DNA from: Haliotis rufescens
Taxonomy: Eukaryota
Assembly (NCBI RefSeq): GCF_023055435.1
Contig: NW_025964179.1
Span: forward strand, 558,001 to 622,000
Direction: 5' to 3'
Length of the DNA: 64,000 nt
A program made the translations under genes and the position numbers. Shown here piece after piece: positions 1 to 64,000 of the stretch (positions are counted from its first letter, which is position 1; each line of letters starts with the position of its first letter). Below the pieces are notes generated by a model. The model ran no database searches and had not been told where the DNA came from. It saw nothing but the letters and a program-made list of their open reading frames with translations.

Positions 1-1002
1 TATACTGAGTGAAGCGGCATGGGTTGAGTCCAGTGTTTTGAGTGGGTTATCGATCTGAATTACGGAATAACCGAACAAAATATGGCGCTGTATATAGTCA
101 AGCAGTTTGTTTACACCCTAATACTTCACTCGAACATATGACAGCCATTTAAAGCATATAAGCACAGCAACTTGGTAAGCTGACATGAGGTGGGCATCCC
201 TAAAGAAAACAAAGCAAGTTTTGCAAGACTTTCACTCTACATCGCACCTCACCATTATGACGTCATATTGCTCATTGTGATGCAAAAGATATGACGTCAC
301 AGTCGTACATAGAAAAGCGTCAAAATTCCAAGCTCTCTGTTGTTTCCAAAACATAATTACATTCCCTTTGTAGATTGCTATCGTGTTTTTTGCACGAAAT
401 GTATTGCCACACATCCTTTGAATATTGTAGTAAGCGCATCTGTGCATCGTAGATATAATTATTTATATATGCCTACCGACAATGACTGAAAATAGTACTA
501 TTCTATGAGTATTAGCTTCCGCTGTGAGGGGTTTATTGTGATTTAATAGCCTCTGATTGACCAATCAGAATCGAGTAAATTCTAAATTCATGGTAGAATG
601 AATATTAATATTCCATACATTTGTGTAGAACATGGTATCCTGTTAAACTATTCGTCATAAAAAGATCCACTTTGTCTGGCCAGTCAATGAGGTACATAAC
701 AGGAAAATACAAATATCCTCTGCATCTATTTATTATTAATAGAATTATATTTGAATTGTGGTCAAATAGTTTACTCATGAAACTGTTATGTATGATTAAA
801 ATTATGTGTTTAAAAAAAATAAACACTTAGATATGAAATAAACCCCCGTACTATTAAGGTACATTGAATAAATTCCATTATAATATCAACCTTAGTGAGA
901 TATGATTGGGAAGGATCAATCTTAGGTTCTGATCGTAGCGTATGGTTAACCTTAGTTTAGGTTGTTTCGTTGAGCAGTGTGCTAACCTTCACTAAGGCTT
1001 CA

Positions 1003-1290
1003 GGTTGAAATCTCAGAACTTACGATCATCGTAACCCTTAGGTTGTTTTGTGGAATGGGGCCCTGGTTGTTATCAGAATGGGGCCCTGGTTGTTATAAGA
1101 ATGGGGCCCTGGTTGTTATAAGAATGGGGCCCTGGTTGTTATCAGAACTGAAGGGTACCAGACATATTTCAGTTTGAAATCTCAGAACTTAAGATCATCG
1201 TAACCCTTAGGTTGTTTTGTGGAATGGGGCCCTGGTTGTTATAAGAATGGGGCCCTGGTTGTTATCAGAACTGAAGGGTACCAGACACAT
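1003..1290. repeat. Locally duplicated MITE end with ~22-bp tandem repeats (agaatggggccctggttgttat)
   Basis: Direct duplication of ttgaaatctcagaactta...ttttgtggaatggggccctgg at ~1005 and ~1174. The GGGCCCC terminus resembles the small element at 28606-28708. Confidence 0.55.
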
Positions 1291-1329
1291 TTTTTCAAAC
1301 CAATAAGTACTGTACTGCCCGTTTGTTGG

Positions 1330-1585
1330 TCAACATTGGTTGCCATCTCTACGTGGATAGGTACGCCTAATTGGTTGGAAAACATTCGTCAACACACTTA
1401 CCGCCGCCATCATTCAAAGACCTCGTGTTGTACATGTGGATTTTGGTGCCGAACTAACGTAAACATAATCGAGAAAAGAGCATTCCAGTGTGTAATTATT
1501 CACCAATCACAATGCAGGATTGGGAGGAAATCCATTTGCGTTTGACATGAAATTACATATTTACCGTCTAAACAGGAGGTAATGC
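1330..1585. promoter_or_regulatory. Putative bidirectional promoter / first-exon region
   Basis: Locally CpG-rich. CCAAT boxes in both orientations (ccaatc ~1503, gattgg ~1518, attggtt ~1334 and ~1370). The minus strand reads ATGATGGCGGCG|GTAAGT (YY1-like motif plus consensus donor, 1413 to 1396). Plus-strand donor GAG|GTAATG at 1579. Confidence 0.4.
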
Positions 1586-2059
1586 CTGACACAGTAATAA
1601 CTCTGCTTTGAAAGCTTTTTTGAGAATAAATAGATAGCGTACAGTAACAATCATAAGAGTGTATGGTATTGTTCGCCAGCGTATTTGATACAGTTGTAAT
1701 TTGCAATCCATATTTGACTAGTTTTTACCTGTACAATGCGCTCATACAGCATTTATCTGGATCACTGGACATCCCCATTTATGATAGGGTTGAGGCTTCT
1801 GCACTTGTGCTATGATATGACAAGGTTCTTGGAAACCAAATAAAGCATGCCTCATCACCAGCCACCACCAATATTTGTTACTATGAGTCTACTTGGATTT
1901 GCAAATAGTTAGGCCCAGGTAAGTCTCAGCTGACAGTTTCAGCATATGATTAACTGACACATCAGTTTCTTTTTTTGTGTGTTCTTCAAAAAGTTATTTG
2001 AATATTTAGCAATGTGTGCAGTGTTCGTTTGGCTCCTCTGGTAGTTGTGGCAGATAATA

Positions 2060-3475
2060 TTTTTAACTCAATTATTTAGGGTGGGTAGAATCTTTAACCA
2101 GAGTGTATAGGGTGAGCGCAGTCTTTAACCCAATTATTTAGAATGGACGCAGTCTATAACCAAAATATATAGGGTGAGCGCAGTCTTAAACCCGATTATT
2201 TAGAGTGGGTGGAATTTTTAACCAGAGTATATAGGGTGAGTGCAGTCTTAAACCCAATTATTAAGGGTGGGCGCTGTCTTTAACTCAGTTATTTAGGGTG
2301 GGAGGAATCTTTAACCAATATATTTAGGGTGGGAGGAATCTTTAACCAGAGTATTTAGGGTGGGCGTAGTCTTTAATCAAATTATTTAGGGTGGGCGGAA
2401 TCTTTAACCAGAATATATGGGGTGTGTGCAGTCTTTAGCCAAATTATTAAGGATGGGCGTAGTCTTTAACCCAATTATTTAGGGTGGGCGGAATCTTTAA
2501 CCAAAGTATATAGGGTGAGCGCAGTCTTTAACTCAGTTATTTAGGGTGGGCGGAATCTTTAACCAGAGTATGTAGGGTGAGTGCAGTCTTTAGCCAAATT
2601 ATTAAGGGTGGGAGGAATCTTTAACCAATATATTTGGGGTGGGAGGAATCTTTATCCAGAGTATTTAGGGTGGGCGTAGTCTTTAACCAAATTATTTAGG
2701 GTGGGCGGAATCTTTAACCAGAGTATATAGGGTGAGCGCAGTCTTTAACTCAGTTATTTAGGGTGGGCGGAATCTTTAACCAGAGTATGTAGGGTGAGTG
2801 CAGTCTTTAGCCAAATTATTAAGGGTGGGCATAGTCTTCAACGCAATTATTTAGGGTGGGTGGAATCTTTAACAAGAGTATATATAGGGTGAGCGCAGTC
2901 TGTAACTTAATTATTTAGGGTGGGCAGAATCTTTAACAAGAGTATATATAGGGTGGGCGTAGTCTTTAACCCAATTATTTAGGGTGGGTGGAATCTTTAA
3001 CCAATACATTTAGGGTAGGTGGAATCTTTAACCAGAGTATATAGGTTGAGCGCAGTCTTTAACTCAATTATTTAGGGTGGACGCAGTCTTTAACCGAATT
3101 ATTTAGGGTGGGTTGAATCTCTAACCAGAGTATATAGGTTGAGCGCAGTCTTTAACCCAATTATTTAGGGTGGGTGGAATCTTTAACCAATACATTTAGG
3201 GTAGGTGGAATCTTTAACCAGAGTATATAGGTTGAGCGCAGTCTTTAACTCAATTATTTAGGGTGGACGCAGTCTTTAACTTAATTATTTAGGGTGGGCA
3301 GAATCTTTAACAAGAGTATATATAGGGTGAGCGCAGTCTTTAACTCAATTATTTAGGGTGGACGCAGTCTTTAACCGAATTATTTAGGGTGGGCAGAATC
3401 TTTAACCAGAGTATATAGGGTGAGCGCAGTCTTTAACTCAATTATTTAGGGTGGACGCAGTCTTTAACCGAATTA
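2060..3475. repeat. 31-bp minisatellite with a 62-bp dimeric higher-order structure
   Basis: Alternating units agtctttaacccaattatttagggtgggcgg and aatctttaaccagagtatatagggtgagcgc. Confidence 0.95.
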
Positions 3476-3948
3476 TAAAGAATTGTTTTCCCTCATGAGT
3501 TAGAATGGCATGGCTTGTCTTGGGGTTTAAAAAGCACCTGTGTATCTTGCATTGACATTTACAACCAAATGAAAAAACGGCAGACCTAGGTTCACAGAAT
3601 CCTGTCATGCCCAAGGGATGCAACTCTGCACAGCGAATTAGGGATGCTGTCAAGTGCAAGGAAGTGAATCATAGGACTTGGCTGACTAATCAAGTCTGTT
3701 TGTAATTACTTTTTTTGGACATCATATCTGTATTGTATTTATATCTTTCAGTGTCAGATCAATATTGTCCGTATTGTACTGGGGAACATAAATACGGAGG
3801 TGGGGAGGCCATCCATAGAATACATGTCAAAACTATTCTTTCTTTTATGTTGTTTTAGGGAGCAAACATTTTACTTTCAAGGATTAGGTAGGGATATTTT
3901 CTAAAGTCCCTGTTTTTTTAAAGACAAATTATATATGCCTTCAGTTGT

Positions 3949-4655
3949 CATCTTCCAGAGGGGGCGGTCGGGTAGCCTATTGGTTAAAGCGTTTGCTCGT
4001 CACGCCGAAGACCCGGGTTCGATTCCCGACATGGGTACAATGTGTGAAGCCCATTTCTGGTGTCCCCTGCCGTGATATTGCTGGAATACTGCTAAATGGG
4101 GCGTAAAACCATACTCACTCACTCACTCATCTTCCAGAGGCAAGTGAGTTAACTGACTATAAAAGTCCAGTTTCCACCCTTGCTCAACTAGGCTGGTATT
4201 ATGGAGTTACATTTTGGCCGGACTAACGAGTCCAAGCATAGTCCAATCAAAATCGTGCAACAAAATCGAAATCTGGTTTGTAAACTTTCGTGCAAGATTT
4301 GCAAAGCATGTGCACCGCCAACTCGTTGCCAACAGATATTTTCCAAATCTTGTCATGTTTTTATTCAGGGTGCTCACGTGATTTGATGCACTTCGCGATG
4401 TAAGACCCATTTTATCTCAATATAGATCATGATTATCGATCAGATTGTACTGACTCGGCACCGCCATTTTATTTGAAACAAATGCAAGTGATACGAAAGG
4501 TGGAATCTGATTGGTCCATAGGAGAGGCTTAGAAGGGACATAAGTGGTAATAGCCACTGGTGGCGCTACAATCGAGCACAGGAATTCCAGCCTAGTTTGG
4601 CAAGGGTGGAAACTGGAATTTTAAAGTCAGTTAACTTCCTTGCCTCGGGTAGATG
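3949..4655. mobile_element. Non-autonomous DNA transposon (MITE, hAT- or P-type), interrupted by a SINE
   Basis: Imperfect TIRs of about 70 bp (catcttccagaggcaagtgagttaactgac... / ...gtcagttaacttccttgcctcgggtagatg). Exact 8-bp TSD TCAGTTGT at 3941-3948 and 4656-4663. Confidence 0.88.
3961..4129 (+). mobile_element. tRNA-derived SINE family A (~165 bp, tRNA-Asp-like head, (ACTC)n tail)
   Basis: A box tagcctattgg, B box ggttcgattcc, 14-bp TSD tcatcttccagagg; about 10 copies in the window. Confidence 0.92.
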
Positions 4656-4834
4656 TCAGTTGTAGGAAAAGAAAATAATGTGCCTTTTCTTGCAGACAAG
4701 TGTCAAAAGAATACAGTTCATTATTTTGTAAAAAAATAATAATTGAGCACATGTTTATGTTGGGAAGAATAATTTGGTTCCTAAACACTACAAACAAGAT
4801 AAATTGTTTGATAGGCATTACTTAGAAGTTGACG

Positions 4835-4930
4835 GATGACACAAATAATGGATAACAACTTTTTGACAGCCATATAAGGATCTATACCGAAACGTCGCCT
4901 TTACAGTATTAAAGAAGTTGTTATTGTGTC
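4835..4930 (+). mobile_element. Penelope-like element terminal fragment
   Basis: ccgaaacgtcgcc...attaaagaagttgtt motif shared with 8540-8610, preceded by an inverted partial copy (gacacaaataa...caactttt). Confidence 0.5.
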
Positions 4931-4964
4931 TACTTTGTTATAAACAAGATGTTTGTGTTAGCAT

Positions 4965-5242
4965 TGGTCTTCAGCAACCCATGCTTGTTCCCTTCTCCAC
5001 CCGTGAAGGTCTGGGACAGAATTTGTTTTCAGCAACCGATGCTTGCTTGTCACATGCTTGTCACATGCTTGTCACAAGAAGTTACTAACATAATCGGGTG
5101 GTCAGTCTCGTTGGTGTGGTCGATGCATGTCATCATATTCTAATTGCGTAAAACGATGCTCATGATATCAATTACTGGATTGCATGGTCCAGACTTGATT
5201 ATTTACAGATTGCGGTAACATACCAGAAATAACAAACAAGCA
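4965..5242 (+). mobile_element. Retroposon family C (no tRNA head, (AAAC)n tail), degraded copy
   Basis: cacccgtgaagg...catgcttg...ggtccagacttgattatttacaga...aacaaacaa. Confidence 0.75.
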
Positions 5243-6169
5243 AAACTTTAACTGATTTCTTTGGAGGCCTGATCCCATCCCACTCCGTCATATCAAATGT
5301 AGGCATTCAGGCTCCTCCGAGGTTTACCATATCAATGATGCTTGACTTTTCCCTTCCATGACAAATGTTGCATGATTTCAATTTGTTAATTTAATAGCAA
5401 GTGACTATTGTGGCTATTAAATTGTGTTGGTGTTATTGATACCCCAAAATTTCTTTTAAAGCCATAATAAATATATCGAGCAAGTTACAGGATTTTCAAT
5501 TCAATCAAGTAACCTACAATAGTTAGATGACCTCTGTGACCTTGTAGAAGTAGCTCCTTACACCAGACGTGTGTACATCTTGCCCAGCACTTTATTCTCA
5601 TTCAAGTTCAACCAATAAAAAGCACTTCAATTCCTTTCGCTCAAACAACCAAACAAGACCAATCCTTAAACTCGATTGGCACGGGCTGCCAACTTGGTTT
5701 GTGAAGAGGGAGATGATTAGATAATATCGAAATTATGTCCGTGCCGATATCATGCACCCATAAAGTCACTGGAGCGTGTTGCCATCATTGAGTTTATTGT
5801 TAGTGGTTTGTTTGCTATCGTGTTGATCCATTTCTCACTGGCCTTTAGTTGAATTTTTTCCCTACTTAAATGAGGGGCTAGAGGATGGGCCGGTGTTTGT
5901 TTGCTTACTGGTAATGAAGAACAGGGTCTGAGTTTGATTCTCCACTTGGTGGCGAGATCTGTTTCATGATTTGAATCATTCATTATGTGAGGCGTTTTTG
6001 GCTGATTGTTTACCTGTTGTTCAGGTCACAATACATTTGTGACTTCATCTTCAACAGTGCCAGCCTCTCTACCATACATCTTAGCCAAAATCACAGAAAT
6101 AGGTGAAATAGGGTTTCTTGCATTTATGTAGCAATGTGCATGTACTAGTCCGGACTAATGATGGTTTAG

Positions 6170-6392
6170 AGAATATGTCTTCAGTAACCCATGCTTGTCG
6201 TAAGAGGCGACTAATGGGTATCAGGTGGTCAGACTCGCTGACTTGGTATCGTATCCCAAATGCATAGATCGATGCTCATGATGTCATTCACTGGATTGTG
6301 TGGTCCAGACTCGATTATTTACAGACCTGTGTCATATAGCTGGAATATTCCTGAGTGTGGCGTTAACAAACAAACAAACAAACAAACAAACC
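6170..6392 (+). mobile_element. Retroposon family C
   Basis: catgcttgtcgtaagaggcgactaa core; gctggaatattcctgagtgtggcgttaac followed by (aaac)n tail. Confidence 0.85.
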
Positions 6393-7067
6393 AAATTGAG
6401 CTGCATGGATGCCCATGTTTTATCCCTGGCCAAGTGCCAGGCAGCTCAACAACAAGCTCCATCTTTTGGTAGGATGCGGCTGGGGATCGAACCATGGAGC
6501 TCCCTCTCTCCGGGCAGACAGTATCAGACAGTATCAGACAGGGTCCATCTGAAGCCAAGTTAAACACCAGTACTCTTTCACTTTCAACATATAAAGAGAA
6601 GTTTTGAGTTGTGTTCTTCTAGATATCACAATATGATGATCAGAAGAACTTTTGAGTTTTGAATATTTATGCAGATGTTTCCAACATATCAAATAGAGCT
6701 GAAGTTCTGGATGTCAGATTATGCTTCTTTGAGAGGCATCATTATGGAACATTATGAATCTTTTGTTTTCTGGCAGCAGTTGAAATCCTGAAAAATAATT
6801 TCTTCAAATCGTTACCAACACATTTAGAGGTGAATCTGATGCTTATGGGACCATTCTAGCTGGTCATTTATCTTTTCAAAGCAGGTACCTTAGAAATTTG
6901 GCTTTGTATTTGTGTTGTGAACATTGCAAATCATATGAGTATTATGATGTTGAGAAAAGTGGCACCTGGGGCTGTTAATAAGTTACATGATGAAATTTGA
7001 AATGCTGCCATTGATTGAAATTTACAACTGGTCAATAATTGCTCGTCATTGTTAAAGCAGTCATCAT

Positions 7068-7320
7068 TTGTTGTTTATTTGTGGGTTTTTTTGTTTAACA
7101 CCGCACTCAGCAATATGCCAGCTATATGACGGCAGTCTGTAAATAATCGAGTCTAGACAGGACAATCCAGTGATTGACATCATGAGCATCGCTCCACACA
7201 ATTGGTATACAATGACATGCATTAACCAAGTCAGTGAGCCTGATCACCCAATCCCGTTAGTCGCCTCTCACGACAAGCATAGTCACCTTTTACAGCAAGT
7301 ATGGGTTGCTGAAGACCTAT
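7068..7320 (-). mobile_element. Retroposon family C
   Basis: Reverse complement of the family C core and tail. Confidence 0.85.
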
Positions 7321-7679
7321 TTGTATTTTCCATATGCCTAAGATATAAAAACTTTTTTTGTCCCAAATAGTTGTCTATGATGGTGCAGCATTGGGTATAA
7401 GAAGCTCACAATACCTCAGAAAGTCTTCAATGAATTTATTAGTTGGTCGCATAATGAAAATGTTGTTTGTAAATTTTATGCGCCTGACCCAAATTTTGCA
7501 AAAGTAGAACATAATAGCTGTTTTATTGAAAATATGCTGTGTTTTTTTTAATAACCCTTATATTTTGTCTAAGACCTGCATCACTTTGAATTGGACTTCC
7601 AAAACAAGCTGAGACACTTTGACATAACTGATATAGTGTACAAACTGATGTTTAACCCAACTCACTCACTATACTCTGA

Positions 7680-7900
7680 TTGTTTGTTTGTTTAATGCCA
7701 CACTCAGCAATATTCTAGCTGTATGACGGCGGTCTGTAAATAATCGAGTCTGGACCAGACAATCCAATGATTGGTATCATGAGCATCTCTCCACACAATT
7801 GGGATCGATGACATGCATTACGCAAGTCAGCGAGCCTGACCATCCGATCCCGTTAGTCGCCTCTTGCACCTTTTACAGCACGCAGGGTTGCTGAAGCAGG
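7680..7900 (-). mobile_element. Retroposon family C
   Basis: Reverse complement of the family C core and tail. Confidence 0.85.
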
Positions 7901-8043
7901 GTTGCTTCAAGGGACCTATAATCTAACTGAGGTAGTTAGCCATGGTTAGTTACCTCAATTAGATTATAGACATTTAACCATGATAAGTAACACTATGTTT
8001 CATCTAAATGTAACGTTATATAATATTATTCTATCATTAGATA

Positions 8044-8323
8044 GGGGGGCACGGGTGGCCCAGTCGTCTAAGGCGCGGCAATTCGCTGTGCAGAGTTGCA
8101 TTCCTTGGGCGCGCCAGAAACCTATGATTGTGGGTTCGAATCCCAGTTCGCCCCGATTATGTTTCTAGGTTTGTCAGCACCATACCCGTGCTCGTGGGTT
8201 TCACCGAAGTGGTAAACGTCTCAGACCTGCATCACTTCGGGCTTTCCTTCCAGATGAAGCTGACACGCCATGATATAACTGGAATACTGTTAAAGGCGGC
8301 GTTAAACCCAACTCACTCACTCA
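8044..8323 (+). mobile_element. tRNA-derived SINE family B (~280 bp, tRNA-Leu-like head, (ACTC)n tail)
   Basis: A box gtggcccagtcgtctaaggcg, B box gggttcgaatccc, TSD ctat(c/a)attagatag; about 9 copies in the window. Confidence 0.9.
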
Positions 8324-8524
8324 CTATAATTAGATAGTCATTTATCTATGATAAATAACACTATGGTTCATCTAAATGTAACCTTATATAATATTATTCT
8401 ATCATTAGATAAACATTTAACCATGACAAGTAAGACTATGTTTCATCTAAATATAACATTGTTATAAGTTACATTTAGATGAAACATAGTCTTACTTATC
8501 ATGGTTAAATTTCAATAATCTAAG

Positions 8525-8810
8525 TAAGGATAAGATATATGGATGAACAACTTCTTTATTACATTAGGAGCGACGTTTCAGTGTAGGTTCTAACGCTGTT
8601 ATCAAGCAAGTGATGTACAGGGTATGGTTGACAAGTATATATACAGGATAGGAGGTAGTGTTTATACAGTTGAGTAGGTTTAAGATGCAGTTACACTGCG
8701 GGGTTGGAGAAGCCTGTTATGTTCACAGAAATTGAAACCTGTAATCTAAACAAAAGGGTCAAGCCAGTAATATAAACATCAAAAGGATTATGACTGATTT
8801 GAATCTTTGA
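8525..8810 (-). mobile_element. Penelope-like pseudo-LTR fragment with degenerate hammerhead-like motif
   Basis: Minus strand: tatatata ... cttgataa-[stem cagcgttagaacctacactg]-gaaacgtcgc ... aataaagaagttgtt. Confidence 0.55.
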
Positions 8811-11474
8811 TGAGGTATTTAACCATGATAAGTGAGACTATGTTTCATCTAAATGTAACATTGTTATATGATTATGCTTTATGAATATTGATAATATTGT
8901 ATATAATACCACGGACTCTCATTTTGTTAGCTCCTTTAGGACAACTTCATTGTGATAAAACAAAATCTATTTCTGTCAAATAAGACATTTCTTTCCAGCT
9001 TTAGTGAAGATGTGAAGTCTTTACCATAGTCAAAAACAAAAACCCTTTGAGCTGACAGAAACGGTCATGTGCTAATTGTAATTAATGATGGTATGTATTT
9101 CTGTCAGTTCGAATATTCACATTCAAACATACATGTGAAATCTTTGCTGAGAAATCATGTATTATTTGATCCCTATAAATGTTCTCAGTGCATAAAACAC
9201 ACCCTGGCCCAGAATAATATGTTATTTAAGTAATGTGAATACATGTTTGTGCATTTTAAAGTAATAATTAAAATAATTTCTGAACATATTAGAATATGAA
9301 TGAGATGTAGATCTCAGAGTAAATTATGGCTATTCTACTCTCAGACCATATTATGCTAATAATTCTTCTATTATGTAAATTTGACAATTATAATAATATG
9401 AAAGTCTGTTATATGTAAAACACCGTAGATATCTAGTTGCTATCAGCTGTGGAATATTTGACTGCTCCTGACAAAACGGCCAGTCCACATTTTCTCTCCC
9501 AGAATTGGTGTATTGATTTTTCCAAGTTGCCTGGCAACCAGACCCATTATTTGCTTAGAAACTCCATCAATTTCACTGTGTATAGATTAGTATGCCTTCC
9601 ACTACAGTCGGCAGCTGATAGGAATTTCCACATCTAATTTGGCTCCCTGATCATAAAAATTTATGAAGATATTTGCATTGGAAATGAACCTCAGTATACA
9701 CCATTGGTTGAGTGGAACAGGTTTTTCACCGGAGGTGGGATTTGACTGAAGTTATGTACAATTGATTTTAGAACTACCTGTTTAGAATAATGTATTTCCT
9801 TGATAATAAATGAGGAAATGGATTGATAAATTATCCATTTTAATCAGAATTAGTTGTACTACGGAACAAAGTGTGTGCAATCTATCGTAGTAGGGTGCTG
9901 TCACCAATAGAATGTTATTGAGCCAGATACTGGCTATGCCTGCACATGGAAGGCCCTTGTGTGATCAACATAAAAGACTTGCATGGACTGACAACTTGAA
10001 AAGCTTCTACATATCTGTTAAATGTTTTATGTATGTCGGAAAGAAAACACCCAAAAAACTTATTAATGAGGGAAAAACAATTTTTATATATCCCAGAGAA
10101 TTTATGTGTTTTGCACATTTGTATGAACTTGGTCATATTTGATACAAGCGAAACAGGAAAAGTTGGCAAAGCTAATTCTGAAAATTAAGTTGACATTTAT
10201 TTTAGTTTTGTTAAAGTGGCAGCTATTTTTGGCAGCTGTATGGTGTAACCCATGGACTACAGTGGCGCTTGTTGCATGGGTAAGACCCCCCGGGTCACAG
10301 TCGCTGTATTAGAATTCAGCCTCATGCAGTTCCATTATCAGAATCAATGCAACCACCTCGCGGAGCCTCATTATGGAAGCAGTGGATGGGGGAATATTGA
10401 GCTTCGTAAATTACATTGCATTACTCGCGGAGACCTCGCATCAATATCCTCGGTTAAATTAAGCCGGCCGTCTCCAGGGGAACATAGATTGGAAGCCTGC
10501 GCACGCCAAACATGACATTTTCAATAATTATGCTTCAAGTCCTAGCTAAATTCTCAATACATATCGTTAGTAATGGCATCTCATACGTCTTTGTCCAATG
10601 AGCAAAGGTTGTGTGATTATGGAACGGTATGGGACAACAGCAAAAAACGACAGGTTCCGTCTGAGTGCATGGGTTGGTCAAAATAATTGCACATTTATCA
10701 TTGGGGAGAGAGCATTGTGAGCCATATTGGCGTTAATTTCTTTTGAATTTTGATGAGGCAGATAATTGGAGAAACCATTAATAACAATCATGATTGAGAC
10801 TGAAAGAAGAACTATTCTTAACCATGTCAAGAATTTAAATGTAAAACTTGTGAAAATGGACATGTGTCATATGTTTGAATTGCATTTATTAAAATTAAAT
10901 GCTGTTGGATTTTATCAAGTTTAACAGTGTTATAACAAAATGGTTTAATTCACTGATGGTGGCTTGTAATGTAGAGGTTGTTGGATAATAAATGCAAGAT
11001 AGGGATTAGCTCAGCAATTCCACCAGTCCGGTTTGACCTCTAACACTGTGCTTGACACGGAAATTCATCCTTGCGCTGCTGCTAGTAGCGAATCGCGGAA
11101 TCGTATTGCCTGCTACTTAACCTAGGCTGAGCCTCTCTCTAGCAAGACACATAGTGATACATTGGATATTATTATGACAGGTAATGAACATATTATAATA
11201 ACTAAGCTTTGTTCAATGAAATATTCACAGTGGTATCAACGAATTATTAATTAGCACTATGGGTAAGTGTGAAATTCCGACATTTTGCCCCAAAATAAAA
11301 ACAAATTTGACACGATGACCAAAAGCATGAGAGCTCCATGAAGCCAGGAAGCCATCGCTGGTTCCGAGACCATTGATCGGGGAGTTATCAACTCGGCTAT
11401 GTTTTGCAGGTCCTCCGCTGGATTGAATGCTGTGCATCTGTTGACCATCATTTTGGCATCCCTGCACTCACGAC

Positions 11475-11573
11475 ATGGACACTGATTCGAACGATGGGAC
11501 AGTTACGGAAAGCCTCAATGGAGAAACAAAACCGGACCCAACAAAGCTCGCCCATTCGGCCATTATTAAGCAG
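11475..11573 (+). CDS. POU6F2: POU6 putative first coding exon (MDTDSNDGTVTESLNGETKPDPTKLAHSAIIKQ)
   Basis: gacATGG Kozak-like start with an in-frame upstream TGA at 11442-11444. 33 codons end at the strong donor CAG|GTAAGA, phase 0, which matches the phase-0 acceptor at 39812. Confidence 0.65.
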
Positions 11574-14500
11574 GTAAGACAAGCTATTGTGGGGACGCTC
11601 CCTCGTCTTGCTGTGGCTGATCGCCCGACCACACATGTGTAGTTGTTCAGGTACGCATACATTTTATGCAGGTAATGATTCCACTCATTAACAAATCTAT
11701 GTTAATGATATGGAATGATCCTTGTGACTTCCTTCTCGCAACTGACGAAGAACTCTCAACTAATAATATTACAATATCTTTTGCTTCTTAATGGAGAGGG
11801 AAATTTTACTAGTTTTATGTACATGACCAGCGACGTGTGGTAGTGTGTTGTGTATAGAGAGGAGACATTGTTGGGAGATGGTGGACCTTCATATTACCAG
11901 GTATGCACAAACCGTGGACATGATATGTGTTACAGGGTTTATATTGCATTATTTATCTAGCATTTCATTCATTTATCTAATATTTTGCATTACATTTTTA
12001 ACCAGTAGATTTAGGGTATTTCATGTGGATGATGAGTTTACATAAATTTTGGGGTGTGATTGGGGATGTTAAGATCATTTGTTGGAAATTCAATGGTGAT
12101 GTATGAAGTGAATTTTCACTCATATTTTCATCATTATTTAATGTTTTATAAAGCGATTTTACATAATTTAGTAGCCGACTTCCCACAGATATATTTAGAT
12201 GCTAGTGATGTTGACCATCTCAGAATCATATGTTTTGATGGTTTATGCTGAAAGTATTTCTTATTGATTTGAAATCAGGAAGTTAAGACGGATAATGCCA
12301 GTAACTGGTGTTACGACATTCTAGAATTATGGGGATTTGTGTTTTAGCTGTTTGAGGGATGAAATGTTTAAATATTTCTGATTTTGTCAGAATTGTAGTC
12401 ATTCGTTTGTTATTCATAATACTGATATACGAGTGTTTGTATTTTTCTGTAATATGGAATATAATAATATGTTTTAATTAACTTTATGTTTAATTAAATA
12501 GTATCAACACAAGCTGTTATTTTGTAGGTTTTTGTCTGTTTTAGTAAAGGGACTGGTTATATGAGATTTATAGTGTTTTGTTATTGTGATATATCTTATA
12601 CATTTATAATATTACTTTATTAGTTTTTGTTGTTTATCTCTTTGTATCAATAATAACTGTATTATTTGTTGTGATGATTTAATTGCAATTTGAATGAAAA
12701 AATATACAATGGCTATAATTTCTTCTTAACCTTGTCCTACACTCCATAATTTGAATGAAAAGTCGAATTATGGCGTATTTGTTGATTATCTTTTTGTATT
12801 AATAATTACTGTATTTATAGTAGTGACGATTTATTGACAGTTTGAATGTAAATAACTACGATGGCTATAATTTCTTCTTACACTCCATAATATGAATGAC
12901 AAGTTTGTATTGTGTGTTAGATTGTGAAGAACTTGTGGCAATTAAACGCTTCTTCAGAAAGTGTGCACATTTATTCAATGATATGATATTCAAAACAGAC
13001 ACTGCTTTGTTGAACGCTGTTGATGTGTTGACGCGTGGGAGATAGTTCCCCATGTTGAGGTGAGGTGAAATGGGGTTTAGCGTCGCGTCCAAGATTATTG
13101 CACTTATATAGCGACGTGCATGCACGTGTGTGTGTTTGTGTGGCTGCTTGTACTAGTCCGGACTGATGCCGATTTATAGTGCTAGCCCACTGAGATACCA
13201 TGCCGCAGTTGAACATGAATACCCCACTCAGACACAGTATACTGACTCCGAGCCAACCAGTCCTTGTTTTAGCCCCTTAATGCCGAGCGCCAGACAGGGT
13301 AACAACAAGTACCATCTTTTAACGTCTTTTGGTATGAGGCGGCCGGGGATCGAACCCCGGACCTTCCGCTCTCCGGGCGGACGCTCTACAACTAGACCAC
13401 GGAGGCGGTCTCCCCGTGCTGAGACAGGTGCTTGTCGGGGGTGATAGGACAGGACACACTGGGGAGACATGATAACCATATCTTTAGCCTATGCCTTCAT
13501 GTACAGTAAAAGCGGTGTTAAACCCAACTCACTCACTCACTCATGTACAGTATTTCTGTGCATTGAAAATAAAATGGCTAATCTAAACATGTGACACTTC
13601 TGATAAGAAACTCTGAATGTTTTTCCTACGTTTGAATGGGCTCTGATAGTAGGTCACCAGGTCTTCATCCTCATCCTTTAACAAAATGAAATATATATAC
13701 CAGGGAGGTTACAGTCATGTTTCAGCTGAGCCTTTCAAATTGTACTTAATTATTGAGTACAGACTGAGTGAGTGAGTTTGATTTTATGCCACTTTTAGCA
13801 ATATTCCAGCGATATGATCGTGGGGGACACCAGATTGACCTTCCCACATTGTACCCATGTGGGAATATAACGTGTGACAAGCAAACGCTTTAACCACTAG
13901 ACTACCCCACCGCCCCATTTTATACAGATATGTCAACCCCCCCAAAACAGTTAAATGTTGTATTTTACTTTGTCAAATGTTAAGATGTATGCATTTTGAA
14001 CTCATTTTCATATATCTGATTTGACAGCATTGTTGTTTGTTAAATTATAGGGTTTGTATACATTAATGCTCTGCTTAAGGAAAGTGTTTTTGGTTTGAGA
14101 AGTCCTGCTGTACAATGGATCTACCCTTGAGAAATCGTCATCGCTATGTGGCAGTGATATTGCTGACTGAACAATCTTGTCACATGTGATATTTCACCCG
14201 GAAGTTTTATAAAGAAAATCTCAAACAGTGATTATTTACCTGTCCAGTATCAGCTGAGTAGAGTATTTGAACATGGCTCTGTCATCTATAAGACACTGCA
14301 ATTCTTCGTCCTGAGTTACTTCCCTTGTGCATACCAGGAACCTATGCTTATGGGTTCGAATCCCGGTTTGTCATGGATTTCACCAAAGTGGTAACCGTCT
14401 AAGGCCATAACTTTCCTCCACATCAAGCAGACATGCCGTAATTTCACTGGAATACTGTTCAAAGCAGTGTTAAACTCACTCACTCAGTAATGTGAATATT

Positions 14501-17500
14501 AGTGATATTCTGAGAGTGTAGTACAGTGTTATTGATCGTAGTGGCTTATGTCATTGTGTTGCACATGGTAAAGCAGCAGCACGAGTACTGATGAACCAGT
14601 ATTATGGGAGCTGTATGAATTTGCATTAATGAAGTTAGACTATTATATAGATTTGGTGGACTAACATATAATAAACATATGAAATTTGAACAGCTGTTAT
14701 GAGTATTGTGTTAGTATTGACATAAGGTGCTAATGGATGTGAGGATAGTTTTCAATATTGTGAGGCGGGATACATTTTTTGTTTTATGTTTTGTTGTTTT
14801 CAAACAAACTGTGTAAAACGTTTGTGTACATTATACTTTGATGAGTGTGATTCACCTGAAGAATTGTAGGACTAAATATATATTCGCAGTATTAAGTGCC
14901 CCCAGAATTTCTACGCCGATCGGTATGTTCTTGTGTATATTGCAGAGTGTGTATTGAAAACTGCATTGTAGAATAGGTATATAATTAGTTGTCATGTAAC
15001 TGTTATCAAAATCATTTGAGTTTCCTTGATGTTTGAACCAAGTTTGTTCTCTATTGCTCGATCTCTGTCAACAAATTCTACTTGTGTATGGTTTGAATAA
15101 GTGCCCTCCTTGACAGTTTTGTAATAGCTGATGCTGTTTATTACAGTGAATATGGTGTATATAATTATATGGTGCATTTCATCAAGTATTGACAATTTTG
15201 TAATAGCCAGGGGTGTTTATTACAGTGAATATGGTGTATATAATTATATGGGGCATTTCATCAAGTATAGACAATTTTGTAATAGCCAGTGGTGTTTATT
15301 ACAGTGAATATGGTGTATATAATTATATGGTGCATTTCATCAAGTATTGACAATTTTGTAATAGCCAGTGGTGTTTATTACAGTGAATACAGTGTATATA
15401 ATTATATGGTGCAATTCATCAAGTATTGACAATTTTGTAATAGCCAGGGGTGTTTATTACAGTGAATATGGTGTATATAATTATATGGTGCATTTCATCA
15501 AGTATTGACAATTTTGTAATAGCCAGTGGTGTTTATTACAGTGAATACGGTGTATATAATTATATGGTGCAATTCATCAAGTATTGACAATTTTGTAATA
15601 GCCAGTGGTGTTTATTACAGTGAATATGGTGTATATATGGTGTATATAGATGGTGCATATAGATGGTGCATTTAAATCAAGTATAGACAATTTTGTAATA
15701 GCCAGGGGTGTTTATTACAGTGAATATGGTGTATATAGATGGTGCATTTCATCAAGTATAGACAATTTTGTAATAGCCAGTGGTGTTTATTACAGTGAAT
15801 ATGGTGTATATAATTATATGGTGCATCTCATCAAGTATTGACAATTTTGTAATAGCCAGGGGTGTTTATTACAGTGAATATGGTGTATATAGATGGTGCA
15901 TTTTATCAAGTATTGACAATTTTGTAATAGCCAGGGGTGTTTATTACAGTGAATACAGTGTATATAATTATATGGTGCATTTTATCAAGTATAGTAAGAA
16001 GGAACACATTGATTTGGGATGATAAAATAATGTGAGGTGGAGTGTTTGGTAGTGAACATTTGATGATAAACTTATCATGGCCTCATGTGAATATATTTTG
16101 TCAATATTAACAGATGTTGTATGGAAAGTGTTGTATTTTAATGTGACAGACGTATTTCCGTCATTCGATAATGACACTTATGACAGCTGTGTGGTAGTGT
16201 AGTTGATTAATTAACAATATTTTTTAATGTGTCAAGTAGGGCTGGGACGAGTCCAAATTTACTACCCGGGTACCCACTGCAGGTCTCAAGAGTTGGGGAC
16301 TAGTTTTATCGAAGCCCCAAAACTATTTAGATACATGTATCAAACGATCAGATCATGCGTACACTGAAGTTGACTGAAGCTTTATCTTTACTCAAACATA
16401 TACACGTCAAAAGGAATGTGTGCATCGCCAGAAAGAAATGCGAACATTAGCGACTTGTAGTGTAACCACTGAGCTACAGTGAGTTTTTGTCATTAAACAA
16501 TATGTCACGTGATTAACCACGGGTCCGGTTAGTCCTGTGGATACCCGGTTCCAAATCAGGACCCACCTGACCCGAGGACCTGAGTTACCCATCCCAGCCC
16601 TAGTGTCAGGTAATATTGTGTTGTTTAGAAACATATTAATGAGGTCAAATATAGGAACGAACATTTCCTCTTCTGAAGCATGCTGCCAATTCCACAGCAT
16701 GTATTTTTTCGATGGGTTGGTGATGGATGGTGGTTGGGGTTATAATTAAAAAACAAATACATATTTGCATTCATTTGGCATGCCCAATACCTGTAATAGT
16801 GGGCCTGACTGCCCGACTGGCCCCTATTATGTCTCTCGGTCTGTCAGCACCAGGTGATGGCTGGTCTTGAGGGTTTCACCGTAGTGGTAAACGGCTAAGA
16901 CCTGCTTCACTAGAGGTTTCCCCCCACCCCACCCCACACACCTCAACTTGACACGCTGTGACATCACTGAAATACTGTTCAGAGCAGGGTAAAGCACAAC
17001 TTACTTACACAATCACTCACTCTCAAGGCCAAAATGTTTTTTTGTCCCTGTGCCAAGAGGCAGGCAGTAAAGTAAGTTATAAGGTATTTTTAAAAAAAAG
17101 CTGTAAACTTAAAGAACAAAATAACAGAAAATTTTGGGTACAAAAAGTTCATTAACTTTATATATATTTTTTAACTTTTTCCCAAATTAGACTTTTTTGG
17201 GTAAAACATTTAAATTGGTTTGGCCTAAAAAAATGTAAGACAGCAAAAAATGTCTGCCAAAAGACCACCAATATGTAAATTTTAATACATCCCCCAAACA
17301 ACTGACATTAGATTCTTTACTCCAAGCAAAAAATGTCTTGAAACATTCAGAAGTTGTATCTTCTTGAAAATTGTAATTTCCCTGCAAGAAAAGAATGATT
17401 TAGAAAAACATCCTTCTAACGCGCTTCTCTTGTGACAAAGTCGAAACCACTTACAAACCTAAAACAACAGATGATTTTTTGACTTGCAGAGTATTTCTGG

Positions 17501-20500
17501 CTGGCAGACGTATTATGCAACTGTGAGCAATCTTGTCTTTGCCCCAGGAAAATCTTGTGCACATTTATTGTGATTTTTTAGCACATTTCCATAGAAATTC
17601 TATCATCTGTCACAAGGGTCAATTTCAGTGACTCTAAATTTGTGAAATTTACATAACGTTGATCATAGCTCAAATCTTCAGGACTCCTGAGAAACAGTCG
17701 TTAGGATTGATTGATTTATCGAAGAAATTGTGAATGTGGTAACGGTTTTCTTTTCTTTAATCTTGCATGATTTGAAATAGAATTATGATAATAATTCTTT
17801 AAAAGGTGTCAATCGAACTGTACTGAGTTGTGTCCCTTTGTTCTTCCAGGATCCACTGGTTTGCCGGTTTGAATCTCAGATTCGCCCAGATGCTTATCCT
17901 GGGTTTGTGGTACTAATTTTGATCATTCTTTCAGTCACTGAATTGCCTGGTCCAGAGCCAATTATTTTCAGGCCTCAGTAATAATGTTTATATGCAGCAG
18001 AGTGGGATGTTACCCGTCATTCACTGGCTCCTTGGGGTAGAATGTTCATACAAGTAAGCTTGGTGTAGAATGTTCATACAAGTAAGCTTGGGGTAGAATG
18101 TTCATACAAGTAAGCTTGGGGTAGAATGTTCATACAAGTAAGCTTGGGGTAGAATGTTCATACAAGTAAGCTTGGAGCAGAATGTTCATACAAGTAAGCT
18201 TGGGGTAGAATGTTCATACAAGTAAGCTTGGGGTAGAATGTTCATACAAGTAAGCTTGGGGTAGAATGTTCATACATGTAAGCTTGGAGCAGAATGTTCA
18301 TACAAGTAAGCTTGGGGTAGAATGTTCATACAAGTAAGCTTGGGGTAGAATGTTCATACAAGTAAGCTTGGAGCAGAATGTTCATACAAGTAAACTTGGA
18401 GTAGAATGTTCATACAAGTAAGCTTGGAGCAGAATGTTCATACAAGTAAGCTTGGGGTAGAATGTTCATACAATAGTTGTTTGCAGAATAGTTGTTCAAC
18501 TAGACTTGGGGCAGAATAATAAAACAAGTAAGCTTGGGCCAGAGTATTCATTCAAGTACTTGTAAGCTTGGGCCAGATCATCATACAAGTAAGCTAGGGG
18601 CCGAATATTCGAACAAGTAGGCCCTGTGCAGCTTGTCTTGTCTGCATCTTCACCGCCAACAAGTAGACCCCGCGCAGCATGTCTTGTGCGCATCTTCACT
18701 GCCAACAAGTAGGCCCCGCGCAGCATGTCTTGTCTGCATCTTCACTGCCAACAAGTAGGCCCCGCGCAGCATGTCTTGTCTGCATCTTCACCGCCAACAA
18801 GTAGACCCCACGCAGCATGTCTTGTCTGCATCTTCACCGCCAACAAGTAGACCCCGCGCAGCATGTCTTGTCTGCATCTTCACCGCCAACAAGTAGGCCC
18901 CGCGCAGCATGTCTTGTCTGCATCTTCACCGCCAACAAGTAGGCCCCGCGCAGCATGTCTTGTCTGCATCTTCACCGCCAACAAGTAGGCCCCGCGCAGC
19001 ATGTCTTGTCTGCATCTTCACCGCCAACAAGTAGGCCCCGCGCAGCATGTCTTGTCTGCATCTTCACTGCCAACAAGTAGACCCTGCGCAGCATGTCTTG
19101 TCTGCATCTTCACCGCCAACAAGTAGACCCCGCGCAGCATGTCTTGTCTGCATCTTCACCGCCAACAAGTAGGCCCCGCGCAGCATGTCTTGTCTGCATC
19201 TTCACCGCCAACAAGTAGGCCCCGCGCAGCATGTCTTGTCTGCATCTTCACCGCCAACAAGTAGGCCCCGCGCAGCATGTCTTGTCTGCATCTTCACCGC
19301 CAACAAGTAGGCCCCGCGCAGCATGTCTTGTCTGCATCTTCACCGCCAACAAGTAGGCCCCGCGCAGCATGTCTTGTCTGCATCTTCACCGCCAACAAGT
19401 AGGCCCCGCGCAGCATGTCTTGTCTGCATCTTCACCGCCAACAAGTAGGCCCCACGCAGCATGTCTTGTCTGCATCTTCACCGCCAACAAGTGGACAAAC
19501 AGCAACAGTCCCCCATTTGCATGTTCATGAAATTCCTACACACGTCGGCCATTATCGATTGAGGAGGAACCCAGGTCTCTGGGAACCCAAATTGAATCTT
19601 CTCAACATTGCGGTATTGATCGGCGGCAGTAAAAACTACACTGACAGGGCTAGCTTCTCAGAGCCATGGTTGAAATGAGGTCATGCTTGTTTCTGTGTGT
19701 CTATTGACAGTGCTTAATGTCTGTATCATATTTTACAAGTATTGTGTAACATTGGCATATTACGTTTCCATGACTTCTTTCTAGTATTTCTGTGACTATT
19801 TATAGAGGAGGTCTTTCTCAAGGACAGTAACTTGATTTAAAGGCGGCAAATAAATGTTTGAGAGCAACGGATGCGTGATAAATGATACAATTGTTTTCTG
19901 TGTTGTACATTCATATCAGAACCATGACAGGTCTGTACGACATATGTAAGGATACACTTTTGTCATGATTTGATAAAAATAAAACAGTTCCTTCATTGTG
20001 TTATAACTCAAATTTATTTATAGGGCCATTTTAATTTGTTGTTGTACAGATTGTCTTGCCCAAAAGACTTGAGTCAAATTAAAGACGAAAAAATAATATA
20101 TTTGATGTTAATTTCCTAAAACTAACTGTGAAATAATCTTTATGACAAAATGTAGGGGATGTAGGGCTGCACAGATGTACTGATGTACTAGGGATGCAAG
20201 TCTACAATTCATCTTGTAGTGAGTGAGTGAGTGAGTGAGTTGGGTTTAATGCCACTTTTAACATTATTCCAGTTATATCACGGCGTGTCAGCTTAATGTT
20301 GAGGAAAAGCCTGAAGTGATGCAGGTCTCGAATGTTTACCACATCGGTGAAACCCACGAGCACGGGTATGGTGCTGGCAAACTTAGGAACATAATCAGGA
20401 CGAACCGGGATTCAAACCCACAATCATAGGTTTCTGGCGTGTCCAAGCGACACAACTCTGTTCAGCAAATTGCGGCACCTTAGACGACTGGGCCACCCGT

Positions 20501-23500
20501 GCCCCGAGTAGTGGGTAGAGAGTCTGCCAGGCAAGAGGAAGGTCAGTTGTTCAGACCCTGAAGATGTTTCATACCAGAAGATGGTACTTGTTGTTACCCA
20601 GCCTGGTGCTTGGCATTAAGGGGATAATACAAGGACTGGTGTCAGTACAATGTGTCTGAGTGGGGTATCCATGTTGAACTGCGGCATGGTAAGTCAGTGG
20701 ACCAGCACTAGTCCGAAGTAGTACAAACAGCCACACACACATGTTCATGCTCATAGCTACACATGTGCGATAATCCTTGAACGTGACTTTATGCCCCATT
20801 TCACATCACGTCACATCATGAAACAGCTAGACGTCAAGGTGTATGTAGTCAGTTCAACTATCAACACCTTGACGATTTCACTGTCAGAATAGTATTTTAG
20901 AATTAATTTCCATTGGCTTGTCTGGTCCAGACTTGATCCTTTACATGCCACTGTCATATACCACTAAAAACATTACGGACCACCCAATTCTTTCATATTA
21001 CTATAGTTAATCTGTCATGTCAATTTTTTTAGTAGTATATAACTAGAACATTGCTGAGTGCTTAAAGTTGTATGTTAATCACTGAATTACAGAATCAGAG
21101 GGTAAATTGATGTAAAATTTGACTATTTACAGTATTTCTAAAGATTTCTTATTTTTGGATGGCTATTTTCAGCACTGAGGGGATAATTAATTTTTCATCA
21201 CATTCATGAAACAATACTGTTGTTGAAACATGGGGTATGTTTTCAGACAATTTCCACTTTGACCTTTAAACTTAACTTAAAATGTCTGTGACGTATATAC
21301 AAGCAGATAAGGCCATGCGTCCTTTGAGGCTGAGGGGGAGACATCAAAAGCAGTTCTTCAAATGCTAATTTCATATGTGGTGCTTGGCAATTTGGTATCA
21401 TCCTCAAATTTCTGATTTGAAAGAAGTCTTTTCAGTGTGGTTTGGTTTCTTGGAAATGTCAGCTGGTGCTGTTGGAGAGATGAAGATACTTATGTGAACT
21501 GAGAACTCTCACTTGTGTGATACAGTGTCATAGCCCACGTCTGTCTGATTCAGAACCCTCAGTTGTGATACAGTGTCATAGCCCACATCTATCAGATTCA
21601 GAACCCTCAGTTGTGATACAGTGTCATAGCCCACATCTATCAGATTCAGAACCCTCAGTAGTGATACAGTGTCATAGCCCACATCTATCAGATTCAGAAC
21701 CCTCAGTTGTGATACAGTGTCATAGCCCACGTCTGTCTGATTCAGAACCCTCAGTTGTGATACAGTGTCATAGCCCACATCTATCAGATTCAGAACCCTC
21801 AGTTGTGATACAGTGTCATAGCCCACATCTGTCAGATTCAGAACCCTCAGTAGTGATACAGTGTCATAGCCCACGTCTATCAGATTCAGAACCCTCAGTA
21901 GTGATACAGTGTCATAGCCCACGTCTGTCTGATTCAGAACCCTCAGTAGTGATACAGTGTCATAGCCCACGTCTACCAGATTCAGAACCCTCAGTAGTGA
22001 TACAGTGTCATAGCCCATGTCTGTCTGATTCAGAACCCTCAGTTGTGATACAGTGTCATAGCCCACGTCTACCAGATTCAGAACCCTCAGTAGTGATACA
22101 GTGTCATAGCCCACGTCTGTCTGATTCAGAACCCTCAGTTGTGATACAGTGTCATAGCCCACATCTATCAGATTCAGAATCCTCAGTTGTGATACAGTGT
22201 CATAGCCCACGTCTACCAGATTCAGAACCCTCAGTAGTGATACAGTGTCATAGCCCACGTCTGTCTGATTCAGAACCCTCAGTTGTGATACAGTGTCATA
22301 GCCCACGTCTACCAGATTCAGAACCCTCAGTTGTGATACAGTGTCATAGCCCACATCTGTCAGATTCAGAACCCTCAGTTGTGATACAGTGTCATAGCCC
22401 ACATCTGTCAGATTCAGAACCCTCAGTACTGATACAGTGTCATAGCCCACATCTATCAGATTCAGAACCCTCAGTTGTGATACAGTGTCATAGCCCACAT
22501 CTATCAGATTCAGAACCCTCAGTAGTGATACAGTGTCATAGCCCACGTCTACCAGATTCAGAACCCTCAGTTGTGATACAGTGTCATAGCCCACGTCTGT
22601 CTGATTCAGAACCCTCAGTTGTGATACAGTGTCATAGCCCACATCTATCAGATTCAGAACCCTCAGTTGTGATACAGTGTCATAGCCCACATCTGTCAGA
22701 TTCAGAACCCTCAGTAGTGATACAGTGTCATAGCCCACGTCTATCAGATTCAGAACCCTCAGTAGTGATACAGTGTCATAGCCCACGTCTGTCTGATTCA
22801 GAACCCTCAGTAGTGATACAGTGTCATAGCCCACGTCTACCAGATTCAGAACCCTCAGTAGTGATACAGTGTCATAGCCCATGTCTGTCTGATTCAGAAC
22901 CCTCAGTTGTGATACAGTGTCATAGCCCACGTCTACCAGATTCAGAACCCTCAGTAGTGATACAGTGTCATAGCCCACGTCTGTCTGATTCAGAACCCTC
23001 AGTTGTGATACAGTGTCATAGCCCACATCTATCAGATTCAGAACCCTCAGTTGTGATACAGTGTCATAGCCCACGTCTACCAGATTCAGAACCCTCAGTA
23101 GTGATACAGTGTCATAGCCCACGTCTGTCTGATTCAGAACCCTCAGTTGTGATACAGTGTCATAGCCCACGTCTACCAGATTCAGAACCCTCAGTTGTGA
23201 TACAGTGTCATAGCCCACGTCTACCAGATTCAGAACCCTCAGTTGTGATACAGTGTCATAGCCCACGTCTACCAGTTTCAGAACCCTCAGTTGTGATACA
23301 GTGTCATAGCCCACGTCTGTCAGATTCAGAACCCTCAGTAGTGATACAGTGTCATAGCCCACGTCTATCAGATTCAGAACCCTCAGTAGTGATACAGTGT
23401 CATAGCCCACGTCTGTCTGATTCAGAACCCTCAGTAGTGATACAGTGTCATAGCCCACGTCTACCAGATTCAGAACCCTCAGTTGTGATACAGTGTCATA

Positions 23501-26500
23501 GCCCACGTCTACCAGATTCAGAACCCTCAGTTGTGATACAGTGTCATAGCCCACGTCTATCAGATTCAGAACCCTCAGTTGTGATACAGTGTCATAGCCC
23601 ACGTCTATCAGATTCAGACAAACAGTTTCAAGACATTCCAATGTGTTTACTTCTTTTATATCAATGGCATTGAATTAAGCTTCTAGCAAAATATGTCCTT
23701 ATTAGAATTTCAAAAGATGGAAGCCCGGTTGTTTTATCCTGTCAGACACTTTTCATTTTCTAAGATCAATACATCTTCCCAACAGAACGCACTAGATTTA
23801 GACGTCTGAATATGTCTGCCAGAAGTTTTGATCAGAATGCATTCATCTTCTTTAATTACTTATGGCGGGACCGATAAGATGGATATCTATTTTATGTTGA
23901 GGAAAGAAATTAGGTTTCCTACAAAGGAATTGTCTGATTGTCATTAGTGGGTCTTTTGAAGGGTTTTGTGCTGAAAAGCTGTAGAGAAAATTAAATGTGT
24001 TTTTGCACGATAGGAGATTAATGTGGCGTAAAACTGTTTGAATAAAATAGTGTGTTGAGTGTGTCAGTTAGATTCTGGCTGACTTGCCCTGATAAATAAA
24101 CTTAGGTACTGTGTAGATGAATCTAACACTTTGGTTTCCTAGGGACTGAAAATCATTTTCTCACAGGCTGAGTGTCTGAATCTAATAATCTATTACTGGT
24201 TATTAAGTCAATCAATCATCAAAATTTAATAGGGGTTGGTTTGGTGTTTTAAGTGTCATGATCAAATGCTAAGGAACCATAATGTATTTCATCTTGTTTA
24301 GGATCAGATCACCATGCAGCTATTCATTTTATGTTTACATTAATAATGTGAAAAATTCGGTTGTGTTTGCTTTTCTAAAAATTCCATGTCTTCTTTGTTT
24401 ACAAAATGAAAAAAATAGTTGTATATGGTTAAAAAAACTATATTATGCTTGTTATGTTATTTTGAGGCATGGTGAAATGGATTATGTTTATAACAGACAG
24501 TCTTGTTTTGTTTGATTGTTGTGTTATGCCACACTCAGCAGTATTCCAGCTATATGATGGATGTCTGTGAGGTGTCGAGTCTGGATCAGACAATCCAGTG
24601 ATTAACATCATGAGCATCGATCCACGCATTTGTGATACAATGAAATGCATCCACCAAATCAGCAAGCCTGACCACCTGATCCTGTAAGTCACCTCTTGGG
24701 ACAAGCATGGGTTCCTGAAGGTCGGATTTTGAATGGTCAGAAAGTCTTTGTAGATGCAGAAGTAAAGTCAGGCTAGATTTCTTTGCGTTTATGGATTTTA
24801 TTACTGAATTGTTTTGTTGAAAGGTTGAAATACAAATAAATATTAAAATGCTTTCAACATTAATCAGATGTTGAACAAAAACAAAACATAAGGTGATTTG
24901 ATATTTAATGGGGTGGGTAGGTGGAAATAAACAACATACTGACTCACTTTTTCTGGTCCTTTAAATAGCAACTTAAATTTGACTTTTTGAATATCTGAAT
25001 TGTTTCTGTTTTGTATTGACAAATTGACAAAAGACAGTGGTTTACTATAGCATTCCAGTCAATGACAAAAACGTGGAGATTATTTTTATTATCAAAACAA
25101 TGTAAAAACATTTCGATTTATTTTTTGGGCCAGTATTCAATTTTAAGACTGGTGGATTCGTAAAGAAAGTGTGAAAATGTGAGGCATCATGTGTAAAGTT
25201 CGTAGCTATGGAGCAGAATTATACCAGAATAGTTTAGTAGTTTTTTCAAGTCCTTGTGTTCTTAAACTATTGTGTTTTGAGCTGTTGTATAATTTGATAG
25301 TGTAGGTCTCTGGTTGAGTGTCCTACAGAATTGAAATGTTTGGCGACAGGTTTGTCCCTTTGGTGGTTTATATCTGCAAAGTGTTCTTTGGGTCTTAAAG
25401 GTTTGTCAGCATCATACCCTTGCTCATGGGTTTCACCAAAGTGGTAGACGTCTGGGACCTGCATCACTTCGGACTTTCCTCCCACATTAAGCTGACATGC
25501 CATGATATAACTGGAATATTGTTAAAAGCGGCATTAAACCCAACTCACTCACTCCTCCTCTGTCCCATACCGTCCCCCTCTCCTTATCCCCCCCACCCCT
25601 CATCCTCCCCCACCCCTCATCCTCCTCTACCCCTCATCCTCCCCCAGATTGCGGTCCTTTAATGATGTAAGCATGCCACCTGTTACCCCACAGGCCATGT
25701 TGTTAGAGGTTGATGCTGTACAAAGCTGTAACATTGCCACTCACCATTGTCCCATTATGTCAGAATTTCCCTCCTATTCATTAGAATTTGATTATTCTGT
25801 CAGGTGAAAAATAATACATTTTGGGGTATCATATTTCTATTGTTACATACATTACCTTTGATTGTGATTCTATGGGCTAGTTTGTCTAAATAGAAAAATC
25901 AATGCTTTAACACGTTATAATGTAAAATGAGGCATTTTGTGAATCAATAGGGAATGTACAGTGGCACTGTCATGAACCTGATGGGACTGATACATCTGGC
26001 TTAAAGGGACATTCGAGAATTGTAGGTTAAATCTTGAGATAAATTCTAATTGACAGAGTATCTGTTAGAGTCCATCACCTCTTGATGAACAAGATATGTT
26101 GTACCACATACACGATCCGAAGTACTTCATGAAAAGCGTTAAGTGAATCACCTGAGATATTGCACCCAAATGGGAAACTTGATGCCACAGGATAAAATCT
26201 ATCATTATTCATAGCCCTTTTATGATCACTAAATCCAGTTTAAGAAGGGCCCAGACATTTCCCCACAGGACTAGTCCTAACATGGACATTTCCACACAGG
26301 ACATATCCCCACAGGACATATCCCCACAGGACATATCCCCACAGGACATATTCCCACAGGACATATCCCCACAGGACATATCCCCACAGGACATATCCCC
26401 ACAGGACATATCCACACAGGACATACTCACACAGGACATATCCCCACAGGACATATCCACACAGGACACACTCACACAGGACATATCCACACAGGACATA

Positions 26501-29500
26501 TTCACACAGGACATTTCCACACAGGACATATCCCCACAGGACATATCCCCACAGGACATATTCCCACAGGACATATCCCCACAGGACATATCCCCACAGG
26601 ACATATCCCCACAGGACATATTCACACAGGACATATCCACACAGGACATAACCCCACAGGACATATCCACACAGGACATATCCCCACAGGACATATCCCC
26701 ACAGGACATATCCACACAGGACATATCCCCACAGGACATATCCACACAGGACACACTCACACAGGACATATCCACACAGGACATATCCCCACAGGACATA
26801 TTCACACAGGACATATCCACACAGGACATATTCACACAGGACATATCCCCACAGGACATATTCACACAGGACATATTCACACAGGACATATTCACACAGG
26901 ACATATCCACACAGGACATATCCACACAGGACATATTCACACAGGACATATCCACACAGGACATATCCCCACAAGACATATTCACACAGGACATATCCAC
27001 ACAGGACATATCCACACAGGACATATCCACACAGGACATATCCCCACAAGACATATTCACACAGGACATATCCACACAGGACATATCCACACAGGACCCA
27101 CTCACACAGGACATATCCAGACAGGACATATCCCCACAGGACATATCCACACAGGACATATCCCCACAAGACATATTCACACAGGACATATCCCCACAGG
27201 ACATATCCCCACAGGACATATCCACACAGGACATATCCCCACAAGACATATTCACACAGGACATATCCCCACAGGACATATCCCCACAGGACATATCCAC
27301 ACAGGACATATCCCCACAAGACATATTCACACAGGACATATCCCCACAGGACATATCCCCACAGGACATATTCACACAGGACATATCCCCACAGGACATA
27401 ACCCCACTGGACATATCCCCACAGGACATATCCCCACAGGACATATCCCCACAGGACATATTCACACAGGACATAACCCCACTGGACATATCCCCACAGG
27501 ACATATCCACACAGGACATATCCCCACAGGACATATCCCCACAGGACATATCCCCACAGGACATATCCCCACAGGACATATTCACACAGGACATATCCCC
27601 ACAGGACATATCCACACAGGACATATTCACACAGGACATATTCACACAGGACATATCCCCACAGGACATATTCACACAAGACATATTCACACAGGACATA
27701 TCCCCAGGACATATCCACACAGGACATATCCACACAGGACAATTCCTTCACAAACAGGTTAACAGCTACTGAGGCCCAGGCAAGCCTTATAGTGCTGGTT
27801 CAACTATCAATGACGATTTCACTGTCAGAATACTATGTTATAATTTCCATTCTGTATTATTTTCTTAAAGCATGTCTTCTTCACATATGTAGTCCAGAAG
27901 TGGACCAAGGGTACTTTAAAGGGTGGTTTACTTCCCTTCATAAATCTCATTGGGTGCATGGCCCCTGTGGGGATTCTGTGGCCCCTGTAGGGATTCTGTG
28001 GCCCCTGTGGGGATTCTGTGGCCCCAGTGGGGATTCTGTGGCCCCTGTAGGGATTCTGTGGCCCCTGTGGGGATTCTGTGGCCCCTGTGGGGATTCTGTG
28101 GCCCCTGTGGGGATTCTGTGGCACCTGTGGGGATTCTGTGGCCCCTGTAGGGATTCTGTGGCCCCTGTAGGGATTCTGTGGCCCTGTAGGGATTCTGTGG
28201 CCCCTGTGGGGATTCTGTGGCCCCTGTGGGGATTCTGTGGCCCCTGTGGGGATTCTGTGGCCCCTGTGGGGATTCTGTGGCCCCTGTAGGGATTCCGTGG
28301 CACCTGTGGGGATTCCGTGGCCCCTGTGGGGATTCTGTGGCACCTGTGGGGATTCTGTGTCCCCAGGTCCCCAGGCAACTAAATGGATTGGGTGGTCAGA
28401 CTCAGTGGCCTGTTTGATTGTGTTTTGGCATGTCATCAAGGTGTGAACTGATGCACAAATCAGTCGCTGTTTTTTCCGGCCCAGACTCAATTATTTACAC
28501 ATTTTTTACTGCCCTGGGATCCCGGAACAGAAAGATGACACCCATGCCGTCAGTAAAACTGCTGCACGATGGCTGCCTTTAAAGTGTCCAGCCACACTGA
28601 AAACCAGGGCCCCGTGCTCTTAGCGCAAAGATGTTCGTAACCCCCATACTTTAACATAGGTTTGAGACAGTTGTAGATCCAAGATCACTTTGTGGATCGA
28701 GGCCCCGGAGTCTATTCCCCACATGGATACAAAGTGTGCCGCTTGTTCTTGGGTCAACTGTCGTGAAGTGGCTGGAATTTTGCTAAAAGCGACATAAACC
28801 AACGCCATGTCGTATAACTTTGGGACCATATGTCACACATGAAGAGTTTCAATCTTCTCATTTTCATGGAATGGGAATCATTTCTAAACTGAACGGAAAG
28901 ATCGATATATTGATAGAGAAAATCAGCCTGAAGCTGCATCATGCTAACTGATGCAGTGTTTCTGACAACAAAGGTCTGGTGTGGTGGTAATCCTGAAATT
29001 GCTGTCCCAGCAGACAAAGGTGTAATAACACTGGCTCTCCTGTCACCTGTCACTCACACAACTCGGGGCTTTGTTCCCCAATAACATGGACATGGCTTTA
29101 TCAACCTGTCCATAGCACACATGCCAATTCACCAATCTCCTTCAATAGGCCGCTTAGCTGTTGTTGAGCATGTCTGCTAATCTGTATTAAACCAGTGAAC
29201 GCTTTGTCCATATTTGACTCAATGAATTGATGTTATTGTTAGTAAAAAAATTAATGGTTTAATTGTGTTCATGCAAGATGTACCCTGGTATATGTGGCTG
29301 ACCTGAAAATATAATGAAAAAGACACACCAATACCCAAAATATTTTTTGCAAAATTATTGTAATTTTTAGGCCCATACCAGTTTCATCTTGTCCTGCTCA
29401 GAGGCCGATATTCAGCCCCAAGTATGCAGCAAATGTCAGTAAAAATTCCCAAATCTAAAGTAATGTTAATATATTTATAACATTTGTGATGGTTTGGTCA

Positions 29501-32500
29501 GGGTTATTTGTATTTCACTGGTATCAGGACCAGTGAAGAGGAAGTAGTTTATATTTACATATTTGGATACAACGTTATGATAACCTTTCTTAACTGAATG
29601 ACAATTTTTCCCTAATTTACCGGTCAAGGACACTTAGTTTTGTATCCTAGTAAGTTAATCCCTGTCACCAGAACCCTCAGTGAACAGTGACTAAAATAGA
29701 AGAGATAAAACAAGTTTTTTCAGCATAATGTTCCTATTTCATCAAAGTATATTTATTATGTGACCATGTTCAATTTTTTGAGTATTTCAACGATGTATAT
29801 TATTACTAAATGATTCAAACACCGATGTGACCCATGAAGATCCAGGGTATCAACTCATGCTTGTCGTAAGAGGCGACTAACGGGATCAGGTGGTCAGGCT
29901 TGCTGATTTGGTTGATGCATGTCATCGTATCCCAATTGTGTGGATTGTTCCTCGTGATGTCAATCACTGGATTGTCTGGTCCAGACTCGATTATTTACAG
30001 ACCCCCATCATATAGCTGGAATATTTCTGAGTGCAGCGTTCAACAACAAACAGAACAAACAAACAAACAAATCAAACACTGATGTGATGTTTTGTTGTCA
30101 ACATCTAAATAATTATCAGTACAATTCATTATTTGTTTGTGAGCTATACACATACGACTGACATGAAATGTTATAACAGATGCAGAATCACTGATCTTAT
30201 ACAGAAAATACAGATACTATTTACTTGGTATTGTATAAATGTAATAACAACAGATGCAGAATCACTGATCTTGTACAGAAAATACAGATACTATTTACTT
30301 GGTATTGTATAAATGTAATAACAACAGATGCAGAATCACTGATCTTGTACAGAAAATACAGATACTATTTACTTGGTATTGTATAAATGTAATAACAACA
30401 GATGCAGAATCACTGATCTTGTACAGAAAATACAGATACTATTTACTTGGTATTGTATAAATGTAATAACAACAGATGCAGAATCACTGATCTTGTACAG
30501 AAAATACAGATACTATTTACTTGGTATTGTATGTTATAACAACAGATGCAGAATCACTGATCTTATACATAAAATACAGATACTATTTACTTGGTATTGT
30601 ATGTTATAACAACAGATGCAGAATCACTGATCTTGTACAGAAAATACAGATACTATTTACTTGGTATTGTATGTTATAACAACAGATGCAGAATCACTGA
30701 TCTTATACATAAAATACAGATACTATTTACTTGGTATTGTATGTTATAACAACAGATGCAGAATCACTGATCTTATACAGAAAATACAGATACTATTTAC
30801 TTGGTATTGTATAAATGTAATAACAACAGATGCAGAATCACTGATTTTGTACAGAAAATACAGATACTATTTACTTGGTATTGTATGTTATAACAACAGA
30901 TGCAGAATCACTGATCTTATACATAAAATACAGATACTATTTACTTGGTATTGTATAAATGTAATAACAACAGATGCAGAATCACTGATCTTATACATAA
31001 AATACAGATACTATTTACTTGGTATTGTATAAATGTTATAACAACAGATGCAGAATCACTGATCTTATACATAAAATACAGATACTATTTACTTGGTATT
31101 GTATAAATGTTATAACAACAGATGCAGAATCACTGATCTTATACAGAAAATACAGATACTATTTACTTGGTATTGTATAAATGTAATAACAACAGATGCA
31201 GAATCACTGATTTTGTACAGAAAATACAGATACTATTTACTTGGTATTGTATGTTATAACAACAGATGCAGAATCACTGATCTTATACATAAAATACAGA
31301 TACTATTTACTTGGTATTGTATAAATGTAATAACAACAGATGCAGAATCACTGATCTTATACATAAAATACAGATACTATTTACTTGGTATTGTATAAAT
31401 GTTATAACAACAGATGCAGAATCACTGATCTTATACATAAAATACAGATACTATTTACTTGGTATTGTATAAATGTTATAACAACAGATGCAGAATCACT
31501 GATCTTGTACAGAAAATACAGATACTATTTACTTGGTATTGTATAAATGTTATAACAACAGATGCAGAATCACTGATCTTGTACAGAAAATACAGATACT
31601 ATTTACTTGGTATTGTATGTTATAACAACAGATGCAGAATCACTGATCTTATACATAAAATACAGATACTATTTACTTGGTATTGTATAAATGTTATAAC
31701 AACAGATGCAGAATCACTGATCTTGCACAGAAAATACAGATACTATTTACTTAGTGTTATATAAATGTTTTATTTCTGCCATAATTCACAAACTGTCATT
31801 AACAGGAAAGCATCCTATCTTTTTGACATTGTAGCTGCCACAGTATTGATCAGCCCATCAAATGTCAGCGAGGGTCTGTATCAAGTGTTCAAATCTCCGA
31901 GTGTCAGACAAGTACTAGTGTATCATGGAGCTCAGGTGGCCAAGGTTCCGAGGCATCAAATCTCCGTAGGTGTCAGGGGGGTGGGATGAATTCTTGGTTC
32001 CTCCTGATGCTTGGCCTCTTTGATGTCCCTGTTAGTGTGTTTTACCACAGTGGGAACCTACATCAATCAGGGCTCTCCTCCCATGTGAAGGTGACACTGG
32101 TTGATGTCATTAAACACTTCTGTGTTTCATGTCAGGAAGGGGCGGTGTTGTAGCCTAGTGGTTAAAGCATTCGCTCGTCACACCGATGGCCAGGGTTCAG
32201 TTCCTGACATGGGTACAATGTGTGAAGGCCATTTCTGGTGTCCCCCACCATGATATTGCTGGAACATTCCTAAAAGCAGCGTAATATCTCACTCACTCAT
32301 GTCCGGAGGAATGATATGGCCACCCCTCTGTCAGTTAGTGACCATGCATTTGATTGTATTTTGTGGAGGAGGGAATATATATAGTGTGTGGGTGTGTTGG
32401 GTGGCGTAGGCGAGTTGCTCGGATGATGTTTCAAGAAAATACTGGACCCATAGAATTCTGCATTAGGTTTTGCCAATAAAATATTCCGTCTCTGAGAAGA

Positions 32501-35500
32501 ATCTTAACAAGACAAACCCTTATTTGATCTTTTTTTTTTTAAATTTAAAAAACAAAAATTATATTTTTTTTTTATTTGATGATCTTAGTTAGGACTGTTC
32601 AGTATCAGGTTTTGCTATTTGGATATTGTGGGAGTTAAATGTAGTCTGAGCCTTTTTTGCGGAATAATGTTTCAAGTGAACTGACTGACTTTCTGTATCC
32701 GTCTAGATGCTGGTTATTTCTTCATGAAGCTGTCTTGTCTGGCTGCTTCTTCTTCTGGTTGACATCAGGCTGGGTGGCTTTGTAATCGATTCAAAATAGG
32801 CTTAATACATTTGACATGACCCCTCTTTAATGCATTGACCTAACAAAGAGGAGTAGTGTTATAAAGAGGAAGTGTCACACCTGGTGACCTCTGCTGTAAG
32901 AGATACCTGTGTAGTTCATTATACATGTTATGGCTTAGGGGATGGATGGTCAGGACATCTGTTTGTTGGGTGGGGGTGAGGGACTGGGGCAGGAGGAGGA
33001 GATATCACAGTACATTCCCATGTTATAGCGCAGACGAATAAACGGCCGTGTCATTGATTTTGTTGGGGGTGGGATTCAGGGATTGGGGGGTGCTCAAACA
33101 GATATTAGTCATAGAACTGAATCAGTTTGTTCTTTAACGCTGTACTCGTCTTCGTGTTTTCTTGGTTTTTGTTTAACACTGCACTCAGCAATATTCCAGC
33201 TATATGACGCCGGTCTGTATATAATCGAGTCTGGACCAGACAATCCAGTGGTTGACATCATGAGCATCGATCTACGCAATTGGGATACAATGACATAAGG
33301 CTGCACTCTACAGCTATGTAATGGCGGTCGGTATATACTACTCAAAATAAGTTAAGGATCACCCGATTCTTTCATGTTGCTATGGATACCAACTGACTCA
33401 TTCTTAATGTCTCTGCCTAATATGGAAGGAATACTGCTTAACTTATGCTCAACATACACTCCGAGTGGCATAAAACCAGCTCACTCATTTTCAATCAAGA
33501 ACCCAATTTACCTTCATGGAACGATTTGGTTTATTTTCCAGAAAGTATCCAATAATGTATCGACAAGACAACAAAGATAAATTTTGTAAAAACTGGAGAA
33601 GTAATTGTTTCGTAAAGATGGCCATTCAGAAGCAGCTCTCTTGGGATTCTCTCCACGGTCTCGGCCAGGCGTGGCTCTGTGATTAACTCTATGACTGACA
33701 AGTGTCCACATACACAGAGAGCCATTCACTCTGTCATCTGGGGGGAAATTGAAGGGGTTAACCGACCTTTGACATGCTGGCCATCAGTGTGGGGCTTGTA
33801 TTAGAATTCTCTATTTAATTGCAAGGCTGATGTCTTTATTTTCTCTGTCCTTCCTTTGACCTCTACTCATTAAAAATGAGATTTTTCTTTGTTTTCAGTC
33901 TCAAGGACAAAGTTAGTTGGTCTTTGTTTGTGGTCAAGATGCAGGAGGCAAAATATGAAACTAGTAAAATCTTTTCAGGATTTTGAAAGATGAGTTATAA
34001 CAAAAGTGAATTTAAAATTAATTACTTAAGTGTTAAAGAAGTTTGAATGTTACGTTGAAGTATTTATTTCAGCAAACTAGTTGACAATGCCCTTTTGCCT
34101 TGATAATTGTGTAAGCATGTATACTCCTAATTTTTCAAAATTGAAATAAAAATTTTAAAATATGGAGCTGACCATTTAGAGGACCATGATGAGCCCAAAT
34201 CCGGAGAGGAATCAGAGAGCTAACAAATGACTTCGGTTGTACGGTTTACCAAAATCCAAATACAGGGTAAAAAATCTAATCAGAGAAAAGGGGAATATAT
34301 TGTTAAACACATGAATAGAGAACAAAGTAATACAACAATGTCTTTATGATGTGGTTGCCATAGACACCAAACTTGACTTCTGATTGAAATAATTTGAAGA
34401 AAATTGAGTGAGACAGTTGAGGACAATCATCATCCAGAGCTTCACAGACCTCGTGGGGGGGGGGGGGGGGGGGGGGGTCAAGTTTGTCAAGTTTGTCAAC
34501 CCATTTTTTCCACCATTTTGGCTCATTCTGTTACTTCGAGGCAAAGCGAAGCTGAGTCTCCCCTCGATCCTGTCACTGAGGCTTATACTGGAGACTAGTA
34601 ACAGTTTTTGGGGGTCCCTTCCTTTTAAGTGGGGCATGGGGGTGTCAAGTTTGTCAACCCAATTTTTCCACCATTTTGGCTCATTCTGTTACTTCGAGGC
34701 AAAGCGAAGCTGAATCTCCCCTTGATCCTGTCACTGAGGCTTATACTGGAGACTAGTAACAGTTTTTTTTGGTCCCTTCCTTTTAAGTGGGGCATGGTGG
34801 CCCAGTTGGCAAAGGTGCTGCATTTCGCTGTGCAGTGTTGGATCCCTTGCCTGTGCTGGAATGCCATGATTGTGGGTTCAAATCCCGGTTTACCCCGATT
34901 ATGTTTCTAGGTTTGTCAGCTCCATTCCGGGGTTCCACCAAAGTGGTAAATGTCTGAGATCTGCATCACTTCGGACTTTCTCCACTGTTAAGGTAACACG
35001 CTGTGATGAAACTGGAATACTGTTCAAAGCAGCGTTATATCCAACTCACTTACTCACTCCTTTTAATTAGACTAACGCTTAGTTTCTGAAAATATATAAT
35101 TTTGATAGAAACTAACAGCTACATTTAAATTGAAAAAGAACCCCTTTGAGATGGGAGGTTCCTGAATCTGTGTGAAATCTAGACTTGCTTCACTTAGGGC
35201 TACAGCATTGTAGTAAGGGCTGGGCGGAAGGGAAAATAATATGGTTCAGGGACTGTGAGACTGACTACATTTTAAGGTTCAATTCCGGTGGTACCTGACT
35301 GCTATGGACATCACCTCCTGATACATGACCTCGACGTACCCTGTGATATCTAGATTGGAAATGTGCTGAGGAATATCAGACAAGAGTCTAACTTGCAAAG
35401 AAAGAAGGTTCCTTTGTTTTTGATTGATTGAGTTTAATTAATATTGGAATGGATCCATTTCTCATTAATGTGGTTGAGTTTGATGTTAGCAATAGATGCC

Positions 35501-38500
35501 TGCAGGAAAGACTACAAACACCGAGAGATGAAAGGTTTCTTTTTTGATGAGACTGCAAACAAATCCCTTCAGTTAGCTTTGAGCTGATGTGTCTAGTGAA
35601 TTCGTATGATCCTCAAGCACAAGATGATTGGTGGTTGCTGGAGATAGTTTGTCTGTGTATTTCATTTCTACATACTTTTTCTCTTTTCCTTTTCTTTTTA
35701 ACTTTAGTTCTGACACTTCTTTTTTTTCTATTCTTTTTCTTCCTTTACTTTTGTTGGGCTGAGTTGGGTCACTTAACTGCTCAGAGATCAGCTGTTCCTG
35801 GGTTTGTAAGGAGGGGTAGCCTAGTAGGTAAAGCGTTCGCTCGTCACGCCGAAGACCTGGGTTTGATTCTCCACAAGTACAATGTTTGAAGCCCATTTGT
35901 CAGGTGTTTCCCATCATGATAATGCTGGAATATTGCTAAACGCGGCGTAAAACCATACTCACTCAGTATACAACAGATTATACATGAAAATATAATATTT
36001 ATAAAAACTTTGTGTTATTTTTACCTCTAAAGATTTATTATTAACTTTTGTAAGAATCATAGTCTTCTATCAACTTACATTTGTTGCATGTCTTATGGTC
36101 TCACAAAGCACTGTCTGTCAAAAATGCCACACTCTTTTAAAGACTCGTGATTGAACCCGCTCTTGAAATGAGTGAGTGAGTATGGTTTTACGCCCCATTT
36201 AGCAATATTCCAGCAATATCACGGCAGGGGACACCAGAAATGGGCTTCACACATTTCACCCATGTCGGGAAACGAACTCGGGTCTTCGGCGTGACGAGCG
36301 AACGTTTTAACCACTAGGCTACCCGACTGCCCCCTGCTCTTGGAGATAACATTGTAAAATGGTCTTGGGTATTACTGACTATCACATTCAGCAACCTTCG
36401 CACACAGTTATGTCTTTACTTGATAAAATTGCACTTTTTTCAGACTTTCCTAATTCATTATTAGGGGCAGTCGAGTAGCCTAGTGGTTAAAGCGATTGGT
36501 CGTCACACCAAAGACCCGGGTTCGATTCCCGACATGGGTACAATGTGTGAATCCCATTTCTGGTGTCCCCGCCATAATATTGCTGGAATATTGCTAAAAG
36601 TGGCGTAAAACCATACTGACTGACTGACTCATTCATTATTTACACCATTTGAAAGCGTTCTCTTGCCAACTGACAAGCTAGATCTGGAAGACTATAAATA
36701 TCAGCCATGATGTCCTCATTTATTCTTTAAAGGAGCCCATTATAGGCTGGGTGATACTTATGTTTTTTTTGTTGCAACAGTTAGTATGTGTGTTTTAGAA
36801 ATAACCTCCTCTATCTTGGTTGCATTTGTTTAGTTATGGTGTAGGGGTCAACTCATGTTGCCCAGCTGAATATCGACTTTTTTGTTGTACGCATATAATA
36901 GGGAGTCTGTGTCAGCTATTTATGCGACACTCATGTCAGATGTTACAAGGCATGAAATGCTCTGAATACGGATGTAAGTGTGTACTTTTATCTCACCATC
37001 ATCCGTATCTAAGATACACATAAGAAGATCTGTGTTAACGTTTTGTCGCATATGATGGATGAAGTTCTTGACAGCCCGAGGTACTGCTTGCCAACTACTG
37101 TTTCAGTTTTAAGTAAGAACTACTTCCATTAATTTGTGGAAATACTCCCCTAGCTTCTCTTGTCAAGAGTTGCTAGGCAACCCTGTAAAATAATGTATCT
37201 TTCATTTCACTGAATGACAGTCGGAGATGGCTTTCCCAATCAATAAGAGCTGGTTTTGTGCCCGACTCTTGAGCTATTGAGAAATGTGACAGTGTCAATT
37301 TCGCAAGATTGAACACATGCGTGAGACACTGGAATGGGAGAGGGGAAATGAGTGAAGGGATTATACTCATCAATAACGGAATTGATTGGGTGCTGATTTT
37401 GTTGTCTTTAGCACAACTGTGGATGGGGCTGGCGCGTTAGAGCGTTTCTGTGACATAATCCTGGTCAGATAGTATTACATCATGGATTATTATTAGCAAT
37501 ATTGCACAAAAAAACAATATTATTAAATAGAAAACATTTTTATGGGATGGGAGTTTGTAAAGATGGTGTTGTATAACAAGAAGATAAATACTTCTGGGGA
37601 TGCCCTAGATGGGTTCTTAAGGTGTAGAACCTTTGAGAATAGTTAGGCTGGCTGCACTTGTGTCAATTCATACACTCTTAACATAGGATGATTCTGAAAA
37701 AGTTGATTGCCGAGAGGAATATCTTCTGGGTAGAATTGGTCTCCACAGTCTCATGCTTTTGATAACAACGGACTAATGAGGATTACTGTATATGACCATA
37801 GATAAGCCAAATTGTGAAGACCAGAAAAAAGATTCAGTAAAAAGGAATCCGGCTATGTAAAGGTTACACTTTCATCAAACTATATTTCTGTTGGTAAAAA
37901 ACTACATCGTATCGCTTGAGGTGAACGAACAACGCTATTAAAAACTTTACCAATGAAAATGAGAAATTTGCGATTAAACATCACTGTTATGATTTGATGT
38001 AAGTAACTTGTACATCGTCTATGGTATAAATGAAATTGTTGGAATAATTGTGTCTCTGGAGTGAACAATTCACACATGTTGTCTATGGAATCCAGTTCCA
38101 AGGCCCATCCTGCCGTTATAGGGAACATGCTCAGCAAAAGCATGATCAGTTTCCAACAATATTCTAGATACCATCACCCTGCAGACAATTGCCCAGTCAC
38201 GTAGGAGGCAGCAGGCTCAGAAATACTGGCAAGCTCTATCATGTCTATTGTACTGTGGTTTGCTCTGGTAGCCATGTATGACTGAAGATGCTTTTGTGGT
38301 AGATCAGCCTGTCATATCTAGCAGACGTGACTTGTCGGCCATGTTGCTTCCATATCGACTAGTTCTCACTGTGGTTTTGGCATCACAGAGAAGGTATTAT
38401 GTCAGCAAGTGATCTTTTGTTAGTGTGTTAGCATGATTGCTGGGACATGAAATATTCATCCCTGTGTGAGAGTTTATTCAATATTAACACTGACTTGCCT

Positions 38501-41500
38501 GAGGTACATGTATGTGGATACTTTCGTCCCAGTCTGCCTAAATACACACAAGAGATTCTTCTGTGGTCACTGATTGCATCCATGAACACAGCCTTAGAAT
38601 TATTATTTTTAAGTTTGTTTCTTTAACGCTGCGAAAATTCAGCTTTATGACAGTGGTCTGTAAACAATTGAGTTTTGACCACACAATCCATTGATTGACA
38701 TCATGAGCATTTCTCTACACAAACTAGTCCTCAGAGTAGAGAGCTAGTCTTGCTTAAACAAGACAAAAAAAGTTTACTCTTCACATTTTCTGTCCATTAT
38801 ATTCAGTTCTAATATATTGCTCTCACTATAGCTGGAATATTGCTGACTATGGCATTAAACAATATTCATTCAATTATCTGTGTATATTGCAAAACTCTAT
38901 ATTACGTTCCTCAGAACCAGTGGCTACAGTGTGACTTTATATTATTTTACTAGCAATCAGTGGCTAAAGTGTAGCTATATGTTACATTTCTCACACTCAT
39001 TGTCTACAGTGTTACTCTATGCTACATTTCTCGCACTCATTGTCTAAGGTGTTACTATATGTTACAGTTCTAGAAGTCAGTGGCTACAGTGTTACTCTAT
39101 GCTACATTTCTCGCACTCATTGTCTAAGGTGTTACTATATGTTACAGTTCTAGAAATCAGTGTCTACAGTGTTACTCTATGCTACATTTCTCGCACTCAT
39201 TGTCTACAGTGTTACTATATGTTACAGTTCTAGAAATCAGTGTCTACAGTGTTACTATATTTTACATTTCTTCCAATCAGTGGCTACAGTGTTACTGTAT
39301 GTTATGTTATTAGCCACAGTGTTACAATATGTTATGTTCCAGGAACAGTGGCTACAGTGTTAGTATCTGTTATGTTATTAGCTACAGTGTTACTATATAT
39401 TATGTTCCTAGGAACAGTGGCTTCAATATTACTGTATAACATGTCACCACCAACCAGTGGCTACAGTGTTACTATATATTATGTTCCTAGGAACAGTGGC
39501 TTCAATATTACTGTATAACATGTCACCACCAACCAGTGGCTACAGTGTTACTATATATTATGTTCCTAGGAACAGTGGCTTCAATATTACTGTATAACAT
39601 GTCACCACCAACCAGTGGCTACAGTGTTACTATATATTATGTTCCTAGGAACAGTGGCTTTAATATTACTGTATAACATGTCACCACCAACCAGTGGCTA
39701 CAGGGTTACTATATATTATGTTCCTAGGAACAGTGGCTTCAATATTACTGTATAACATGTCACCACCAACCAATGGCTACAGGGTTACTATATGTCATGT
39801 TTGTCTTCCAGGATGTTATGCTCTCAGCCACCACCACACAGTCCCCGCTGGCGCCGGTGTCGTCAGTCTTTACGATGCCCTCTGTCTCGCTGCCCAATGC
39901 TTCAGGAAGCACTCTGGGTCTCTCCGACCATTTGTTCATGTCCGTACCCTCCATAGCAGACACCTCCACAACGTCCTCGGTCACAGACGCCAAATCAGAA
40001 GCAAATGGTGAGTTACAAGGTCAAGGTCAATTGTACCCACCATTGAAGTGACCTTGACTTGAATTGTAAGGTAAAGGTCATTCATTAATTTTCTTCATAA
40101 ATTATGGGATGCATATCACCTGGTTACTTGTTTCCTGAGAACTTGCCCGGATTAACAAATATCTAGGTTAATATATCATTGGTGTGGAAAAACATCCCTT
40201 TGTCTCAATATAAAGATACTGTAGTATGTATGCACAGTATCTGTCATAGAAAACAGCCAAATAGCTACTTGTCTGCTAGTCACACGATTGCCCATGTTTG
40301 AATAAAGATAAAGCTTCTGAAACTTCAGTGTATGCGTGATCAGATTGTTTTATAGTGTAGGGAAGTGTATCTAAATACTTTTTTGTCAGCTCTCCGTTCA
40401 AACAATTCACAGTCAAACATTGTGTACTCATCTCTTGAGACTTACAGTGGGTACGGGTAGGGTCGGGTAATAGGGGGTTGGGTACCCGGGTAGGGTCGGG
40501 TAATAGGGGGTTGGGTACCCGGGTAGGGTCGGGTAATAGGGGGTTGGGTACCCGAGTAGGGTCGGGTAATAGGGGGTTGGGTACCCGGGTAGGTTCGAGT
40601 AATAGGGGGTTGGTTACCCGGGTAGGGTCGGGTAATAGGGGGTTGGGTACCTGAGTAGGGTCGGGTAATAGGTGGTTGGGTACCCGAGTAGGGTAGGGTA
40701 ATAGGTGGTTGGGTACCCAGGTAGGGTCGGGTAATAGGGGGTTGGGTACCCGGGTAGACTCGGGTAATAGGGGGTGGGGTAACCGGGTAGGTTCGAGTAA
40801 TAGGGGGTTGGGTCCCCGGGTAGGGTCGGGTAATAGGGGGTTGGGTACCCGGGTAGGGTCGGGTAATAGGGGGTTGGGTACCCGGTTAGTAAATATGGAC
40901 TTGTCCCAGCCCATTGGGCCAGGCTGGATTATCGTATATTGGTTCATGCTTTTAATCAGGGGTGGTCAGGTTACCTAGTGTTGAAAGAGTTCCCTCGTCA
41001 CATCGAAGACCCGGGTTCAATTCCCGACGTGGATACAATGTGTGAAGCCCATTTCTAGTGTCCCCTGCCGTGATGTTGCTGGAATATTGCTAAAAGCGGC
41101 GTAAAACCATACTCACTAACTCATGCTTTTAATCAAATTTGTAAGTCAAATGCTTGCTGAGATAACTCTTTGTGTTGTAAAAATGATCAAGTCAAATTTG
41201 CAACCTATTTCATTCTTGTTTTTGTGTATCATTGTAATTTGTGTCGAAGTATAGGAGTCAGCGTGTGATAATTTTGATGAGCTAGTTTGGATTAAGTACA
41301 ACTTAACTATTTCACTATTTTGTAATTAGAACAAGACAAACTACAGATCTTTTGTATAGTTTCTGTTTTATATAACAACTCAATAATTGAAGCAAATGAG
41401 CTTTTGTGATTGGGTTTGAGACTTTGCCAGAGCATCTTGTGATGATCTTGTTGATATTTGGACTTTTTATCGTGTAGGTGCAATCCACTCATTATCGGGT

Positions 41501-44500
41501 CAGACCCAGCTTCTCGGACAGCCCCAGGTGGCAGCACCACAGTTCTTCCTGGCAAGTCAAGCGGCGGCGCAGGCAGCTGCCGTTCAGGGGCAGGCGGCAG
41601 CAGCGTCCGCGGCGGCCAGCTCCCTCGGTGTACAGCAACTTCTCATTCCAGTCTCCACAGGTCAGACTCAGTCAAGTACACTGCACGTTCCTCAAGCTTG
41701 TCCATTTGCCCAAGTCACAGAGAAACAATTGGCTCGGTTGACTCAGTTTTGTGGCTATATCTCTATGTCATATTGTAGTGTCCACAACAAAGGATTTCAC
41801 TATTATGCAATTCTTTGTTTGTAAGTCTTTGTAACTTATCAACTATCCCTCATATAAACACGGAATAAGAGTTGATTCAAGCAGTATCTTGTCGTATTAA
41901 TAGTTGGAATTGGTTTGTTGTTAGATGTTGGTAGATTCCGACTGAGTTGAGAGGGTTCCAGACTTTTTTCTTCTTTTTAAATTTTTAAAAATTTCATTTC
42001 AATTCAGTAGACATATTTATGACATTGGTACATTAGGTATATAAGTGTAGCAATTCATAGTCTTAAAACATGATCAAATATTTTCAAGACTTTCTTTGGC
42101 ACCTTGTTTACATCTGGCCATGAATTGTATACCTAAAATATTTGATTGCAAAATATTAACTGTAACCTATTTAAAAAAATATCTAGCCTCACATATTCCT
42201 GACACAAAATAAGGCTTCACTGAAAGTTTCTACGTGAGTAATCGTTCTGCTTCTCAGCGTTAGAAATTGACACTAGTCCTATAGTCCTTGCCATGCCTAG
42301 CAATAATTAAGGTATTTTAAGGACAAGTCGAAATTTGCCTTTATGGGGGTTTTGCTATATGTTATCATTATAAGGACTAGGGGCGGTCGGGTAGCCTAGT
42401 GGTTAAAGTGTTCGCTCGTCACTCCGAAGACCCGGGTTCGATTCCCGACTTGGGTACAATGTGCGAAGCCCATTTCTGGGGTCCCCCGCCGTGATATTGC
42501 TGAAATATTGCTAAAAGCGGCGTAAAACCATACTCACTCACTCATTATAAGGTCAAGTGGGCTAAAACTGTTAGTTTCTATTGCTATTGCTGTATCTGTT
42601 CTGGTGTAATCCCTGCTTGTTGTAAAGGGACCAATCTGATATCTGGTATCTGCAGTGGCTGGTTGAGAGAAGAAGTCGTACACCCAGGATGAGCTGTGAC
42701 CTGGGCCCTGTTTCACTTAGATATTCTATTGAAAAGAAGCCCTTCATATTACGATAGTCAATCTGTCATGCCATGATTATCTATTGTAATATGAAACAAT
42801 CCGGTGCTTCTTAACATTTTTTTGTCGTTATCTTAAAACAGATACATTGACTTTTGGCAGTCCCAGCACAAGTGCTACTTTGTGGAACAGGTGTCTTGAA
42901 CTGGTGAAGCATCACAATCACACCCTGTGACGTGGATAGACACTATGTGCTGGTAGTGGTTGTTAGTGTGTAATAGATGGCTTGTCAGTGGATTGGTGGT
43001 GACATTATTGACCATCAGTTTGTCACCTGGCTGTTTAGAGTCCTATCCTCGTAAATGGATAGAGTCAGCTGTTTAGAATCATAATCTTGTATATGAATTG
43101 GTGGTGACTCTATTGACCATCGGTTTGTCACCTGTCTGTTTAGTGAATGTTCGTACCTCAGTGATACGGATTGGTGGTGACTCTATTGACCATCGGTTTG
43201 TCACCTGTCTGTTTAGTGAATGTTCGTACCTCAGTGATACGGATTGGTGGTGACTCTATTGACCATCGGTTTGTCACCTGGCTGTTTAGTGAATGTTCGT
43301 ACCTCAGTGATACGGATTGGTGGTGACTCTATTGACCATCGGTTTGTCACCTGGCTGTTTAGTGCAGAGACATACCCTCGTATATGGATTGGTGGTGACA
43401 CTGTAGTCTTGGGGCTGACTATCGTCCTCTTAGCTGGAAATGCTGAAGTCTTGCGGCTGACTATTGTCCTCTTAGCTGGAAATGCTGAAGTCTTGCGGCT
43501 GACTATTGTCCTCTTAGCTGGAAATGCTGAAGTCTTGGGGCTTATTATTGTCCTCTGAACTGGAAATGCTGAAGTCTTGCAGCTGACTATTGTCCTCTGA
43601 GCTGGAAATGCTGAAGTCTTGGGGCTGACTATCGTCCTCTGGAGACTGTAATGGGAATTGATTGGTTCAATGTCTGACCTGATTCTGTGTATTCGTACCC
43701 TGACTCCATGGATCAATGTTCGTGTTATCGACCCCTCTGGTCCTGACTTGATTATTTATAGGCCATAGATATTGCTGGAAGTTGGCTGTGTAAGACATTA
43801 CTCAACATTTATCATCCAAACCTGGCTCCCACCCACAGGTGATATGGCTTGGTTGAGATCAACCGATATCTACATTGCAGACCTTGTAACCTCATTGGTT
43901 ACCATGACGTCACAATCAAATGACATCACTAATGGCTCTGCTACTAATGCTGTTAGCAGTACTTTTTACACTTAAGACACTGCTTATTACTGTCTACAAA
44001 CTGAAAAAGTTGGAAGAATGATGTTGGATGATAAATAATATCTCACCCTTGTGTCTTTTGATATCAAATATATTAACACTCGTCAATAAAGTTTAAAACT
44101 CCTTGGCAAGCCTTTTTAAAACATTTATCGACTCGTGTAGATATATTTGACATCAAAAGAGGCTTGGTTGAGATTCTTCATATACTCACTAGCTTAAGAT
44201 TTGAGAAATATTTATTCTACTTCTCTCTCTTCGAGTCAAAGTATGATGAAACCCTCAATATTATTTTTTTTATATTTAATACATTTAAGTTTTTATATCT
44301 TTTAAATATGTTTGAAAATATATCTTTATGATGAGAGACAGTGATATTATTACATCTTATAACTCACACACCAGCTCACTGATGGACATATTGCGATGTA
44401 TCACTACAGGACTTTGCCACCACATGCAATGTCTAGCACAGCACAAATGTCATTAAGTTCATTCATGTGAATCATTGCAACCATCTTCCCTTTCATCCAC

Positions 44501-47500
44501 AGAAATATTCTCTACCACTAATTTTTCTCTCAAAATCCGTTTCTATCTTTATGGTCAGTGCTCCAGATTTCACAACACGAGCTGATAATTTTGGAATGGT
44601 AATATTCAAGCGGGCGTTTTCTGTGATCCCGACTGTGTCTTTGATCTGGAGATGTTTGCTTTCATTCCCTGGCTCTCAATACAGTTTTTCTTCAAAGACT
44701 TACTTCACAATAGGACATTTGCCTCATTCATTATGCATACGTTGGTGTTCACATTCAGAGGAGACAGTGTCAGATGTGCTGCTTACCAAACAACTCATTG
44801 TCTTGAGATTAAGACTGCTTTGTCAAACATGCCTTGATAATGATGGTGAATAAATGGACATAATCAGTAATTTGTGGAAATAAAGGTCAATAAGTCCATT
44901 ATGGAGGCTTGATGTAGGATTTGTCTCAATATGTTCATTAGCGTTCACTCACTGGGTTCAGCATACGCTGTTGTCTCATTGGCATCACTGTAGGTATTAT
45001 CTCATGGGAAATACAGACTCTATACACTTCAACATCAGAGCTGTAACCTTTAGCTCAAACAAATGTACCGTAAGTCCTTGAAAAAATGTCAGCCTGGGCA
45101 GGCATATGCTTTGATTACAATGAATGAGCACCTGTTGTGAATAAATAATTAGTCAGCTGGCACACATAAGAAATATATGGCTGCCTTGATAATATGCTTT
45201 TCTCTAACTAGTGCCTGCCTAAAATAAATGCCTTCCTTGAACAAAAGCCTAGACAGACATTGGATGGGAAAGAAAAGTTAAATTATTCTCCATTTTCAAA
45301 AATGCTGATGTAAGATCAAAACAGTTTTATTTGGTGATAAAATAGCCAGGACGTTTACATATGCCTGAATGTTTTCTATTTCCGTAATTTGATGGCCCCT
45401 GAAAAATGAGAACACAAACCAATTTGGCCACCTCACACAATGCAGACATTCCTGCCTACACAGGTTATTAGTTTGTTTGTTTGTTGTTTAATGCCACTCC
45501 AGATGTAAATAATGAGGGCAGTCTGTAAATAATCGAGTCTGGACCAGACAACCCTGTGATTGACATCATGAGCATCGATCCACGCAATAGGGATACGATG
45601 ACATGCATGAACCAAGTCCGTGAGCCTGACCACCCGATCCCGTTAGTCGCCTCTTACGACAAGCATAGTTGCCTTTTACGGCAAGCATGTGTTGCGGAAG
45701 ACCTATTCTACCCCGCATCTTCACGGGTGAAATGATTCCTGTTACGGGCGGACATCCGCTAATAGAATGGGTAAAACGGTTTGTTTGTCACAATGTTTTA
45801 TGCAACATAAGTTGAATGAATCTGATGACTAAACAGGGTAAGCATGTATCCTGCCACGGTTATAGTTTGTTGATGTAAAGGTCAAGGTCATAATTCATTT
45901 TATTCCTCCTGTGTTCAATTCAGTCTAGGGGGCATGGGTGGCCCAGTCATCTGTGCAGAGTTGCGTCCCTTGGGCACGCCAGAAACCTATGATTGTGGGT
46001 TTGAATCCCGGTTCGCTCTGATTATGTTTCTAGGTTTGTCAGCACCATACCCGTGCTCGTGGATTTCACCAAAGTGGTAAACGTCTGAGACCTGCATCAC
46101 TTCGGGCTTTCCTCCCACATTAAGCTGACATGCCGTGATATAACTGGAATACTGTTAAAAGCGGCATTAAACCCAACTCACTCACTCAATTCGGTCTAAC
46201 AGGACATTGGTCAGCACTTGCAGGAATCCATATTGGAACAAGTTTTTCACTCTCCCATGTGACTATCACATGTCACAAATGTTATATGTGGGATTACACG
46301 CTTTGTAGAGTACAGATTGTAGTACTTTTTGGATTAAGTCCTGTCCGGGACTCGAACCCACACTCTCAGAGTGAGGCATCTAATCGCAAGCATAAAACTT
46401 CAGCGATCTAACCCACTCAGCCACCAAGGCCTCCACAAAAATGAAAGTCTGACAACTGGTAGTCTAGATCACGTACTTTGTGTACCCCTCTGACAAAGAT
46501 AATTTGGCACGGCTCCAGTGTACAAGCTATGAGTACATGATGCCATTTAGACAGTGAAATGTAACAAATGTTATATTTGGGATTATTCTCTTGGGATTAC
46601 ACTTTGTAAAGTACGGATTCTAGTACTTTTTTTATTGAGAATGTCAAATGTTTGCTTTTGTCTTTAAATCAAAGTCTACATCTAATGTCTGTTAAGCACA
46701 GAATATCCAATGTATTTTGGGTCATATCACTGCTCTGTTGGTGGAGAGTGGTCTGTGGCTTGGAAGGCAGTGTAGATATACCCATAAGATGTTACCTTAA
46801 ATACTGCTGGTCACACTACCATGCACGCACGCACGCACAAACGACGCATGCACTCAGTCTCACACACACACTCTCACTCTCACACACACACTCTCACACA
46901 CACTCACATTCANNNNNNNNNNNNNNNNNNNNNNNNNNNNNNNNNNNNNNNNNNNNNNNNNNNNNNNNNNNNNNNNNNNNNNNNNNNNNNNNNNNNNNNN
47001 NNNNNNNNNNNNNNNNNNNNNNNNNNNNNNNNNNNNNNNNNNNNNNNNNNNNNNNNNNNNNNNNNNNNNNNNNNNNNNNNNNNNNNNNNNNNNNNNNNNN
47101 NNNNNNNNNNNNNNNNNNNNNNNNNNNNNNNNNNNNNNNNNNNNNNNNNNNNNNNNNNNNNNNNNNNNNNNNNNNNNNNNNNNNNNNNNNNNNNNNNNNN
47201 NNNNNNTAAATGCAATTGTCTCAAATGCAATATCAAACCCCATTTCACCTCACCATCAAAAAAATTATATGCTTATTGATATTCCAACTACATAAATATC
47301 ATGAATATCATTTGATAGTTAGCAAGATGAAAATTATTTGGCAAGAAATATCCTGAAGAGATTTACTGGTATTATTATCATTATTGATTACACTTTGCAT
47401 ATTTAGACATACGGTACAGGAGTAATGAAAGGTATTTATGCATTCGTTCATCCGTGCTCCCCTCAGGACCATTTAAAGAGGCTTGCACTCAGGAATCTCG

Positions 47501-50500
47501 ACTGGAACCAAAGAAATCACAACAGCTCCATTTTGTTTCATTGTTACACGCACTGCTGTTACGTACGTTGTTTGCATTACCAACTGCTAATCAATTCTTG
47601 TGTCCTGATCAGCCAGTTGTGATGTCAGTCCCAATGAAACCGGGTAAAACAAGGACGGAGCATCAATGCTGAATCACGACCACGGCTTTTTTAAACTCTT
47701 GAAAAAAAAACATTTCCGACTTTATCTGAGTGGAAATGTATGTTCATGCAAGTGTTATTTTCAGTTTTCATTGTTTATTGTTCTGCTTTATGGCTTTGCC
47801 AAAAACTCTATAGATTTTTCAAACACTATTGTTTCTCTGGCGTTGTTATTGTTGAAGGCAACTTAAATTGATATCGCCCGAGTCAGACACACCTGACTGA
47901 ACTAGAATACAAGCTGGATCAATGCTTCAGTATTTTTGATGGATCAACAGCTATGTCATATAATCAATGTATTATTTTTTTAAGTGTCAGTGTTAGAAGC
48001 TGTCTAAAATACTCACTGTGGCCTAGTCAATGTTGAAGTGGGAACAAACACTGAGAGGGTTTTTAAGGTGTTAATAATGTTCTTAATGTAGAGGTTAATC
48101 CATTTATTAAAAATGAAAATGTGGCATTGAACAAGAAACAAAACAATATCAAAGAAGATTGGCAATGTCAGGTTCTTTGAGCAATGACTATTAAACGTAG
48201 AAGGATGTTACTCCACCGATGACTAGATCTAACCTAAATATGCTGTTTCTTTTGATTTGTAATGCACACACAAGTTTGTTGTGACCTTTGACTTTTTAGG
48301 GTCGCACATGTCACAAGCAGGCTTGTTGAAATTATGTAGAAATGCCAATGTATGATCAGAATATTTTTTATTGCCTTTCCTGGGCTTTGTTTAAATCCAG
48401 CTTGTTATTTGTTGTAAAAAAAGCATCTAAATGCAGATGGTTGTAATGTCAGCCCCAATGAAACGGGGATGGCTGTAATCCTTTACTGCAGGGTAGTATT
48501 TGCTGTGGAGATGTTGCTTCCCAAGGGAGATAATCAGCTTACAAGTAATAACTGCATTGGCCCATAGAAACAAATAGATATCGCTGGGTACTTGCAACCA
48601 GTTTGTTTTGAAAACTCTTTCTCGTTTCTTCATTTCCACTGCTGGCTATTGTGTCAGTGTTGTAGTTCACAATGTGTGCTTTATACACAAGAAGTGACAA
48701 TTGTTTGGTTCCCTTTATAGTATATTCAGCAATTGCTCAAGCAAAGCAGACAAATCATTTTATTTATTTTCTTTGATAAAATAATGTTGCATCTAATGAA
48801 TATAACTGCTAATTTGAATGTGGTATCTGTATTAGGATTTTTAAGATTGGTCAATCCTCTGAACTGTATAGATACCATACTCTACAAAAACATTAACGAT
48901 CAGCGTGCTTACTCAATTCGCATGGGTTTCCCTCAGTCAGGGAGCAATCATTGATTTGTAAGACCTGGCATATTGGCTATGAGCATGATGAAATCAGCAT
49001 TTTTTAACGTATTAAATTAATATTTTTTAACTCACTTAGCTGTGCCAGATCATGGGTTCAAAACTCTCTTTTACACCAATCATGAACCTTTGACTTACGA
49101 ACTCACAAACTAAGCAAACTTGATAAGAGAACTCAATCACTCTGCACTCACCAAGCAAACTCACTCACTCACTCACTCTGCACTCACTAAGCGAACTCAC
49201 TAACTAAGCAAACTCACTCACTCACTCTGCACACACTCAGTGAACTCACTCACTAAGCAAATTCACTAAGCAAACTCACTCACTAAGCAAACTCACTCAC
49301 TCACTCTGCACACACTCAGCGAACTCACTCACTAAGCAAACTCACTCACTCACTAAGCAAATTCACTAAGCAAACTCACTCACTCACTCTGCACTCACTA
49401 AGTGAACTCACTCACTCTGCACTCACTAAGTGAACTCACTCACTAAGCAAACTCACTCACTCACTCTGCACTCACTAAGTGAACTCACTCACTAAGCGAA
49501 CAAACTCACAAAATCACTCATGAACGAAGTCATGAACCAACAATCAAACAAAAATGCTGTCTGCACTTAACATGTAACAGATATATACAATTAAGGTCAA
49601 ATATTCAAGAAACTGAAATCCTCCCCAACCAAGATCACATTACTGAGAGTTAATATCCCATTTGTCTTGTTCATGGTTGACAGTCTGAAGCTGTAAAACC
49701 GAATCTAATTTGTGATACAGAAAAGATTATTAGAGCTGAGGCAATCTGTTGTGATTGAAGGACATTTGATCTGCGAGCAGACAAGTGATTTCCTCCGATT
49801 AATGGCGGTCTGATAACATATGCTGGACCTACTGATCTGGTATTGATTAGCGCTTGGATCTGTGTCGGGGAGGTTTTGTCAGTCGTCAATGAAGCACCAT
49901 TTGTGGACATTGATACAGGCAACACATGGGGAAGTATTCAGTCTTCATGATATCTGTGGGAACAAGGAAGCTTGGGTTGTATTCCCCCCAGGGAGCTGAG
50001 AATGGAAATGGAGTGCACACTGATCCATTGACCGGGGTAATAATGAGTGCCATGAACATTCACTTGGTAAAGGGTAATAGACCGCCTCCATGGTCTAGCG
50101 GTAGAGCGTCCACCGGGAGAGCGGAAGGTCCAGGGTTCGATCCCCGGCCGCATCATACCAAAAGACGTTAAAAGATGGTACTTGTTGTTACCCTGTCTGG
50201 CTCTCGGCATTAAGGGGCTAAAACAAGGACTGGTCGGCTCGGAGTCAGTATACTGTGTCTGAGTGGGGTATTCATGTTAAACTGCGGCATGGTATCTCAG
50301 TGAGCTAGCACTATAAATCAGCATCAGTCCGGACTAGTACAAGCAGCCACACAAACACACACACATGTACATGCACATCGCTTTATAAGTGCTATAATCT
50401 TGGACGCGACGTTAAACCCCATTTCACCTCACCTCATAACTGGACTTTTTTATTATTATTATCATTGTTATCATTATTATTGTGTGATACAACTTTCACT

Positions 50501-53500
50501 GATCGATCATATGATCTGTATACCAACTGTTTCCTGATAATTGATTATCATTCCCATAATCATCTGGTTGATAAATTTAAGAACAATAATAACTTTAATC
50601 ACCATTTTCCGTTAAGATTCATTATACAGATAATAAATATATATTGTGGTGGCACGTGGTCCTGTGTGTGGTGGCACGTGGTCCTGTGCACATTGTACAG
50701 GTCACAAATCAGTCGAAGTTAAGCAACGTCGGTCTCGGAGAGTAGTTGGATGGGTGACCACGTAAAGCAGCTTGACTCCGGAGAGTTTCTAGGGCTTCGG
50801 TCCTGCCCCACACTGAAACACATGTACCACGTGTGGTGTCTCCTTAGGCAAGTGACTTTGTTTGAAATGTTCCTCTGTTCAGCCAGCAGTGAGTGGGTAC
50901 CCGGAAGGATGAGATGGTAATGTGGCTGTTAAAGTTCTAGTGCCTTACAGGCAGCTTTGGTTCATACTCTCCAGGGAGCTGAGAATGAAAATTGAGTGTT
51001 ACCGATCCATTGACTGGGGTAATGATGGTGTCACGCTCAGAACTGCTACATGGAGGCTAGCGCATTAAAAGTGCACATTAATATTGACAACTCCTAATGA
51101 CAGATTTCTATGAGCGAGCAGTGAACACTTAACATACCCTGTCAAGTGAATGTCCCCTTTTCGTATATCTAGTATATCAGTTATTCAGTGTTACAAGTAA
51201 TTCTGTAATGACCATGATGTCACTCTCANNNNNNNNNNNNNNNNNNNNNNNNNNNNNNNNNNNNNNNNNNNNNNNNNNNNNNNNNNNNNNNNNNNNNNNN
51301 NNNNNNNNNNNNNNNNNNNNNNNNNNNNNNNNNNNNNNNNNNNNNNNNNNNNNNNNNNNNNNNNNNNNNNNNNNNNNNNNNNNNNNNNNNNNNNNNNNNN
51401 NNNNNNNNNNNNNNNNNNNNNNNNNNNNNNNNNNNNNNNNNNNNNNNNNNNNNNNNNNNNNNNNNNNNNNNNNNNNNNNNNNNNNNNNNNNNNNNNNNNN
51501 NNNNNNNNNNNNNNNNNGACATATAAATAAATAGAATTGCATCTCCCTGCAAAGATTGAAAGAAATCGAGTTACCCTCCTCACCCCTGCTGCATGTACCA
51601 TTCCGCAGCAAATTGTTCGTCGACGTATCACCTTCCAGCAGCTAACCGCTAACAGCAATTTCTTACACGGCTTGTCTGCCCATCGTATTCTGCTGTAACA
51701 ACAGTCCTGCACAAATCAGTGGTTATAATCAATGAATGACATCAGACCCTGTGTGTAATTCTCATGCTTTTCCAGGTGTGCCAGTCACACTTCTCGTGGC
51801 GCTTTCAAGGCAGCTGCCAAGGAGTGCCGACGACGGAATCTGCAGGTGTATTGACTGACACTGCCTGAAAGTATGGGATAAATTAATTATATCCTGTCCC
51901 AGAGATAAAAACAGTTCGATGTTGTATAATGCTCACTGACACTCAAATGTATCCTTTTGGGCATTGTTCTTTGGGATTTCAGGTTAGATTAGATTCCCAC
52001 GAAGCCATGCTTGTCATTTGAGCAACTGAGTGGACTAGGTTTTCAAGACTGGGTGGTCAGACTCGGTGATTTGATATTGAGGACTATTTCTGAGGATTGT
52101 TTGGTCACAATGCCTTACCAAGCTGATAGCTGTCATCTTGCCATGACGTGTTTCTGAAGAATAATTTAAGGATTGAATATGGTCAGACTACTGTGAGACA
52201 TAATGTTTCCCAGCTTGCTGATATTGTATTGATTACCCACATGGGGATTCCAGGTGTGAATTGGTCACCTGCAACCTTGCTGGTTGTAAGAAATGACGGA
52301 AAGGATGGGGTGCAGAATTGACATACATCTTAAAACGTGAGGCAGACAGAAAATGGGTTTTTATCAATCTCATTCAAATCAGATCTAAGTTCTCGCTGCC
52401 GCTAAACAAAGACCTGAGGACATCCCGTTACGGGTCACGTCAGAACAAACTTTCCCGAACTTTGACTAACCACTGAAATGAATAACAAGAAGTCGACATC
52501 AGCCAATTAGAAAGCAGCTTTCTCGTGCTTTACGGCACAGGTTTCAACCTGGCGACTTCCATTTCCGACTACGCTTGAAAAACATGTTGACACAGTTCTC
52601 GATAAACATTTTGGAAACTGAACAAACGAGCTCTCCAGAATGTCTAATATATGGTTGAGATTGTATGGCAGTGCTTCCCATGTACTGTGCAACGCCTCCT
52701 CTGTTCAAATGTTTATCACAAGGAATCGAGTGATAGACGATAATTTTGACGGAATCAGTCGTATGGGCCATAAGTGTCGTTCGGGAATACCTTGTGTTAA
52801 TGTTTTTGAGGTTGCATGATTAGAAAACACATTCCGACTGTCACTTTCATGATCTGGTAAGCGACGCTTTGATTGGTTGGATGAAAGGTCGTTTTGACGT
52901 GACCCGTAATGGGATGTCTTCAGATTTTTGTTTAGCTATAGCGAGAACTAAGATCTGATTTTATGAGATTGGGTTTTTATCCACTTGAATTAAATTTACT
53001 AGGATTGGCAGTCAGGCTGAGCCAAGTCCCCCCTTAAAGTAGCATCTGAGCCAAGTCCCCCTTAAAGAAGCATCTGAGCCAAGTCCCCCTTAAAGTAGCA
53101 TCTGAGCCAAGTCCCCCTTAAAGTAGCATCTGAGCCAAGTCCCCCTTAAAGTAGCATCTGAGCCAAGTCCCCCTTAAAGTAGCATCTGAGCCAAGTCCCC
53201 CCTTAAAGTAGCATCTGAGCCAAGTCCCCCCTTAAAGTAGCATCAGCAGTGAGTCTCAAGTTATGAATTGTATGTATTATATTATATGGGCTATATTTAT
53301 TCATTTATTATATATTATATAAGTATTATTTTGGTAACACGTTATGAATGTGTCCATTACCATGGTTGTATTTTGTAGTATAAACTTGAATATATAAGCC
53401 AATGATTTGGAGGACGTTTTTGTTGATTATTTATTGATCCTTGGTGGTTACGGTTATGAAAGTGGCATTCATTATGTATGTACATAACATCTAACTGATA

Positions 53501-56500
53501 TCATTGTATCCTCACATAATGTCCTTCATTATACAGGTAATGGCACCCAACAGTTCATCAGCATCCCGGTATCCTTGGCAACGGGAGGGAATCAACAGAT
53601 TCAACTCTTGACGACGTCCAATGGGCAGATTATCGCCACAAATCTTGCCAGTTTACAGGCGCTGGCACAACCTCTCAACCTCGGTCTGGCTGGGGTCACA
53701 GGTAAACTTAAGACTCGAAAACATTAAAACACAATGCAACATGAAAAGGAAACTGAAATGTTTTGGTGGCTGTTACCATGACAACATGATGGTCAAAGAG
53801 CTGTTGATGTGAAGTTTGGCTGGTCAGAGTTTGTAACCTGGCGGAGGGGAGACAACTCTGTACACCACAGTAATGTGGTAGGGTAGCCCAGTGGGTTTAA
53901 AGCATTGCTTGTCAGGCCGTATACCTGGATTCGATTCACAACATGGAGACAGTGTGCGTCTTTCCTAGTGTATAAGACCCGTGAAAATGTGGGGTAGAAT
54001 TAGGTGTTCAGCAACACATGCTTGCTGTAAAAGGTGACTATGCAGGATCGGGTGGTTGGTTGACTGACTTGGTTGATGCATGTCATTGTATCCCAATTTC
54101 TTGGATCGATTCTCATGATGTCAATCACTGGATTGTCTGGTCCAGACTCGATTATTTGCAGACCGACGTCATATACCGGTAGCTGGAATATTGCTGAGAG
54201 CGGCGTTAAACAACAAACAAACAATCCTCGTGTATACTATGGCTAGAAACTATGCTATAAGCTGTATAAACCCTACTCACCCACTGGTAACATTCTAGAG
54301 GATGTATTTTGGTATACCATAGTCCACAACCGACTGACCGTTGTGATGCCAAATACTCTACCCGCAGCTAAATTATTTTCTTTGTTTGTCTTGAATTTCT
54401 ATTTCATCTGAACTATCATGAAATTGGGATATTAAAAATGTAAGGGGGAAGTTGGGTGCTTTTCCGTTAGTGTGATGAAACAAACAAACATGAATTCATC
54501 GGAAAATAGTAAATCAGTCGTTAAACTTTTCCCAATTCATTATAATGGCATTCCCAAAGACATACACGAAGGTATAAATGTCCCAACCTTGGGAGGTAGA
54601 GGGGAAATATCAAGATTCTTATCATGGCCGCCTGCCCACTGGTTGCAGCGATGGTAACAATGGAGGGTAACAAAGATGTCATACACAGGGTAGGAGCTTG
54701 TCTAGTAACATCCCAGGGGAGCCATGAAAACTAGGTACACCATAGTCTGGTGACTTCCCAGGGGAGGTAACTAGGTACACCATCGTCCAGTAACTCCCCA
54801 GGGGAGGTAACTGGGTGTAACACAGTACATTACCCAAGCTCCTCACAGCGATAGTACGTTCCCGGAGCTCTCTATACTATTGCTGCCACCAGTCAAAACT
54901 CCCCACTGTGAATAGGTGGCCACAACCATGCTTGGAGTTGAACTCGCAACCGAATGACCGTTTTGTTTACAAACAAGTGACGACTGTCGTGACGCCGAAT
55001 ACACTTATAGCTGCTAAATTACTTTCTTCGTTTGTCAATTTGAATTTGTGTTTCATTACAACTATCATGTAATTGATACAGTAAGAATGTAAGGGAGAAG
55101 TTGGTTGATTTTCCGTTAGTCTGCAATCTCGAACCAAGCTGATTATCAAAACAACAAAGTAAATTCATCTGGAAAACATGGTCAGTCGCAAACCTTTTCA
55201 AACTGAAATATGATGGCATTCCCAAAGACATAAACAAAAGTATAAACGTTACTACATTTGGAGTTAGAGGGCAAATTTCAAGATTCTTGTAATGGCCGCG
55301 CCCACACTGGTGGCAGCGATGTTACCGAGAGTGTAACGAAGGTGTCACACGCTGGGAAGGAGCTTGTACATTACCATCCCAAGGGAGGTAACTTTGTACG
55401 CACTAGTCATCCAGTACATTCAGTCAGAAATAAACTGAGAATATTATCAGTGGAAATGTTTTTGTGAATGAACAAAAGAAGTGCATTATGTAATAATGTC
55501 AGTAAGGAAGCAGGAAATAATGTATTGCTTTCCCGGAACCAAAAAGTATTTCATTATGAGCTTTATGTTGTTCCAACTGGTGCAACTGAAAGCAATTTAT
55601 TCTGAAATGCGTTGAAGCATGACTTGATAAGGCTACATCATATGTTGTTCTAGTATGGTGGAAAAGGTAATTGTGTTTGAACAATAAAATTCTGCATTGA
55701 TATTCTTCATGGGAAGATGTCTGAAAACATGCATTCATCTTGCAGGATAAATGTGTGATTTGTTGCATTAAATATGAACATCAAGTCTCTTCTCTATTAG
55801 ATAAACCATGTATTTTGGCCCCTGTGAATATCTTGGTTAGAATCTATACTTGTCGTAGAAGACAACTAACTGGGTTTGGGTGATCGAGTTGGATCATGTC
55901 CCATTTTCTTAGATCGTTGTTCATGATGTCAGTGTCTAGATTGTCTTGTCCATATCATGAATATGATCATCTTTTACTCGTGGTGATAACAAAAATATGT
56001 CATGTGTCACAAGCGATAACAGGAATATGTCATGAGTCACGAGTGATAACAGGCATATGTCGTGTGTCACTCATGATAACAGGAATATGTCGTGTGTCAC
56101 TCATGATAACAGGAATATGTCATGTGTCACTCGTGGTGATAACATCAATATGTCATGTGTCACAAGAGGTGATAACATCAATATGTCATGTGTCACTGGT
56201 AATGATAACATAAATGTCATGTGTCACAAGTGATAACAGGAATATGTCATGTGTCACAAGTGGTGATAACATCAATATGTCATGTGTCACAAGTGATAAC
56301 ATCAACATGTCATGTGTCACTAGTGGTGATAACATCAATATGTCATGTGTCACGAGTGGTGATAACTCAATATTACCCTTGTGGTGATGTCAACTCCATG
56401 AGGACGTGGGTGAGATGAGATCACCAGCTTGTTGTAAGAGGCGACTCAGTGGATTGGATGGTAAGACTCAGTGACTTGCCTGCTTGCCTGTCATCACACC

Positions 56501-59500
56501 CAGGAGTGTGATTATTGCTCATGATATCATCCATGGTTTGTCTGGTCCAAACATAATTATTTACATTGCTGCCCCCATCATTAGCCAGCAACAAGAATAT
56601 AAAACAAAGGGATGATAATATGAGTTTGATCATCTGCCACTAGCAATGGTTAACTGATTTATTAACATCTTTCATTCTAGTAATAGCAGGGTGTTGGGGT
56701 AGCCTAGTGGTAAAAGCGTTGGCTTGTCACGCCGAACACCTGGGTTCGATTCCCCACTTGGGCACAATATGTGGAGCCAATTTTCCGGTGTCCCCCGCTG
56801 TGATATTGCTGTGTAAAACCATACTCAAGTTTATAATAGCGTGAGTGTATTTATATAAGTCACTGTTCACTTACGACATGATGTTTGTCACCTTGAAGCA
56901 GTCGGTCAATCATGATGTTGATGTTCCAGCAGGCAGTGTCTCCAGCCCTGCAAGTCACCACGGTAGCAGTAGTAGTAGTAGTCACGCAGTGTCGAGTCAG
57001 TTGGCGGCAGCGTTGCCACAACTCTTGTCCACAGGAGCACAGGGGCAGCTGCTAGCATTGGGCACACAGGTAGGTACAGCATTGCTGAGGAGATACTGGT
57101 GATAGTGGGGTGTTATGATCGTTACAGCATAACTGAGGAGATACTGATGGTAGTGGGGTGTTACCATTGTTACAGCATAGCTGAGGAGATACTGGTGGTA
57201 GTGGGGTGTTACCATCGTTACAGCATTGGTGAGGAGATACTGGAGGTAGTGGGGTGTAATGATCGTTACAATATTGCTGAGGAGATACTGGTGGTAGTGG
57301 GGTGTTATGATTGTTACAGCATAGCTGAGGAGATACTGGTGGTAGTGGGTGTTATGATTGTTACAGCATTGCTGAGGAGATACTGGAGGTAGTGGGGAGT
57401 TATGATCGTTACAGCATAGCTGAGGAGATACTGGAGGTAATGGGGTGTTATGATCGTTACAGCATAGCTGAGGAGATACTGGTGGTAGTGTGGTGTTATG
57501 ATCATTACAGCATAGCTGAGGAGATACTGGTGGTAGTGGGGTGTTATGATTGTAACAGCATAGCTGAGGAGATACTGGTGGTAGTGGGGTGTTACCATCA
57601 TTACAGCATAGCTGAGGAGATACTGGAGGTAGTGGGGTGTTATGATTGTTACAGCATAGCTGAGGAGATACTGGTGATAGTGGGGTGTTATGATCGTTAC
57701 ACCATAGCTGAGGAGATACTGGTGGTAGTGGGGTGTTACCATCATTACAGCATAGCTGAGGAGATACTGGAGGTAGTGTGGTGTTATGATTGTTACAGCA
57801 TAGCTGAGGAGATACTGGTGATAGTGGGGTGTTATGATTGTTACAGCATAGCTGAGGAGATACTGGAGGTAGTGTGGTGTTATGATTGTTACAGCATAGC
57901 TGAGGAGATACTGGTGATAGTGGGGTGTTATGATTGTTACAGCATAGCTGAGGAGATACTGGTGGTAGTGGGGTGTTATGATTGTTACAGCATTGTTGAG
58001 GAGATACTGGTGGTAGTGGGGTGTTATGATTGTTACAGCATTGCTGAGGAGATACTGATGGTAGTGGGTGTTTTGATTGTTACAGCATAGTTGAGGAGAT
58101 ATTGGTGGTAGTGGGGTGTTATGATTGTTACAGCATAGCTGAGGAGATACTGGTGGTAGTGGGGTGTTATGATAGTTACAGCATAGCTGATGAGATATTG
58201 GTGGTAGTGGGGTGTTATGGTAGTTATTATAGCAGTTGTGATAGAATACTGGGGATAGTGTCTTATCAATTCTGGAGATTTGTATGAAAAACTTCCTAAC
58301 AGTTCATCCAAATAGATTTACGACCTGTTTGTACATTGTATAAGGTTGTCTTTCTTTGTACAGAGTTGTGTCTCTTTAAAAAGAAAGAGTTTTGCTCATT
58401 TTCTAGCTTTCTTCATTCTTTATTTTCAGAATGCAATCCGAGGATTATCATTAGATGGAAAATTCAAGTTTGATAATCAGGTGATGAAATACTTTTTGAC
58501 ATTTCAAATATGTATGATATCAAGTGTGGAGAAAAAACAACTAAATCAAAGTTGTTCTGCTAAATATTTATCCAACTTAATGTATAATTTATGCGGTATC
58601 CATTTTGCCAAGCCAAATACCCCATTTTTTCAAATTTGAAATTGGGGGGAAAAAAGAGGCTTGTCAAAGAAGAAGGTTTCTAGTGTCAAATCCCATTTAA
58701 CATTTTCAGCCAAGCATTTTTCAGCATAAACTCCAGTCATTTTGCAATATTTTTTCATCTTATGCTCGTGAGAATTGTGCTATATTTATTCATGTAGTCT
58801 AGATGTAATTGTAGACACGGGTACCCCCAGTCGTCTTAGTTGCCACAATTTCGCACTGTAGAGTTGCATTCATTAGTCATACCAGAAACCTGTGACAATG
58901 GGTTTGATTCCCGGGAGCGATCTGATCATGTTTCTAGGTTTGTCAGCACTGTAAGCATAGGCATGGTTTTCATCCAATCACTTCGGGCATTCCTGCCAAC
59001 ATCAAGGTGACATGCTGAGATATAACTGAAATACTGTGTTGAACCCACCTCTCTCACTCTTTCATGTAGAGGGGGCACGGGTGGCCCAGTCATCTAAGGC
59101 ACCGCGATTCACTGTGCAGAGTTGCGTCCCTTGGGCACGCCAGAAACCTATGATTGTGGGTTCGAATCCCGGTTCGCCCCGATTATGTTTCTAGGTTTGT
59201 CAGCAACATACCCGTGCTCGTGGGTTTCACCGAAGTGGTAAACGTCTGAGACCTGCATCACTTTGGGCTTTCCTCCCACATTAAGCTGACACGCTGTGAT
59301 ATAACTGGAATACTGTTAAAAGCGGCGTTAAACCCAACTCACTCTCTCACTCACTCATGTCGATATGCATTCATTAACTAATCCACCATTTCTCCTCAAT
59401 ATAGGTGCTGACACCAGTCTCTGTCGCTCAAGTAAATAATTCTTCAGCTTCCTCCAACCAATCAACTGCTGGCGCTGCAGGTCATTCAGCCAATCACACC

Positions 59501-62500
59501 ATCTCTACTTCCCCATCATTACAACAGACACTAACACAAGCAGTGGGTGGGTCAACGTCACACACCGTCGTGGCACAGCACAGCCCCACGCGACCCTCAG
59601 CACTTTCCGCCAACCCGGCAGCTACCTCGAATGGACTTCCCCCCTCCGTTAGTCAATTGCTACCAAGTAAGTTGCCCAAGAAAAATTTTGATTTGAAGGA
59701 TGGGATTTTGTATGGGCCCTTTTTGGCCCATTGGAAATGGTAAATTTTGAACGTTATGGAAATGTTTATCAAAGTGTTGATAAATGTATCTAAACAATCA
59801 TGTCACTTGAATGTTGAGAAACCTTTTTTATTCTGCACTTGTTTAGGACTTAAGGTGATCTTGTTCAGAAGTGTTCAAAAAGAAGTCATTGGTTTAAGCT
59901 TTAGAGCAATAATCCATGACCATCACCCCGAAAATCATCCGAAAATCAGTTTGGGGGAAAGTATTATGAAAATATTGTGAAATGAACATTTCTAATCAAC
60001 TTTGAAAGGTTGCAACTTTTACTACATTGGCAGTTCCAGTGGGCCAAACTGTTGCTATGATACCTCGTCCCTGGCTTTTCTTCCCGTTTGTGGCAGTTCC
60101 GAGGATGCCTATCTAAGTGTTGCACCTACTTCTGTTACAGCACATATTGAGTTTCTTTTCGTTTATGTATTCTCTCTCATGTTTGTTTCGTCAGTTACGG
60201 ACAATATGAAGGGTTATGTTAGCAATAGAATTCAGAATATTCTTTGGGAAGAGAGACAGCTTGAAATTGTACATGACGAAGAAACATTAATGTCGGTAAT
60301 ACTTGTGTGTAATGAACAGCAAGAATCTAGAAGAAAGTTCTAATTATCTTATCCAAGTGAATGATGTAAGCCCAGGGCTTTTGGCATGAAACTTACCACG
60401 TTCATTCACATGGCAGAGTGGATCTGTAATTTCAAGTATGTTATTCGAAATATTTTGTTAATATTGTCATTTTAAGAAAGAAAATGAAGAAAAATATTTG
60501 TAATGTCAACCGTGAATGGAAAGGTCACTGATGTCTGTTTATTGTTTCGATGATGTTATGTTTCAGTTTGTAACTTCATCAATTGATGAGGTCATATTGT
60601 ATTGTCATGGCATATCATTTCAACTGACCAATCAGCATTGAGAATGCTAAAATGAAAGTTATTAGACTTGATCTTTCTTCTGTTATTGGCAATATTGGTC
60701 TTTTAGTATAGTTTTTGTACTCAGTTTTGACATCTTCATTGGCTGTCTTAATTTCAAGAAATTAAAATTAAATATAATTATTTTGAAAATGTTTTCTTAA
60801 AAAAAGAATGTGAAAAATACCACTTGTAATTTAGATGGAATAGAAACCTTATAGGCTGTACCTGAATTGACATTTTGTGGCTGCGTACTGCTTGTAGTTT
60901 TATATTGATTTCTCCATGTAGCAGTATGTGTATATGACGTAGTTACTTACTGCAACAATGTAAAGTTAAAGCTCTGACTTGCTATATCTTACTGTCGGCT
61001 GCTCAATGTGCATCACTGTAGTTTTGCCTCAGTTAACATTGAGTTTGGCTATTTTTTCTGCACCTGTTTTGAAGAGAAGAGCACGGTGTCTCTGCCCTTG
61101 ACCCTCCCAGCCCCTAAGACCGTACTGACCTCTAACGGACTTCCCACCAGTATTAGTGAACTCATGCCAGGTAAGTCTTAGCTAGGATCCATCATGAATG
61201 GCAGACTGTTTGACTGATTGGTTTACGGATTCCGCCGACCCTGAAATAATTTCAAGTTGGGGAAAATGTGAAATAAAAAATCATAACACTGAAAGACAAA
61301 CCTAACAAACTCTGCTGGATTGGCAGCATAGTCAGATGAACAGAATAGTTTGAAAAGTGTTTTTTTTATTTGTTTTGAACCAGGATTTTTCCACATAAAA
61401 CAAGCGTAAACCAAGAAGTGTGGCCTTGCTATGTATGACATGTGTCAGTAGCTGGGTGCTCAGGGTGTCAGGAAACTGAACGGTGTGGGCGTGGGCATAA
61501 CGTTGAACTCCTTAAAATCTTGTACACCCTGCTGATGAATCATGTAACAAAATTGTCGTAACATATGCTGACTGGTTACACAACCCTATTTTTGTAATAA
61601 TTTGTGTGTGAATGAATGAGTGGATGAGGGTGTATATGTGTGAGTGTGAGTGTGAGTGTGAGTGTGAGTGTGAGTTGCCATTTTGAGCTGAATTTCAGGA
61701 CAATGCCCTGAACATGGGTATGGTGCAAGCCAAGAATCATTATAGGGTGAATCAGGGATGCATAGGGGAGACAACTCTGCATGGCCCATAATATGATATG
61801 TGGTGCTTAAGATGACTGAGCCACCAGCCTCATAAAGATTCTCAACGGGCATTATGAGCTGTAATGGCCTCCTTATGCCTCATTGTGGAGCGATATTCAC
61901 ATCAAGTCGTAACAGAACTGGTTGGCCTGCTGTTTCACAAGACAAACATGCATATAAATAGGATTTGATATTGTGGTTTGATGAAAATGCCAGTCCTAAT
62001 GGTAAACTGTGGCGTTTATGTTCTTTGTGGCAGAGACAACCCAGTTCCCAGTTCCTTGCTGAACCATTGCTGAATGCTGGCGTGATTCAGTACCCTCTTA
62101 CAAACACTAAACATGGGCAACATAATTCTGTGATCCAGACAGTGATTGAGCCTTGACTCTCTATCCAGTACTGAAATGTATACCACATTGCCTCTAATAG
62201 ATGACCCCCAGATGTATAATAATATTGGCCATATTGTGAGGCATGTATTTGAGACCAGCGTCTACTGGAGACATGGACTCTATTTCTTTGCTGGACGTTT
62301 CTAGATCGGAATCATTCATTTACTGTTTTATTTAACCTGGGATATACTGGAGACCTGGTGTGTATGAGAGACCTGGTGTGTATAAGAGATGAGACCTGGT
62401 GTGTATGAGAGACCTAGTGTATAAGAGATGAGACCTGGTGTGTATAAGAGATGAGACCTGGTGTGTATGAAAGATGAGACCTGGTGTGTATGAGAGACCT

Positions 62501-63500
62501 GGTGTGTATAAGAGACCTGGTGTGTATGAGAGATGAGATGAGACCTGGTGTGTATGAGAAAATGGTATGTATAAGAGACCTGGTGTGTATAAGAGACCTG
62601 GTGTGTATAAGAGAGCTGGTGTGTATGAGAGATGAGAACTGGTGTGTATAAGTGATGACACCTGGTGTGTATAAAAGATGAGACCTGGTGTGTATGTATA
62701 TTAGACCTGGTGTGTATGAGAGATGAGACCTGGTGTATATGAGAAAATGGTATGTATATGAGACCTGGTGTGTATGAGAAAATGGTACCGGTATGTATAA
62801 AAGACCTGGTGTGTATGAGAGATGAGACCTGGTGTGTGTGAGCAAATGGTATGTATATGAGACCTGGTGTGTATGAGAGACCTGGTGTGTATGAGAGATG
62901 AGACCTGGTGTGTGTGAGCAAATGGTATGTATATGAGACCTGGTGTGTATGAGAGACCTGGTGTGTATGAGAAAATGGTATGTATAAGAGACCTGGTGTG
63001 TATGTATAAGAGACCTTGTGTGTATGTATAAGCCTGGTGTGTATGAGAGATGAGACCTGGTGTGTATGTATAAGCCTGGTGTGTATGAGAGACCAGGTTA
63101 GTATTCTTCCAATAGATTTTGTGCTTGTGTCTGTTGGAGGAAATACAGTATTTAAGTTGTGTTGAAGAGTTTGTGCTTGTTAAAGCTGCCATTGTGCAGA
63201 TGACCCCCTACAGCTGTGAAACATTTTGTACTCTTTCAGTAAGACTATCTGCCAATCAGTGACTTTTTCAATTTGGTCGTGAATATTGTCGCTGTCAATA
63301 TAGCAAACAGTTTCCTTTCCAGACACAGTGGGCAACTCAACTGAGAGTACGACGGTAGATGGGATCAACTTGGACGAGATAAAAGAGTTCGCTCGGCAGT
63401 TCAAGATTCGTCGATTGTCCCTGGGACTGACCCAGACGCAGGTGGGACAAGCCCTCAGCGCCACCGAGGGGCCAGCTTACAGTCAGTCAGCGATTTGTCG
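11475..63500 (+). CDS. POU6F2: POU class VI homeobox transcription factor (POU6F1/POU6F2/pdm3-like), multi-exon, 3' end outside window; join(11475..11573,39812..40007,41478..41660,53537..53701,56930..57069,59405..59666,61075..61170,63323..63500)
   Basis: The last exon translates to VDGINLDEIKEFARQFKIRRLSLGLTQTQVGQALSATEGPAYSQSAICR, the class VI POU-specific domain. All 8 exons have canonical splice dinucleotides and compatible phases (0,1,1,1,0,1,1,2), giving 1319 nt with no stop. The upstream exons encode a Q/A/S/T-rich region with LLTTSNGQII and LLSTGAQGQLL, resembling the NAQGQ(V/I)IG motifs of vertebrate POU6 proteins. Confidence 0.9.
13057..13411 (-). mobile_element. tRNA-derived SINE family D (~350 bp, resembles mollusc RUDI/MESC/MD-type SINEs, (CACCT)n tail)
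   Basis: B box ggttcgatccc; body cataccaaaagacgttaaaagatggtac...ggactggttggctcggagtcag...gctagcactata; near-identical to 50080-50436; imperfect TSD tcccc(a/g)tg(t/c)tgag. Confidence 0.9.
13765..13916 (-). mobile_element. SINE family A, degraded
   Basis: Reverse complement similarity to 3961-4129. Confidence 0.8.
14325..14486 (+). mobile_element. SINE family B, deleted/degraded
   Basis: ggttcgaatcccgg...ttcaccaaagtggtaa...ctggaatactgttc...actcactc. Confidence 0.7.
15117..15992. repeat. 79-bp tandem repeat (~11 copies)
   Basis: Unit tgtttattacagtgaatatggtgtatataattatatggtgcatttcatcaagtattgacaattttgtaatagccagggg. Confidence 0.95.
16237..16602. mobile_element. hAT-like MITE
   Basis: TIRs TAGGGCTGGGAC / ATCCCAGCCCTA; 8-bp TSD gtgtcaag / gtgtcagg; subterminal acccg-rich motifs. 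Confidence 0.85.
16838..17020 (+). mobile_element. SINE family B, old degraded 3' part
   Basis: gtcagcacca...gggtttcaccgtagtggtaaacg...ctgaaatactgttc...actcactc. Confidence 0.6.
18030..18472. repeat. 28-bp minisatellite (~16 copies)
   Basis: Unit agcttggggtagaatgttcatacaagta. Confidence 0.95.
18613..19492. repeat. 46-bp GC-rich minisatellite (~19 copies)
   Basis: Unit caagtaggccccgcgcagcatgtcttgtctgcatcttcaccgccaa, nearly homogeneous. Confidence 0.97.
20220..20505 (-). mobile_element. SINE family B, full length
   Basis: Reverse complement of 8044-8323. Confidence 0.9.
20510..20818 (+). mobile_element. SINE family D, degraded
   Basis: atggtacttgttgttaccc...gtgtctgagtggggtatccatgttgaactgcggcatgg...ccccatttcacatcac. 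Confidence 0.8.
21515..23617. repeat. 48-bp minisatellite (~44 copies)
   Basis: Unit gtgatacagtgtcatagcccacgtct(a/g)(t/c)c(a/t)gattcagaaccctcagt(t/a). Explains the 710 and 718 aa ORFs on both strands. Confidence 0.98.
24503..24722 (-). mobile_element. Retroposon family C
   Basis: Reverse complement of the family C core and tail. Confidence 0.8.
25398..25553 (+). mobile_element. SINE family B, 5'-truncated
   Basis: aggtttgtcagcatcatacc...aaagcggcattaaacccaactcactcactc. Confidence 0.85.
26282..27740. repeat. 15-bp minisatellite (~97 copies)
   Basis: Unit acaggacatat(c/t)c(c/a)c. Explains three overlapping ~500 aa ORFs. Confidence 0.98.
27960..28362. repeat. 20-bp minisatellite (~20 copies)
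   Basis: Unit gcccctgtggggattctgtg. Confidence 0.97.
28606..28708. mobile_element. Short MITE remnant with GGGCCCC termini
   Basis: cagggccccg ... ctttgtggatcgaggccccgg; terminus resembles those at ~1050-1070 and ~42700. Confidence 0.45.
29829..30075 (+). mobile_element. Retroposon family C
   Basis: gacccatgaagatcc...catgcttgtcgtaagaggcgactaacgggatc... then (aaac)n. Confidence 0.88.
30167..31767. repeat. 70/74-bp AT-rich tandem repeat (~22 copies)
   Basis: Unit acagatgcagaatcactgatctt(a/g)taca(g/t)aaaatacagatactatttacttggtattgtat(aaat)gt(a/t)ataaca. Confidence 0.97.
32139..32299 (+). mobile_element. SINE family A
   Basis: Family A body; TSD tcatgtc(a/c)gga. Confidence 0.88.
33160..33296 (-). 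mobile_element. Retroposon family C, 5'-truncated
   Basis: cactcagcaatattccagctatatgacg...cgagtctggaccagacaatccagtg. Confidence 0.82.
34455..34798. repeat. G23 run followed by a ~158-bp tandem duplication
   Basis: gtcaagtttgtcaaccc...ccttttaagtggggcatgg repeated at ~34486 and ~34644. Confidence 0.9.
34789..35058 (+). mobile_element. SINE family B
   Basis: Family B body; TSD tccttttaa. Confidence 0.88.
35811..35965 (+). mobile_element. SINE family A
   Basis: gggtagcctagtaggtaaagcgttcgctcgtcacgccgaagacc...aaaccatactcactc. Confidence 0.88.
36169..36334 (-). mobile_element. SINE family A
   Basis: Reverse complement of family A. Confidence 0.9.
36464..36631 (+). mobile_element. SINE family A
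   Basis: Family A body; TSD attcattatt. Confidence 0.9.
38895..39800. repeat. ~40-bp minisatellite with 79/80-bp dimer variants, abutting the exon 2 acceptor
   Basis: Recurring cagtggctacagtgttactatat; two sub-arrays with different dimers. Confidence 0.9.
39812..40007 (+). CDS. POU6F2: POU6 coding exon 2 (DVMLSATTTQSPLAP...DAKSEAN)
   Basis: Acceptor tttgtcttccag|, donor ATG|GTGAGT, GC-rich open frame, 196 nt, phase 0 to 1. Confidence 0.85.
40290..40913 (-). mobile_element. Second, partial copy of the hAT-like MITE seen at 16237-16602
   Basis: Reverse complement tgggctgggacaagtccatatttactaaccgggtaccc matches the 16237 left end; the internal tacactgaagtt...gaagctttatcttta.tcaaacat also matches. 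Confidence 0.82.
40448..40885. repeat. 33-bp G-rich minisatellite (~13 copies)
   Basis: Unit gggtagggtcgggtaatagggggttgggtaccc. Confidence 0.97.
40958..41123 (+). mobile_element. SINE family A
   Basis: Family A body; TSD tcatgcttt(t)aatca. Confidence 0.9.
41478..41660 (+). CDS. POU6F2: POU6 coding exon 3 (GAIHSLSGQTQLLGQPQVAAPQFFLASQAAAQ...QQLLIPVST)
   Basis: Acceptor tttttatcgtgtag|, donor CAG|GTCAGA, 183 nt, phase 1-1, Ala/Gln-rich. Confidence 0.85.
42380..42544 (+). mobile_element. SINE family A
   Basis: Near-consensus copy; TSD tcattataagg. Confidence 0.92.
42990..43400. repeat. 73-bp tandem repeat (~5 copies) with internal ggtgac/gtcacc hairpin
   Basis: Unit attggtggtgactctattgaccatcggtttgtcacctgtctgtttagtgaatgttcgtacctcagtgatacgg. 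Confidence 0.92.
43405..43640. repeat. 42-bp tandem repeat (~5.5 copies)
   Basis: Unit gtcttgcggctgactattgtcctcttagctggaaatgctgaa. Confidence 0.93.
44039..44175. mobile_element. Short palindromic MITE
   Basis: atctcaccc...tcttttgatatcaaatata and tatatttgacatcaaaaga...ggttgagat form inverted arms. Confidence 0.6.
45470..45729 (-). mobile_element. Retroposon family C, near full length
   Basis: Minus strand starts cacccgtgaagatgcggggtagaataggtcttc... and ends ggcattaaacaacaaacaaac. Confidence 0.9.
45928..46188 (+). mobile_element. SINE family B
   Basis: Family B body; TSD tcaattc(a/g)gtcta. Confidence 0.9.
46275..46636 (-). repeat. tRNA-like sequence (46337-46434, minus strand) between ~60-bp direct repeats
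   Basis: Minus strand ggtggctgagtgggttagatcg...gtgggttcgagtcccggaca has A and B boxes; acaaatgttatat.tgggatta...gtagtactttt at 46275 and 46564. Confidence 0.55.
46913..47206. other. Assembly gap (N run), preceded by a CA/CT microsatellite
   Basis: Run of n. Confidence 1.
49130..49520. repeat. Complex (ACTC)n-based low-complexity repeat
   Basis: actcactcact(aagcaa/ctgc) modules. Confidence 0.9.
50080..50436 (+). mobile_element. SINE family D, full length
   Basis: gaccgcctccatggtctagcggtagagcg...ggttcgatcccc...gacgcgacgttaaaccccatttcacctcacctca. Confidence 0.92.
50705..51085 (+). mobile_element. 5S rRNA-derived SINE (SINE3-like) with CORE/Deu-like body
   Basis: 50714-50759 cgaagttaagcaacgtcg...agtagttggatgggtgacc resembles the 5S internal control region (A and C boxes). 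Then gtgtctccttaggcaagtgactt...gtgggtaccc...ccagggagctgag. A second body fragment lies at ~49975-50055. Confidence 0.72.
51229..51517. other. Assembly gap (N run)
   Basis: Run of n. Confidence 1.
52365..52971. mobile_element. MITE with ~80-bp TIRs and 9-bp TSD (Mutator-like by TSD length)
   Basis: caatctcattcaaatcagatctaagttctcgct...acgggtcacgtca / tgacgtgacccgt...agcgagaactaagatctgattttatgagattg; exact TSD GGTTTTTAT at 52356-52364 and 52972-52980. Confidence 0.92.
53017..53244. repeat. 28-bp minisatellite (~8 copies)
   Basis: Unit ctgagccaagtcccccttaaagtagcat. Confidence 0.96.
53537..53701 (+). CDS. POU6F2: POU6 coding exon 4 (GNGTQQFISIPVSLATGGNQQIQLLTTSNGQIIATNL...GLAGVT)
   Basis: Acceptor ccttcattatacag|, donor CAG|GTAAAC, 165 nt, phase 1-1. 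Not called in this frame by the ORF track. Confidence 0.85.
53976..54224 (+). mobile_element. Retroposon family C, just downstream of a SINE A 5' fragment (53873-53960)
   Basis: gacccgtgaaaatgtggggtagaattagg...gcggcgttaaacaacaaacaaacaa. Confidence 0.88.
54330..55400. repeat. Diverged ~640-bp tandem duplication
   Basis: gctaaatta..., aatgtaaggg.gaagttgg, ggcattcccaaagacata and caagattctt...atggccgc recur at an offset of about 640-680 bp. Confidence 0.75.
55980..56370. repeat. 30/33-bp minisatellite, lying between two family C remnants
   Basis: Unit gtgataaca(gg/tc)aatatgtcatgtgtcac(aa). Confidence 0.92.
56688..56827 (+). mobile_element. SINE family A, internally deleted
   Basis: gggtagcctagtggtaaaagcg...ggttcgattcccc...aaaaccatactca. 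Confidence 0.85.
56930..57069 (+). CDS. POU6F2: POU6 coding exon 5 (AGSVSSPASHHGSSSSSSHAVSSQLAAALPQLLSTGAQGQLLALGTQ)
   Basis: Tandem acceptor ttcCAG|CAG|, donor CAG|GTAGGT, phase 1 to 0. Confidence 0.85.
57075..58255. repeat. 48-bp minisatellite (~24 copies) starting at the exon 5 donor
   Basis: Unit ttacagcatagctgaggagatactggtggtagtggggtgttatgattg. Confidence 0.97.
58817..59357 (+). mobile_element. Two tandem SINE family B copies (old 58817-59059; young 59071-59357)
   Basis: Family B bodies; the younger copy has TSD tcatgt(a/c)ga. Confidence 0.88.
59405..59666 (+). CDS. POU6F2: POU6 coding exon 6 (VLTPVSVAQVNNSS...TSNGLPPSVSQLLP)
   Basis: Branch-point-like CTAAT, then tttctcctcaatatag| acceptor; donor CAA|GTAAGT; 262 nt, phase 0 to 1. 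Confidence 0.87.
61075..61170 (+). CDS. POU6F2: POU6 coding exon 7, probable cassette exon (KKSTVSLPLTLPAPKTVLTSNGLPTSISELMP)
   Basis: Acceptor ttttttctgcacctgttttgaag|, consensus donor CAG|GTAAGT, 96 nt, symmetric phase 1-1, open frame. Its C-terminal 14 aa resemble the end of exon 6. Confidence 0.72.
62335..63095. repeat. Complex 20-25 bp minisatellite
   Basis: Module gagacctggtgtgtat(g/a)aga(gat). Confidence 0.95.
63323..63500 (+). CDS. POU6F2: POU6 exon encoding the N-terminal part of the POU-specific domain
   Basis: Acceptor tttcctttccag|; TVGNSTESTTVDGINLDEIKEFARQFKIRRLSLGLTQTQVGQALSATEGPAYSQSAIC(R); donor CG|GTAAGA, phase 2. Confidence 0.96.
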
Positions 63501-63589
63501 GTAAGACGCCGCCACCCTGCAGATGGGATATTGGCTGGGTTGAGTTTGTCAGGGCTTTGTGGTGAAAGGGAGGTAATCATGTTTTCATG

Positions 63590-64000
63590 GAATCAATTTA
63601 AACTTAGCTGAAACGGAGGTAGGTGTTGTTTCCGGAGCAGAACTAAAAAACTTTTCAACATTTGTCATCCAAACTTGGTACCTATATTTTTCAAGGGCTG
63701 AAGTTATACCTTTAGCTGTTTAGGAATTTAAAAAAACATTTTTTTCCTGTTTCCACGGCAACAACTTTGACTCTGTTCATAGTGGTGTGTTTGTCCGGCC
63801 ATATCTCTAAAACTAATTCATACTCTTTCTTGAAACTGTACACACACAAAGACCAGGTTGTCAACTGGTGCCTTTTGCTATTTAGGAATTTTAAGAAAAA
63901 TAATAAATCTTGTTTCCATGGCAACATGTTTAACTTTGACTCTGTTCATAGTGGTGTGTTTGTCTACTCCAGGCCATATTTCTAAAACTAATAGGTATTC
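63590..64000. repeat. Repeat with ~170-bp internal tandem units (possibly a Helitron/HINE-type non-autonomous element), truncated by the window end
   Basis: tttaggaattt...tgtttcca.ggcaac...actttgactctgttcatagtggtgtgtttgtc...ggccatat.tctaaaactaat occurs twice. Confidence 0.55.

Follow-up and report, generated by a model that had tools for sequence, protein, structure and literature searches.

LP-SINEs, among them a 255-bp Haliotis family (Hdi_LP/Hmi_LP), carry a LINE-derived ‘head’ of ~70 nt that is shared with the 5' ends of Nimb-17_LMi, I-3_DR and RTE-9_CPB; their discoverers suggested a promoter for the head and noted an analogy with the promoter/ribozyme of L1Tc, no partner LINE being named in the accessible sections of the paper (PMC4758252). 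MetaSINEs are defined by a tRNA head with a 66-bp Meta domain directly behind it (PMC4824008). For LINEs, six clades are listed as ribozyme-bearing, with Nimb/I not among them in the accessible portion of the source (PMC5786205). On the viral side, xrRNAs are typically placed at the start of 3' UTRs, sometimes in tandem (PMC8374639, PMC11702639), the pseudoknots of class 3 having the strand order A-B-A'-B' (PMC11702639); a viral xrRNA also blocks nuclear XRN2, and the downstream product of the HDV ribozyme is spared on account of its 5'-OH (PMC6938672).

The 64-kb stretch of DNA analysed here (‘the window’) holds a family of the first of these kinds. Its SINE type and head sequence are already published (PMC4758252); what we add is a predicted fold for the head, its occurrence in viruses, and a candidate partner LINE with a predicted HDV-like ribozyme, none of which—nor a function for the head—was found in the text of the openly searchable literature or in Rfam 15. 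The results bear on how SINEs and LINEs with no recognisable promoter gain precise 5' ends, the LP-SINE head itself having been known since 2016.

A tRNA-less SINE with a sharp 5' end

The repeat under study is a SINE copy of ~260 nt on the minus strand (45729–45471), the segment first annotated being its 5' part. BLAST places copies or remnants of the family at ~17 sites in the 64-kb window (19 pieces), where the initial annotation had counted about 12–15, and an own-genome search (1.33 Gb) returned at least 1323 first-look candidate copies. The common start that had been proposed is indeed sharp: in 54 distinct heads, taken from the window and from fetched own-genome stretches, the upstream sequence is random from −7 relative to an invariant UG, and positions −6 to −1 read G-A-C-C-C-G at 65–85%. 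The claimed lack of a tRNA head also holds, a B-box-like word lying upstream of just one of the 54 heads, itself a tandem repeat, such that no tRNA precedes the other 53; an HDV L3 loop was found upstream of none of the 54. TSDs flank 13 of the 39 copies having both head and tail, ending 0–5 nt before CCCG with a mode of 2 (6/13), and the 3' end is a (CAAA)n terminal repeat. Duplication of the hairpin module, seen at the outset in a subfamily, is common (10 duplicated versus 9 single, in the window plus 200 kb of unbiased genome). The repeat is a tRNA-less SINE of the LP-SINE type; we infer that the window family is Hdi_LP of Haliotis, likened by description, as the published consensus appears only in a figure. 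The parts of the copy, together with two further copies, are:

45471..45729, minus strand: whole SINE copy, duplicated-hairpin subfamily, LP-SINE type
45724..45727, minus strand: S1 5' strand CCCG of the predicted pseudoknot; the family 5' end lies 2 nt upstream, at 45729
45716..45723, minus strand: L1 (invariant U = 45723) and S2 5' strand
45712..45715, minus strand: S1 3' strand CGGG
45704..45711, minus strand: L3, its end being the conserved AGAAUA
45697..45703, minus strand: S2 3' strand, 6/7 pairs in this copy
45683..45696, minus strand: linker and P3 5' strand, decayed in this copy
45666..45682, minus strand: hairpin module, duplicated degenerate copy
45643..45660, minus strand: hairpin GUCG-UAAGAGG-CGAC and UAA, near-invariant
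45638..45642, minus strand: P3 3' strand
45486..45535, minus strand: LINE-like 3' tail; its homologues are the tRNA-SINE tail in the window and the 3' end of the L405 LINE (below)
45471..45487, minus strand: (CAAA)n terminal repeat
29829..30066, plus strand: second SINE copy, near full-length, with an internal deletion in the head
53976..54224, plus strand: full-length SINE copy inserted in a decayed tRNA-SINE that does not serve as its head; TSD-like repeat by eye

The minus-strand copy is itself decayed, with a G.G mismatch in S2, a mutated P3 and no clear TSD.

The 17-mer of the head had been likened to the MetaSINE core. This attribution fails, since a MetaSINE requires a tRNA head and the window family has none; moreover, the 17-mer is labelled ‘Nimb-17 homology’ in scallop SINEs, where it precedes the tRNA part and does not belong to the MESC (=Meta) domain (PMC4758252). 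Attribution of the head to the V domain was likewise rejected. Small-RNA reads, available from a related organism, were mostly ~30 nt long, antisense and from one start.

Predicted fold of the head

An anchor alignment gives the layout of the head as S1 (4–5 bp), U, S2 (7 bp), S1', a loop ending in AGAAUA, S2', a linker, P3, G-N-N-U, GUCG UAAGAGG CGAC, UAA and P3'. Our model for these ~70 nt is an H-type pseudoknot, in which the 5' CCCG is predicted to pair with a loop CGGG, followed by a hairpin that caps P3. In 21 hand-picked representatives (4 from the own genome, 13 metagenomic and 4 viral; spacers and registers set by hand, kinship ignored in the counts), S1 is paired in 81 of 84 cells with its offset taken as 0 or 1 (row-shuffle mean 68.9, 0/5000 reaching it) and in 72 of 84 with no fitted offset (63.1 shuffled), S2 is paired in 123 of 147 (shuffle mean 88.8, 0/5000), and P3 has 91 pairs against 73.2 (6/3000). 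At most positions of S1 and S2 we see G-C, C-G and A-U exchanges.

The long stem of the initial annotation, GAAGAUC/GGUCUUC, is recovered here as S2, as is its near-invariant hairpin GUCG-UAAGAGG-CGAC with the UAA that follows. The pseudoknot it had drawn between a loop GGGU and ACCC gives way to that of the 5' CCCG with the loop CGGG, which covaries in 21 families; its closing helix, between the 5' CCCG and a CGGG after the UAA, is paired in 45/84 cells (shuffle 40.1; 37/3000) versus the 81/84 of CCCG with the loop. The hairpin stem is invariant, partly through the search patterns—which also impose the invariance of the 17-mer—and relaxed patterns found no variants with an altered stem; covariation therefore cannot confirm it, and the stem might instead be set as GUC/GGC around GUAAGA. 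Single-strand folding, in which pseudoknots are not modelled, gives modest z-scores of −0.3 to −2.0.

A pattern scan of metagenome contigs found at least 119 stretches with the head, coming from several unrelated repeat families that have only the head in common. An independent structure descriptor of both domains fits 45 of the 116 metagenome matches listed, versus 2 of 120 prokaryotic matches to a like pattern, a scan that looked like chance and was used as the control. It is passed by 1 of 28 matches in a viral scan, 23 of those 28 being chance matches, and by 1 of 14 own-genome copies (6/14 for the pseudoknot), these being decayed copies picked with a deleted query.

As for ribozymes of known fold, none of the Rfam models gives a match in the window at E<=1. 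The HDV, hatchet, hairpin, twister and pistol folds were rejected for the head on topology and on the lack of an Rfam match. Against HDV, the head has the covarying order S1-S2-S1'-S2' and then a separate domain. In the hatchet (P1–P4) the 13 conserved bases are found in J1/2 and in the P2/P3 bulge (PMC4604424), those of the head lying in L3 and the hairpin.

A candidate partner LINE with a predicted HDV-like ribozyme

A variant head pattern, with 160 matches in the own genome, leads to an intact LINE (L381/L405) that, judged by its coding sequence, belongs to the I group: ORF1 has 453 codons from stop to stop, with CCHC knuckles recognised by eye, and ORF2 (1229 aa) runs through endonuclease, RT and RNase H (Pfam Exo_endo_phos_2, RVT_1, RNase_H). 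This LINE has head and tail in common with the SINE. Because its 3' end aligns with the SINE tail (score 40, the maximum of 2000 shuffles being 31 and two other LINEs giving 14 and 10), we regard it as the candidate partner LINE; head and tail are both absent from the 20 best-scoring RT loci, which are I-group LINEs.

Nucleotides 1–57 of L405 are predicted to adopt the canonical minimal fold of an HDV-like ribozyme, reading as a 7-bp P1 with a G1.U wobble, P2, a 3-bp P3, L3 UCCUCGU, P1.1 and J4/2 GCUAA. Rfam model RF02682 scores 28.5 bits here (E 0.0028 for a 601-nt stretch), below its gathering score of 44, and across 82 copies only two peripheral positions vary much. The TSD adjoins G1, and the head motif stands at nt 58, directly 3' of the ribozyme and in the exact −6 register. 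There are at least 827 exact own-genome matches to the LINE's motif; in the first 90 listed, 87 LINE copies have their 5' end at the ribozyme G1, the other three at nt 11, 12 and 39, and 0/90 at the motif, indicating that in the LINE neither cleavage nor initiation is efficient at the edge of the head itself. A query placed downstream collected 30 loci: 19 of them extend to G1, and the 11 shorter ones include one (L463) that starts at nt 58, the −6 register. Many LINE copies have CCAA instead of CUAA.

The ribozyme is a separate module of the LINE, without counterpart in the SINE. The HDV-like ribozyme initially suspected is predicted, then, directly upstream of the leader in the candidate partner LINE, and is not the leader itself. 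The accompanying idea of a non-autonomous element with a structured or catalytic leader survives in that the element is LINE-derived, tRNA-less and pseudoknotted; an HDV-like or otherwise self-cleaving leader is not supported, the topology being wrong and the 57 nt upstream being kept in 87/90 listed LINE copies.

A fixed 5' register in ribozyme-less families

Among the matches listed, two of three metagenome families have a sharp start at −6 from UG (A 75%, n = 28; G 91%, n = 23), the −6 start of the third being less clear (n = 11 among the matches listed); conservation in the own SINE also begins at −6, and the first bases differ between families. AGAAUA and the hairpin differ in their distance from the start of the head by as much as ~20 nt. 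With the register constant while these distances vary, the 5' end appears to be measured from the pseudoknot. HDV-like sequence upstream of metagenome heads amounts to 3 loose matches among the 116 listed, none convincing by eye. At one metagenome locus (L069) the head precedes a similar ORF1, without a ribozyme. A tandem array whose units each hold a single motif was also found.

The motif in viruses

The exact 17-mer matched 5 viral contigs, and a tight degenerate pattern 7, all structured (7/7) and representing 6 distinct viruses. Pfam identifies four of these as RNA viruses (RdRP_3; RdRP_3 with Capsid-VNN; Peptidase_A21; RdRP_4), and a fifth has RdRP-like motifs by eye, with no Pfam match. 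All five carry the motif on the coding strand, 6, 11, 24, 74 and 101 nt past the last stop and 27–119 nt from the contig end, the caveat being that viral contigs may be incomplete, such that the ‘3' UTR’ may in some be intergenic. Their motifs have 3–4/4 of S1 and 6–7/7 of S2 paired, with stem sequences that differ; one virus has a second, tandem motif, cut by the contig end. In a 212-kb viral record the motif sits between two genes, ~150 nt upstream of an ATG. Three whole viral contigs checked have no terminal repeats, and relaxed viral patterns returned mostly chance matches in phage coding sequence (5/10, 1/6, 18/23, 55/62, 30/30), and whatever they contributed beyond the tight pattern was chance. 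Since RNA viruses carry the motif, a function at the RNA level is required, a DNA promoter being meaningless there.

Discussion

We favour, with a rough probability of 0.45, the reading that the SINE leader is a block common to the partner LINE and to the 3' UTRs of RNA viruses, acting as an xrRNA-like roadblock to 5'→3' exoribonucleases that gives the SINE its defined 5' end. The fold would form in cells, SINE RNA would arise by read-through transcription from the host, and the pseudoknot would halt Xrn1/Xrn2, with host transcripts being trimmed to 6 nt before the invariant UG; such trimming would provide a promoter-less SINE with a defined, stable 5' end, and the L405 LINE would mobilise it. 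In viruses the halt would leave behind a short 3'-coterminal RNA or protect the genome's 3' end, and in the LINE the roadblock may act as a back-up behind the ribozyme's 5'-OH end. An exonuclease block would explain the fixed ends of the ribozyme-less elements, the tandem copy, and why the motif lies where viral 3' UTRs begin. It is compatible with the LINE data because the 5'-OH of an HDV product is not attacked (PMC6938672). Against it, 0/90 sampled LINE copies start at the motif, such that halted RNAs would be rare templates in the LINE, the head lacks the features that define xrRNA classes 1 and 3, and own-genome copies fit the structure descriptor poorly. It leaves unexplained the LINE's retention of the motif and the invariant hairpin 3' of the pseudoknot, both of which suit a translation element.

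Such an element, 3'CITE- or IRES-like and recruiting ribosomes independently of a cap, would serve RNAs that have no cap, viral ones from the 3' UTR and the ribozyme-cut RNA of the LINE from the 5' UTR, and would bring SINE RNA to the ribosomes making LINE protein. We hold this to be unlikely, if well worth entertaining: 3'CITEs also fit the position in viral 3' UTRs, at least 827 LINE copies preserve the motif intact downstream of the ribozyme, a setting in which a roadblock looks superfluous, its near-invariant unpaired bases suggest a host-factor site, and it precedes an ATG in the 212-kb record. Ribozyme-led cap-independent translation has, in addition, been reported for retrotransposons and RNA viruses (PMC13725137). 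Translation alone, however, does not account for the register, fixed just before S1, of four ribozyme-less families; the two readings are compatible, in that the hairpin domain could serve translation and the pseudoknot act against decay. A self-cleaving ribozyme of a new class, cutting 6 nt before the invariant UG, would suit the sharp 5' ends with their fixed register, the many conserved unpaired bases, the one motif per unit of the tandem array, and a layout loosely like that of hatchet, whose cleavage site is the base of P1 (PMC4604424). We nonetheless consider it improbable, as 87/90 listed LINE copies with a perfect motif begin at the HDV G1, retaining the 57 nt before it, with 0/90 at the motif; cutting right after the last stop would sever the 3' ends of viral genomes, no Rfam ribozyme model matches the motif, and CCAA replaces CUAA in many LINE copies.

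The internal DNA promoter proposed by the LP-SINE authors, with transcription starting at the first base of the head, draws on the presence of the head at the 5' ends of SINEs and three LINEs (PMC4758252). The frequent 5' G (65% in the own SINE, 91% in metagenome family C among the matches listed), which could be a reverse-transcribed cap, points the same way; yet covarying stems and G.U pairs occur in RNA viruses, whose cycle lacks a DNA stage, 0/90 listed LINE copies start at the motif, and the spacing from 5' end to conserved words varies widely, making a promoter very improbable in our estimation. We give equally little credence to a binding site for LINE protein that helps to complete the 5' junction, as the R2 5' pseudoknot does (PMC6765202), and that viruses captured from abundant SINE RNA. 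The very high share of full-length LINE insertions (in the 90 listed) speaks for it, but viral stems have been replaced with 3–4/4 and 6–7/7 pairs kept, which argues for selection in viruses without reverse transcriptase, and the head is common to the Nimb and RTE clades (PMC4758252).

To return to the exonuclease roadblock, its widest form would be a new xrRNA class of animal retrotransposons, traded among LINEs, SINEs, +ssRNA/dsRNA viruses and a large DNA virus, by which host 5'→3' decay carves promoter-less elements out of host transcripts, as a third way to 5' ends next to internal promoters and ribozymes; we advance this tentatively, thinking the odds somewhat against it. The likely partner LINE, for its part, places a predicted HDV-like ribozyme in a LINE group that the accessible part of the survey does not count among the ribozyme-bearing clades (PMC5786205). 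The motif is 70 nt long, with natural compensatory variants in retrotransposons and viruses, and an assay is feasible in days. Were it Xrn1-resistant, it would be an xrRNA within host genomes and a new compact fold with which to stabilise uncapped RNA; were it to drive translation, it would be a portable translation element.

Comparison with known systems

One point of reference is s2m. It too is a short structured RNA that RNA viruses and invertebrate genomes have in common, through horizontal transfer (10.1101/2020.06.29.177030). s2m is a single stem-loop; the head motif is unrelated to it in sequence and fold and marks the 5' ends of retrotransposons. With LP-SINEs the window family shares the absence of a tRNA, a length of ~255 bp, a LINE-derived head of ~70 nt, TSDs and a 3' tandem repeat, and the scallop ‘Nimb-17 homology’ block shows, by eye, AGAA(U), the 17-mer and compensating stems (PMC4758252, suppl. 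Fig. S2). The AATATA hexamer of that paper is AATATT in the window family; the accessible sections give no head fold, partner LINE or viruses (PMC4758252). As with the HDV-like ribozymes of R2, RTE, L1Tc/ingi and LOA, the one predicted in L405 has G1 as the first base of the element, whereas the SINE head is without their nested P1-P2-P3-P1.1-P4 topology (PMC5786205, PMC6765202).

Of xrRNAs, the three-way junction core with two pseudoknots of classes 1 and 2 is absent from the 5' domain, with no Rfam flavivirus match. The likeness is to class 3 (diantho/luteo/polero/ST9a): a compact pseudoknot whose order S1-S2-S1'-S2' corresponds to the A-B-A'-B' of that class, a 5' helix strand at the extreme 5' end, an A-rich linker (PMC11702639, PMC8374639), and an apical loop that pairs with a 3' strand, the loop of the S1 hairpin forming S2. 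In place of the P1/P2 stack, J1/2 bulge, L2B U-turn and AGY motif of class 3 (PMC11702639), the head has a single S1 of 4–5 bp, a 1-nt L1 and the AGAAUA linker; it differs further in its extra, near-invariant hairpin domain and in occurring in host retrotransposons. On the best reading, then, the head would be xrRNA-like in how it works, whilst standing outside classes 1–3.

Variation and distribution of the head motif

Loop L3 of the predicted pseudoknot can accommodate extra sequence, either an additional hairpin or a U-rich insertion of 16 nt (metagenome stretches L093 and L042; the L038 family), with AGAAU still adjoining S2 despite these additions. Two I-group LINE families, abundant and young, are without the head motif (L355–L374; ORF2 of 1260 and 1279 aa, tail (AAGT)n). 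In small-RNA run X22, from a related organism, antisense RNAs of ~30 nt match both the motif of the intact I-group LINE (L405:8077-8106) and the body of the SINE (L386:1385-1415), with single start sites accounting for 85 and 63 reads, respectively; we describe these RNAs as piRNA-like.

Further features, within the window and in a viral record:
window 3966-4037, 36469-36640, 42433 and 56693-56764: second SINE, tRNA-headed, its LINE-like tail common to the head-motif SINE
window 8409-8515: AT-rich, near-perfect palindrome
L647:2980-3050 (212-kb record of a large virus): head motif, intergenic, sense relative to both neighbours

The palindrome is probably a MITE; Rfam miRNA matches here fall far below threshold, and a related piece lies just above window position 7900.

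Comparison with other elements

The snail SINE Pan_3 (supplementary Figure S7 of PMC4758252), whose 5′ end had been left undetermined, starts with the head motif, which is unlabelled in that legend. In metagenome family B (L095, L060, L090, L057), a tRNA-like head comes after the motif; A/B-box-like words are discernible in this head by eye, and Rfam gives it no tRNA match. The motif would be retained here upstream of a pol III promoter whose start would fall downstream of it. The scallop MESC SINEs have this same layout.

At G000:C57:2176600-2236900 (own genome, L391–L404), AT-rich units of about 600–820 bp are arrayed in tandem, nearly every one carrying a single head-motif variant (many dozens of copies among the matches listed). 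The array is probably an amplified SINE head, but in having one motif per unit it is reminiscent of ribozyme-bearing satellites.
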